Shown here: positions 1 through 64,000 of the stretch, piece after piece
How positions within the stretch are numbered: the first letter of the stretch is position 1
Layout: every line of letters begins with the position of its first letter
NCBI RefSeq assembly: GCF_001194135.2
Contig: NC_068983.1
Location: 121,237,446 to 121,301,445, forward strand
DNA length: 64,000 bases
Source of the DNA: Octopus bimaculoides
Lineage: Eukaryota
Reading direction: 5' to 3'
Notes under the pieces: generated by a model
The model's input: only the letters and a program-made list of their open reading frames with translations
Told to the model about the DNA's origin: nothing
Databases searched by the model: none
Translations under genes and position numbers: made by a program

Positions 1-67
<67 letters not shown>

Positions 68-80
68 ATGTATGTATATA
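1..80. repeat. (TA)n/(TG)n microsatellite
   Basis: Direct reading. Confidence 0.95.
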
Positions 81-110
81 TATGTATATTTAATACCTAT
101 TTGATATATA

Positions 111-510
111 GGTGCAGGCACGGCTGTGTGGCAAGAAGCTTGCTTCCCTACTACATGGTTCCAGGTTCAGTCCCACTGCAAGACACCTTCAGCAAGTGTT
201 TCCTACTATATTTTTGGGCCAACCAAAGCCTTGTGAGTGGATTTCATAGACGGAAACTGAAAGAAGCACATCACATATATTTGTGTGTCTTTGTGTCTCT
301 GTTTGTCCCCCAATCATTACTTGACAACCGATGTTGGTGTGTGTTTACATCCTCGTAAATTAGCGGTTCAGCAAAAGAGGCTAATAGCATAAGTTCTAGG
401 CTTACAAAGAGTAAGTCCCGCAGCCAATTTCTATGACTAAAACCTTTTAAGGTGGTGCTCCATCATGGCTGCAGTCAAATGACTGAAACAAGTAAAGAAT
501 AAAAGAATAG
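111..510 (+). mobile_element. tRNA-derived SINE, family A
   Basis: tRNA-like head (ggctgtgtggcaagaagc...ggttcagtccca), internal (TG)-rich linker, 3' end cagtcaaatgactgaaacaagtaaaagaa. Homologous to copies at 760, 10790 and 60585. Confidence 0.85.
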
Positions 511-759
511 TAAAGGTGTGTGTTCTGGTGGTTATGGTGTTTCACTCACAATTGAAAGATCATGGTTTCAAATCTTGGGCCAAGTGGCTCATTGTGTTTT
601 TCAGCAAAACACATCATTCATATTACCCTGCAGTTACTTTGGCATCTGACGTGTGACACACTGTGTGCCTGTACAGGCAATGTGGAGAGAGTGAGCAAAT
701 GCACAGCAAGCAGTTTCAGAATCTTTATCTGTCATCTACCTTTCATATATATATATATT

Positions 760-1172
760 TCTTTCACGTGTTTCAGTCATTTGACTGCAGCCATGCTGGA
801 GCACTGCCTTAAAAAGTTTTTTAGTTGAAGAAATCAATCCCAAGACTTATTTCTTAAACCTCGTACTTATTTTAATCGTCCCTTTTGCTGAACCACTAAG
901 TTATGGGGACGTAAACACACTGACATCGGTTCTCAAGCAATGATGGGGGGGGGGACAAACACAGCCACAAAGACATACATAAATACATACATACATGCAC
1001 ACACACACACACACACACAACAGACTTCTTTTAGTTTCCATCTACCAAATCCACTCAAAAGGCTTTAGTCGGCCCAAAACATTTTTCAAAGGTGCCACGC
1101 AGTGGGTTTGAACTCGGAACCATGCAGTTGGGAAACAAACTTCTTATCACACACCCATGGTTGTGCCTGTAT
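760..1172 (-). mobile_element. tRNA-derived SINE, family A
   Basis: Reverse complement of the 111-510 copy along its length. Confidence 0.85.
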
Positions 1173-1179
1173 GTATATA

Positions 1180-1736
1180 NNNNNNNNNNNNNNNNNNNNN
1201 NNNNNNNNNNNNNNNNNNNNNNNNNNNNNNNNNNNNNNNNNNNNNNNNNNNNNNNNNNNNNNNNNNNNNNNNNNNNNNNNNNNNNNNNNNNNNNNNNNNN
1301 NNNNNNNNNNNNNNNNNNNNNNNNNNNNNNNNNNNNNNNNNNNNNNNNNNNNNNNNNNNNNNNNNNNNNNNNNNNNNNNNNNNNNNNNNNNNNNNNNNNN
1401 NNNNNNNNNNNNNNNNNNNNNNNNNNNNNNNNNNNNNNNNNNNNNNNNNNNNNNNNNNNNNNNNNNNNNNNNNNNNNNNNNNNNNNNNNNNNNNNNNNNN
1501 NNNNNNNNNNNNNNNNNNNNNNNNNNNNNNNNNNNNNNNNNNNNNNNNNNNNNNNNNNNNNNNNNNNNNNNNNNNNNNNNNNNNNNNNNNNNNNNNNNNN
1601 NNNNNNNNNNNNNNNNNNNNNNNNNNNNNNNNNNNNNNNNNNNNNNNNNNNNNNNNNNNNNNNNNNNNNNNNNNNNNNNNNNNNNNNNNNNNNNNNNNNN
1701 NNNNNNNNNNNNNNNNNNNNNNNNNNNNNNNNNNNT
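1180..1736. other. Assembly gap (557 N)
   Basis: N run. Other large gaps: 32849-33673, ~38494-38594, ~47645-48119, ~52405-52806, ~53389-53488, ~60632-60809. Confidence 1.
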
Positions 1737-1854
1737 TTTTTTTTTTTTTTTTTTTTTTTTTTTATTGGTGGGGCAGGTATTATAGGAAAAAGATATATTT
1801 AACTGAGCTGGATCTGGTTTTACTGATTTCAGCTTTTTTGCTGTTCTAAAAGCA

Positions 1855-1917
1855 TGCATATACATACATACATACATACATACATACATACATACATACA
1901 TACATACATACATACAT
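1855..1917. repeat. (TACA)n microsatellite
   Basis: Direct reading. Confidence 0.95.
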
Positions 1918-2724
1918 AGTATGTATGCATGCATATAACTGATGTTATGGAAGCCTAATGTGCATGCACACTCTGCACCTTATTGGGTCCCCTATCCCAA
2001 GTCACTTCCATTTGACATCCATTTTTCATTCTTACCATTGTCACCTCCAGCAATCTATATTTGCCACCAATATCCAGTCTTTCCTTTACTTTGTCAATCT
2101 TTAACTCTTCCTCCACTCTCTTGTAGCTTTTAATCCCATCTCTTATCTCCCTACCACTCATCCTTCTTTCATTCTCCTATCTACTGTATCATTCTGCTGT
2201 TGTAAGTAAATTAAATCAGAACTTGTTACAAGTATCACCATTTATGTACTGCTGGATTCTGCTCCCTCTCCTCCAATCTACTCCTAGTCGACATCCATCC
2301 ATCATTCTTATCCCCATCAATCCATTTATATTTACTATCAACTACACCCACTCTTGTTCACCATTTACTACATTCACCTCCTCTATATAGCTGACGACCT
2401 CTATCCATGTTTATATCATCTCACTCTCCTTCTATATTCTTGCAACCCTGTCTGTTCCTGCTGATTCTTCTAACTCCATGCCCTCTTCCATTCACCTTCT
2501 TGGGCATGTTACATTGAGAGCATGTTCTAGCACCTCTTTTTGTTGCACAACCCTAACCACTCCCACCCACCCATGGAAAATGTGAGGTACCCATAAATCT
2601 CCTCCACATGATCCATTAATCTCCCAGCACCTCACTTAAAGCACCTACTCTATCTCCTATTCTCCCTTTCAGTCAATATTTCTCTTCAGTCTTGCAAGTT
2701 ACAAGATAACTGCACAAGTGCTGG

Positions 2725-2895
2725 CACCATAAAAAGCCACACTCAGTACACTCTTTAAAGCGGTTGTTTTTAGGAATGGCATTTAGCCATAAAAACTCTG
2801 CTAAAACTAAGACACTGGATCAAGACATAATCCTATGGATTGTTAGATCCTATCAAACCACCCAACCCATGCCAGTTGGAAAGCAGACATTAAAA
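2725..2895 (+). mobile_element. Old SINE/LINE 3' end with RTE-type tail
   Basis: Ends acccatgccagttggaaagcagacattaaa, a diverged form of the RTE tail at 7033-7070. Confidence 0.55.
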
Positions 2896-3599
2896 TTATA
2901 ATACTGAATTGTCTCCACCAAAATTCACTTGGTATGCTGGCCTCACACCTTCCATTCTTTCAATCTTTCTTCTCCAAGACCCCTTTTCCCTTAGAAATTT
3001 TAAACCTTTCTCTCTTTTCTCTTGTATCACCATTGACCAACCAAAGAACTCCAAGTATAAATTAACCACACTCCCTCTACTTCTATACACATACCCTATC
3101 TGTGGGAGAAGTAAAAGAAGGCTACGAACTATGTGCATCTCCCTAGATATAATAAAGTTACATTTAACTGTTGTATTTTTAAAAATATATCTTTAATTAT
3201 TTCTCATACAAAAACTAATATTGGAAAGTGAAGTTTATTGATTCTTCAGTAATAAGAAACTGTATGTCAAAGATGTCTTCCAACTTTTTACATCATTCCT
3301 CTCATCTCTCCTCATCCCAAATGTGATGCACTTTTTATACACTTTAAATACAATAACTTCCACTGAACAAAAATGATTTTTTTTTTTCATCAGTTTCGAT
3401 TTTTTTAGCATCACTTTGCAATTTTCTTATTAATTTTTCTAACAATGTGTCATCTGATATTCTATTTTTTTCTCTAGCACTCCTGTCAAATGAAGTTTCA
3501 ATAATACATTGGTCCATCTCCCTATCTCTTTATCTTCTCATTGTTCATTGACCTATTGCTTTCCTAACCAAGACCAGATTAATATTCTCAGAGATAGGT

Positions 3600-3953
3600 C
3601 TTGAAATTTATAATGTGTGTATGAGTGGATCAAGAAGTTTAAAAATGGCCAGACAAGCATGATGCAAAAGAGGTAGCAGGATGACGATAAGATTCAGCAA
3701 GCTTGAGAGATTGTAATGGTGAACTGGTTTACCATTACTAACTCTTGGATCATTGCTCTTTGTTCTTCTTTGGTGCACATTGCTAGTGGAACGGCCATGC
3801 TTACATTATAAAGCCAGAAAGAAAAATGGCATGATCAGAGTCAAACTTTGATCATGTGACCACAATAGTATCACATATAGGCACACATGCACAGAAGGCA
3901 ATAAAGATTAAGATATGTTTTGGCAAAAGTGAATAATTTTTGACTTCCCCTTG
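3600..3953 (-). mobile_element. Mariner transposon remnant, internally rearranged
   Basis: Minus strand: TA|CAAGGGGAAGTCAAAAATTATT TIR-like end at 3953, then ATG at 3798 reading MAVPLAMCTKEEQRAMIQ. Plus strand 3617-3727 reads VYEWIKKFKNGQTS...DDDKIQQA*EIVMVN. Both resemble mariner transposase N-terminal HTH sequence. Confidence 0.75.
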
Positions 3954-3974
3954 TATATATATATATATACATAT

Positions 3975-4115
3975 ACACAACAGGATTCTTTCAGTTTCCA
4001 TCTACAAAATCCTGAGGTTATAGTAGAAGACACTTGCCCAAGGTGCCATGCAATGGAACTGAACCCAAAACCATGTGATTGGGAAGCAAGCTTCTTAGCA
4101 CACAGCGACTCTTGC
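3975..4115 (-). mobile_element. Family A SINE, 5' portion
   Basis: ttctttcagtttccatctac...gggaagcaagcttcttagcacacagc is the reverse complement of the family A head. Confidence 0.75.
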
Positions 4116-5446
4116 ATGTATGATGTTTATTTATGGAGATTTGACTGCACCTTTGTGCAGCTTAAACCACTACATAAATACTTTTTCATGTTGTCCCTAT
4201 TTTAAACATAGCAGTGTGTTTTTTTAATTTATTGCATTGACCAGAAACTATATAGGCATTCTTTTCCAGAATCTCCTGCTTAAAAGATTTTATATAGTGA
4301 TTCATGAGCTACAATTTTCCTGCAAATGTTCAGGTTGGGCACAGTCTCATCAGTCTTAGAAGGTTTGCTAATACCATGGGTAATGCCTCTCCTTCTCTGA
4401 CTGATCTACTACAAGCATCTCTAGAGATAAAAATCTCTGGTTGTACATACTCACTTGATTTACTGTTTTGTCAGCTGATACAGGGCCAGTTGGAACTTTT
4501 CAATAATAACTGGCTCTTCAATAATTATGCTAATTTGTTTCAAATATAAATATTTCTTAAAAAATTATTTAAATGTGTATATGAATGTTTAATCAAATAA
4601 TCCAGTAACAATTCTCTGTCAATCTCATGGATATCACATATGAAGAGACACCACCCAGAAAATGATGTTGAGAAGCAATCAGTTTAAAAAACAGTTTTCA
4701 TGTATTATTTCAATTGCAACTGTTAAACATTCCACTTGTACAAATTCACCTATTATCATGTGTGATGTACAACACACACACACGCATTCATATATATGCA
4801 TCATAAATATATATACATACACACACTCATACATAGTTGTACCATTCATTTGCCTTTAGCCTCTTTCTGAGAACAGGTTTGTTTTCTTTTTTTCTTTTTC
4901 TTTCTCACCATGGGATAGAAGTTAATTAATGTTCAGTTTTAACCACAAGAAGAAAAGTAAAATTTATTCAGAAATAAGTGTTCTATATGAGCAGTATATT
5001 TACTGGTTCATCAATTTTTTACATAATGGAATAAAGAAAATATTGTTTTCTTTTTCTCCATTTTCTCTTCTTTCACTCAAAAATATCATTAAGTATGTGA
5101 CTCAAGATATTATATTCTTTGCATATGTAATATTTAATACTTCCTTTTAGCTCCATATCTATGGACAATCCTGTTTATGTTGCATCACTTCAGCCTGAAG
5201 TAATGGATTGTTAGCTAATCAATGAAGGAATTATATTACCCAACTAAATGTCTTCATTTTACACCAGAAAGATAGGAGGGAAGAAGGAAAAGAAAGAAAA
5301 AAAGATGCTACCTCAATGTTTTAGAAATTGATAAAAATAATTCTGAGTATATCCAATTAATTTTTTTTTTTTTCTTGCTGCAAAGTTAAAAGCAGAGAGT
5401 TCAGACTTGAGTTATGATATCATATGTAAGCTTTCTGTTTTCAGCC

Positions 5447-5945
5447 ATATTTAGCATTCAGATTACTCTCTCAAATTTAATGCTTATTTATTCAGATTGT
5501 TTTGAATTAATTATACATTATCGTAGCTTCGAGTGAAGGCACATGACTTAGCGGTTAAGGTATTCGGTTGTGAATTCAGTTCCCAGTAACACGTTGTGTC
5601 TCTGAGCAAGATGCTTTATTTCACATTGCTCCAGTCTACTTGGCTGGCAAAAATGAGTTGTACCTGTATTTCAAAGGGCCAGCTTTGTCGCAATTTGTGT
5701 CACATCGAATCTTCCTGAGAACTACATTAAGAGTACACATGTCTGTGGTGTACTCAACCACTTGCATGTTAATTTCACAAACAGCCTGTTTGGTTTGATT
5801 GGATCAACTGGAACCCTTGTCATTGTAACTGACAGAGTGCCAATTTTATTGTAGCTTCAAGATTTCAATGCCGTGTTTGTTTATTTTTAGAATGACATTG
5901 CAGAGTAGGTGTGAGAGGCTACATCTGGCTGGCTTGAACATCAGT
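5447..5945 (+). mobile_element. TTAA-type MITE (family M1) split by a SINE insertion
   Basis: 5447-5533 and 5851-5945 together match the intact copy at 40211-40431. Confidence 0.75.
5534..5850 (+). mobile_element. tRNA-derived SINE, family C
   Basis: tRNA-like head plus gttgtgtctctgagcaagatgctttatttcacattgctccagtc core. Flanked by gtagcttc(g/a)ag TSD (5523-5533 and 5851-5861). Confidence 0.85.
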
Positions 5946-7032
5946 ATTTGATTTCGATATGGTTGGTTTAAATGTTAAAAATTTAAGTTACATACAAGTG
6001 GCCTTTGTCATGTTACTACTAGGACCTTGTGACTGTGAAGCAAACTTCATAACACACAAACAAACAAACAAACAAACAAACAAGCATTGGAGTGCCTTAA
6101 ATTTGAAGGAACTGGGAAATGATGTAAAGGATGAGCACATTGGCAGCAGCAGTCTAATCTGTTATTTCTGAGTGACTAACCCATGACAACAACCTACTCC
6201 ATCATGTGTGATATCATATGCAATGAACTTATGTTAACTAAATAAACCATTGCCCAGCTTGCAGACATAGTGGTGACAGTTATATCCTGTCCAAGCACAT
6301 GGCCCTAAGAATAAAGAAATGAATTAATGTTGCTTCTGCATCAACAATACCACATGACCTAAGTTGACCAATAGAGGCCTAACATCTAGAAGCTATCTTG
6401 AATTCACTTCAAATTCTATTACATTTCTCTAGATACCTGGTGAGATGGGTTTGTCCTACAAAATTTTAAGTCATGTGGAGCTTAATCAAGCTATTATTAA
6501 ATAATATATGATATATGATATATCTCAATATATGTATTACATAGATAGTCCTTTTGTTACATACGTTCTGCTGTTTTCGTGTGTGTGTGTGTGCTTGGCA
6601 TTGGTCAAACAATGTTTTGTTATGGTGAAAGATACTTGCTGCTATGTAGAATCAATCCTATAATTGCACATTTATAAGGAAACTTCTTAACCACAAAGTA
6701 ATGCAAAGTATGTTACTGGTATTTTTTTTCATTAGCTCTTCTACACATGGAAGACAAAATTATACTAAAATTATTAAGACAACAAATTAGATTCATTTAG
6801 ATAACTAGAATATGGCACTTTCTTTAGTGCATTCAAACCTCTGGAAATTCTGGTTAAGCTGGAGTATCAGCTTATGCACTAAGAAGAGACAGTGGTAATG
6901 GTGAAAGTGGTGGCAGTAGTGGTTACTGTTGGAAGCTGTTTTATACTGATCTTACCTGACTGGGAATAGATGATCTTCAACAATAGAACCCTTCATCTCT
7001 GTCTAACAGAGCAGAAAGTAGTACTCCTGCTT

Positions 7033-9069
7033 CATCATTGTTTAACCTCCGCTTTCCATGCTAGCATGGGTTGGACGATTTGACTGAAGACTGGCAAACC
7101 AGATGGCTGCACTAGGCTCCAATCTGATCTGGCAGAGTTTCTACAGCTGGATGCCCTTCCTAACACCAACCATTCCGAGAGTGTAGTGGGTGCTTTTACA
7201 TGCCACCGGCACGAAGGCCAGTCAGGCAGTGCTGGCAACGGCCATGCACAAGTGGTGTTTTTTACTTGCCATCTGCACAGGAGCCAGTCCAGTGGCACTG
7301 GCAACAACCTCACTTGTATACTTTTTCACATGCCACTGGCACAGGTGCCAGTAAGGCGACACTGGTAATGATCACATTCGAATGGTGATTTTTACATGCC
7401 TCCAGCACAGAAGCCAGTCAGCTGCTCTGGCAGCGACCATGCTCGGATGGTGCTCTTAGCGCTCCACTGGCACAGATGCCAGTCATTGAATTTGTGAATT
7501 TGATTTGACTTCACTTGCCTCAACAGGTCTTCTCAAGCAGAGGTTAGTGTCCAATGAAGGAAAGGTACGCATAAGTGGGCTGGTTACACCCCCTGGCATA
7601 GGCCATGGTTATGGTCTCACTTGGCTTGCCGGGTCTTCTCACGCACTGCATATTTCCAAAGGTCTCAGTCACTAGTCATTGCCTCGGTGAGGCCTAATGT
7701 TCGAAGGCCGTGCTTCACCACCTCATCCCAGGTCTTCCTGGGTTCTACCTCTTCCACAGACTCCCTCAACTGCTAGGGTGTGACACTTTTTCACACAGCT
7801 GTCCTCATCCATTCACACCACATGTCCATACCAGTGCAGTCCTCTCTCTTGCACTCTGATGCTTCTTAGGTCCAACTTTTCTCTCAAGGTACTTACACTC
7901 TGTCGAGTATGCACACTGACATTACACATCCATCGGAGTATACTGGCTTCATTCCTTGTGAGCTTACGAATGTCCTCAGCAGTCACGACCCATGTTTCAC
8001 TGCCATGTAGCATGGCTGTTTGTACACATGCAACATACAGTCTACCTTCTACTCTGAGCGAGAGGCCCTTTGTCACCAGCAGAGGTAAGAGCTCTCTGAA
8101 CTTTGCCCAGGCTATTCTTATTCTAGCAGCTACACTTTCAGTGCACCCTCCCCCGCTACTGAATTGGTCACCTAGGTAACGGAATCTATCAACTACTTAT
8201 AGTCTTTCTCCCTGGAACGTGGCGGAAGTTGTTCCCTGCACATTTTCAGTGTTTATTGCTTCTGAGCATTTGCCACATACAAAAACTATCTTCCCAGTTA
8301 GCCTTCTTTGATATTGCTGCACCTCTTATGTGTCCATAGCTTACACTGCATACATCTTATAGAGTTTCTACCTATGTTTTTTCTACAGATCGAGCAGGGC
8401 CATCTACCTGAAGGGATTTGTGGTTTGTCTGCCTTCCTACTTATTAGGACTTTAGTTTTAGCTAGGTTGACACTAAGGCCCTTCGATTCTAATCCTTGTT
8501 TCCACACCTGAAACTTCTCCTCTAGTTGTGAGAGTGACTCAGCAATTAGAGCAAGGTCATCAGCATAGAGGAGCTCCCAGGGCATCCTGTCTTGAATTCC
8601 TCTATTATTGCCTGGAGGACTGATAAATAGGAGGGGGCTGAGGACTGAACCTTGGTGGACCCCTACCTCTACCCGGATTTCTTCACTGTACTCGTTGACA
8701 ACCCTCACCTTACTGACAGCGTCCCTGTACATGGCTTGCACAGCTCTCATTAACCATTCATCTAACCCTAGTTTCCTCATTGACCACCAGATAAGGGATC
8801 GGGGGACCTTGTCAAAGGCTTTCTCCATGTCAACAAAAGCCAGGTACAGAGGTTTATCTCTGGCTAGGTATTTCTCCTGCAGCTGTCTTACCAGAAATAT
8901 AGCATCAGTGGTGCTTTTCCCTGGCACGAACCTAAATTGCATCTCATGTAAACTGACTCTCTCCCTAATTAGTTGGGCTACGACCATCTCCGTGACCTTC
9001 ATTACCTGATCCAACAACTTGATACCTCTGCAATTATTTGTATCTAAAGCATCACCTTTACCTTTGTAG
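7033..9069 (-). mobile_element. 5'-truncated RTE-clade LINE (RT ORF2 fragments plus structured 3' UTR)
   Basis: ORF 8298-9017 has RT motifs (QFRFVPGKSTTDAIF, AFVDMEKAFD, GVHQGSVLSPLLF, YADD). ORF 7813-8076 has MLHGSETW and WYGHV. The 3' end is (CAT)n-type. Confidence 0.95.
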
Positions 9070-10281
9070 AGTAAGTAAAAACAACTAGCAATGAAGGACC
9101 TGACTTCAGGACTTCAGTGTGTGAAATATAGGGAAGAGCGAGAGGAGGGGGATTTCCAGAAACTATAAATCAGCTGAATTAAGTATTTAAAAAAAAACAT
9201 TGATGCTAGTATGCTGCAAGTAGAAGATAATTCAAAGATTTCAGAAACCAGATGAAGCAGACTGCACAATAGAATTTCAAATAATTGGCTGCCATTTAGG
9301 AAAAAAAAGTAACCAATCCAATAAATAGATTTCCTTAAATACTTTGTCATCAAATTCAACCATTAACCAAAGCTGATAAAGCAATTAAATGAGAATTGTG
9401 TAAAATCTATCAACACCAGGCTGCTGCCTCGTTGAATGTTGCTTCTCAATGTGAATTTCTGTTTGGTCTGAGTGACAGTAAAATGTGTAAGCATGGATAT
9501 TCAATGTAAATATCTGGCACTTCATATGCCATAAACTGTCTTTTTTGTAATTATTGGAAAATCTGAATGATTGAGAAAGACTTGTACATCGCAAATTACT
9601 GAAGAACAAATGCAACTGCTCAAACTATTGTTCTTGAAATGTTATTTCTTTCATATTAACACCAAGAAATTATCACCATTCATAGCATTACACAAAGCCG
9701 TCCAGTTCATGTAATAACTGTAAAAGCAAACATACAAGAGGTAGCATATAAGGTCAGAGTTTTTTAAGAAGCAGGCAATTTTTTGGATACAGTCTATGCA
9801 TATAACAGTATCACCATCCCAGATGTGGTAATGTGCTGCCCTGGGGTTCTCAGATAGGTTTTACAGAGGGTTAATAGTAATTGGGAGCTGTGGTATTTTC
9901 TAAACTTGAACAGGAAAGCCTTCTTTGTTATGCAGTCTTTGCTATATTCATTCACTCTTGAAAGCGTATTCCTGGCTGCACATTTATGGTCATGTTATAT
10001 AGTTTAGATAAGAGATGTAACATCTGGCTATAAGGTAAAGAGAGCAATAAAACTGAATCGACCTCTGTTTGTGATATTGATTTCCATTTTTGTTATGGGT
10101 TACTAAAATGACCAGATCTGAATCTATTTGTGTGTGTGTGAATGCATTTAATAACAATGAAAATTAATTACCTGAGTTTTCATACATATTGAAAAGAATA
10201 ATATTAGATTTAAATAATAAAAGATACATACAAACATGCTTGCATTTATATATATATTCTAGCATGCATACATACTGACAA

Positions 10282-10339
<58 letters not shown>

Positions 10340-10789
10340 TTACTTCCGTAAGGACTAATTAAACAAAAGAGCTTGTACTGATTCAGTGAGAGAAGTCCCT
10401 AAAACTTATTAATAATTACATCACTTAAAAATATACACTTGTCTCGTATGACATCACAAATTAATACATATCATAGATAAGATATATCCATTCCACCTCA
10501 TAATTAATGATTTAATTAAAATCATGAGTTATCTAAGACTACTCATCACATTCCATGTCATCAACAATAAAGAATGACAAATTATAAATTGTTCCAAACC
10601 TCTATATTTTATATAAAAATTGCAGGATTAGCACTTATTAATAAATTCCATTAAGTAATTGCTGAAAACAAAAGTTCATATTGAATAAAATATATATCAT
10701 CATATGTGTTTTGTGTGTGTGTGTGTGTGTGCAAACACATGATGGTTAGTGACAGGAAGGGCATCCAGCCATAAAGTGAACAATAAAAT

Positions 10790-11203
10790 GATATCTCTTT
10801 TACTCTTTTACTTGTTTCAGTCATTTGACTGCGGCCATGCTGGAGCACCATCTTTTAGTCGAGCAAATCGACCCCAGGACTTATTCTTTGGAAGCCTGGT
10901 ACTTATTCTATCGATCTCTTTTGCTGAACCGCTAAGTTACAGGGATGTAAACACACCAGCATCGGTTGTCAAGCGATGTTGGGGGACAAACACAGACACA
11001 AACATATACACACACATACATATGTATATAAACATATATACGATGGGCTTCTTTCAGTTCCCGTCTACCAAATCCACTCACAAGGCTTTGGTCGGCCCGA
11101 GGCTATAGTAGATGACACTTGCACAAGATGCCACGCAGTGGGACTGAATCCGGAACCATGTGGTTGGTAAGCAAGCTACTTACCACACAGCCACTCCTGC
11201 ACC
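10790..11203 (-). mobile_element. Family A SINE, young full-length copy
   Basis: Complete head-to-tail copy with CpGs largely preserved. Confidence 0.9.
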
Positions 11204-11545
11204 AATATACATATATATATTTATTTTAAATAGTGGACCTTGAAGTATATCACATTAAGCTATAAATAATAGTATGTACATTTTGGTCAAAAACCCCTTT
11301 GAGATAGAATATGTCAAAGACTGCTCATGAGACACAAATCCACATCTCTTATAGATGTGACAGGTGTTGTACCTTTAGTCCAAAGCGATCCTTTGAATTT
11401 CTTTATCGATATTAGAAACTTTATTTCATGCCAATGAGAATTGTATGCTGTTGACACCGTAAGCATTTTATAAACTTTTTCTAGAGAATAGTGGATCTTA
11501 AAGCACATCACATAAAGCTATAAATACTAGCATGTAAATATTGGG

Positions 11546-11582
<37 letters not shown>

Positions 11583-11718
11583 CAGATGTGTTGTGTGTGT
11601 AAAGAAGTTAGTGTTGGTAACAGGAAGAGCATCCAGCTGTAGAAAAATTTGCCTCAATAAACCCATGCAAGCATGCAAAGTGGCCATTAAAATGATGTTG
11701 ATGATGTGTGTGTGTGTG

Positions 11719-11750
<32 letters not shown>

Positions 11751-12139
11751 AAAGCAGATGTACTATATGTACAATAAATCATTAAATATCGTTGAAGCAC
11801 AGAATTCAAGTTAAATTAAAATCCTACAGCATCAGTACAGGTTAAGGCTATTACAAGTTGGAAGAGCCATGTATAATTTAAATAAATAACCAGGAAGCAG
11901 ATTTAGTAACTCTTTCTTTCATTGCTTTAACTCACCATTTTCTATTATTAAAAGAACAATTGGCATTTTTGACGGCATGGGTATGCTATTGTATACATAA
12001 ACTACAGCTGTATCCAGCTGCAAGATAGGAAGAATGGGATTGATAATAGACTGCTTGAGTTTAAATTACACCCCTTTTGAGTTTAAGCTAAAGATTTATG
12101 GAGCAAACAAAGTAGAAAGACAGAATCACTCATTGTCAA

Positions 12140-12365
12140 CTCTTTAGCATTTTAAACTGGCCATATCTGACCCAAATATTCTGTTTTATGTTCAAACTAT
12201 TCAGATCTTAGCTCTCTCACCTACCCTACAATGTCACTCTAAAAATGAACAATCAGGTCATCAAAATCTCAAGGCTACAAGATAATGTATGATTAATTCA
12301 AAACAACATGAATGATAAGTATTATATAAGTGAATGATAAGTATTTGACAGAGTAATCTGAATGT
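12140..12365 (-). mobile_element. MITE family M1
   Basis: Reverse complement of 40211-40431. Confidence 0.7.
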
Positions 12366-12879
12366 TACATTGTTAAACAAGTGATGATGCATAGAGTGCT
12401 TTTTATGTAGCACCAGCACTGACTGGGTTGCCAAATATCTTGCAAGACAAAAATCCTTCAGCTGGGAAGGAATAGTAGTATTGAGGGGATGAGGTGGCTT
12501 TGTGCCAGTTGATGAGAGATTAAAAATATAGAGGGTAGGGATAAGTGTCTTGCTGTAGAGTAGATACATGGATATCCCAGTTGGAAAAGAAAGGAGGGTG
12601 AGTTAGATAGTAGGATGAAGAGAACAGGTGAGTCAAAGAGCAAAATAAAGAGAAAGCAACAGCGAGAGATGATGGTGAGGATGTACCAAAACATGCCATC
12701 AGGGGACATTGGGGGTGATGAGAATAGATGATACAGAGGTCTGGATTAGGTGAGTGGGCAGGATAGGGGTGACTATGGCAAATGACAAAGTGAAATATAG
12801 CTTAATTTAGTTCTCTGTTGCCTCCATGCGTGTTTATGCACACACATATATATACACATGTGTATATATATACACACAT

Positions 12880-12911
<32 letters not shown>

Positions 12912-12912
12912 G

Positions 12913-12974
<62 letters not shown>

Positions 12975-13578
12975 TGCACACACACACACACGTTCAGATG
13001 TTATAATTCTTCATAGAAGAGCTCTCAAGAGACACCTGGCCCCTATTGTAAGAAGACAAACACTAAATATGTTTATTTTCTTTGTAACACAATTCATTCA
13101 TTTTCTAAAATACTATGATCACCTGGTTGAAATATATCTCCCACCTTCTTTCACTTGTATATATATATATTACAACTAGGTACCCTTCCTAATACCAACC
13201 AATTCACAGTTTATCCAATATCAGAGAGGTTATTATGATAGTTTGTGATCTCAGTGCATTTTGTTGAGTGCAGCTGCAGTAGTATCTCCATTAATGCAGT
13301 AATATTAAATGCTTGCTTTTGGAGTGTTTTAAGTTAGCTGAGCATTCTGCATAAAGCATTCATTTAATACAATCAAGCATATTTGACCATACTTTGATAT
13401 AGTACTGTATAACCATTGGCTCTTCCTTTCTTGTCCAGCTTACCTCCTTATTTGTACCTTTTACATAATAAATAATTTGAATATATAATTTCAGATTTAA
13501 AGAAATTTTAATGATTATAAGGGTGTCTATTTACTCCTGTCATGTCTGTATATATATATATATATACAAACAACGATG

Positions 13579-13644
<66 letters not shown>

Positions 13645-14044
13645 TAGCCTATCGCATTGATGGGACATTCATACTCAGAGTTTTAGGTATTATGTTGCTC
13701 ACTTATTTTACTGAAATCTGTTTGCCAAATTGCTAAGTTACAGGCATAAAGGTACTCACTTTAGATAACAATATTTTTAGACCGGTGTTCGCACATACAA
13801 GCATATGCATAAAGACAGACACACTTATAGACATATACATAAACACAGACACACATTTACAAATATACGTGCGTGTTTGTACATGTGCGCACGTGTGTGT
13901 GTGTGTGTGCACTAACAAATGTATGGAAGCAGTTTTTCTTCTTTTAGACATCTATTAACAACATGGCTGTAATTTATTTTATTTATCAAGTCTTTTGCAT
14001 ATTTTTGCATGTATTCCTTGATGTTTGTTTTAGCGCAGTAGACT

Positions 14045-14300
14045 TCCTAAATCTAATATCATCGTCATTTCTCGGCCTTTGTAATCTCATCTTCAGAATG
14101 AGATAATGATGGTGTGTGCTACTGTTGCTTTAAATTTGAATTGTGACTAATTAGATTTTTACAACACTAGTCAGCTGTTTATTTTGGTTTGTGACTTGTG
14201 TATATTTGTCACTGCTTATTTTAGAGACAATTTTTGCTATGAGTAGTCCTTCTATTATTCTTACTCCATGTTCTAGTTTTGGCTTGATTTCCATGGCTGG
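14045..14300 (-). mobile_element. Penelope-like element 3' fragment (decayed)
   Basis: Homologous to 15130-15300. Minus frame gives VRIIEGLLIAKIVS, like a GIY-YIG C-terminus. Confidence 0.45.
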
Positions 14301-14652
14301 ATACCATGTTTAATACCAATCTCTTTACAGAGCATACTGGATGTGTTTTATGATACCAGGTTATCATGTCCCCAGCAAACTAAATAGTCCTTTCTGCCCT
14401 ATACTGTCTACTCTGCCAACTACTTAACAGAGTGTTATGACTGCATTTTTTAATCATGGTACCAAAATTATGTATTCACTAGGAGTCATTATAACACATT
14501 ACAATGTAAAATACAAGATAAAACCAGATAGAAAAGTAGTTAATAATACTTTATTAAAAAAAAAATCTAGATTAGCTGTGAAAGCTTTATTAATTGCAGC
14601 ATGCAAAACAATAAACCAACACACACATATATATAATATGTATGTATGTACA

Positions 14653-14828
14653 CATCATCATCATCATCTTCATCATCGTTTAACGTCCGCTTTCCATGCT
14701 AGCATGGGCTGGACGACTTGACTGAGGACTGGTGAAACCGGATGGCAACACCAGGCTCCAATCTAAATTTGGCAGAGTTTCTACAGCTGGATGCCCTTCC
14801 TAATGCCAACCACTCAGAGAGTGTAGTG
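14653..14828 (-). mobile_element. Short RTE 3'-end retrocopy (family D)
   Basis: Closely similar to 7033-7195, with (CAT)n tail. Confidence 0.9.
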
Positions 14829-15129
14829 CATATACATATTGAATATATGACTATTTTCAAATCTGATGTTTTTTTAATGGAGTTTTTTTTTTCATATTTC
14901 CTTATTAGTCCATTATGTAACTATAATGTTTCTAAGTCTATTAGCATTTCAAAACCACCTCTGTGTTGCCATCAGGATGAAGTAGTGAGGTGATATTATT
15001 ACTACATTTTTGTTTTAAGCAACAAGAGATAATAGGGAATGATAATTATAATTGAGAGACATTTTTACTAGATACAAAATTGTTTAGCTGTTTAGCTCTA
15101 GATTACTTTCATACTTTATTCCATTGCTA

Positions 15130-16000
15130 CTGAATTTTAAATCCATCATCATCATTTCTTGACCTTTGTAATCTCATCTTCAGGATGAGGTGAGGATGGT
15201 GTGCTGCTTTATAGTAGCAGAGTCACTTTAAATGGTAAAGGTATTACCATAGGTATTTCAATTTTGACTAATTAGATTTGTACATCATCAGTCATGGTTT
15301 GCATTTTGCTATTCATAAAGCTTTCAGAGCTAATCTAGTTTTACTATATAACTCTAGAATTATCTAGTATGGTGGTGTTATCAACTAATGTTTTTATGTA
15401 TAATTTTGTTTTATGTACTGTATTGTAATGGCTTTTATTGTAAATGCATGGTCAACCAAAGTGAAAGTGTTATACTTGGGTGCACCATGTTACAGTTTGA
15501 GTCTCAAATGTTACAATTTAGATATTTATATTAAAATTTGTTGTCTGAGGTATGTGCTGTGACTTAAAAGTTTGTGGTTTCATGTAGATGAGAAAGATCT
15601 TTTGTTTTTAATTTTTATAGTGCTTTAAAAAGTATTCTATTATCTTTGGGTTAAGTTTAATTCATGTTTATGAGTCTGAAAGGATATTATTCATCCATAA
15701 TAACTGGGGTACTTTTGGTTCATTTTATATGCACTGTGTTTTTTAGTGTTGTATCTGTGATGGGAAGAGGTGGGTCTATTTTTCTATTTTTAATCTACTG
15801 CTGTATTTGAGTATTTCGTATTACTAGTGATTGCTTAATTCTTGTTGATTTTTCTAAGTTAAAATGGATTCAGTAGGGTTAAAAATTTAAAGCTCATCTC
15901 AGAAGGAAGTATGAAAAATCAGTAATAAAATGGATAAAAGTTATGAAACTTGAATGGTAGTGTCTTCACTGTAACATTTGAAACAAAAGTTGCTCCCTAT
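15130..16000 (-). mobile_element. Decayed Penelope-like retroelement (GIY-YIG region)
   Basis: Minus strand 15421-15530 reads YKYLNC...C...PSITLSLWLTMHLQ*KAI (cf. PLE TLSRRLTMHLQ..AI). ~15290-15345 reads KTRLALKAL*IAKCKP. The 5' boundary is uncertain. Confidence 0.6.
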
Positions 16001-16019
16001 ACATTTTAACGTGTGTGTG

Positions 16020-16420
16020 TGTGTGTGTGGTGTTAAAAAGGGCATCTAGCCGTAAAAGCCATACCAAAACAAACACTGAAGCCTGGTGCAGTCTTCTGCC
16101 TAACCAGTTCCTGTCAAACCATCCAACCCATGCCAGCATGGAAAGCAGACGTTAAATGATGATGATAATTATATATCTATATATATATCATCATCATCAT
16201 CATCATCATCATCATCTGCATCATTTAACGTCTGTTCTCCATGGGTAAAGCGTTGTGACTAGGACTGATAAGCTGGAGAGCTGCTCCAGATTCCAGTCTG
16301 CTTTGGCTTGGTTTCTATGGCTGGCTGCCCTTCCAAATGCCTGCCATTCCACAAAGTGCACTGGGTGCCTTTTACGTGTCACTGGTACAGGTGCTTTTTA
16401 CGTGTCATGGGCATGGGTGT
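16020..16420. mobile_element. Two older SINE/RTE-tail fragments, tail-to-tail across (CAT)n
   Basis: + copy ends ccatgccagcatggaaagcagacgttaaatgatg (~16160). - copy starts after (CAT)n at ~16215. Confidence 0.6.
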
Positions 16421-16878
16421 CATATATATATTGTATATCGACAAATACACACACACACACACACACATGATACTGACAGATATGCTACAGTGACATCCGC
16501 AACTGTACAAATGAAGCAATGAATGATATATTGCTAACTCTATTATCATGTTTATTATTAAAACAAACATAATCAGTTGAATACAAGTTGGCTTAGTATG
16601 TGTGTTGGGGGTTGGAGGGGAGGCAGGAGTCAGTGCAATTTATTATCATGATGCTATGAAGTCTATAAAAGATATATAATATTAGAAAATAATTAAATAT
16701 ATGTACAGCAACAACACAATGTCGTGTGTGTGTGTGTGTGTGCACATGCATGTGTATATATCCATTAGATACCATATCACATTAGTTTTCTATTTCACTC
16801 CCAGAATTTATAATAGAGCTACTTTTTTTTTAATTATGTGCATGCCATTATAATTAAGCAGCTTCCTTTACCCCCTAT

Positions 16879-16917
<39 letters not shown>

Positions 16918-17451
16918 CTTTCTCTTTATTTGATATACACAGTACTTCTACTACATTTCCTTTTGTTATTAACTGCATGTTGTTTTATACTGGTGTTCCT
17001 ACAACCACCACCATCACTATTACTACTTACTAGCACTACTAACTCTATATCATTGCTATACTACTTCCAGCATGATCGCAGACACCGTCGTCATTTCTGT
17101 CACTACCACTACCACTGTTACTAACAGCAACAATTTAGTCTACTACTGTGTCGTGAAATGCCTGCCTCTGTTAGTCTGTGACAGTTGCAGTACTACTAAC
17201 ACTAACTTATGCTAACCTAATATGGTAAATATCTGTGAAAGGCAACATTAACTAATGGTTAAGCTAACGTTAGAGTCAACCTCTCTGAGTTGAGATCCCT
17301 GGATCAAGAGGACCTGTCGCACCAATTACCCAATTATTTTTCACTTGATCAATGTTTCTCACCAACCACCTCTTTTTTTTTTATAAGTATTTTTGTACCT
17401 CTTTCCCCTGCTCAGTTTTTGGAATGAGCTAAGAATACTAATAATCATTTG

Positions 17452-17493
<42 letters not shown>

Positions 17494-18629
17494 CACACAC
17501 ACACATATATATGTATGTACATATTGAGAGTGTGTGTGTGTGTATTGAGTGTTGAAACAATTCAGTTGGTAGAATATGAATTAAGAATAAAGACTACATA
17601 AAGTGAGTGTTGTATAGTTTTTGAACCAACAGCTGTTAACTATCTTGTTTTCATTATACATTCAATATACAATAATAATGCATTATATGTGCACAATTTG
17701 CACAATTTCATTTTAATAATAAAGTTAACTGAAAGTGATAATTATAATAATAATTTGAGAGATAAAAAGAAAAACATATTTGTATTCCATATTAAATCTT
17801 GAATTTATTAATAATAAATTCCAATTATATTAGTTAGATATTAGCTCAATTAAAATTAATGTGCTGGGAGTTTCTGCATAAAATATATGAAATGCAACAA
17901 GAATCAGAAAATTATTAAGCCTTGATGTATATAACTGTTCAATTTAATGAATACTTTCTGTAATTTTCAAGTAGAGTATAGTCATGTTTGCTGATTATAT
18001 TTTTATTTGCAGTTGTTCTTTGATTATTGTATTACTATTTATGGCATTGATTTTCTCTCCTTTCTTAGCTTAATCTTAATTGTATTCATAGCTTATCTAC
18101 ACCCCAGAAGAAAATTACCAAATGAGGAAATTAAACAAAGCTGAAACTTTATTCAGTTCCCTAGTGAATTAAAATATTAAAATGTTGTTCTTCCAAGCTA
18201 TGTTAGTTCTGTTGACATCAAGTTTATCAGACAGTATTGTTCCTTCTCAATCTGTTGAAGTGTAGTGGCTGTGAGGTTAATATGCTAGGCTAGTCTACAG
18301 ACTAAATAATCATGAGTTCAAATCTCACTACAATCCTTGTGATTATGTCTCTGAAGAAGGCATTAAACTGTACTGACTTCAGTCTGCATGGCTTGGAACA
18401 ATTGTCATTCTTAATCCATAGTTAACAATAACAAAGACATCCAACAATATATAAATGTTTGTAAAACCATCCAATTCATGCTGAATTGCAACAAAGTGAC
18501 ATAAAAGACAGAAAAAATATTAAGTTATTAAAAATTAATGAAAGGAGGCATAGTTAGAATAATAGTCTAAATTTATCTGAAACAGCTCTGGATACTTCTT
18601 ATAGTTTTGAAATACTAACCCTATTGTTG

Positions 18630-18666
<37 letters not shown>

Positions 18667-18943
18667 CATTATCATCATCATCGTCGTCGTCGTCATCATC
18701 ATCATCATTATCATCACTGTTGTTGTTGTTGTCAGACAGACATTTGTTTTCTAGAGATCAGTTCAAGTGAGTGGTTTCAGCTGTTGAGAGGAGAAGTAGG
18801 TGATGTAAAACCTAAGCAGTATGTTATCAGACTACACTGGTGACTTGCAAGTGTAATACTGTCTCACCTCAGAGAGGTACTCACTAAAATAGGTTCTACC
18901 TGAGACACCTATTGTACTAATTTGTTATTTTCTGCCCTTACAG

Positions 18944-19105
18944 CATGACTCGAGGAAAGCTGAAAACTTTGACAAGATGTTCACCTCTAAGGATGTCAAA
19001 ATGACCCCAACAGACAGTCTAATCATCATGAATATTGATGATAGTGCATTCAGGAACTTCTCTTTTGTCAATCCCTTTTTCAGTCAAATACAATCAGACT
19101 CTTGA
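18944..19105 (+). CDS. PRKCB-like: Conventional PKC, alternative C-terminal (V5) exon A (proximal, divergent), 53 aa + stop
   Basis: Branch-point-like TACTAAT (~18915-18921), pyrimidine tract and cag| acceptor at 18943. Phase-0 frame HDSRKAENFDKMFTSKDVKMTPTDSLIIMNIDDSAFRNFSFVNPFFSQIQSDS*. It carries the AGC-kinase C-tail motifs NFDxxF, turn-motif TP (codon 19004-19006) and hydrophobic motif FxxFSF (Ser codon 19061-19063). Confidence 0.88.
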   Translation, partial: HDSRKAENFDKMFTSKDVKMTPTDSLIIMNIDDSAFRNFSFVNPFFSQIQSDS

Positions 19106-19570
19106 GCGGTAGTATGTATACTTTTGCTTTTTTTCATTTCCTTCCCTTCCACAAGAATGCTGCTTGTAACTGTGATGACCATATTTTGTAAAGACTGGTT
19201 CCACTTAACAACCAGCCTCATCATAAATGCCTACCAACTCATAATTAAGACTGCTAGGATTTGAATGCTTTCTGAAGTGTCATCATTTGATTAGACAAAA
19301 ATTCAGTTAACACAATATGCAGTAAATTAACAAGACCTATTAACAATCTATGTTCGCTTCATTATTTATTAGTAGGCTTCCATTAACATCAGCCTTATCC
19401 TAACTATTCCAGAAGTGCCTATAAAGGTTTTGGATATTGGCTTTTCTCGCCAAGCTAAAACGTAACAACAAAAGTCTCTCACTCTGTCCAATCAAGGAAT
19501 CATATTTCGTTCAATACAATTTGTAAATCAGTTTCAGTTCTTTTCTCAAATATTCCTATTCCTCCTTTTT

Positions 19571-19612
19571 ATTAAAATAATGAATTTAAGTTTCATGTGC
19601 ACCCTTATTAAA
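19571..19612 (+). promoter_or_regulatory. Candidate variant poly(A) signals (ATTAAA x2) for proximal exon A
   Basis: ATTAAA at 19571-19576 and 19607-19612, ~470-500 nt after the exon A stop. I saw no AATAAA closer. Hexamers are common in AT-rich DNA. Confidence 0.3.
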
Positions 19613-21464
19613 ATCATGAAGACAAGTTAAGATATCATCTATTTCATTATAACTTGTCCATTGGTTAAGGGTTGTTATGGTAGTGCTACTGCAGATCTTG
19701 ATGATAAAGGAGGAGATAGAGACCCATAATGTCATCTCCTGTTCACACTTCTGATGGAAAATCTTAATGGCATAGCTCATCAGTACTCATGATTGTGTGA
19801 TAATGATGGTGGTGGGGAGCCATTTCCTTTCTGGGGTCATGGTTGACCGACATCTGGCGACAATTGATTACAATTCACTGACAACACCTGAGCTCTCTCA
19901 GGATACACCTGCTGACAGATGACACTCTTGTTAAAAGAGGGATATGTCAATACTGTAGGGATGCAGGAGATGAAGAAGCTGAGTTTAATGTTGCAAATTT
20001 CATTGGTGTTGTTCTTAAATCACTTTAGTTCACACACTATAATTAATTTAATAGTTTCCATATTGTGGCTGACAAGGTATTTAACTCCAGGCTTCACACA
20101 CTGTGCTTAATGCATTGTAGTTAACACATACTCTTTCACATATTGATTCCTGGAGCAATTATATTTTATCTTTTCTCTTATTAATTATTTATATCCATTA
20201 TATTGTAAGGTGATGTTGCTTTATTTAATCTTCGTTTCCTAATTATTTGTTATCAATCAGAAGGAGAAGGCTGAAGTGATAAAGTATTTGATTTTTCTGT
20301 TCATGAGTTATTAGTTCAGATCCATCACTGACATTTCATTTTGTTCTGCTGGAACATTTATTCTTTGTTAACTCGGTCTATCTAACTGTCAACAACAAGT
20401 ATCAGATTCAATATGATTCAGCTACAGACAAAAGTCTCTCGATTGGTTCACCTAGCTAATTGTTAGCAAAGAGTTAATACCAGATTAGTCTGGTCCAGTC
20501 CTTGTCTGCCTCGCAACTTGATCCAGAATCCATATTTTTGTTTATGCATCTGATATGTTTAATTGTCTATTCCACATGAAATTTATCATGTAGGAACAAC
20601 CACCACTACATGAGTATCTTTCTCACATGTGAGTGATTCTCACCATTATCCATTTAGACCTTATACAGATTCTCTCCTTCCATGTGTTTTCCTTCTTTAC
20701 AGGTTAGCCATAAAATTATTTTCTCCCAACAATACACAAACATCTAAGTCTATAAACCCCATTTCTACTCATGTTAGCATGGAATGAATTGATGCAAAAT
20801 AGTTCTGAAGCCTCATATAGGCTGGGTGTTTAAATATGTTGGCCTGTTGCTTTAGATAGCTTTCCTTCAATTGTCAGTTTTGATTTTTCCCTAGTCTGTC
20901 TCTGCCAGTCCTCACAGTTGTGTGATTGCCGCTCACTGAAATCTTTAATTGCATATCAATCATATGAACCCAGTTTTTCCATGCAAATATAAACCTTTCC
21001 ACTTGCAGAACCAGATAATGTTAACTAGACTATGCCCAGAACTTTAACACATTGCTAAGTATTGGACCAATTGCTTTCAAAGATCTTCTCGAATAGAACT
21101 GTTCAAAGTTACTTAATAACAGTAGGAGCAACAACAATAACCACAATATCAAAAGCAGTCAAAGCAAGAACACTGGCAAACATAACCACAAGCATTACCA
21201 TAATGAACAAAGTCAAAAGACAAAATCATTAAATGCAACATTTGATTGAAACTGAACTATTTTTATTCTTGAAAAGGTATCTGTAACACATGGATTGTAG
21301 ATTTTATTCCCAAATACAACAACAGAATAGAAATACATAACAACTAGGAACTAATTAAATGTTAATCAGATTGCAGTAATTAATTCATTCACCTAATTGT
21401 TATTTAGAAATGAATGTTCTCAACTCTTGTATTGATACTCCATACTCATACATACACGCCAACA

Positions 21465-21549
<85 letters not shown>

Positions 21550-21553
<4 letters not shown>

Positions 21554-23535
21554 GGGGACCAGCTATCCGAATTGACAGTACCTTGGTAGATAAAGCAATT
21601 AAGGGTATGAAGATAGGAAAAGCCCCCTGCCCATCAGGAATCACCGCAGAGATGCTCGAAATATCTGGCAGTGTCGGCTATAGCTTAGTCACCCATATAG
21701 TCAACCAGGTGATACATGAAGGAGTCATACCCAATGACTGGTGTAGCAGCATCATAGTCAACTGCTACAAAGGTAAAGGTGACGCATTAGACACAAATAA
21801 TTACAGAGGTATTAAGTTGTTGAATCAGGTAATGAAATCCACAGAGAGGGTTGTAGCCCAACTAATTAGGGAGAGAGTCAGTTTACATGAGATGCAGTTT
21901 GGGTTTGTGCCAGGGAAAAGTGCCACTGATGCTATATTTCTGATAAGACAGCTGCAGGAGAAATACCCAGCCAAAGATAAACCCCTGTACCTGGCTTTCA
22001 TTGACATGGAGAAAGCCTTTGACAGAGTCCCTCGATCCCTTATCTGGTGGTCAGTGAGGAAACTAGTGAGAGCTGTGCAAGCCATGTACAGGGACGCTGT
22101 CAGTAAGGTGAGGGTTGGCATTGAGTATAGTGAAGAATTTCGGGGAGGGAATCCACCAAGGATCAGTCCTCAGCCCCCTCTTATTCATCATAGTCTTCCA
22201 GGCAATAACAGAGGAATTCAAGACAGGATGCCCCTGGGAGCTCCTCTATGTTAATGACCTTAGTCTAATTGCTGAGTCACTATCAGAATTAGAGGAGAGA
22301 TTTTAGGTATGGAAGCAAGGATTAGAATTGAAGGGCCTTAGAGTCAACCTAGCTAAAACTAAAGTCCTAATAAGTAGGAAGGCAGACAAACCACAAATCC
22401 CTTCAAGTAGATGGCCCTGCTCGATCTGTAGAAAAGGCGTAGGTAGAAACTCTATAAGATGTACCCAGTGCAAGCTCTGGACACATAAGAAGTGCAACAA
22501 TATCAAAGGAAGGCTAACTGGGAAAATAGTTTTTGTATGTGGCAAATGCTCAGGAACAATAAACACTGGAAATATGCAAAGAACAACTTCTGTCACATTC
22601 CAGGTAGAAAAACTACAAGTATTTGATAGCTTCCATTATCTAGCTGACCAAGTCAGTAACGGGGGTGGGTGCTCTGAGAGTGTAGCTGCTAGAATAAGAA
22701 TAGCCTGGGCAAAGTTCAGAGAGCTCTTACCTCTGCTGGTGACAAAGGGCCTCTCGCTCAGAGTAAAAGGCAGACTGTATGATGCATGTGTACAAACAGC
22801 CATGCTACATGGCAGTGAAGCATGGGCCATGACTGCTGAGGACATGCGTAAGCTTGCAAGGAATGAAGCCAGTATGCCCGCTGGTTGTATAATGTCAGTG
22901 TGCATACACGACAGAGTGTAAGCACCCTGATAGAAAAGTTGGACCTAAGAAGCATCAGATGTGGTGTGGAAGAGGGACGACAACACTGGTATGGACATGT
23001 GTTGCGAATGGATGAGGACAGCTGTGTGAAAAAGTGTTACACCCTAGCAATTGAGGGAACCTATGGAAGAGGTAGACCCAGGAAGACCTCGGATGAGGTG
23101 GTGAAGCACAACCTTTGAACATTGGGCCTCACCGAGGCAATGACTAGTGACAAAGACCTTTGGAGATACGCTGTGCTTGAGAAGACCCAGCAAGCTAAGT
23201 GAGACCATAACCCATGGCCTATGCCAGTGGTGTATAACCACTTATGAGTACCCTTCATTCATTGGACAATAAACTTTGCTTGTGAGGACCTGTTGAGGCA
23301 AGTGAAATCAAAATCGCTGATGTAGCCAATGACAGTACCACCTGATTGGTGCCAGTGGAACGTTAAAAACACCATCCAAGTATGATCATTGCCAGGGCCA
23401 CTGACTGGCTCCCGTGCCGGTGTCACGTAAAAAGCACCAGTCAAGCATGATCATTGCCAGCATCTCCATACTGGCTCCTGTGCCAGTGGCACGTGAAAAA
23501 CAACATTCAAGCACGGTCGTTGCCAGTGCCGTCAG
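21550..23535 (+). mobile_element. RTE-clade LINE, 5'- and 3'-truncated, same family as 7033-9069
   Basis: ORFs 21583-22254, 22328-22921 and 22885-23118 are frameshifted RT pieces. YADD has decayed to YVND, there is an 18-nt in-frame deletion near 22060, and the repeat-rich 3' UTR stops before the tail. Confidence 0.95.
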
Positions 23536-24590
23536 GCATTTAAATACATCAATGAAAAGCATTATCACTATGTAGATAAACTCTGAGGTTAAAACACAGG
23601 GCTCTTTTTTGTATATAAAACTGTGAATAGCTTGTATAATTTCAAATAGTTATTTCTTGTGCAGTTTCAACTAGTTATTGTCTTCTCCTTTAGAGTATCT
23701 ACTCATGTTCAAAGTGACTCACAGATTACTTTGGAAAAATTCAGTGAGTTAGAAGTATCAATTTTGCTCATTTACACATTAGTACATTTCCTAACAAAGT
23801 TGTTTAATAGCTAAAGTACTGAGACAGTGGTATGTGGTTAAAGTTTGAATAAGTTTACATACCTGTGTTTAAGAAGCGTACATTCAATAAGTTTACATAC
23901 CTATGTTTAAGTCTGTGTACATATGGCAGACCAATTTAAGTTTTATACTATAAATGCTATTTTCTCCATGTTCAATCAGTAAAATATGTCACCAACCTCT
24001 TTTGAAGCAGTAAAAATTCCTGAGACTAGTTCAGACCAATCTTTTTCTAGTTGCACAAAGAAAATCAACAGAGTGTATAGTTCATAGAGTGTCGTTGATG
24101 CTATGTTGATGGATACCATTAACCCTCAGTAGCTGATGCCATCTTAGTCTTAGGTTTAAGATTCAGGCTGACTCTCTCCTAAATTGAAATGCCATCTATC
24201 AAAAGATTTAGTCTCAGCTATGTTGACTTGAGTAACAAGAAATGAAGTATTTTGCTCAAAAAACACAACATACCACTTGAGACTTACAACTTCATGATCA
24301 TGAATCCAACACCCTAGCCACTAGATGAAACACCTTCTCATAATGCTATCTTACTATAAATAAGTACTGTTATTGGGTGTTTTCTTCTGTAAGTAGAACC
24401 AGAACTTAATAACTCACTATTGTTTAATACATTTACAGTGCTGACCTTCAGTTGTGCCCCTCCTGCAAACCAGCCTCTTAAAAGTCAATTCCATTTTTTT
24501 TTTACCTCTCTTCATTTCATGAGTTACTATGCTGTTGTATCTTGTCTCCAGTAACAGATTTTCCTGACGAATCATATACAGTTGCACACT

Positions 24591-24635
<45 letters not shown>

Positions 24636-25432
24636 TCACGATGTATCAGTTATGATCTCTAGGTATGAAGAAAGAAAAATTACATAATATGCTAAAATAT
24701 TTCAATGTCAATACACTACAAATTTACTACTCTTGTATACATTCTAGCTGACTCTGAAATACAAATATATCTTTACAAGCTTTGCTACATTTTATAGTTA
24801 TTTTTGTGGCAATGTTTAAATAGGATACAACAACATTATGTTTAGAGGCTTCTTTACAGTTTATGGTTATATCACAGTCATGGCAGCTTCTAACTTATCC
24901 TCTCCACCAATTTTTGTTTATTAAACATTTTATTCTTGCATGCTCTTACTCTTTTTTTTTCTTTTTCTTTTATTTAAACTATGTATTTTGATTTATCCAT
25001 TTTTTTCACCCTATTTTACACTTTATTTGCATTTCTTTCTGAAATTCAAATTGTTGCTTTTATTTTCTTTCTTTCTTCATTTTAATTTCTGGGGGGGGGG
25101 GGGTTCTCTTTTATTTCTCTCTCGTTTCACTACTTCTCATACTTCCCATTCTACTCACCTTGTTTCCAAATTTCCTCACTTTTTTCAGTTTTTCCCCACA
25201 AAATTATTTACATCCACCCACTTTTAATTTTCTCAACCTGAATGCATTACACCAAACATGAGTGTCTTCACCAATTTCAACCACTTAATCTTTTCTCATC
25301 TTGCAACTCATCTTTAGAAGAAATTCTTAATAGCTCTCTTACGAATGATAGTGATTTAGTTTCAGTTGGTTTGGATATATTAATTATTAGTGATAGAAGT
25401 ATTAGTACCAAAAGGCAATCTTTATATCCAAC

Positions 25433-25673
25433 TTAATGTGGATGTCATGTTTGAAGGCCAAATAATGTGTTATTAGCCTTGAAAGAATCTCATGTAGGCG
25501 CTTAGAGCATAAAAACACACATACCTAGATCGTAGCAGATGAGAATCATTTATTACGGATGGCCATCTGCTATGATTTATGTCAGTGCTTTTATATACCA
25601 TGCACCTATATGAGAGGGTCTCTCAAAAGCTAATGATGCTGTTTTTGGCATTCTAACAAGACATCCACGTTAA
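25433..25673. repeat. Long imperfect palindrome / old MITE with TTAA at both ends
   Basis: Arms of ~105 nt: taatgtggatgtc...gtagcagatg and catctgctatg...gacatccacgtta, with a ~22-nt loop. Confidence 0.75.
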
Positions 25674-26669
25674 TGTACAGGTATATGAACAGACAGGTAG
25701 ATAGACATCATTAAAGCAAACATATGGTTGTAATGTTACAATGGAATATCCAACTAATATATATACTAGTATAAATAGATACTAGTATTCTTCTGTATGC
25801 TGAGGAAGTACTTTTTTATAATACTAATATTGATATTAATGAACTTATTGTATACACTGTTCAGGTACACTACAACTCACTGAAAAAGAGTAAAAGAGAT
25901 GACTGAAAGTGGCAATAAGTCAAGTGAAGAAAGACAGTAGTGATAGTCATAAGTGTTTCAGTAGTTCACAGTGCTAATCCAGAGATTTAAAATGCAATGT
26001 TTAATGCTCACTGTGTACTTTCTAAAGAATTTTACCCTGTTTCAAGACATAAGAATTGGAAGCAAAACCTTTTCAGAATGCCCTTAGCATTTGTAATATA
26101 CTGAGTATAGGGTAAGGTAGCTATTAAAAACACAGGTTAACACATGTTCTAGAAAAATCTAATTTTGAAGAGGTAAGGTGATATAAGTTTAGGGTGAACT
26201 ATTCAGGTTATAAGGACAATGTAGCTAATACAATAAAACGACAAAAAAAGCCATGCTTCAGAATAAAAATTATCATGTTTAGGGAGATTTAGTAATTAAT
26301 TGAATGACTTTTCTGTGGACTTGGCTTGATATTTTGATAACCAATTGACAGTGACCATCCGCCATAAGAAACACTATGTGTTATAAGAAACAGTTAGGAA
26401 ATATTTAATATCTGTTTCTAGTTAGTTTCCTCTATTTGTGCATGTGCTCTGAAGCCATGTACTTATGCAATAATTCTATTTTAACATCATATATAAGTTA
26501 CTTTGTACCAAGTGGATTGTTCTATCCTCTGACCTAGTTCTCCATAACAACTAAAAGAGCTGACAAACTCTTCTCTTTTATCACTTGACATTCATTTACA
26601 GATCTATGTATGGCTACCTAGGCAGAACTCTATAGTGATACTTTCTTTTTTTATCCCTTATTTATCTCT

Positions 26670-26887
26670 AATCTTTTCTACTCTAGGCACAAGGCCTGAA
26701 ATTTTGGGAGAGGGGTCCAGTCAATTAGATCGACCCTGGTACACAGCTGGTACTTAATTTATCAACCCCGAAAGGATGAAAGGCAAAGTCAACCTCGGTG
26801 GAATTTGAACTAAGAATGTAAAGACAGACGAAATATCGCTAAGTATTTTGCCTGATATGCTAACGTTTCTGCCAGCTCACCGCCTTA
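26670..26887 (-). mobile_element. tRNA-derived SINE, family B
   Basis: On its own strand: tRNA-like head plus core GACTTTGCCTTTCATCCTTTCGGGGTTGATAAATTAAGTACCAG (MetaSINE-like from memory, unverified). Confidence 0.85.
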
Positions 26888-27504
26888 CAAAAGAAATGTC
26901 ATATATTTAAATACTTTCAGTTTAATATTAACAACTGGAAATTAATTCATCTTGATATCACAGTGTGAAAATCTCAGGTCAATGACATGGTTCATTTGAT
27001 CATATAAAGAAGCTCAATAAGAACCAACATATTTTCTTGCATTAGCCATAAGTAGAATTGACCTGAACACTACACTACAATGAAACACTCAACAGCTTCA
27101 CCATGCTGAAACAGAATTTCACATCAATGGTGAAACAGAATTTACCATCACAACTGTGATCTGAATGCTGTACCAATATGATTTGATACATTGACCTTTC
27201 AAGTGATCGCCTAGTATCTACTTTACTCACTTAGTTCAGAAAATATGAAATAAATAGTAATAGTGTAGAAGTGTTTATCTAATTAAATACACCTCATTTC
27301 ATGAAGAAAGGTGAATCAGTTGATTGTGAATGAAAGGAGGCTCTCACTCTAAGTGATTAGTTCATTAGACCTAATTAGATAGACATTTAAGCTACTCAAT
27401 TATAGGCAGTGATAATATCAAAATTAATCATAATTAATCAAATTTTTGCCATAAGTGTTTTGTGACAGAAATCTTATGTATGATGTAACCCAGAAGTTTA
27501 TCAA

Positions 27505-27890
27505 TTGTTACTATGTGGAGAACATGAGGCAACTACCATATGGTGTGGAGAGCCATAGATAGAACTACCATATAACTTATTGACTATAATACAACTGCCA
27601 TATAGTGTGGTGATTATCACTGAACTATCATATTGTTTGATGACTAAGATAAAAATACCATAGTGCATCATGGTCATGATCATAGTGCGGAGATTATGAC
27701 AGAATTACCATGGATCAATGAGGACTATGATAGAATTGTCATAGTGTGAAGGCTATAATAAAACTACTCTATTGTGTGAAGACCATAATAGATCTAACAT
27801 ATATGTATAGTGTAGTGACTATTATAGAACTATCACAGAGTATATAGTGACCCTGATAGAACGACCATAGCATGGTTAGCATATTATAAG
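27505..27890. repeat. Degenerate ~30-bp minisatellite
   Basis: About a dozen units resembling catatagtgtggagactatgatagaactac. Confidence 0.7.
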
Positions 27891-30800
27891 GGATATTTCA
27901 CATACAGGAGGACCCAGTAGTTAGTATATTTTATAATGTCAAACACTATGTAGACAGAGAATCAAAGAAATTTATATTTATTAGAAGTATATAGTTGTGG
28001 ACTTCCTCAGTGAAAAGGAGAATTATAACAGACAGGGACGTTGTGTTTGATGGTTGAGAAGCTATCAAGATTATTTAGTTGTCAAGGGAAACAGTGAGAT
28101 GAGTAGGTTTCTGAAGTATAAAAGTGATGTTAATTAAAGAATGTAATGTAATATATGTAGTGAAATAAGAAAAGTAGAGTAGCTGTTAAGATGGAAGCAA
28201 AGATGACAATAAAGATGTATAAGAGATGGTTGGTATACTTCTGACAGACATGGGATTGAATAGGATTCACTCACCTAAATGATGAACCAGGACTTGTTTA
28301 AATAAACTGTTAATGAAATTCCTAACACCTTTCCAGAGATGCTTTTTAAACAATTAATAAATGTTCAAATGTTCTAATTTTTTCTCCTCTTTAGCGTGAC
28401 TACCTTTGTGACTACCATTTGTATCTTCTCACTTCTCACCTCTCACTAATGTCTGTCTGATAACTGAAAGTAATTTCTTTGTTGTACTTGTTGACACACA
28501 GACAGATTGTGTAATTCATTTAGTTTATTATTCACATTAATGCAAAAAGATAATCAGTAATTTCATTTTGTAGTTATTTTATTTTCCTAAAAAAATTATC
28601 TCAATATGTCATTCCAATCGACTTTCCTATTATTAAGATATTGCATAAAGTCTGTCACAAGTGTTATACTTAAGTGTATTGTATGTGTTCATAGTATGTG
28701 TTATATTTGTATAGTGTATATTATGATTATGTATAATATATTTATATTTGTATGTATGTGGTTATGATGTTTAGTATAAGTTATAAGTATATCTAGCATG
28801 TATCTTATAATTATGTGTAGTGGGTGTTATTTTTACGTACAACACCAATTAGAGAGAATATCAAACTTGGTATTTACCAGGAGGATTGTTGCCATTAAAA
28901 ATAACACAATATTTGTATTCTAAGTGGTAGGTATAGTTGTTTATGTAAGTAACAGCTAATTGTCCAATACACATGCAGACATATATATGTGTGTGAGTGT
29001 GTACCAATAGAAATAGTCTTCTGCATTTAGTTATTTTTGTGATACTTAATGATACTGTAATATTTTTATGTATATTTCCAGGGGCCTTACTTATGTGCAG
29101 CATGTATTATGCACGCATTGCCCCTCATGCTATAGAAGTATTATGGTCATGAAAATGTTGCTATAGCATGGAATTCTGTAATAGGAAACCTGCTTTCCCA
29201 GTGAGTCCTATCTACATTGACTTCCTTGTAACATAGAAATCAATTGTGAAATTGGCTTCACAATCGTGGAATTCCATGTTAAGGCAAGATTTTCAGGATT
29301 ACAATGCTTCTGCAATTCAAGGGATACCAATAATTATATATAGTATTTGTTATTGTTATATACATTGTGTATTGTTTATGTGTGTATTATGTGTTGCAAT
29401 CATGTCCATTGTACAAATGTGTTGTATATGTTATGGGTATGTATAGCAATTGTTAAAACATTAACATGCCTGTAATGTATGTTGTAATGTATATCTAATT
29501 GTTGATACCTATGTAATGTATTTTTAATTGGTAATACCAGTGCACTATATAGTAAATTATTACCATCCTTGTAATGTAAGTTGAATTATTAATACCAATG
29601 ACAGCATCAGCTTTCTTAGTTTCTATTTCCAATCATAATTCTGTTTATATGGTTAAGACATAAACTTGATTCAGACACACACTGCTGTTGCAATGACCAA
29701 CAAAAACAGCTGCAGTGTTATTTATGAGAGAAAAAAAACTACAAGCTCTGTTAACTGACTGATTTAATGTAACTGAGATACATGTCTATAACTTCCTGTC
29801 ACAGCAATGGTGTCAATCTTGCTGCTAACTGCATCCCTTGTGTTGGCTATTCACCTCCATTGTTCATAGAAGCAGTCAAAGAGTCAACTGTCTGAATTGT
29901 CTTCTTTTCCATTTCCTTGTTTCTTTCCTTCTTTGAATAAATCAAACCACTTTTTCTTCAAAATTCTCTAGCATAAGCTGAAAGCTTCACTCATTTGATT
30001 GAAAGGTGTTTTATAATGTTCTACATTTTAGCTTCCTTTGATGTTTTCATAGATTATATTTTAGTGAACTTACGAGTGGTTGGTTACAATAGCATCAGTC
30101 AATGTGTGTGCAAAGAAATAATTGCACTGACATGGACATTAGCTGTGAATGGATGTTGATTTAGAACAAAAGTGCAATGGTATGTTGACAGAGGAATATA
30201 CAGTGAATTCCAAGTAGAAGAAGACATAGGAGAAAGTGGTGAGTTCAGATCACAGAATGACATGGCTTACATACAAGATGATAAAAGAATAAAACTTGTG
30301 ATTTGTTGTACAGCAGAGCCATCCTACCCATACCTGCTTAGAAACATTGACATTAAAACAGTAAGGATGAAATAAACAGTAGTAATCTCTTAGTTCTCTA
30401 CCAATTGTGATCATGAATTGTTTTCAGTGAAAGCAATTGAAACAGTATTAAGTTAAAATCGCCATCTGTGGATCATAATAAATGTATATACACCGTAGAA
30501 AGGTATATTACTGTGGTTTTTTGTTTAAGATAGAACCTCTTCATAGACATGTCGTGTTAAAAACTCAATGTCTAGTGAAGCAAAATGAACATTGTCACAG
30601 CAGGGACTCATAGAAACATTAGATACATTTCACTCTTCATGAGGCTTGTACCCATTTGTTACTTCTTTGAATGAAATTTGTGCTTTGATATATAAGAAAC
30701 AGTGAATAACATATTCATTTATGTTGCAGAATGCTTACTGGGCACTAAAAATATTCGGCCAATGCAATTGAAATAGAATTAAGATTAAACAGGCATTTGT

Positions 30801-31086
30801 GTATCATACTAAATGTATATGCCCTGTAGAAAGGCATTCTGCTGTGGATTTTGTCTGAGTGAAAATTTCTTCATAGATATTTTACGTTAAAAATGTAATG
30901 CATTATATATATCAAAGCAAAATGAACACAGTCATTATATGAAATGGCAGCTGCTATTAACAATATCAGAAACATCTCATCTGATTACAAGGCTTGTTTG
31001 TTGTTATTCCATGTTGCTTCTGATCTCTTCCACCACCAATTCTATTTAGTATTGTCTTCAGTATACATGTCTTCCTTCTTTTTCTT

Positions 31087-31128
<42 letters not shown>

Positions 31129-31404
31129 CTGATATATCTATGAATTGGAAGCAATAGTTCATCTTCAGTCAATGTTTTATTGATATTTTCAGTTGATCTA
31201 CCTATACCCCATTTATTTCAGACTATACCATCCACTGGCTGATATTCTAAGACTGCAATTTTATTTGTAATATTTTCCATTGTTCTTCTGCATTTTTCAC
31301 TAATAGCTAGTTTCAGTTCATTAAAATTCTTACTTTCATGTAACAAAACAAGCTTTTTTTCATTCTTGTATTTTTATTATTATTATAAATAATAATAATA
31401 ATAA

Positions 31405-31985
31405 TAATCCTTTCTACTTAAGGCACAAGACTTGAAATTTTAGGAGAGGAGGACTAGTGGATTAGAACAATCCCCAGTATTTCACTGGTACTTAGTTTAT
31501 CGACCCCAAAAGGATAAAAGGCAAAGTCAACCTTAGAGGAATTTGAACTCAGAAAATAAAGACAGATGAAATGCCGCTAAGCATTTTGCCTGGTGTGCTA
31601 ACAATTGTGCCAGCTCACAACCTTAATAATAATAATAATAATAATAATCCTACTTACTATAGGCACAAGGCCTAAAAATTTGGTGGGAGGGGCCTGATTA
31701 CATCGACCTCAAATTCTCAAATGGTACTTATTTCATCGACACCAAACTCAAAAATGATGAAATAATAACAAGGAAAGCTGGCAAAGACAATAACACAACA
31801 GGCTTAGCAGCATCTTGTCCATCTTTACGTTCTGAATCCAAGTTCCACTGAGGTCAACTTTGCCTTTCATCCTTTCGGGGGTCAAAGAAATACATACCAG
31901 TTGAGAACTGGGGTCGATGTAATTGACTAGCACTCCAAAACCATAAAAAAAATTTCAAGCCTTGTGTCTATAGTAGAAAGACTTA

Positions 31986-32027
<42 letters not shown>

Positions 32028-32267
32028 GGAGAGCCAACAGAATCATTAATGGACAAAATGTTTATGATATTTCTTCCAACTCATTAAGCTCCAAGTTCAA
32101 ATTTCGCCAAAATTAGCTTTGCCCTTCAGCCTTTGAGGCTCAATGAAATATATAGTAATCAAGTACTAGGACCAAAGGTATTGGTTAACCCCCTTCCCTC
32201 AAAATAGCTGGCTTTGTGCCAAAATTAGAATTATTATCATCGTTATTATTATCATTATTATTATTAC

Positions 32268-32302
<35 letters not shown>

Positions 32303-32490
32303 TTATTATTATGCTTTGCAGAATTTTGTCCATTTTTATGTTCTGAGCTCAAATTCCACTGAGGTCAACTTCACCTTTCACCCTATCAAGGTCAATGAAA
32401 TAAGTACCAGTTGAGCACCGGGGTCAATATTATCAACTAGCCCCTCCTCCAAAATTGCGGACCTTGTGCCTATAGTAGAAAGGATTATTA
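31405..32490. mobile_element. Cluster of five family B SINEs separated by (TAA)n/(TTA)n
   Basis: Minus copies at 31405-31625 and 31645-31745. Plus copies at ~31770-31985, ~32025-32230 and ~32310-32490. Confidence 0.85.
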
Positions 32491-34040
32491 TTATTATGTT
32501 TGACTTTTGTTTTGCATTTGCACAAGTTGGATCCAAGTCTCACCCAGAGACCTCAAGAGACAACAAGTTAGAAGTTCATGTAGGTGTTATGCCTAGGGTA
32601 CCATATATTTGGATTTGTACAGTTTTGTTCAAGTGAACGTTTAAGAAACCATAAGAAAATTATGTGTTTGCTTTAAAATTTGAGATCACATAGACAGTAT
32701 TTTACGTAGGATATGGGCAGTTCCCATGAGAACTATCTTTTGAACTTCAGCCATTTTGGGGTTTCCTGGTATCTGAGCTAGGTAGTAATCAGCCCGTTTC
32801 GCTGTCATTCCCAGGGCACCTATGACAATAGGTATTGTTTTCGTCTTCNNNNNNNNNNNNNNNNNNNNNNNNNNNNNNNNNNNNNNNNNNNNNNNNNNNN
32901 NNNNNNNNNNNNNNNNNNNNNNNNNNNNNNNNNNNNNNNNNNNNNNNNNNNNNNNNNNNNNNNNNNNNNNNNNNNNNNNNNNNNNNNNNNNNNNNNNNNN
33001 NNNNNNNNNNNNNNNNNNNNNNNNNNNNNNNNNNNNNNNNNNNNNNNNNNNNNNNNNNNNNNNNNNNNNNNNNNNNNNNNNNNNNNNNNNNNNNNNNNNN
33101 NNNNNNNNNNNNNNNNNNNNNNNNNNNNNNNNNNNNNNNNNNNNNNNNNNNNNNNNNNNNNNNNNNNNNNNNNNNNNNNNNNNNNNNNNNNNNNNNNNNN
33201 NNNNNNNNNNNNNNNNNNNNNNNNNNNNNNNNNNNNNNNNNNNNNNNNNNNNNNNNNNNNNNNNNNNNNNNNNNNNNNNNNNNNNNNNNNNNNNNNNNNN
33301 NNNNNNNNNNNNNNNNNNNNNNNNNNNNNNNNNNNNNNNNNNNNNNNNNNNNNNNNNNNNNNNNNNNNNNNNNNNNNNNNNNNNNNNNNNNNNNNNNNNN
33401 NNNNNNNNNNNNNNNNNNNNNNNNNNNNNNNNNNNNNNNNNNNNNNNNNNNNNNNNNNNNNNNNNNNNNNNNNNNNNNNNNNNNNNNNNNNNNNNNNNNN
33501 NNNNNNNNNNNNNNNNNNNNNNNNNNNNNNNNNNNNNNNNNNNNNNNNNNNNNNNNNNNNNNNNNNNNNNNNNNNNNNNNNNNNNNNNNNNNNNNNNNNN
33601 NNNNNNNNNNNNNNNNNNNNNNNNNNNNNNNNNNNNNNNNNNNNNNNNNNNNNNNNNNNNNNNNNNNNNNNNNAAGATGCTTTCTTGCTTTCATGTTTTA
33701 AGACAAGTTTTAGCATCCAGTCCTCAGAGTTTTTCAGATAGGTGTCTAGGCCAATTGTGGCTACCTTCATTGATAATGCCAGCTGTAGAAGTCCTCGGCC
33801 TCCCTCTTTTCTTGGTAGATAAAGACGTTCTATATCTGCCTTAGGGTGGTGCATTCTATGCATTGTCAACAGTTTTCGTATTTTTCTGTCAACATTACAT
33901 ATTTCAGTAATTGACCAGTTAACGATATTGAAACTGTAAGTCACGACTGGTATGGCTAGAGCATTGATCGCTTCGATCCTGTTTCTCACGTTCAGCTCTG
34001 TCTTCAGTATTGCTCTCACCCTGCGATAACATTCCCCTTT
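32490..34040 (-). mobile_element. 5'-truncated R4/Dong-clade (RLE) non-LTR retrotransposon, gap inside
   Basis: 34040-33674: YRRVRAILKTELNVRNRIEAINALAIPVVTYSF...HHPKADIERLYLPRKEGGRGLL (RT thumb). 32848-32686: KTKTIPIVIGALG...VLMGTAHILRKILSM* (RLE C-terminus). The 3' UTR ends in (TAA)n. Confidence 0.9.
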
Positions 34041-34325
34041 TCATCCATTACCTTTTCCAGTCTATGTTGGTACCAAGCACCCGTTACCTCGTATCCATAC
34101 TTCCTGTATAGTAGCCAGTGAAGGTTTTGGGCTACTTTGTCGTGTCTATGCTTGTACTCTTTCTGCACAAGACTTTCACAGGCACTAACAATGTGAGTCA
34201 TGCTTTTGAACCTCTTTCCACACATTCTGCAGAGGTTCTTTGCACTTGTGTGGTATATATCCCTTTTCACTGAGTTGGTATTCAATGCCTGATCCTAGGC
34301 AGCAGTTATTAGGCTTCCTCGTCTT
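34035..34325 (-). mobile_element. Extra CCHC zinc-knuckle fragment of the same LINE type, out of order
   Basis: AA*DQALNTN...CRMCGKRFKSMTHIVSACESLVQKEYKHRHDKVAQNLHWLL...WYQHRLEKV. Confidence 0.85.
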
Positions 34326-35040
34326 TTAAGCTGTTAATTTCACGGTGGAACTATGATGCTCCCCCACTACTCCTGCTTTTGATCAGAGATGCACATATTG
34401 TCAGCCACTAAGGGACATGCTCAAGTGGTTAAGGTTAAACAACTGACAAGTAAATCTGTGATATTGTGCAGAATATTTGCTATAATGCTATTTCTGCTTC
34501 AGCATTGAATTTGCCTGAAGTGTAATGAAAAATAGGTCAGTTTCAAAACATTGATGTCCATATCACAAAAGCAAAGTTTCAAGGGAATAGTTATCATTTC
34601 CTTTAATTTCTAGGTAAAAGCAAGTAGGAAATAATACTTACTAACCAAAGGCAAAAAAAAACAAGAAGAACAACTTCCTCACAATATAAAGTCCCATACA
34701 CTTCTTTGCAGATCTTGGCATTTCCTATTCTTCCCTCACTGCTGATAGCTTTGATTGTCCACCTTCAATCCTTGATGTTCTCTTAAATACTTTATGCTAT
34801 TTAGTTATATCACATCATAAACCCAAATCTTGCCACAGTAAAGCTTTACCCTTTTTTTTTTTAGCCTATCCATGTGAAGCTGATAAAATAAATATCAATG
34901 ATACACAGGTTTGAATCAATAAATCACAGCTCTCCAACAAATTCTAAGTTTAAATTCCTATTGTTGCTCAGCTACTCTTTTGCTTTTATACACATAATTG
35001 TTTTCATTCTCAATTCTTTTATTCATTTTTCTTTTAACAG

Positions 35041-35193
35041 AAAAGCAAAAAAGATGTCAGCAATTTCGACCGCGAATTCACCAGTGAAGCTCCAAAGTTG
35101 ACACCAACAGACAAACTGTTCATTATGAATTTAGACCAGACCGAGTTTGCTGGATTCTCCTACATCAATCCTGAATTTGTTATCTCTGTTTGA
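35041..35193 (+). CDS. PRKCB-like: Conventional PKC, alternative C-terminal (V5) exon B (distal, betaI/Apl I-like), 50 aa + stop
   Basis: Long T-rich tract ending ttttaacag| at 35040. Phase-0 frame KSKKDVSNFDREFTSEAPKLTPTDKLFIMNLDQTEFAGFSYINPEFVISV*. It matches 37/50 residues of the human PKC-betaI tail as I recall it (confirm by alignment). Confidence 0.96.
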   Translation, partial: KSKKDVSNFDREFTSEAPKLTPTDKLFIMNLDQTEFAGFSYINPEFVISV

Positions 35194-35354
35194 AGATATT
35201 AGCTGTTGTACCCCCAGACCATGGCCAATGAGGTGCCAATCTTTGTTTGGATCAGCTTGTGTTGCTAAAACTGGTACCAAGGCTGCATAGGTTGAAATTC
35301 TTCTCTCCACTCTCATTTTTGGCTAAAGTTGGTCAACCAGATTGTCTTTTTAAC

Positions 35355-35792
35355 TATGTTTCTGTGTGTATGTGTGTGTGTGGTGTATATATGTATATGC
35401 ATACATGTATATGTATATAAATACACACATACACAAAACATATAGGCACAACCACTCACACACATATAATAAATGTATGCGCATATGTATATATAGATGT
35501 GTGTGTATATATATACATAGAAATATATATACGTGTGCATATGTGTTTTTGTGTATGTATACATTAAATATATATGTATATACATATACATACATACATA
35601 GAGATAGATATAGATATATCGTCTGTTTCTAATTTATATACCTATATTTATATATAAACATGCATATGCACACATTTAATTACTGCTGATATCATCACAG
35701 TTTTCCAAACATTTCTCAAAGAGGGGTATAAATACATAGATATTATATATAGACACACAAACATGTATGTATGTGAATCTGTGTACATATAT

Positions 35793-35889
<97 letters not shown>

Positions 35890-36219
35890 CACAGATACAT
35901 GTACACACACACATACATACATACATAACCCACTCTTTCGCTAAACTACCTTCTCAATGACTATTCTCTTCACACCCTTCTAATCTCTCCACTAACACTT
36001 TACAACTGTGTTGTGTTTGAACACACCCAGTGGTAGAATCACATTATTTTCTTAATTGCCTCAGGCAGTCTGCGGTGCTTTTGGGATGTCCCCTCAATGA
36101 CTAAGATCTCCCTGCAACAGGTTCATTTCTTACATACAGCACTATATACATAATTCATAGATTGTCTCTTTTTTTTTTTTATCACTCTCTTTCTCACACA
36201 CCATATATGAAACACAGTA

Positions 36220-36297
<78 letters not shown>

Positions 36298-36598
36298 ATA
36301 CTATACAGAACTCATACACACACTTATACTTACAGCTGCACCATTTGTGTATATATTTTTAATTTTGAAAGATAGATCTTGTGGAATATTGCACTTTTTA
36401 TTACCCAAGCACTTCATGCACACACACACACACACACACATACATATTATGAAATACAACTCTATTACAATACACATGAGCTTAAACACTCTTTATAACA
36501 AATGCAGCCTATATATATTTATATACATATTCATAAACATATATCTGCATATATATATATATATATATACATACATACACATGCATATAATATATACT

Positions 36599-36660
<62 letters not shown>
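35355..36660. repeat. Compound (TA)/(CA)/(TG) microsatellite field downstream of exon B
   Basis: Direct reading. Source of several spurious ORFs. Confidence 0.85.
35468..35473 (+). promoter_or_regulatory. Candidate poly(A) signal for distal exon B
   Basis: First AATAAA I saw after the exon B stop, followed by GT-rich sequence. Alternatives lie at 37085-37090 and 37123-37128. Confidence 0.3.
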
Positions 36661-36661
<1 letters not shown>

Positions 36662-38387
36662 CTGAGGGCAGTAGACTCCTCTAATCTATCATCACTCAGA
36701 ACTTTTATGTTTTTAGTTTAACAAAACTTCACCTTAATAATCCCATAGATATAGAAATATATGATTTTCAAATTTTGCGTTGCTGTCTTCCTTCTATTAT
36801 CAATATTTCTATCTTCTTCAATCTCTTAAGGAAACAGTGCCATTCCAATTTTAATCTTTGTTTTAGTAGAACACTCCATTTCTTCAAATATTTTCCAGTC
36901 TGTCAATGTTTCTGTATCATGCCGGTGAAAAGTGCTTCAACTTCTTAATATAGCCAGCAAATTTTCTGCAGATAGTTACCATTAAAATGGAAACTATGTA
37001 CAATAGAGCAGAACTCCAGTATAAGTGTGTAGTGGTATGCACTATGATGTGTGGCTTGTTAGAGATCACACGTTAAATACAGAAAATAAAATTAATAACA
37101 CAAATAACATGAATAACTATAAAATAAAGTAATACAATATAGTGTTAAGTATTCACATCCAGTCTCAGTGACTTTTCTGGTTGTTTTCTTGTTCAGGTGT
37201 ACAAAACTGAAGTAAAGAAATCTGATACAGTATTTAGTTATCAACTTAGAATATACATTTCAAGTAAAACAAAAATGAAGGAATTCTGCAGGATACATTG
37301 AAATAATATATTGATAACTATAACTAATAGTGTTTTCATTGAAATTACATGAAATTAAAATTTCAATTTTCTTAATTTCCCAAAAACAAAATATTTAACT
37401 ACATGATTAAATAATGGCAGTAGTTTTGTGGCATCTCATGTCTTTTGACATGTTTGCATCAGAGAGTTTCACCTGCTGTTACAAGAGTCTAAGAGTCACA
37501 CAACTAATGTCTTTCCTCTGCATATATGAGATTCCACTTTCACAACCTCAACAAATTCCTATATAGCACTGCTGCTATGAGCAAAGGCCGTGCTTTCTTT
37601 GCAGTGGAGCTGAAATACTGAAACACTCTTTGTTTCAATCAGTCTCATCCTTGATTCAGTTATCAACATTTTACCCAATTTTTTTCCTAGAGTAAATCGT
37701 TTTAAATTATGTACATACAAATTCAAGTCTAGAACATATTGATTCAAATGTATCAATAAATTTTCTTCATATAACCATCCTAACTGCAAAACTAATAGTT
37801 AGAGTAAAGAAAGCGTTCCAGCTTATGATGTATATGTATATATATATAATGTAGACACAGAAATCCGATGCAGTCTTCTGCCTGGCCAGCTCCTGTCAAA
37901 CCATCCAACCCATGCCAGCATGGAAAGCAGACATTAAATGATACATGATGATGATGATGATATATATACATATATATATATGTGTGTGTGTGTGTATGTA
38001 CATATATATAAATATATATGTATGTATGTATATATACACACACACACACACACATTTACACATACATAACATACATACATACATATATATATGTATAATA
38101 TATATATATGTTTATGCTCCATCATTCAAACACACACATAAATGAACATATTTATGTATAAATACACACACACATCCACATATCAACCAAGTGATTCCCC
38201 CATTATGTTTGGCTTCCATGCAGGTTTTACTAATTTTCAAAACTCCATGCATACATTTCCTTGCTGTGGTTGAGGTCATTTCATTGAGGTTTATGTTCCC
38301 CTTTCCCCTCTTCTCTCCCCCCCTCTCTCTCTGCCTTTACATTTTGTGTACATTAAAAAAACATTTTTATTGGCAAGAATATTGTGC

Positions 38388-38424
<37 letters not shown>

Positions 38425-38877
38425 GTTATTATCGTTGTTGTTGTTGCTGTTATTGTTGTTGTTATTATTATTATTATTGTTATTATTATTATTANNNNNN
38501 NNNNNNNNNNNNNNNNNNNNNNNNNNNNNNNNNNNNNNNNNNNNNNNNNNNNNNNNNNNNNNNNNNNNNNNNNNNNNNNNNNNNNNNNNNNNNNTAATAA
38601 TAATAATAATAATAATAATAATGATGATGATGATGATAATGTTTTCAAATTTTGGCACAAAGCCAGCAGTTTTTGAGGGAAGGGGGAAGTTGATTACATC
38701 GACTCCAGTGTTTAACTGGTACTTATTTCTTCAACCCTGAAAGGATGGAAGGCAAAGTCAACCTTAGTGAAATTTGAACTCAAAATGTTAAGACAGAATA
38801 AATGCCACAAAGAATTTTGTCCAGTGTAATAACAATTCTGCCAACTCACTGCCTTGATGATAATGATGATGATGATG

Positions 38878-38920
<43 letters not shown>

Positions 38921-38940
38921 TAAATAATAATAATAATACT
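38388..38940 (-). mobile_element. Family B-related SINE (~38640-38856) embedded in (TTA)/(TAA)/(TGA) trinucleotide repeats
   Basis: Core actggtacttatttcttcaaccctgaaaggatggaaggcaaagtcaacc, with trinucleotide repeats on both sides. Confidence 0.8.
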
Positions 38941-40210
38941 AGGCTTGAAACTTTAATCAATGGGATTTGGTAGGTTGCTCAAGGAAGCAATGCAATGTAC
39001 CTTTCAATAGTAATAATGGGTTATGTTCAGAAGAAGAACATCAAAACAAACAACAATGATGAAACATTAAATAGGATCAGCCCACATGTGAGTCTTCATC
39101 ATATGACAATAGGTTAGCCCAGATAAATATATAATATGTATCTTACAAGTAAACGGGCTGGAGTGCATCCAAATTTGATACACAAATATTACTAAAAGAG
39201 GAAGAGTGTTAATAGAGGTGTTGCTCTTCCACTGTTATGTCATAAAAGAAAATAAACTTGTAAACCCTCATATTAAGGTTTTGGAAGAAACCAGGTAAGA
39301 GAGATAGATAGATAGACAAATAGATAGAGAGAGAGAGAGAGAGAAAGAGAGAGAGTAAAGTTTTAAAAGTAGCTATAAATTGAAAGAAATGATGAAGTTG
39401 TTAGTGAGATTTCAAATATACTAACATTTATTGGGAGGTAATATCAGTTGTTTGAAGATAAGAAATTTTGCAGTCAGTTCTGCCACAATGAAGTGGCAAT
39501 TGAATTTGCAGTGTACAGATCTATGGTTCAAATCCTACCACAGTTTCGCTTATGTTGCTTTTATATTGCTAGGATAGAAAAAAAGAAAGTTAGTGACAGT
39601 TGAATGCAGAGGTGTTGCATAAGGTGGATGGGTGGATGTTACATATAGCTGTTAAATAGTGACTCACAGTTTCAATTTCAAATCCAAGGCTATCTTTGGA
39701 TAAATAAACCTACATTAAACTTGAAACATATATTAAACTAGATGAGATGTCTTGCCGTTGGTTATCTCTGTGAAAATTGAGATAACCAATAACACATGCT
39801 AATGAAAATTACACTTAAATTTCACACACGAGTGTGTTTGTGTGTACATATATATATGAGACAAAGTTAACTACAGGACAGATAATTAGAATTAAACACC
39901 AACATTAGTGTACAAGGTGAACTATAGCATTTGGTACTTAAGTTTAATAATATTCTATGTCCACAATAGTCACATATAATGATATAGGTGACAAAGAAAT
40001 AACATATTAATGGGAGAGTTATAACGTAGGTAGAGAATAGCATGACAGCTGATTAAATGTAATATATCAGTACAGAAATATCAAATAGCAGCTGATGAGG
40101 TGATATATGAAAATATATCAGGTTATATTTGCAGAAATGTTTGTAGATATACAATAAAATTAATAACACTATCATCAGATTTTTTAATCTACACTTGAGA
40201 ACTTATTTAA

Positions 40211-40431
40211 CCCTTTAGTGTTCAGATTAATCTGTTAAATGTAATACTTTTTTCACTCAAATTGTTTTGAATTAATCATACATTATCTTACAGCTTTGAA
40301 ATTTCGATGGTGTGATAGTTTATTCTTAGACTGTCAATGTAGGTTAGGTGTGAGAGGCTAGATATGGCCAGTTTGAATTTAAAACATATAGGATATTTGG
40401 GCCGGATATGGCCGGCTTAAACGCCAAAGGG
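40211..40431 (+). mobile_element. piggyBac-type MITE (M1), intact
   Basis: TTAA|CCCTTTAG...CAAAGGG|TTAA: TTAA TSD and CCC/GGG termini. Confidence 0.85.
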
Positions 40432-40800
40432 TTAAACATGTGCAGCAGTGTATACATGTGTAATACTTTAAACATATGTCGTAATGTCTTTAAGTGTAGT
40501 AGTCTAAACATGTGAAGCAGACTAAATACGAGAAATGGTGCAAACATATGCAGAAGTCTTAAGCAATGAACAGGATGTAATCTCAACAAAATCAGAAGTG
40601 TGAGGTGAAGTGGTATTAGAAAACCAGCTGATTCATATCGTGTTCAGTGATTCATATCGTGTTTCAGCATCATACAATGTTTATGCTAAGGTACTTAACT
40701 TTCAACAGTCCACTACACTTAGCAGTACAGTAATTGCCATGTTCTGTGTTCATGGTTAGGATTCATAACTCCAAACAATCCAGTTTATCCAGTTGTAAAT

Positions 40801-41150
40801 CAGTAGTTCTCAACTGGGCCCCATATTGGCCCTGAAGGTCCATGTAAGATTTTTGTGAGTACACACAACAAAATAGTAAATTGAGGACCCACAATAATAT
40901 TTTAAGGGTCTCTGAAAAAATTTTGCTTTAGATGTTTGTATTGGTATGTATTGGAATAAAAAAACTAAGTTTCTTTAACATTTTACGTGTAGTTCAACCT
41001 ACACAAGTTAATGTGTGAAAATCAAAATAGGAATTTTGAAAGAAGCTTCTATAAAACTAGTTTTTAAACATCATATGGCTATGGGGTGTCCACTAGAGGT
41101 AAAATAGTAATCAAAGGAGTCCATAGATAAAAAATGGTTGAGAGCCCCTG
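40801..41150. mobile_element. hAT/Charlie-like MITE
   Basis: TIRs cagtagttctcaac / gttgagagcccctg. 8-bp flanks ttgtaaat / cagtaaat. Same family as 61820-62379 in opposite orientation. Confidence 0.7.
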
Positions 41151-42298
41151 CAGTAAATAGACACAATGTGGAAAAAAAAAGAACAAAAAACTAGCAATTG
41201 TAAGTGGCAGGCATACTATACAGTTAATGAGTTTTCCATTGTCTTTTAAGCTATGATTCAACTCCTCCCTAGAAGTTGAAGCTTGCTGGAACATATTAAC
41301 AGAACATATACTAGTAAACTCTGATGTGAAGGAATATCAATACCCAACATTAGAAAATACTAATAACAACTTCACATTTGCTTTTTAGGAGTATAAATGT
41401 TGTACTGTGACAGTCATGCCTTTTACAAGAGTAGATATTTGAAAACACTAGTTGCTAGGAACAATTAAAAAGAAACTAATTTAGTGATTTCAAGTGGTTT
41501 GATTCAAAATTACTCAAAAGCACCCCCCCCCCCATAATATATATAATAACCTTATAGGATATATGTACTGTTTGATTTTTTTATTTACTCCTTATATTTA
41601 GCTCCAGATGAACATTCAATTTTTTTCTGAGAATTGTGCATCCAAAACCAGATTATCTAATATATTCTTCCTTTTTAACAAATGTGACTCATGTATAATA
41701 GTGGTTTCTAGCCTTTAGGACCCTATGAGCAGCAGAGTAAAATGTATAACTTACTCAGTTTCATTTCATTATTTAACTATACAAATTGTTCAAATGTGCA
41801 ATGAAACTGGGAAAACTTGAGTTTGTTGTTAGTTACTAAAATTGGTCTATTGAGTAAACAGACCTTTCAACAGCCCAAGGTCCAACAGAGAATTCATTTA
41901 ACAGAGGGATACTTGAGGGCAAAAAGGTTAGTACCACTGATACAGTGGCTTGTCAACTGGCTCATTTAATGAGATACTGGTGATAATCATTTGATTTAGT
42001 GTGACATATTCTGAGACTTGCTAGAATACCAAGGCAAAAAGAAAAGCAAAATGAAGTTTCATCATACTGTAATTAACATATGAAGGACAGAGGGTCTAAA
42101 ATAGTTAGCAATAGACAAAGGAAATGAACACCAAAATCTAAAAGAGATGAAAATAAAACAGTTGAGCCACAAGGGGTAAATTCAGATTATAGCAAAATCT
42201 TAAAGCTACAATATATATATATACATATAGATATGTATATATATATATATAGATATATAGATATATAAATATATATATAAATATACACACATACATAA

Positions 42299-42380
<82 letters not shown>

Positions 42381-42406
42381 TTAAATATAGATGTATATAT
42401 ATATAT

Positions 42407-42584
42407 CGTCGTCGTCGTTGTCGTCGTCGTTTAACGTCCGCTTTCCATGCTAGCATGGGTTGGACGATTTGACTGAGGACTGGTGAAACCAGATGGCTAC
42501 ACCAGGCTCCAATCTGATTTGGCAGAGTTTCTACAGCTGGATGCCCTTCCTAACGCCAACCACTCAGAGAGTGTAGTGGGTGCT
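42407..42584 (-). mobile_element. Short RTE 3'-end retrocopy (family D) with (CGT)n tail
   Basis: Near-identical to 14653 and 60404 copies. Confidence 0.9.
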
Positions 42585-42746
42585 AAATATGTATATATAT
42601 AAATATATACAAATATAAGGTTAAGGAGGGTATTGGATTTAACCAAGCCCAAGAGGATACAGGTAATACCGAGTAAGTGCTGTATGTTCAATTATATATG
42701 TGTACATATATATACATATTTATATATGTACATAGATATGTAATAT

Positions 42747-42791
42747 ATATGTGTGTTCATACACATATGTATATACATATGTACACATCCA

Positions 42792-42839
<48 letters not shown>

Positions 42840-43950
42840 CATATATATACATACACATATATATACATATACACATATATGTACATATGCATACATATAC
42901 ACACATATTTACATGCACAAAGACACAGATACTTGTGCACACACACAGATTCACACACATGTACACATAATAGACATAACACTGTTAGGTTAATGAACTT
43001 TCACTCACAGAATGAGTCGCACTCACCAATACATGCAAATGAGCATGTTTGATAAATGAAGTAGAAAAAAGAATGTGGGAAATTGAATTTTGAGAGAATG
43101 AGGTGTAACACCAGTAGAAACAAAAGGCATAAGAACTCATAGCAAACTATGAATATATAAAAGAGAGCAGTGAGGCTATATAGTGGCCATATCTCCCCTC
43201 ATCAGTGTAACTGTTACTCAATCTTACATCTTGCTGATGCAGGCCTTGGTGAATCTGTCTTTGTTCCATCTTAGTATCAAAGGCAGAAATTTGGTGTGGG
43301 TAATATTTCTCTACTTATATCAAAATAATGATGCAAGTAGAGGAAAATTATCCATGTTTTAATTTTTAGTCTTATGTTAACTAAAGAATTAAGATTAATG
43401 CATTAGATTAGTTGTGTAGAAAGATTTAATTTAATTTTTACTCAAGCATTCTAGTATCTATACAAAACAGTGTTGATTCTCAAAAAAGAGAAGATTTGTA
43501 GCTGTTCGTCAGAGTTTGGCTGGAACCAATATTGGTGAATGCCACAAATACTTAAGGGATGGTTATAGTTGTTGGTGATCCTTTGAGTCTGAGAAAGATG
43601 ATTCTGCAATTTCTCTTGAACAACCTACACAGAGAGTTTGTATTCACCGACAAAATATTTGTATAATGCATTAATCCACTCTTTCTACTTCATTTATCAA
43701 ACATACTCATTTGCATGTATTGGTGAGTGCGACTCATTCTGTGAGTGAAAGTTCATTAACCTAACAGTGTTATGTCTATTATGTGTACATGTGTGTGTGC
43801 ACAAGTATCTGTGTCTTTGTGCATGTAAATATGTGTGTATATGTATGCATATGTACATATATGTGTATGTATATATATGTATGTGTATATATATATATAT
43901 ATGAATAGATGTGTACATATGTATATACATATGTGTATGAACACACATAT
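42747..43950. repeat. Recent inverted duplication: arms ~42747-43069 and ~43683-43950, ~610-bp spacer
   Basis: The ~110-nt non-microsatellite part of the arms differs at one position that I found (gagcatg vs gagtatg). Other differences are repeat-length slippage. Confidence 0.9.
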
Positions 43951-43966
43951 ATGTGTATGAACACAC

Positions 43967-44055
43967 AACTGGTACTTAATTTATCGACCCCAAAAAGATG
44001 AAAGGCAAAGTTGACCTTGGCAGAATTTGAACTCAGAACATAAAGACAGACAAAA
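43967..44055 (-). mobile_element. Family B SINE fragment
   Basis: actggtacttaatttatcgaccccaaaagatgaaaggcaaagttgacc... Confidence 0.8.
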
Positions 44056-44093
44056 TGTTCTATGTTTCGAGCATAGCTCTTCATCAGAAACAA
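44056..44093 (-). ncRNA. Minimal hammerhead-ribozyme-like motif (Penelope-like type)
   Basis: Minus strand: UUGUUU CUGAUGA A GAGC-UAU-GCUC GAAA CAUA GAACA. Core boxes, a 4-bp stem II and a possible 5-bp stem I are present. It is preceded by a pyrimidine-rich tract (44095-44235). Confidence 0.55.
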
Positions 44094-44463
44094 GATAAAC
44101 AGGAAAGTCCAAAGGGAAAGAAGGAAGAAGGAAGGAAAATCGCCAACAGTTTATGCAGCAACATTTCTGAAGTGACCAGGTGTAGGAGGAAGAGAAAGTG
44201 CTTTCTGGGACAGGAGAGTGTAAAGATGGCTGGTATGTGTGTGCGTGTGTGTATGTGGTAGCATGTGTGTCTGCATGTGGTAGTAACTGCTTGTGTGTGT
44301 GCATGTGGTGGTAATGTGTGTAAGGTGTATGTGGTAGCATATGTGTGTGTATGTGGTACTAACTGTGTGTGTGTGTGCTTGCATTTGTGTGAGTAATCTA
44401 TGTGTATATGTGTGTGTGTGTGGTAGGATTTGTGTGCATGTGTGTTAATGTTGCTCGCCCACA

Positions 44464-44498
<35 letters not shown>

Positions 44499-44957
44499 CA
44501 TTCATGTTACACTTTAGACAAACATGTAATAAAACAGGAAGATTCAGAGGTTTAATTAGCTAGTTTAATGAAGTAAGACCAGTAGAATGTTCAGTTAATG
44601 GCTTACTTGATCATACATATATTTTAATTAATAGTTCTCTCATAACATGGAATTCATACAATGTTGATATCTGAAAGGAGCTTATTTCAATTAGTGTGTG
44701 TGTGCAAATATGTGAGAGAGAATATGTGTATATGCATGTATAAAGAGGGACAAGCATGGCTAAGAAGTTTGCTTTGCATCTAGGAAGGTTTGAGCTTCGA
44801 ACCCTCAGTGAAGCACATTAGGCAATTATCATATACTACTACTACGACTACTACCACCACCACCACCACCACCATCACCACTACAACAATACTACATACA
44901 CATACTAAAAAATCTATCTAGCTACACACACAATATATATATATATATATGTATGTG

Positions 44958-45091
<134 letters not shown>

Positions 45092-46493
45092 TATATAGAG
45101 AGAGAGAGAAAGAGAGAAATGCCTTTAAAATAATATATACATAACAGAAATATGTTTAAATATGGCTTATAAGAAGTATGTGGCCATAGAGAAGAAATTT
45201 ATGAATAGATTATTGAGTCTAAAATAATACTAGGACCAACAAATAATAATACAATGCCATTATAAATGTAGAATATTATCACCAACAAATCTTGCTTTAC
45301 ATTTGAAGAATGAGGGATACAAAAGAGATGGTAATCCATTTGAGAGATGAAGCTTTAAACAATCTTAATCTGAGACATAATTTGATTTTATTTCTTGTAT
45401 TCTTCTGTTCTTTAAAAGATGACTTAGAGAGGTGGGTAATATTCTTAAATATTTGCTTTCAAGTGAAAGTTTTCCATTAGGATATGTTGTCTTAATACTT
45501 GTTTCTAAAAGATTAATCACTTAACAGTGAAATGGGTAGTAGTGTTAATTCGAGGTATATGGTCTTGTGGGCTTTGTCTCCTGACACTAAACTCAGAATG
45601 TTTATTTTATCTGCCATTGAGTATGTGTACTTGGGTTCAGTAATGGACCAAAAAATATATACAATCTGGCCGATATCATTCATGCTTGCATGCGTGATGT
45701 ATGTGTGTGCGCTTCAAAAGTTGAAGTTGAGAAAAGAAAAAAAAAGGTGGTGGGGGATGGGAATTGCAGCTGAATGAAGGGGAAGAAACATAGCTAAAGG
45801 GCAATGGATGATAACTGACCCATACCGTGGAGCTGATACACTTCATCGCTTGAATAAATGTAAAGAGTGGCAAACTGGCTGTGTGGAAAGAAAAGACAAT
45901 ATATCATGTAACTAAACCAATGGGATCATCCAGCAGGACATGAAATGACCCAATTTAAAGAGCAGTTAATATATCATACAGTGATCAAGTTCATTTTACT
46001 ACTACTACCCCCACCACCCACCACCACTTTAGTTGATTGCTTGGATGTCTTAAGCAGGGTCTATTCTGTCGCAAGCATCTGCACCAGGTTTCTAGGTAAC
46101 ACTAAATTGTGATATCTTCTACCCTTTCTGTATGGAGTCATGGAGGATTTATAAAAGGATAAAAGGAAATGGGTGTTGCTGTTCTTCTGCTGACTAGACA
46201 ATAAACAGAGATAAATCAAACCTCTGAATCACATGGTCAAATGTAAAGAGTAACTGACATATCACTTGACCAACACTCATATCATAGTTGTAGTATCATT
46301 ATAATTATGATATTTAAATTGTTTTTCACCAATGGAGTGTCTAATTCATTGAAAGTGACTGGGTTTTGCTTAGTAAAAAAAGAGAAAACCTTACTAGCTC
46401 ACATGAACTTCCTTGACAAAAAACATTTAAATGTTACTGAATATGTCCAGTTATTTTGGTGGATGAAAACATCATGAATTGTTTCTCTTTTAA

Positions 46494-46713
46494 GCCTTTT
46501 GATACCCACCCACCTGAGGCCACACCTAGTTCTATAATACAAACTTCCTGTTTAAAGTGATCTAAATTAAAAACCTTCCATCAAAATTTCATGTTCATTT
46601 ATGTTTCAAACACCAGCTTAATAATGATTAAGATATTTTACTAAGTTCTTCATTATTTTAAAAATCAGTTGAAATAACAGTAGTGTATTTCAATAGAAAT
46701 ATGGAAACAAGAG
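46494..46713 (+). mobile_element. TTAA-type MITE (family M2)
   Basis: TTAA at 46490-46493 and 46714-46717. A homologous empty site is present at 46904-46907. Confidence 0.75.
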
Positions 46714-47305
46714 TTAAAGTTCATTTTTCCTGTACACCCATTGTTTATACATTAACTTTCAATTAAATTCACTAATACTATAAGTAATTGTCTATGGCCT
46801 AAAAGTCTTGAAATCACTTTGAATGAAATTCCCTGCTGAAAAACATTTGTTGTTGAATGTGTTCTATTTGTTGGATGAAGGTATCATTATTTGCTTCTCA
46901 TTTTTAATTTCAAGTTTCCTGTACACTTATTGTTTATACATAATTTTGAAAAAATCTTAACTCTAATTTAAATTTACTAATAATTTCAATTAATTGTCCA
47001 TGGGCTGTACCATTGAGATAGATAAGAATATCAAAACTTGTGTCTACTGTTGATGAGGAAAAGAAACAACACCATAGAATACTTAATTATGAACTGCATT
47101 TGAACCTTCACTCTATGCTTTTCAGTGAAGATTGATGAAAAAAAAAAAAGAATATTTTTTTATATATACAATAAATAGTGCACCAACTGGATTCAAACTT
47201 TCATGTTTTGTATTGAACAATAAATAATAACTCCTCACTTCTAAAAAAAGAAGTGTTGAACTACTTTACTAGATGAAAATTAGCAGGCGATGGGGAATGG
47301 CATGA

Positions 47306-47408
47306 TATGTGAACAATATGAAACACACTGTATTTATTGGTATATATTGGTATATATTGGTATATATATGTGAACAATATGAAACACTGTATTTATTGGT
47401 ATATATTA
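47306..47408. repeat. Short tandem duplication with internal 10-bp repeats
   Basis: atatgtgaacaatatgaaacac(ac)tgtatttattggtatatatt occurs twice. Confidence 0.8.
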
Positions 47409-47521
47409 GGAAAGTAAGAGAAAATAGCCTCGGTCATTGATATTAGAAGTAAATCTCCATAATCAAGTATATTAAACAGACAATATAAATCTCTTGGTTT
47501 TTAATAATAATAATAATAATA

Positions 47522-47553
<32 letters not shown>

Positions 47554-49396
47554 ATAGGGCAATGAGCCCAAAAAGAAGACAACATGGGAAGGATAGGTTT
47601 CAGTAAATGTTATAAGAAGAAAGAGTTATGACATTTTGGATGATNNNNNNNNNNNNNNNNNNNNNNNNNNNNNNNNNNNNNNNNNNNNNNNNNNNNNNNN
47701 NNNNNNNNNNNNNNNNNNNNNNNNNNNNNNNNNNNNNNNNNNNNNNNNNNNNNNNNNNNNNNNNNNNNNNNNNNNNNNNNNNNNNNNNNNNNNNNNNNNN
47801 NNNNNNNNNNNNNNNNNNNNNNNNNNNNNNNNNNNNNNNNNNNNNNNNNNNNNNNNNNNNNNNNNNNNNNNNNNNNNNNNNNNNNNNNNNNNNNNNNNNN
47901 NNNNNNNNNNNNNNNNNNNNNNNNNNNNNNNNNNNNNNNNNNNNNNNNNNNNNNNNNNNNNNNNNNNNNNNNNNNNNNNNNNNNNNNNNNNNNNNNNNNN
48001 NNNNNNNNNNNNNNNNNNNNNNNNNNNNNNNNNNNNNNNNNNNNNNNNNNNNNNNNNNNNNNNNNNNNNNNNNNNNNNNNNNNNNNNNNNNNNNNNNNNN
48101 NNNNNNNNNNNNNNNNNNNTTCTTTTTTTTTCTTTTGAAGTAATTATTATTATTATTCACCATAATTTTTTTTCTCTCTTTCTGAAACTGAAAAAAAAAA
48201 AATAATAAGTGAGGTCAACAAATAGGGAAAAAATAAAAGCTTTGAAGAAATAGGAGTTAGTGTGTGTAGTAGATGGGTCTTTCTGGAGGGTAACAATAAT
48301 AAGGTGATGATAAGGTAATGGGATAGAGTTATGCTGCAGTGGAAGGGAGAGCTGACAACAACAATGGAAGTTAGTCCACAATATTAACAAACAACCATGA
48401 CTTCTTTCTTTTTTTTTTTTTAACTTTTATTTTATAAAATTTATATAGGCATGAAGATTTTAATACAAGTCAAAGGAAGATAAGCTGGGATTGGGGAGGA
48501 GTGGAAGGAAGTATCTGAAGAGGAAAAATAGGGATTTGTGAAATTCATGCATTTCTTAAGGGTCTTAGTGATGTAAGTTGATTTAATACCATTCTGCATC
48601 AGAATTGAAATCTACCCATCTTTATCAGTTTCAAGTCTCAGTCCTTTCAGACAAAAACTGACACACTACATTTCTACAATGTTTGTCATACTGTAGAACC
48701 CTGATTAATAGCACTTAGATTTACACATCCTTGTATTATTTAGAATGAGAGAATGGTAAAAGGGAGGGTTGTGTGTGTGTGTTGGGGGGAGAGGAGTGTG
48801 AGATTATCTTGACATTCATACCTTTCCAACTGTACAGAGGAATAGTGTTGAAATGAGAAACAGTTCTAACTAGGAATTGAAACTAGTTTCAAATCTACAT
48901 CAGTATATCTGGCATGATGCATAAGCCATTGATCATATTTGTGCTGTTAATTGCTTTGTCAAGATGGACACTTCTCACACTCCCTAGTAACCTAAAGTGG
49001 TGCAACAACTGCAGTTGAGAATTGAAACCATGATGCTGGTACAATTCATCATGAAATGACCATCACTATTATTACTGAAACCACTACCACAACAACAACA
49101 ACATTATCAATGGGAGTCATGTCCCATTTGAAGAGGAAAAAGAGCTGCCTGGATTTAGTTGATAGTCAACAGCTGGACAATTTGTCCCTTTCTCAACTGT
49201 GGACAGTAAACAGTGAGAATCATAAAACAAAGAACACTATTCATTTAATTATTTTTGTGGATTTCTCTTAAAAATTTTGGTGTATACATATTTCTACACA
49301 ACGGTAAGTGTCAAGTGCTTCTACATGTACTTAATGTGTGGACTCTCACATAGATATATACATACAAAAGCATGAATACATACACTATATATACAA

Positions 49397-49444
<48 letters not shown>

Positions 49445-49676
49445 ATATGTGTATGTTTGTATGTATTAAGTAATTTACTAAGTGATGTATTTGTGCAATG
49501 TGGGATTAAAGACTTGGTGAAAATCCAAAGAAAAGAGTCAAAGAAACATTGTCATCAGCATGACACAAACATAGTTGGTAGTTACAGCCATAAAAATACT
49601 TTAAAAATCTTTATACATACAGACATACAAACACATGCACACATATATGTATATGTGTGTGTGTGCATACATAAAT

Positions 49677-49709
<33 letters not shown>

Positions 49710-50023
49710 GATATATATATGATCTGTTTACCATGCTAGCATGGGTGGGATATTTTTTGCAAATTTTTATATTTGCATATAAAGTATTCAAATAAGGCAT
49801 TTTGCAATTGGATGCCTTAACCTGTTGCTATATAGTCAACTTTGAGAAACGATTTAGCACCTATTTACAATTAAGCCTACAAAATCTCCTCTCTGCCTCT
49901 CTCTCTCTCACACATACATACACGCACTGTCTCTCTCTTTCTCACACACACATGCATATGCATTAAGTTGTAAAAATGAGAGCACTCAATACATAGAGTA
50001 GAATATATATTTCTTGTTCATTT

Positions 50024-50066
<43 letters not shown>

Positions 50067-50076
50067 NNNNNNNNNN

Positions 50077-50118
<42 letters not shown>

Positions 50119-50424
50119 CACATACATGCACACAGATATGCATACATATGTCAGGATTCTTCACTGTTTCTGTCTTTAAAATTCTCTAAAAAGATATTAG
50201 TCAGCCAGGGACTTTAGAAGAAACTTGCCCACTATGTCATACACTGAGACTGGATCTGAAGCCTCTTGGTTGTAATGCAAACTTCTAAACCATGTAACCA
50301 TGCCTGTGCTTTTATATAAACACACACACATTGCTCTTCCTTCTTTTACTGATTTCTGTTACTGCACAGCAGTTGTGTGCCAAGGGTACCACTTTGAATG
50401 TTTCAATCTTATTTCCATTCTACC

Positions 50425-50790
50425 ACTTATTCTAGAATCTCTATTTGTTGAACAATCAAATTAACTCTTTTGATACTAATTGGCACTTTGTCAGTTACAT
50501 CGATGAGGGTTACGGCTGATCGATCCAACCAATGGACTAGCCTGCTTGTGAAATTAATGTGCAAGTGGCTGATCACTCCACAAATGTAGTTCTCAGGGAG
50601 ATTTAGCATGACACACAATACAACAAAACTAGCACTTTGAAATACAGGTATTACTAATTTTTGCCAGCTGAGTGGACTGGAGCAATGTGAAATAAAAGTG
50701 TCTTGCTCAAGGACACAATGCACCACCAGAAATAAGATTCATGACCTAATGATCATGAACTGAATACCCTAACCACTAAGCCACAGACCT
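50425..50790 (-). mobile_element. Family C SINE
   Basis: Reverse complement of 5534-5850. Confidence 0.8.
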
Positions 50791-50819
50791 TCACATATTG
50801 ATACTAACCTGCCTGAGAC

Positions 50820-51235
50820 CATTCTTTAGCATTTAAACCAACTATATCTAGCCTAAGTATTCTACCTGTTTTATGTTCAAACTGGGCCAGATCTGAAATG
50901 TCACACCTACCTTACAATGTCATTCTAAGAATAAACAATCACATCACCAAAATCTTAATGCTACAAGATAACGCATAATTTATTCAAAATAATGTGAATG
51001 AATAAGTGCAACATTTGAAAGAGTAATACAGGTGTTAAAGGGTTAATTGTATCTCAAACATCTGGTTTAAAATTCATCTAAATTAAAACCTTCATTCAAA
51101 ATTTGGTGTTAATTTGAATTTTAAAACATCAACTTAATGACAAAGATATTTTATTACTGAATTCTTCCTTATTTTCAAAATTAATTCCAGTCAAAGAAGT
51201 GTATTTCAACAGAAATATTGTCATGAAAAGGTTAA
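50820..51235. mobile_element. MITE M1 (minus, to 51042) abutting a truncated MITE M2 (to 51231)
   Basis: aaagggTTAA at 51037-51046. The following sequence is homologous to 46560-46713 and ends aaaaggTTAA. Confidence 0.7.
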
Positions 51236-51369
51236 GGATAAACTGCCCTAGTTTCCAGACCATAAACACATGTGTGAAAACTTAGATATGTTCTTTCTTT
51301 TAAATGATTTTTAACTGATTAATCATTTCCCATGAATGTACCTAAAAAGAATGGAAGTGATACAGACTA

Positions 51370-51830
51370 AGAATGTATATAGAAATAAGGGTCAGTGTTG
51401 CAATGGCTAGATTGGTGTTGTATGGAGCAGTGTCTTGGTATAATGATAAAGCAATACCCAGAGGCTTTTGCCGTTTTGAGAACAAAACAGTATGGAGAAC
51501 TATAGGCATCAGGCAGCAAGACTGTAAGATTTAAAAAAATAAATGACATATGTCATCTATATCAACAAGTGGCTTATGAGAAACTGTTGAAGATGGGTTA
51601 GAACACATTCCATGAATTCAGCCAGGTGGAGCCTGATGGGAAACAATGCAATGAAGGCTAGAAGAAACAAAGGAAAAAAAAGGAAGACTAAACCTTAGAT
51701 GGCAGATGACAATATAGAGAGAAATTGAGAACAAAATGAGCATGTGGTCAAAGTTAAAAATCTGGACAGTAAAAGCAAGAAAACCTGGAAGCAACTTGCA
51801 TTGCATGGCGTTGGCATTAGCAGGTGTAGG
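51370..51830 (+). mobile_element. Old RTE-like LINE 3' fragment
   Basis: LVLYGAVSW...RFENKTVWRTIGIRQQD...KGRLNLRW resembles RTE LLYGAETW / FENKCLRRILGI / RGRPKLRW. Confidence 0.55.
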
Positions 51831-51899
51831 AAGCTAAACAACCATTTCTATGTAAAAGTTTAATATATATATATCTACAAACATATATACATATACATT

Positions 51900-51900
51900 C

Positions 51901-51946
<46 letters not shown>

Positions 51947-51962
51947 NNNNNNNNNNTATATA

Positions 51963-51995
<33 letters not shown>

Positions 51996-52267
51996 TTATA
52001 TATTTACATGCACACACATTATATATACATACATATCAAATATATATATATAAAAACACACACATATAAATATATATATATATACACACACACATATATA
52101 TATATATACACATACATATTATATATATATACACATACATATTATATATATACATACATATACATATTATATATATACATACATATACATATTATATATA
52201 TACATACATATATATATCTACATACATATACATATTATATATATACATACATATATATATATATATC

Positions 52268-52298
<31 letters not shown>

Positions 52299-52300
52299 TA
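51900..52300. repeat. Compound (TA)/(CA) micro/minisatellite
   Basis: Repeated units like tatatatatacatacatatacat. Confidence 0.85.
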
Positions 52301-52853
52301 TTATATGTGTGGCTGTGCAGTAAGAAGCTTCCTTCCAATTCACATGGTTCTGGATTTAGTCCCACTGTGTGGAACCTCGGGCAAGTGTCTTCTACTAAAG
52401 CCTCNNNNNNNNNNNNNNNNNNNNNNNNNNNNNNNNNNNNNNNNNNNNNNNNNNNNNNNNNNNNNNNNNNNNNNNNNNNNNNNNNNNNNNNNNNNNNNNN
52501 NNNNNNNNNNNNNNNNNNNNNNNNNNNNNNNNNNNNNNNNNNNNNNNNNNNNNNNNNNNNNNNNNNNNNNNNNNNNNNNNNNNNNNNNNNNNNNNNNNNN
52601 NNNNNNNNNNNNNNNNNNNNNNNNNNNNNNNNNNNNNNNNNNNNNNNNNNNNNNNNNNNNNNNNNNNNNNNNNNNNNNNNNNNNNNNNNNNNNNNNNNNN
52701 NNNNNNNNNNNNNNNNNNNNNNNNNNNNNNNNNNNNNNNNNNNNNNNNNNNNNNNNNNNNNNNNNNNNNNNNNNNNNNNNNNNNNNNNNNNNNNNNNNNN
52801 NNNNNATATATATATATATATATATATATATAGATAAACACACACACACACAC

Positions 52854-52904
<51 letters not shown>

Positions 52905-55900
52905 AAGACAGCACAAATAGCATCTAAAATTTGCAACAGCTGTTTCAGTAAAATTCTATTGATCTATTTACAGATTACCTGTTTGAAATTTTTCCCGAAG
53001 GCTGTGAGTTATATGTTATGATGTAATCTATGAATATGTCAATAAAATTCTACTGATAAAGCTGTCTTAAATTTTAAACACCATGTGTATTCTATTTTAT
53101 GCCGGAACCACAAATGGAACCAACCCCACAGTTGGATCTAGGGTCTAAATTAAATTTGGTACTTACGTATCTACAGTATCCTACAAACACTTGATACTTT
53201 CCTTGTTGTTTATCTTACTGTAAATTCTATGTAACCATACTTAGCCATTCTAAGTGTTGATATTATTTGATTCTATTCCATCCTTATAAATATTTCACAC
53301 ACACATATATATATATATATATGTTAAACTAATAATTATATATATATATATAATTATTTTAAGTGACAAAGTCAAAACAAGACTTATCNNNNNNNNNNNN
53401 NNNNNNNNNNNNNNNNNNNNNNNNNNNNNNNNNNNNNNNNNNNNNNNNNNNNNNNNNNNNNNNNNNNNNNNNNNNNNNNNNNNNNNNNTTAAATAATTGT
53501 TAAAATTTCATGACTAACTTACTTTTTGCTGGGGGTTTGTTTTTTGTTCCCCCCACCCTACCTGCCCCCATTTTCCACCCTCAAAAATTCTTTCTAGAAA
53601 ACAAAGTGTTTTTCATCTTTAGTTTTCTCCCTCCCTGAAAATATGAAAACATTATAAAACCAAACTAAAAGTAGAGTTTTTCAGAGTTTGAAAATTCTGA
53701 AATAGATCTTCTGAGTAGTTTTTAAAACATTTTTATTTCCTTAACTTTTTAGGAGTTTCTACTTCAATATTTTATTATCTTTATCTACATATCTCTCCTA
53801 TCATCTACTCTCATCCCTTTCTTCTTTCACCCACTTCCCTTTCTACTTATCATAAATCACTAGAAATTATTTAGTATGTTCCTTTGAAATACCAGAAAAG
53901 AAGAAATCAAAATTTGGTTTTTCTAATTTCTTCTAACTGCAAGTCTGACTCATCTTTTACTAACAAGTGTTTCAGTTGCAGTCACTGTTAAAGATCATAT
54001 CTCATTTTACCTAACAACAAATTAGCTAGAACAAGAAAACAGAAAGAAACCTGTTGCTAAGATTCCTTTTTTATAGCATTGAATTACAGATTCATATTAC
54101 TTTTCTTTCTGCTGAAATTAAAATGGAATGAAATAAACAGTGGTATTTTACATAGTTAGGAAGGACTATTTGGAGCAGTTGATAATTGTTGAAGTTCTCA
54201 AGCTTGAAATCAGCAAGTTAAGATCTTAAAGAAAAAGTTACAAATAGGTATCACTCGTAATGAAGAACACATTAACAGCTCACTTATTTACCTGTCAAAT
54301 AATGGAATTAACTTGCATCTAAGATTGCTAAGTTTCTAGGTTTGGGCAGTATCAAAAATATTTTAGTTTGAATAATCTCCCAATCTGCTGACATTTTGTA
54401 CGGAAACTATTTATGTAACTACTCTGAATATTATCAAATGAATTGGATAATTGTATAAGGTGGTATTTAATTAAAGGCATCTTCTATTTACCTTCAATTT
54501 GAATTCCAAAAGCTGAAGGTTTTTTTTTTTTTTCCACATTTAATTTGCTCTGGATTCCTCATCTTATTAATTGCTGACTGTTTTTTTTTTTTTTTTTTTT
54601 TTTTTTATTCTTCAAAAACTATATATATATTTTTTCAACTTCATTTATTTTAATGTACTCATTTCTGAAATGAAACATGAAATTGATGTTCATCATCTGA
54701 ACAAGTATTCCAGCTTTTACAGCTTCTATCTCATAATATCCTTACTTTCATTCTCTCCTTCCTTGACTCCTCTATACATTCCTATTTAAATCCAGCAGCT
54801 ACCTACATGTTTATCCATACCTCACCACCTACATTCATTATCTTCATTATGTGATATGTCATTATTAACATTTCCCCTTGATCTCTCTCACTCTTCATCT
54901 CTCAGCTGCCATATTCTCCTTCCTCTTTATTTTTCTATTAAGCAGTCAGATTGAGTTGCACAACGCAATGGAAAGAATATAATCTTTTGCCTTCCCATTT
55001 TCTACTGAACCCTTTGTTCTGAACTTGAAATGAGTGAAAAAAAAAATATCCCTTTGTTTACAGCAATGAATCATGAGGACACAGGACAGAAGAATGCAAA
55101 GTCAAATCCTTTTGGCTTTTACTGTTACTTAAAAATAATAACAACCTTCAATAATAAATCAAATGCAATAAAATCCTTCTTTTTGGAGAATTCATAAGAT
55201 TCACACATGAGAAGATCTATCTATACACCTGTAATCTTAGATTTCTCAAATGAAGGTAAAACACGGGTTTGCTGAGAGATTGTGAAAAAAAATTATTTGT
55301 TATTTTTATTTTTTATTAAACTTTTTTCTCTTCTGAATCAATAGATCAGAGATATATAAGAAAATGTGGCTTATGTAAACATCAGCTGCCTTCTTTAGAC
55401 AAGGACTGTGACTACAAATATTAGACCACTTCAGTTATGTTCACTTTAGTGTTAAATTAGACAATAGACACGGTTTGCTTTGTTACTATGTATTATGCAT
55501 TTTCCGCTTGTTTTTTTTTTATTTATTTTTTTTTAGTCATTTCATTGATGACAAAAGCAATAAGTACATACTCAAAGTTTATCACAACAAATATCACCTT
55601 AATTAAACCTGTATTTTATAATGTACTAAAGCGGAGTTCTATTTGTTGACACAACAGAAATATGTAAGTGTTGCTGGGAAAGCAAAACAAACCAGAAAGA
55701 GAAAAAAAATGTAAGAAATATATAGATTTACTTTTGGGTATATTTTTACATAGATTTTAAATATATCTTTCAAAGGATATCAATATATGATATTTCTAAA
55801 TCCCATTTCAGATTTTATGATGTCCCATTCTTTCTTTAAACACTATTCATTTCATAATATAGATACCTTGCTGCATTAATGTTAATTATAAATTACTCAT

Positions 55901-56834
55901 ATTCACACGCGCGCGTGCGCGATAATATATTTATATTCACTTCACCAAATGTTCTGTTATTTTTTATGTGTATGTCTCGCACAATTTCATTTCTTACCCC
56001 AATACAAAATACAATGTCGATAAATAAGTTACTTCATCAACACAGCCAGCAAAATTATTGTAGCTCTAATTAATTACACTTGTAGTGTAATTACAGGTAT
56101 TAAAAAAGACAAATGAAACAATATTTTTCCTATACAGAATTGCCTTTATGATAATAACTGTTATACTGTTGTGAAGATCTTTTTACGTTTTCTTCTTTTG
56201 TTTTTGTATGTTTAACACTTTGCTTCTTGTACGAAGCAATAACTATACAGATTCGTAGTCGATTATCAGGTGTATGAAAACCCACAGCGAAATTTAAATA
56301 TATAAACGAAAATACATTAAGTTATCTCCCTTATATAAATTATAGTAGCCTCCCTTGAACAGTTTTATTAGTTCTGTCTTTTATTCACACTTTTATAAAA
56401 TGCATAATAGCTAGGTTATTATTGCTTAACAGATTTAATATTGCTTCGGACTCAGTTATAGGGAAACTTAACTCTGTTATATCAGGTTTGTCTGAAATGA
56501 ATTTTTACATATGTGATGTTAATGTGTAATATGTCAACAAACAAAGTTTTCAACTAAATAAAGCGAAGACCTACTTGGAATAGACATAACTCATTTTACC
56601 AAAGATGTGAAAATTCTTCTTGAAGCAACACAACTAACCATAATGCTTCAGATGCACTGCAAATAAACTGATAGAATTTCCATAAACCATCCAGTGTTGT
56701 TGTAATAATCAGGTGTTAAGTAGCCACCACTGCTTTATAATTCAAATCAACACTTGAGACATTGTAACTGACTTACCCAGTCCCTCAAAAGTGTTAGTCT
56801 TCTGTCTAAATTAGAAACAATTATCATTATGAGG

Positions 56835-57262
56835 GCAACAAGCTGGCAGAATCGTTATAGTGTAGGAAAGTTACTTTGCAGTATATCATCTAACCCTTTA
56901 CATCCTGAGTTCAAATCACTCTAAGGTCAACTTTGCCTTTTATCTTTTCAGAGCCAATAAAATAAAGTACTAGTCTCTACTGGAGTTGTTGATATTTATC
57001 TATCTCTTCCCCTTCTAAACTGCTGGTCTTGCATTTAGAAAGCATTTGAAAGCAATTAGCTAGCAAAACCATTTGAGTGTCAGAAAACAATGCTTTGCGT
57101 TATTTGTTCTGGCTCTATATATTCTGAGTTCAAATCCTGCCAAGGTCAGCTTTGTCTTTCATCCCTCCAGAATTGATGAAATAAAGTACCAGTGAAAATA
57201 CTGAGATCTATAGTATTGACTTATCTCCCCACTAAAATTTTTTGGCCTTGTGCCTAAATCAA
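56835..57262 (+). mobile_element. Two tandem family B-related SINEs
   Basis: Cores aaggtcaactttgccttttatcttttcagag... and aaggtcagctttgtctttcatccctccagaattgatgaaataaagtaccag. Confidence 0.75.
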
Positions 57263-58169
57263 TACTACTACTGCCATGTCACTGAAAACAATTTTGAGGC
57301 TTTTAAAATAACAACTAGTTAATACTCTCCAGGTTGTCTTTAATTATAATTCCCTGAATATAACTGAGTTTTTCAAAGCTAATAGTAGTTCTTTTATAAT
57401 CTAATAGAATATGAAGACATTTTAAGAGGTGTCTCGTATCTCAGCCAATTATATCTAGGAGGTTGTAGAAGGATAATAAGAGGGCGCACCCTTAAGATAT
57501 CACTGTCATAGGATAATGGACATAAAAAGTAGTCTTTGCATTTTGTACTGTACTAGTGACCTGAAGTTACAAAAGTAGCTCCCTAACTTTTTATCACTGG
57601 GATATATTCTCTCCCAGCAGTTATCATCTTTACAAAACTCTACAAGAAGGAAGGAAAAGAGAAAAATATTTCAGATTAATAAATTAAAATCTTAATATGT
57701 CTGATTGATATAAAAAAACATTGCTATGTGTCCTGTTAAATATACTGATTCCCAATAAACACACACTCCCTTATGTAGCAACCAAAACTAAATAAGAGGC
57801 AATATAAATCCAACTGCTGAGTGAAATAAAACTGACTGCAAACATATTTTACCTGTAAAACATACACTAAAAGCTTTCCTCCTTGTTTAATAAAGATTTT
57901 ACTATTTTTTTCTTCCATTTTTTAAACATTATTTTCATGTGTATCTTTTTATTTTTCTGTTCCATGTTAAGCCTTTTCTTGTCTTGGCTAGACAGGAACA
58001 AATTTTGGGTTCCATGTGTCCTAAAAGGACCATATGTGGACTAACTTTTCATGTTTAACTGGCATGCAAAGCGTCAATGTGTATTGTCATTTTCTTTTTT
58101 TTTTTTTTTGGCATTAAAATTCTTAACTGATAAAAAAAAATTTAAGATATTTTTCTTCTTTATTTTTTA

Positions 58170-58712
58170 TCTTACATCCTTTACGTGTTTCAGTCATTGA
58201 AATGTGGCCATACTGGAGCAGTATCTTAAAGAATTTTAGTCAAATTAACCCTACTGCCTATTTTTTTAAAGTTCAGTACTTATTCTATTTCTTTTGCCAA
58301 ACCACTAACTTATGAGGATGTACACATATCAACACTGGCTGCAAGGCAGGGTAAGAGGTGGGTACAAACAAACACAAACTCCCTCCTCCTGCCCCCCCCC
58401 CCACCAAATACACATATGATGGACTGACTGTCCCATCAAAGACGATGTATTAGTATTCAGCTTTTGCCAAACGACCTGCACAAGTGATTCGTTTATAGTG
58501 ATTAAATGTTTGTGCCACATATTACCTCACTCTCTCCATCGAATCGACATTGTCTGAACAGGTGCGCTGTGTGCCACACATCAGGTGTTGAAGTGATCGC
58601 AAAGCAACATAAGATATGTGTTTTGTTCATGAACACAATGCACCACTAGGAAATGAAATCATGATTTAGCAATTGTGAGTGCAACACCCTAACCACTAAG
58701 CCAAGTGCCCTC
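58170..58712 (-). mobile_element. Old family A SINE 3' part (58170-58400) and C-headed SINE (58535-58712)
   Basis: gtgtttcagtcattgaaatgtggccatactggagca, and accctaaccactaagcc (reverse complement of the tRNA head). Confidence 0.65.
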
Positions 58713-58779
58713 ACACACACACATCTATATATCATCATCATCATTTAACATCGACCTTCCATGCTGGCATGAGTGGGAT

Positions 58780-58829
<50 letters not shown>

Positions 58830-58877
58830 AGCAATGTTAAATCTCTGAACGAGGTATAAACAGTAACTGCATGACAA

Positions 58878-59140
58878 CGTGGAGTATATTTGCCACTTAA
58901 ATGTGGTTAGACCCTAAGGGTGAATGCTAGTGTTGCTTTTAGCCCCAGGAGAACATCTCCTCCAGCTGGCTATTGACACACTTTCTCTGCCCTGTCAGTA
59001 TTTGCAAAGGGAAGTCATCCTTCCCATCGTCAATCTGACATGATATGCACGGACTCAAGTTTCTGGGTATTTACCCTTTGTCAGCAACAGTAGCATTCCC
59101 CCTTAGGGTCTAGCCACATTTAAGTGGCAAATATACTTCA

Positions 59141-59142
<2 letters not shown>
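58878..59142. mobile_element. MITE with ~55-60-bp terminal inverted repeats
   Basis: cgtggagtatatttgccacttaaatgtggttagaccctaagggtgaatgcta versus the reverse complement of the right end: 3 mismatches in 52 nt. Confidence 0.85.
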
Positions 59143-59182
<40 letters not shown>

Positions 59183-59571
59183 NNNNNNNNNNCACATACA
59201 TATACATATATAACAGACTTCTTTTAGTTTCCAACAACTGAATCCACTCATAAGGCTTCAGTTGGCCCTGGGCCAACTTCTCCAAGGTGCCATGAGTGGA
59301 ACTGAACCTAAAACCATGTGATTGGGAAGCAAACTTTTTCCTACACAACCATCACAAAATGAAGTAAGGTTGTGGCATATACAATCAGAGAAGTAATGTG
59401 TGTACAAAGTGACATGTGCAACACAAGCTGTTGTTATTGTACAGCTGAGCAACTTTAAGCCAGCTTATTTCAGCATATAGTTGTGACATAGAAGCAAATC
59501 CATATATGATTCAGTACAGCAAGTATCAGTCAAGGTATGTAAATACTAAGTATGTTAGTTTAAGTAAAGTG

Positions 59572-59862
59572 TAGATGTGGCTTAGTGGATAGGGTATTTG
59601 GCTTATGATCATAAGTTTGATTCCTGGCAGTACATTATGTCCTTGAGCAAGACACTTTATTTCATATTGCTCCAGTCCACTCAGCTGGAAAAAAAATGAG
59701 TTGTACCTGTAATTTAAAGAGTTAGCCTTGTCATATTCTGTATCACACTGAATCTTCATGAGAATTATGTTAAGGGTACATGTGTCTGTGAAGTGCTCAG
59801 CCACTTGTAAGTTTGGTAGTTCAGTTGATCGGATCAATTAGAACCCTCATTGTCATAACTGA
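59572..59862 (+). mobile_element. Family C SINE
   Basis: Homologous to 5534-5850. Confidence 0.85.
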
Positions 59863-60221
59863 AGTAAATAATATTTCATCAACATTTTACTTATGGCCAT
59901 AACATTTTTACTGAAAGTTTACAGGTCTCTTGAACCTTGACCTGTGTGGTTTTCATTTTAAAGACTGTAGCATGTAAAGTGACAGAAAGTCTTTGATAAT
60001 ATGTGAATAAAGAGAATATTTTCTTTACCTGTAGATTTACTCGTAAAAAATTTAATGATCCAGATTTGAATCAGAATCAGAATTGCTGGTTATACTGAAT
60101 AGAGGAATAACGAACTTAAAACAACCGATAATCCTTTATCTGTAAATCTGAAAACCAATATCCTTTTGAGTTCTGGCTATATATAAATGAGAAACCCATT
60201 CTAAATTATCTNNNNNNNNNN

Positions 60222-60263
<42 letters not shown>

Positions 60264-60403
60264 GTCATGGGTAAGGATAAAATGCAAGTATTGTGTTTAT
60301 GTGATTGACAAGCTGAAGTGAAAATAGTATCTAAAGTAAAACATGAGCAAAACTGAACTAGTACTAAAATTATGTCTACCTTCTTGATATATATATATAT
60401 ATA

Positions 60404-60575
60404 CATCATCATCATCATCATCATCATCGTTTAACGTCCGCTTTCCATGCTAGCATGGGTTGGACGATTTGACTGAGGACTGGTGAAACCGGATGGCAAC
60501 ACCAGGCTCCAGTCTGATTTGGCAGAGTTTCTACAGCTGGATGCCCTTCCTAATGCCAACCACTCAGAGAGTGTA
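60404..60575 (-). mobile_element. Short RTE 3'-end retrocopy (family D)
   Basis: Near-identical to 14653-14825. Confidence 0.9.
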
Positions 60576-60584
60576 ACCACTCAT

Positions 60585-60905
60585 ACTCTTTTACTTGTTT
60601 CAGTCATTTGACTACAGCCATGCTGGAGCACNNNNNNNNNNNNNNNNNNNNNNNNNNNNNNNNNNNNNNNNNNNNNNNNNNNNNNNNNNNNNNNNNNNNN
60701 NNNNNNNNNNNNNNNNNNNNNNNNNNNNNNNNNNNNNNNNNNNNNNNNNNNNNNNNNNNNNNNNNNNNNNNNNNNNNNNNNNNNNNNNNNNNNNNNNNNN
60801 NNNNNNNNNGGTTTCTTTTGCTGAACCGCTAAGTTTCGGGGACGTAAACACACCAGCATCGGTTGTCAAGCGATGGAGGGGGGACAAACACAGACATACA
60901 AACCC

Positions 60906-60952
<47 letters not shown>

Positions 60953-61115
60953 TACGACGGGCTTCTTTCAGTTTCCGCCTACCAAATCCACTCACAAGGC
61001 ATTGGTCGGCCCGAGGCTATAGTAGGAGACACTTGCCCAAGGTGCTATGCAGTGGGACTGAACCCGGAACCATGTGGTTGGTAAGCAAGCTACTTACCAC
61101 ACAGCCACTCCTGCG
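60585..61115 (-). mobile_element. Family A SINE (gap inside)
   Basis: Near-identical to 10790-11203 outside the N run. Confidence 0.9.
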
Positions 61116-61819
61116 CATATATGAGATATATTATGAAATGTAAATGAACAAAGCGCTTGGACTAGGGTTTTGTCACCAGGCTCTCCACTTTTAAAGATGT
61201 AATTATACAGTCTTCTGAAATATGAAAAATTCAAAATCCCAAACACTTCCACTTCCAAGGATTATTGACTGTAATTTGAAACAACCACATTGGAGATTGG
61301 AATGACTGATTCACAGAAGACTGATGTTAGTTAAATGGAAACTCAGAAGTTTTTAGATGTATCATTCAAGTAAACTTCCTTATTTACCAGATGCTAACAA
61401 AACAATTTAACTGTATATAGTTTCTTTCTCTCCCACCCCACTTGGCACAAATCTGACAGAGAATTAGGACTTCAGATAAGATAAATATCAAAGAGCAGTT
61501 TGCAGTAGAAGTACCTATGAAATGAAGTCCATGAACCATTCAGCTGACTCACTAAATGTAATCAATAACTACTATTATCTGAATAGTACTGGAGGACATT
61601 GTAATGAAAATATAGTTATTAGAAGTAAAAGTAATTCAGAAAGTCATTATCTCTGTTGAAAGTAAATGGTTTCTCCCAACATGCAAAAAGTAGATTGCAA
61701 GGAACATGTTTAAGAAGTGTGATTCGGCATGGTAGTGAAATATGGACAGATCTGTGAGGACTGTGGAGAAAAATGAGTCAGGTATGAATGTGACCTGTTA
61801 ACTTCTTTAGAATCTAGAA

Positions 61820-62379
61820 CTGTGGTTCTCAACCGTTTTTAACCTATGGACCTGTTCATTACTATTTTACGCTAATGAACCCCCCACCCCTTGCCATTTG
61901 ATGTTTAAAAACTAGTTTTAAAGACACTTCTATCAACATTTCTATTTTACTTTCCACACATTAACTTGTATAGGTTGAATTATATAAAACATTTGAGAAA
62001 GAAATCTAGCTGTTTCTTGCATTAAACACTCTTAAAGCAGTGTTTCTCAATCATTTTTGCCAATTTGATTTCTATTTAACTCTACCAGGCCTCCATAGTC
62101 ATTTGGTATTTTAAAAAGTCCTAATATATTTTTACAATTAGATATTATTAGAAATTGTATTAAAGAATATTAAAATATCTTTTGTACTGCAGAAGTATAA
62201 CTAATTTATTGCACATAAATTTTAACAAGAAATCTTATATAAACCCCTGTTGAGAACCGTTGATCTAAAGGAGAAATTTTTTCATGGACCCTTAATATAC
62301 TATTGTGGGTTCCCAGTTTACTATTTTCCTTGTGTGTATCCACAAAACTTTTATACAGACCCCGGTTGAGAACCACTTG
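61820..62379. mobile_element. hAT/Charlie-like MITE with a related MITE (62038-62262) nested inside
   Basis: Outer TIRs ctgtggttctcaacc / ggttgagaaccacttg with flanks atctagaa / atttagag. Inner TIRs cagtgtttctcaa / gttgagaaccgttg with flanks tcttaaag / atctaaag. Confidence 0.7.
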
Positions 62380-62769
62380 ATTTAGAGCATAAAGGTGTTG
62401 AGAAACTAGCTGGATACCAATGGTACCAGTTAATATGTATAGAAGAGTTGACTTTGCTGGCAAGGACATCTGATGAGAAAGTATAATGAGTGTTGGATGT
62501 AAAAGTTCTGTGTTCTGAAAATAGAAGTTTCTTTGACATAGAAATATCAAAGAAATCATGGCAGAAAATGATGAGGTTAAATCATAGGAAATTAAGTGTC
62601 CAGATCAATACCAGTGCGGAATGCTGTACAATAGACCTGTTCAACTCATGCCAGCATGGAAAATCTACATATAAAGAACAATGAGATACTCTCAATAATT
62701 AAAACCTCATAAAGTAGTAGAAAGATAACAAGGGTCTATTATACAGAAAAGTCCGGAAAAACATTGATT

Positions 62770-62980
62770 TCAAATTTTGGCACAAGGATAGCAATTTGAA
62801 GGGAGGGGGTTAGTCAATTACATTGACCCCAGTGTTCAACTGGTACTTCTTTTATCAACCCTGAAATGATGAAAGGCAAAGTCAATGTCAGTGAAATTTG
62901 GATTCAGAATGTAAAGATGGATGAAATACCACTAAGCATTTTTGCCTGGCATGCTAACAATTCTGCAAGCTTCTTGCCTT
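62770..62980 (-). mobile_element. Family B-related SINE
   Basis: Homologous to 38640-38856. Confidence 0.8.
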
Positions 62981-63324
62981 AGTTTGAAAAAATATTAGTT
63001 CAAAAAATCTCATACACTGTTTGAAAATTTCAGGTACTTGGCAAAACAAAAAAGAGAGAGAAAAAGATTAAAATAAAATAATCTAAACATGAATGTTGTA
63101 AAAATATGTCAACCAAATTCAGTGAAATCCTTAATAATAGCCAAATTCCAGGTGATGGCTACATATCAGATGTGAAGATATGAAAAAACAGGCTTTAAAT
63201 AATGTTGACATATTTTCTCTTAGAAGACATAACTGGTCACTCATTAATAATTGCTCCAGCATAAACAAATACATTGAGAAAGTTTAATGTTGCAGGACTT
63301 TTTAAGAAAAAAAAGCAATATAAA

Positions 63325-63665
63325 AAGTAAAGACCCCCTTTGGTCATGAATGGCCATGGGATTGCACCTAGAAAGTTACCCTCCTAGGTACAAGTTCAGG
63401 CAAGGTTGTTTATGGAAGACCAGCTGTACCCATGCATACCTGCCTCCCCTCTCCATGCCACTGATGTTATCCAAGGGAAAGGCAAAGGAGCCGATACAGC
63501 TTGGCACGAGTGATGTCGCAACTCATTTCTACAGCTGAGTGAACTGAAGCAATGTGAAATAAAGTGTCTTGCTCAAGAACAGAGCACACAGCCCAGTCCA
63601 GGACATCAAAATCACAATCTCACAACTGTAAGCCCGATCCTCGAACCACTGAGCCACAAACCTTC
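63325..63665 (-). mobile_element. SINE with family C head/core and a different tail
   Basis: gcaatgtgaaataaagtgtcttgctcaag core joined to a gaccccctttggtcatgaat... 3' end. Confidence 0.75.
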
Positions 63666-63801
63666 GCTAATATATGATTAATTAAATCTATAAAAAAAAG
63701 ATGTGGGTGTACGTACATATGAATCTGAGGTTATACACAAAGTACAGAGAATGAGCACACATACATAAATATATACACACACACTAAAAATGTATGCTGA
63801 C

Positions 63802-64000
63802 TTAACCCTTTAGAATTCAGATTACTATGTCAAATGTAATGCTTTTTCATTAACAATCATCATCATCATCATCATCATCGTTTAACGTCTGCTTTCCATG
63901 CTAGCATGGGTTGGACGATTTGACTGAGGACTGGTGAAACCGGATGGCAACACCAGGCTCCAATCTGATTTGGCAGAGTTTCTACAGCTGGATGCCCTTC
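63802..64000. mobile_element. MITE M1 5' part interrupted by a family D retrocopy (63856-64000, minus)
   Basis: TTAACCCTTTAG...tgtcaaatgtaatgc, then (CAT)n and the D element running off the window. Confidence 0.85.

What the first reader, a model, noticed from the sequence alone, without database searches (positions are those of the whole stretch)
18944..35193. Two homologous alternative last exons in an invertebrate conventional PKC: a betaII/betaI-like switch
Seen: two phase-0 exons with good acceptors, 16 kb apart, each encoding a complete ~50-aa AGC C-tail ending in a stop. They share 22/46 aligned residues and place NFD at the same offset. Neither is in the ORF track. Established: vertebrate PRKCB makes betaII (proximal exon, AENFD...NID...FSFVN) and betaI (distal exon, SNFD...TPTDKLFIMNLDQ) from this same junction. 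Here the distal exon is betaI-like. The proximal exon is a mosaic, with AENFD/NID/FSFVN as in betaII/alpha but TPTD and IMN as in betaI. Inference: cephalopods make two cPKC tail isoforms, through either an ancient bilaterian exon pair or an independent exon duplication. I cannot tell whether this is already described; alternative tails are, from memory, also reported for nematode pkc-2.
Basis: partly seen in the sequence, partly recalled or inferred. Interest (0 to 1): 0.9.

Follow-up and report, generated by a model that had tools for sequence, protein, structure and literature searches.

The report
Octopus PKC gene's two alternative tails
The window holds the two alternative last coding exons of the octopus calcium-dependent protein kinase C gene; the pair is real and under selection, but it is already in public gene models and is the published, bilaterian-old counterpart of the vertebrate PKC betaII/betaI exon pair.

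Summary
Exon A (18944-19105) and exon B (35041-35193) each follow a good acceptor. Each encodes a complete PKC C-terminal tail ending in a stop, and they share 22 of 46 residues. No other PKC exon lies in the window.

RefSeq already models both. O. bimaculoides isoform X1 ends in exon A and X2 in exon B, each 100% identical to the window, and their first 605 residues are identical. O. sinensis, O. vulgaris and Argonauta carry matching models.

A-type tails also occur in chitons, bivalves, gastropods, annelids, an onychophoran, chelicerates and crustaceans. In a tick and a springtail both tails come from one gene.

In a tree of 51 tails, B-type tails group with vertebrate betaI. A-type tails group with vertebrate alpha, betaII and gamma. 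The pair is therefore ancient, not a cephalopod duplication. Two papers (NAR 2021; GBE 2022) already date the PRKCB exon pair to Bilateria.

The assembly gap lies in the A-B intron, inside a retrotransposon, and touches neither exon.

One small addition: in a bivalve transcript, exon A is a true terminal exon with its own 3'UTR, unlike the mammalian betaII cassette exon.

Interest is low.

The parts
18917..18943 (+). Polypyrimidine tract and AG acceptor of exon A (ctaatttgttattttctgcccttacag)
   Evidence: Read directly. In a bivalve, the homologous acceptor is the exact junction used in a spliced transcript: L005 base 1840 corresponds to L003 base 10106.
18944..19105 (+). Exon A (proximal, A-type, alpha/betaII-like tail): 53 codons plus TGA stop at 19103-19105. 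NFD at 18965-18973, turn-motif Thr (TPTD) at 19004-19006, hydrophobic-motif Ser (FSF) at 19061-19063.
   Evidence: Translation. Pfam Pkinase_C 38 bits. 100% identical to the tail of O. bimaculoides isoform X1 P0257, and to O. sinensis P0255 and P0273. Orthologues are 75-76% identical in a chiton and a bivalve.
19106..19612 (+). Probable 3'UTR start of the exon-A mRNA form, with candidate poly(A) signals ATTAAA at 19571 and 19607 (inferred, not shown)
   Evidence: Pattern scan. There is no conserved sequence or donor site after the stop in the 3-species alignment. By analogy, the bivalve transcript has a 3'UTR colinear with the genome for at least 923 nt.
19106..35040 (+). Interval between the two tail exons: intron for the exon-B form, 3'UTR plus downstream DNA for the exon-A form. 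It contains repeats and one assembly gap but no PKC-coding sequence.
   Evidence: tblastn with PKC alpha and the octopus proteins finds nothing here.
21583..22921 (+). Degenerate non-LTR retrotransposon fragment (reverse transcriptase plus PHD-like finger) inside the A-B interval
   Evidence: ORFs. Pfam RVT_1 E=4e-11 and PHD E=1e-5.
32849..33673 (.). Assembly gap (825 N) inside a minus-strand retrotransposon ORF. It is not in either exon.
   Evidence: Gap map and translations of both flanks.
35005..35040 (+). Polypyrimidine tract and AG acceptor of exon B (...ttcttttattcatttttcttttaacag)
   Evidence: Read directly. The same acceptor context (..LQ|KS[RK]KDVSNFD) appears in dozens of single-exon ORF calls from other animals.
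35041..35193 (+). Exon B (distal, B-type, betaI-like tail): 50 codons plus TGA stop at 35191-35193. NFD at 35062-35070, turn-motif Thr at 35101-35103, hydrophobic-motif Ser (FSY) at 35158-35160.
   Evidence: Translation. Pfam Pkinase_C 58.6 bits. 100% identical to the tail of O. bimaculoides isoform X2 P0349 and O. vulgaris P0343. 70-93% identical to B-type exons across animals, including vertebrate PKC beta.

Best explanation
The window covers the 3' end of the single octopus conventional ('calcium-dependent') PKC gene, which spans about 340 kb in O. bimaculoides. After the last shared exon (ending ...QPPYKPKI, phase 0, upstream of the window), the pre-mRNA is joined either to proximal exon A or to distal exon B. 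Each supplies the whole V5 tail and its own stop codon.

Both tails keep the elements needed for a mature, active kinase: the NFD motif, the FxxxFT motif, the TP turn-motif threonine and the FxxFS[FY] hydrophobic-motif serine. They differ at about half the other positions. In mammals those positions set isoform-specific partner binding and localisation. The likely result is two kinases with the same catalytic core and regulation but different scaffolding, localisation or turnover.

The pair is orthologous to the vertebrate PRKCB betaII (proximal) and betaI (distal) exons and dates from before the protostome-deuterostome split.

Shown here: the exons, their annotation in one gene, their conservation, their order, and their orthology classes.

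Inferred: the functional difference, and that in octopus exon A is used as an alternative last exon with its own polyadenylation site, as in the bivalve transcript, rather than as a stop-containing cassette spliced on to exon B as in mammals.
For: - Exons, acceptors and stops. Pfam Pkinase_C hits.
- RefSeq isoforms X1 and X2 of O. bimaculoides are identical for 605 residues and end in exon A and exon B respectively. O. sinensis and Argonauta have A-tail models and O. vulgaris a B-tail model.
- The gene look-up keeps only the longest product of a gene. X1 is on record, spanning 340,645 bp on the 168-Mb record of GCA_001194135.2, and X2 is not. That fits one gene but does not prove it.
- Selection: Argonauta exon A differs from Octopus at 1 of 53 residues, against 19 of the other 605. 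Between mollusc classes dN is 0.14-0.27 for A and 0.06-0.10 for B, with synonymous sites saturated. The DNA alignment shows conservation ending just past the NP[FY][FY] motif, before the stop codons, which lie at different positions.
- Same order elsewhere: a gap-free chiton-like contig, L001, has A at 2552-2707 and B at 6120-6269 on one strand. An annelid gene model fuses A then B.
- Same switch in arthropods: tick X1/X2 and springtail X2/X7 differ only after KPKI| or KPRI|.
- Orthology classes: NJ tree with bootstraps.
- Transcript evidence in a mollusc: L005 carries a 666-aa uninterrupted ORF. It matches genomic L003 from the first base of exon A, and its 3'UTR is colinear with the genome for 923 nt after the stop.
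- Published: the PRKCB homologous exons are conserved in invertebrates and dated to Bilateria. The mammalian betaII exon is a stop-containing cassette upstream of the betaI exon.
Against: - No octopus RNA read was examined. The RefSeq X-isoforms are computed models, so use of exon A in octopus rests on annotation plus conservation, not on a junction I saw.
- The terminal-exon mechanism is shown for one assembled bivalve transcript only, and the poly(A) signals near 19571 and 19607 are plain pattern matches.
- The tree rests on 48 columns, distance methods and no outgroup. The exact B-only split has 192/300 support.
- Continuity across the N gap between A and B in this assembly is supported only indirectly.
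- The functional difference between the tails is extrapolated from mammalian betaI/betaII work recalled from memory.
Confidence: 0.9

Rival explanations
1. The exon pair arose by an independent duplication in cephalopods or molluscs, and it resembles betaII/betaI by convergence.
For: Only about 46 alignable residues are available. GBE 2022 treats many exon events shared between phyla as convergent, and it files D. melanogaster Pkc53E under 'different region, convergent'. A-type tails are much more divergent than B-type tails, so the A 'clade' could partly be a group of everything that is not B.
Against: - B-type tails from molluscs, annelids, flatworms, arthropods and vertebrate betaI share a near-invariant block, TPTDKLF[IM]MNLDQxEFxGFS.
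- A clade of all vertebrate tails appears in 0/300 bootstraps, while the A/B split appears in 278/300.
- The proximal-A, distal-B order and the same junction are seen in octopus, a chiton, an annelid model and mammals. The same junction, without order information, is seen in a tick and a springtail.
- The literature dates the PRKCB event to Bilateria.
Confidence: 0.06
2. Exon A is an unused relic: a decaying duplicate or pseudo-exon that gene-prediction software wrongly built into an isoform.
For: I saw no octopus transcript. RefSeq X-isoforms are predictions. The first word-indexed protein search with exon A found nothing.
Against: - The frame is intact and every functional motif is kept.
- Exon A differs at 1 of 53 residues between Octopus and Argonauta, no more divergent than the rest of the protein.
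- Intact orthologues exist in chitons, bivalves, gastropods and annelids, with dN far below dS.
- A spliced bivalve mRNA uses the orthologous exon.
- The empty result was a limit of the word index, since the exhaustive search found the orthologues.
Confidence: 0.02
3. Exon A and exon B belong to different genes, either tandem paralogues or a scaffolding mis-join across the N gap at 32849-33673.
For: An 825-N gap lies between them, 1,367 bases before exon B. Its continuity cannot be proved from the window.
Against: - No other PKC exon lies between or around them, so a second gene copy would have nowhere to sit.
- RefSeq models on the 168-Mb chromosome-scale record (GCA_001194135.2) give both tails to proteins with identical first 605 residues.
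- The gap flanks are two parts of one retrotransposon ORF in the correct order and strand.
- A gap-free chiton contig shows the same arrangement.
Confidence: 0.02
4. The gene and the pair are as described, but in octopus exon A is a short stop-containing cassette spliced on to exon B, which then serves as 3'UTR, exactly as in the mammalian betaII mRNA.
For: This is the mammalian mechanism for the orthologous exons. No octopus transcript was examined.
Against: - No sequence conservation and no conserved GT donor follow the stop in the octopus, chiton and bivalve alignment.
- No GTRAG donor-like site lies within 500 nt after the stop. About one would be expected by chance, so this is weak evidence.
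- The bivalve transcript runs at least 923 nt past the stop, colinear with the genome.
Confidence: 0.35

Closest known systems
Vertebrate PRKCB betaII/betaI alternative C-terminal (V5) exons
   Same: - Two homologous exons of about 50 codons lie in tandem after the same junction (KPKA| in human, KPKI| in octopus).
- Each exon carries its own stop.
- The alpha/betaII-like exon is proximal and the betaI-like exon distal.
- Both keep NFD, the turn motif and the hydrophobic motif.
- Exon B is about 76% identical to betaI-type tails, and exon A about 50-55% identical to alpha/betaII tails.
   Different: In mammals betaII is a cassette exon and the betaI exon then becomes 3'UTR. The one mollusc transcript examined uses the A exon as a terminal exon with its own long 3'UTR. 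Octopus A has TPTD and IMN where vertebrate A-type tails have TPPD and I[AR]N.
Published set of bilaterian-old tandem duplicated exon substitution events (Martinez-Gomez et al., NAR 2021 PMC8373072; GBE 2022 PMC9741552)
   Same: PRKCB is one of the events reported as conserved in invertebrates. Fig. 5B gives the crown-of-thorns starfish as the example, and Table S2 gives the age as 'Bilateria'. The octopus pair is an instance of this event.
   Different: The passages I read name a starfish example, not molluscs. The distribution across protostomes and the tree shown here extend the claim but do not change it.
RefSeq 'calcium-dependent protein kinase C' isoforms X1/X2 of Octopus bimaculoides, O. 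sinensis, O. vulgaris and Argonauta hians
   Same: The tails are identical to the window's exon A and exon B, and the upstream 605 residues are shared.
   Different: None at the protein level. These are computed models without an accompanying description or any tissue data.
Arthropod conventional PKC ('protein kinase C, brain isozyme' / Pkc53E-like) A/B tail isoforms
   Same: Tick (Ornithodoros X1/X2) and springtail (Folsomia X2/X7) isoforms differ only by an A-type or a B-type tail after KPKI| or KPRI|.
   Different: Arthropod A tails have GENFDP.FT and TPAD. All holometabolous insect models in the list carry only B tails. The D. melanogaster Pkc53E exon event is classed as being in a different region.

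Membership tests
AGC-kinase C-terminal tail of conventional PKC (V5 region; Pfam PF00433 Pkinase_C) | Significant match to the Pkinase_C profile above its curated cut-off | tested here: met
   Exon A scores 38.0 bits and exon B 58.6 bits against a cut-off of 20.9.
AGC-kinase C-terminal tail of conventional PKC (V5 region; Pfam PF00433 Pkinase_C) | NFD motif, Thr-Pro turn motif and FxxF[ST][FY] hydrophobic motif present in the right order | tested here: met
   A has NFD, MTPTD and FRNFSF. B has NFD, LTPTD and FAGFSY.
AGC-kinase C-terminal tail of conventional PKC (V5 region; Pfam PF00433 Pkinase_C) | Attached to a C1-C1-C2-kinase protein | tested here: met
   P0257 and P0349 carry the precomputed Pfam families C1_1, C2, Pkinase and Pkinase_C and end in these tails. 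The upstream exons are outside the window.
PRKCB-type tandem duplicated terminal-exon substitution (betaII/betaI) | Two homologous tail exons in tandem on one strand within one gene | tested here: met
   The exons lie 16 kb apart on the + strand with no other PKC exon nearby. X1 and X2 share residues 1-605.
PRKCB-type tandem duplicated terminal-exon substitution (betaII/betaI) | Both exons are joined to the same upstream exon at the same position, and only one of them is translated | tested here: met
   The gene models give ...QPPYKPKI|HDSRK... and ...QPPYKPKI|KSKKD.... Each exon ends in a stop. This was seen in gene models, not in octopus reads.
PRKCB-type tandem duplicated terminal-exon substitution (betaII/betaI) | Proximal exon orthologous to betaII/alpha-type, distal exon orthologous to betaI-type | tested here: met
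   NJ tree: the A/B split appears in 278/300 bootstraps and a clade of all vertebrate tails in 0/300. The mammalian exon order is taken from PMC3537621.
PRKCB-type tandem duplicated terminal-exon substitution (betaII/betaI) | Mechanism: the proximal exon is a cassette that is spliced on to the distal exon, which then becomes 3'UTR | tested here: inconclusive
   This cannot be tested for octopus without RNA data. In a bivalve transcript the proximal exon is terminal, with at least 923 nt of colinear 3'UTR. No conserved donor follows the stop.
PRKCB-type tandem duplicated terminal-exon substitution (betaII/betaI) | Both isoforms expressed, with tissue- or signal-dependent ratios | not testable with these tools
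   No octopus RNA-seq or proteomics was available. Purifying selection on both exons is indirect support only.

The most novel reading that the evidence does not exclude
An exon pair kept since the bilaterian ancestor may be chosen by different RNA-processing routes in different phyla. In molluscs, including octopus, the route would be competing last exons, each with its own polyadenylation site. In mammals it is a stop-containing cassette spliced on to the betaI exon. In cephalopods the choice would then be governed by cleavage and polyadenylation or by intron kinetics across a 16-kb interval, perhaps in a neuron-specific way.
Probability: 0.5. Interest if true: 0.3.

Novelty: already known. 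Interest (0 to 1): 0.15.

Why it matters
The V5 tail controls PKC maturation, stability and partner choice. An exon pair kept for more than 600 million years implies that animals need two differently targeted versions of one calcium-dependent PKC. For octopus this is a ready-made, annotated handle for asking which neurons or tissues use which tail.

As a discovery it adds little. The isoforms are already in RefSeq, and the deep conservation of the PRKCB homologous exons is published.

What this check adds:
- Evidence that the pair is spread across protostomes (molluscs, annelids, chelicerates, crustaceans, a springtail, an onychophoran).
- A tree that rejects a separate, vertebrate-only duplication; the same A/B split also argues against a separate molluscan one.
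- A hint that molluscs use the proximal exon as a terminal exon rather than as a cassette.

Tried and rejected
- Word-indexed protein search with exon A alone found no candidate. This was a limit of the index, not absence, because the exhaustive search then found orthologues at 55-76% identity.
- The word-indexed search with exon B returned only short single-exon ORF calls. I therefore built probe rows of arthropod or flatworm kinase ends fused to A-type tails, purely to reach full-length proteins. The profile used all columns, so ranking was driven by the kinase domain. I classified the tails afterwards by script.
- Loci L002, L003 and L004 did not reach a second tail exon or an upstream kinase exon within the DNA available. 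Only L001 showed both exons.
- I tried to measure the true A-to-B distance, and so the gap length, in the chromosome-scale assembly by comparing the gene ranges of X1 and X2. The X1 range was too long to return DNA, and X2 and O. sinensis X2 are not on record because only the longest product is kept.
- Pfam did not recognise the two gap flanks. Treating them as one retrotransposon rests on reading their translations and on my memory of such elements.
- dN/dS as a ratio is not meaningful between mollusc classes because dS is saturated. I report dN and the Octopus-Argonauta protein comparison instead.
- The donor-site and poly(A)-signal scans after exon A are weak evidence either way.
- tRNA and Rfam scans of the window found nothing.
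- Literature searches for a description of octopus or Aplysia PKC tail isoforms found none.

Full report
**1. What is in the sequence**

On the + strand, 18944-19105 reads HDSRKAENFDKMFTSKDVKMTPTDSLIIMNIDDSAFRNFSFVNPFFSQIQSDS followed by a stop (exon A). On the same strand, 35041-35193 reads KSKKDVSNFDREFTSEAPKLTPTDKLFIMNLDQTEFAGFSYINPEFVISV followed by a stop (exon B). Each follows a pyrimidine-rich tract and a CAG acceptor.

Both peptides pass Pfam Pkinase_C well above its curated cut-off (38.0 and 58.6 bits against 20.9), so this is not a chance open frame.

The kinase exons lie upstream of the window.

**2. The assembly gap**

The window has eleven runs of N. The flagged one, 32849-33673, lies between the exons. 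It is 13.7 kb after exon A and 1,367 bases before exon B, so no PKC reading frame crosses it.

On the minus strand the right flank encodes part of a retrotransposon-like ORF (...LYLPRKEGGRGL...KHESKKAS). The left flank encodes what reads as the C-terminal end of the same kind of ORF (KTKTIPIVIGALG...ILSM, then a stop). Strand and order are as expected if the gap sits inside one repeat copy. Pfam does not recognise either flank, so this is my reading and not a test.

Three independent results show that A and B belong together:
- RefSeq models on the 168-Mb chromosome-scale record of O. bimaculoides give both tails to one gene (section 3).
- A 9,976-base contig without any N from another mollusc has the A exon at 2552-2707 and the B exon at 6120-6269 on one strand (L001). 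Its A tail differs by one residue from the chiton Liolophura sinensis, so it is probably from a chiton.
- No other PKC exons exist between A and B that could make up a second gene.

**3. It is already annotated**

A profile search that reached full-length proteins returned the following models. Their tails were read.

| Species | Isoform (id) | Length | Tail |
|---|---|---|---|
| O. bimaculoides | X1 (P0257) | 658 aa | ...QPPYKPKI + exon A, 53/53 |
| O. bimaculoides | X2 (P0349) | 655 aa | ...QPPYKPKI + exon B, 50/50 |
| O. sinensis | X1 (P0273), X2 (P0255) | 661, 658 aa | A |
| O. vulgaris | X2 (P0343) | 655 aa | B |
| Argonauta hians | X1 (P0258) | 658 aa | A |

All are named 'calcium-dependent protein kinase C'. 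O. bimaculoides X1 and X2 are identical over residues 1-605 and differ only in the tail.

The coding range of X1 spans 340,645 bp. X2 is absent from the gene-position record. That record keeps only a gene's longest product, so the absence fits X1 and X2 being one gene.

The window is therefore from an Octopus species. The tails alone cannot say which one.

**4. Exon A is a live, selected exon**

The exhaustive search with exon A found single-exon ORF calls at 55-76% identity, clearly closer than any B-type exon.

Named full-length models with A-type tails exist in many groups:
- a chiton (Liolophura)
- bivalves (Mya, Crassostrea, Pinctada, Argopecten)
- gastropods (Patella, Bradybaena)
- annelids (Capitella; in Dimorphilus the model fuses A and B in that order)
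- an onychophoran
- a tick, spiders and a scorpion
- crustaceans
- a rotifer relative (Seison)

Octopus and Argonauta exon A differ at 1 of 53 residues, against 19 differences in the remaining 605.

Between mollusc classes, non-synonymous divergence is 0.14-0.27 for A and 0.06-0.10 for B, while synonymous sites are saturated. In the DNA alignment, conservation ends just after the NP[FY][FY] motif, before the stop codons, which lie at different positions in the three sequences.

Direct transcript evidence comes from a bivalve. Contig L005 carries an uninterrupted 666-aa ORF whose protein is 87% identical to Mya arenaria. It matches genomic contig L003 at 99.2% from exactly the first base of the A exon, and nothing upstream of that base matches within 10 kb. 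The predicted acceptor is therefore the real junction in that species.

**5. Ancient pair or new duplication**

Tick (Ornithodoros) X1/X2 and springtail (Folsomia) X2/X7 isoforms are identical up to KPKI| or KPRI| and then carry an A-type or a B-type tail. The switch therefore exists in arthropods too.

I aligned 51 tails. A neighbour-joining tree on 48 columns gave these results:
- B-type tails of molluscs, an annelid, a flatworm, arthropods and vertebrate betaI fall on one side.
- A-type tails of protostomes and vertebrate alpha, betaII and gamma fall on the other.
- This split is found in 278/300 bootstraps when one odd spider tail is counted with the B tails, and in 192/300 without it.
- A clade of all vertebrate tails, which a vertebrate-only duplication would predict, is found in 0/300.

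The proximal-A, distal-B order matches mammals, where the betaII exon lies upstream of the last (betaI) exon (PMC3537621).

The pair therefore predates the protostome-deuterostome split. The tree is short, distance-based and unrooted, so it supports this conclusion rather than proving it.

TPTD and IMN occur in chiton, bivalve and gastropod A exons alike.

**6. What is already published**

Martinez-Gomez et al. (NAR 2021, PMC8373072) list PRKCB among tandem exon duplications with equivalent exons in invertebrates. Their example is the crown-of-thorns starfish, and Fig. 5B maps residues conserved 'in vertebrates and invertebrates'.

Their 2022 paper (GBE, PMC9741552) gives the event's minimum age as Bilateria in Table S2. 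It notes exon-substitution events in PRKCB, Pkc53E and pkc-2. Table S5 classes the D. melanogaster Pkc53E event as being in a different region.

I found no paper describing the octopus or Aplysia tail isoforms. The public gene models do show them.

**7. How it most likely works**

Shown:
- Two mutually exclusive coding ends exist for one gene.
- Each end keeps the NFD motif, the FxxxFT stretch, the Thr-Pro turn motif and the FxxFS[FY] hydrophobic motif.

Inferred from established PKC biology (from memory):
- Both isoforms mature and signal as calcium- and diacylglycerol-dependent kinases.
- They differ in tail-mediated partner binding, localisation or turnover, as betaI and betaII do.

For the RNA mechanism, three observations favour a competing last exon with its own polyadenylation site over the mammalian stop-containing cassette:
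- The bivalve transcript continues at least 923 nt past the A-exon stop, colinear with the genome.
- No conserved donor follows the stop.
- No GTRAG-type donor lies within 500 nt after the octopus stop. This is weak evidence.

I put about 0.55-0.65 on this for octopus. ATTAAA hexamers at 19571 and 19607 are candidate signals only.

**8. Verdict**

The finding is a correct reading of raw sequence and a sound inference. However, it rediscovers an annotated isoform pair and a published ancient exon duplication. I rate its novelty as 'already known' and its interest as low.

The modest additions are the breadth across protostomes, the tree, and the hint that the mechanism differs from mammals.

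Noticed in passing
window 8298-9017 (-) and 21583-22921 (+): Two degenerate copies of the same non-LTR retrotransposon family (reverse transcriptase followed by a PHD-like zinc finger) lie in opposite orientation. One is upstream of exon A and one is in the A-B interval. The finger gave a spurious weak match to the PKC C1 domain.
   Followed up: partly
window 32690-32848 and 33674-34019 (-): The flagged N gap sits inside a second retrotransposon-like ORF. The flanks read as an upstream part and the C-terminal end of one element. Pfam recognises neither flank.
   Followed up: partly
window, whole: The window contains eleven runs of N (10-825 bases, 2,675 N in all). Many long 'ORFs' are only translated microsatellites (YIYIYI..., CVCVCV...). 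There are no tRNA genes and no Rfam matches, and no coding sequence other than repeats and the two PKC exons was recognised.
   Followed up: partly
L001 2507-3034: The database protein P0104 reads through the A-exon stop (TGA shown as W), and the contig does not translate to it under the standard code. The gene caller apparently used a code in which TGA is tryptophan.
   Followed up: no
P0314 (Liolophura sinensis isoform X2): This chiton model has an extra stretch, GSCPCKKQSGGMCK, between ...QPPYKPRI and the A tail. It could be an additional micro-exon or an alternative acceptor upstream of exon A.
   Followed up: no
P0306 (Dimorphilus gyrociliatus): This annelid gene model joins a truncated A tail (...FEGFSL) directly to a complete B tail (KSRKDVSNFD...). 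It is probably an annotation artefact, but it shows A lying upstream of B in an annelid.
   Followed up: no
P0328 (Uloborus diversus isoform X2): This spider tail has a B-type start (DVSNFDRQFT) and end (NPEFIAHV) but an A-like middle (TPPDKVVLLGIDQGVF). It sits between the two classes in the tree and lowers support for the exact B split.
   Followed up: no
P0273 vs P0255 (Octopus sinensis X1 vs X2): The two O. sinensis models both carry tail A. Aligned to the O. bimaculoides protein, X1 has three extra residues after position 522 in the kinase domain and X2 has none. This suggests a second, small alternative splicing event in the gene.
   Followed up: no
one search list of arthropod models: Every holometabolous insect model returned has a B-type tail only. 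Chelicerates, crustaceans, a springtail and an onychophoran have A-type tails as well. This suggests loss of the A exon within insects, which fits Table S5 of PMC9741552 placing the D. melanogaster Pkc53E event in a different region.
   Followed up: no
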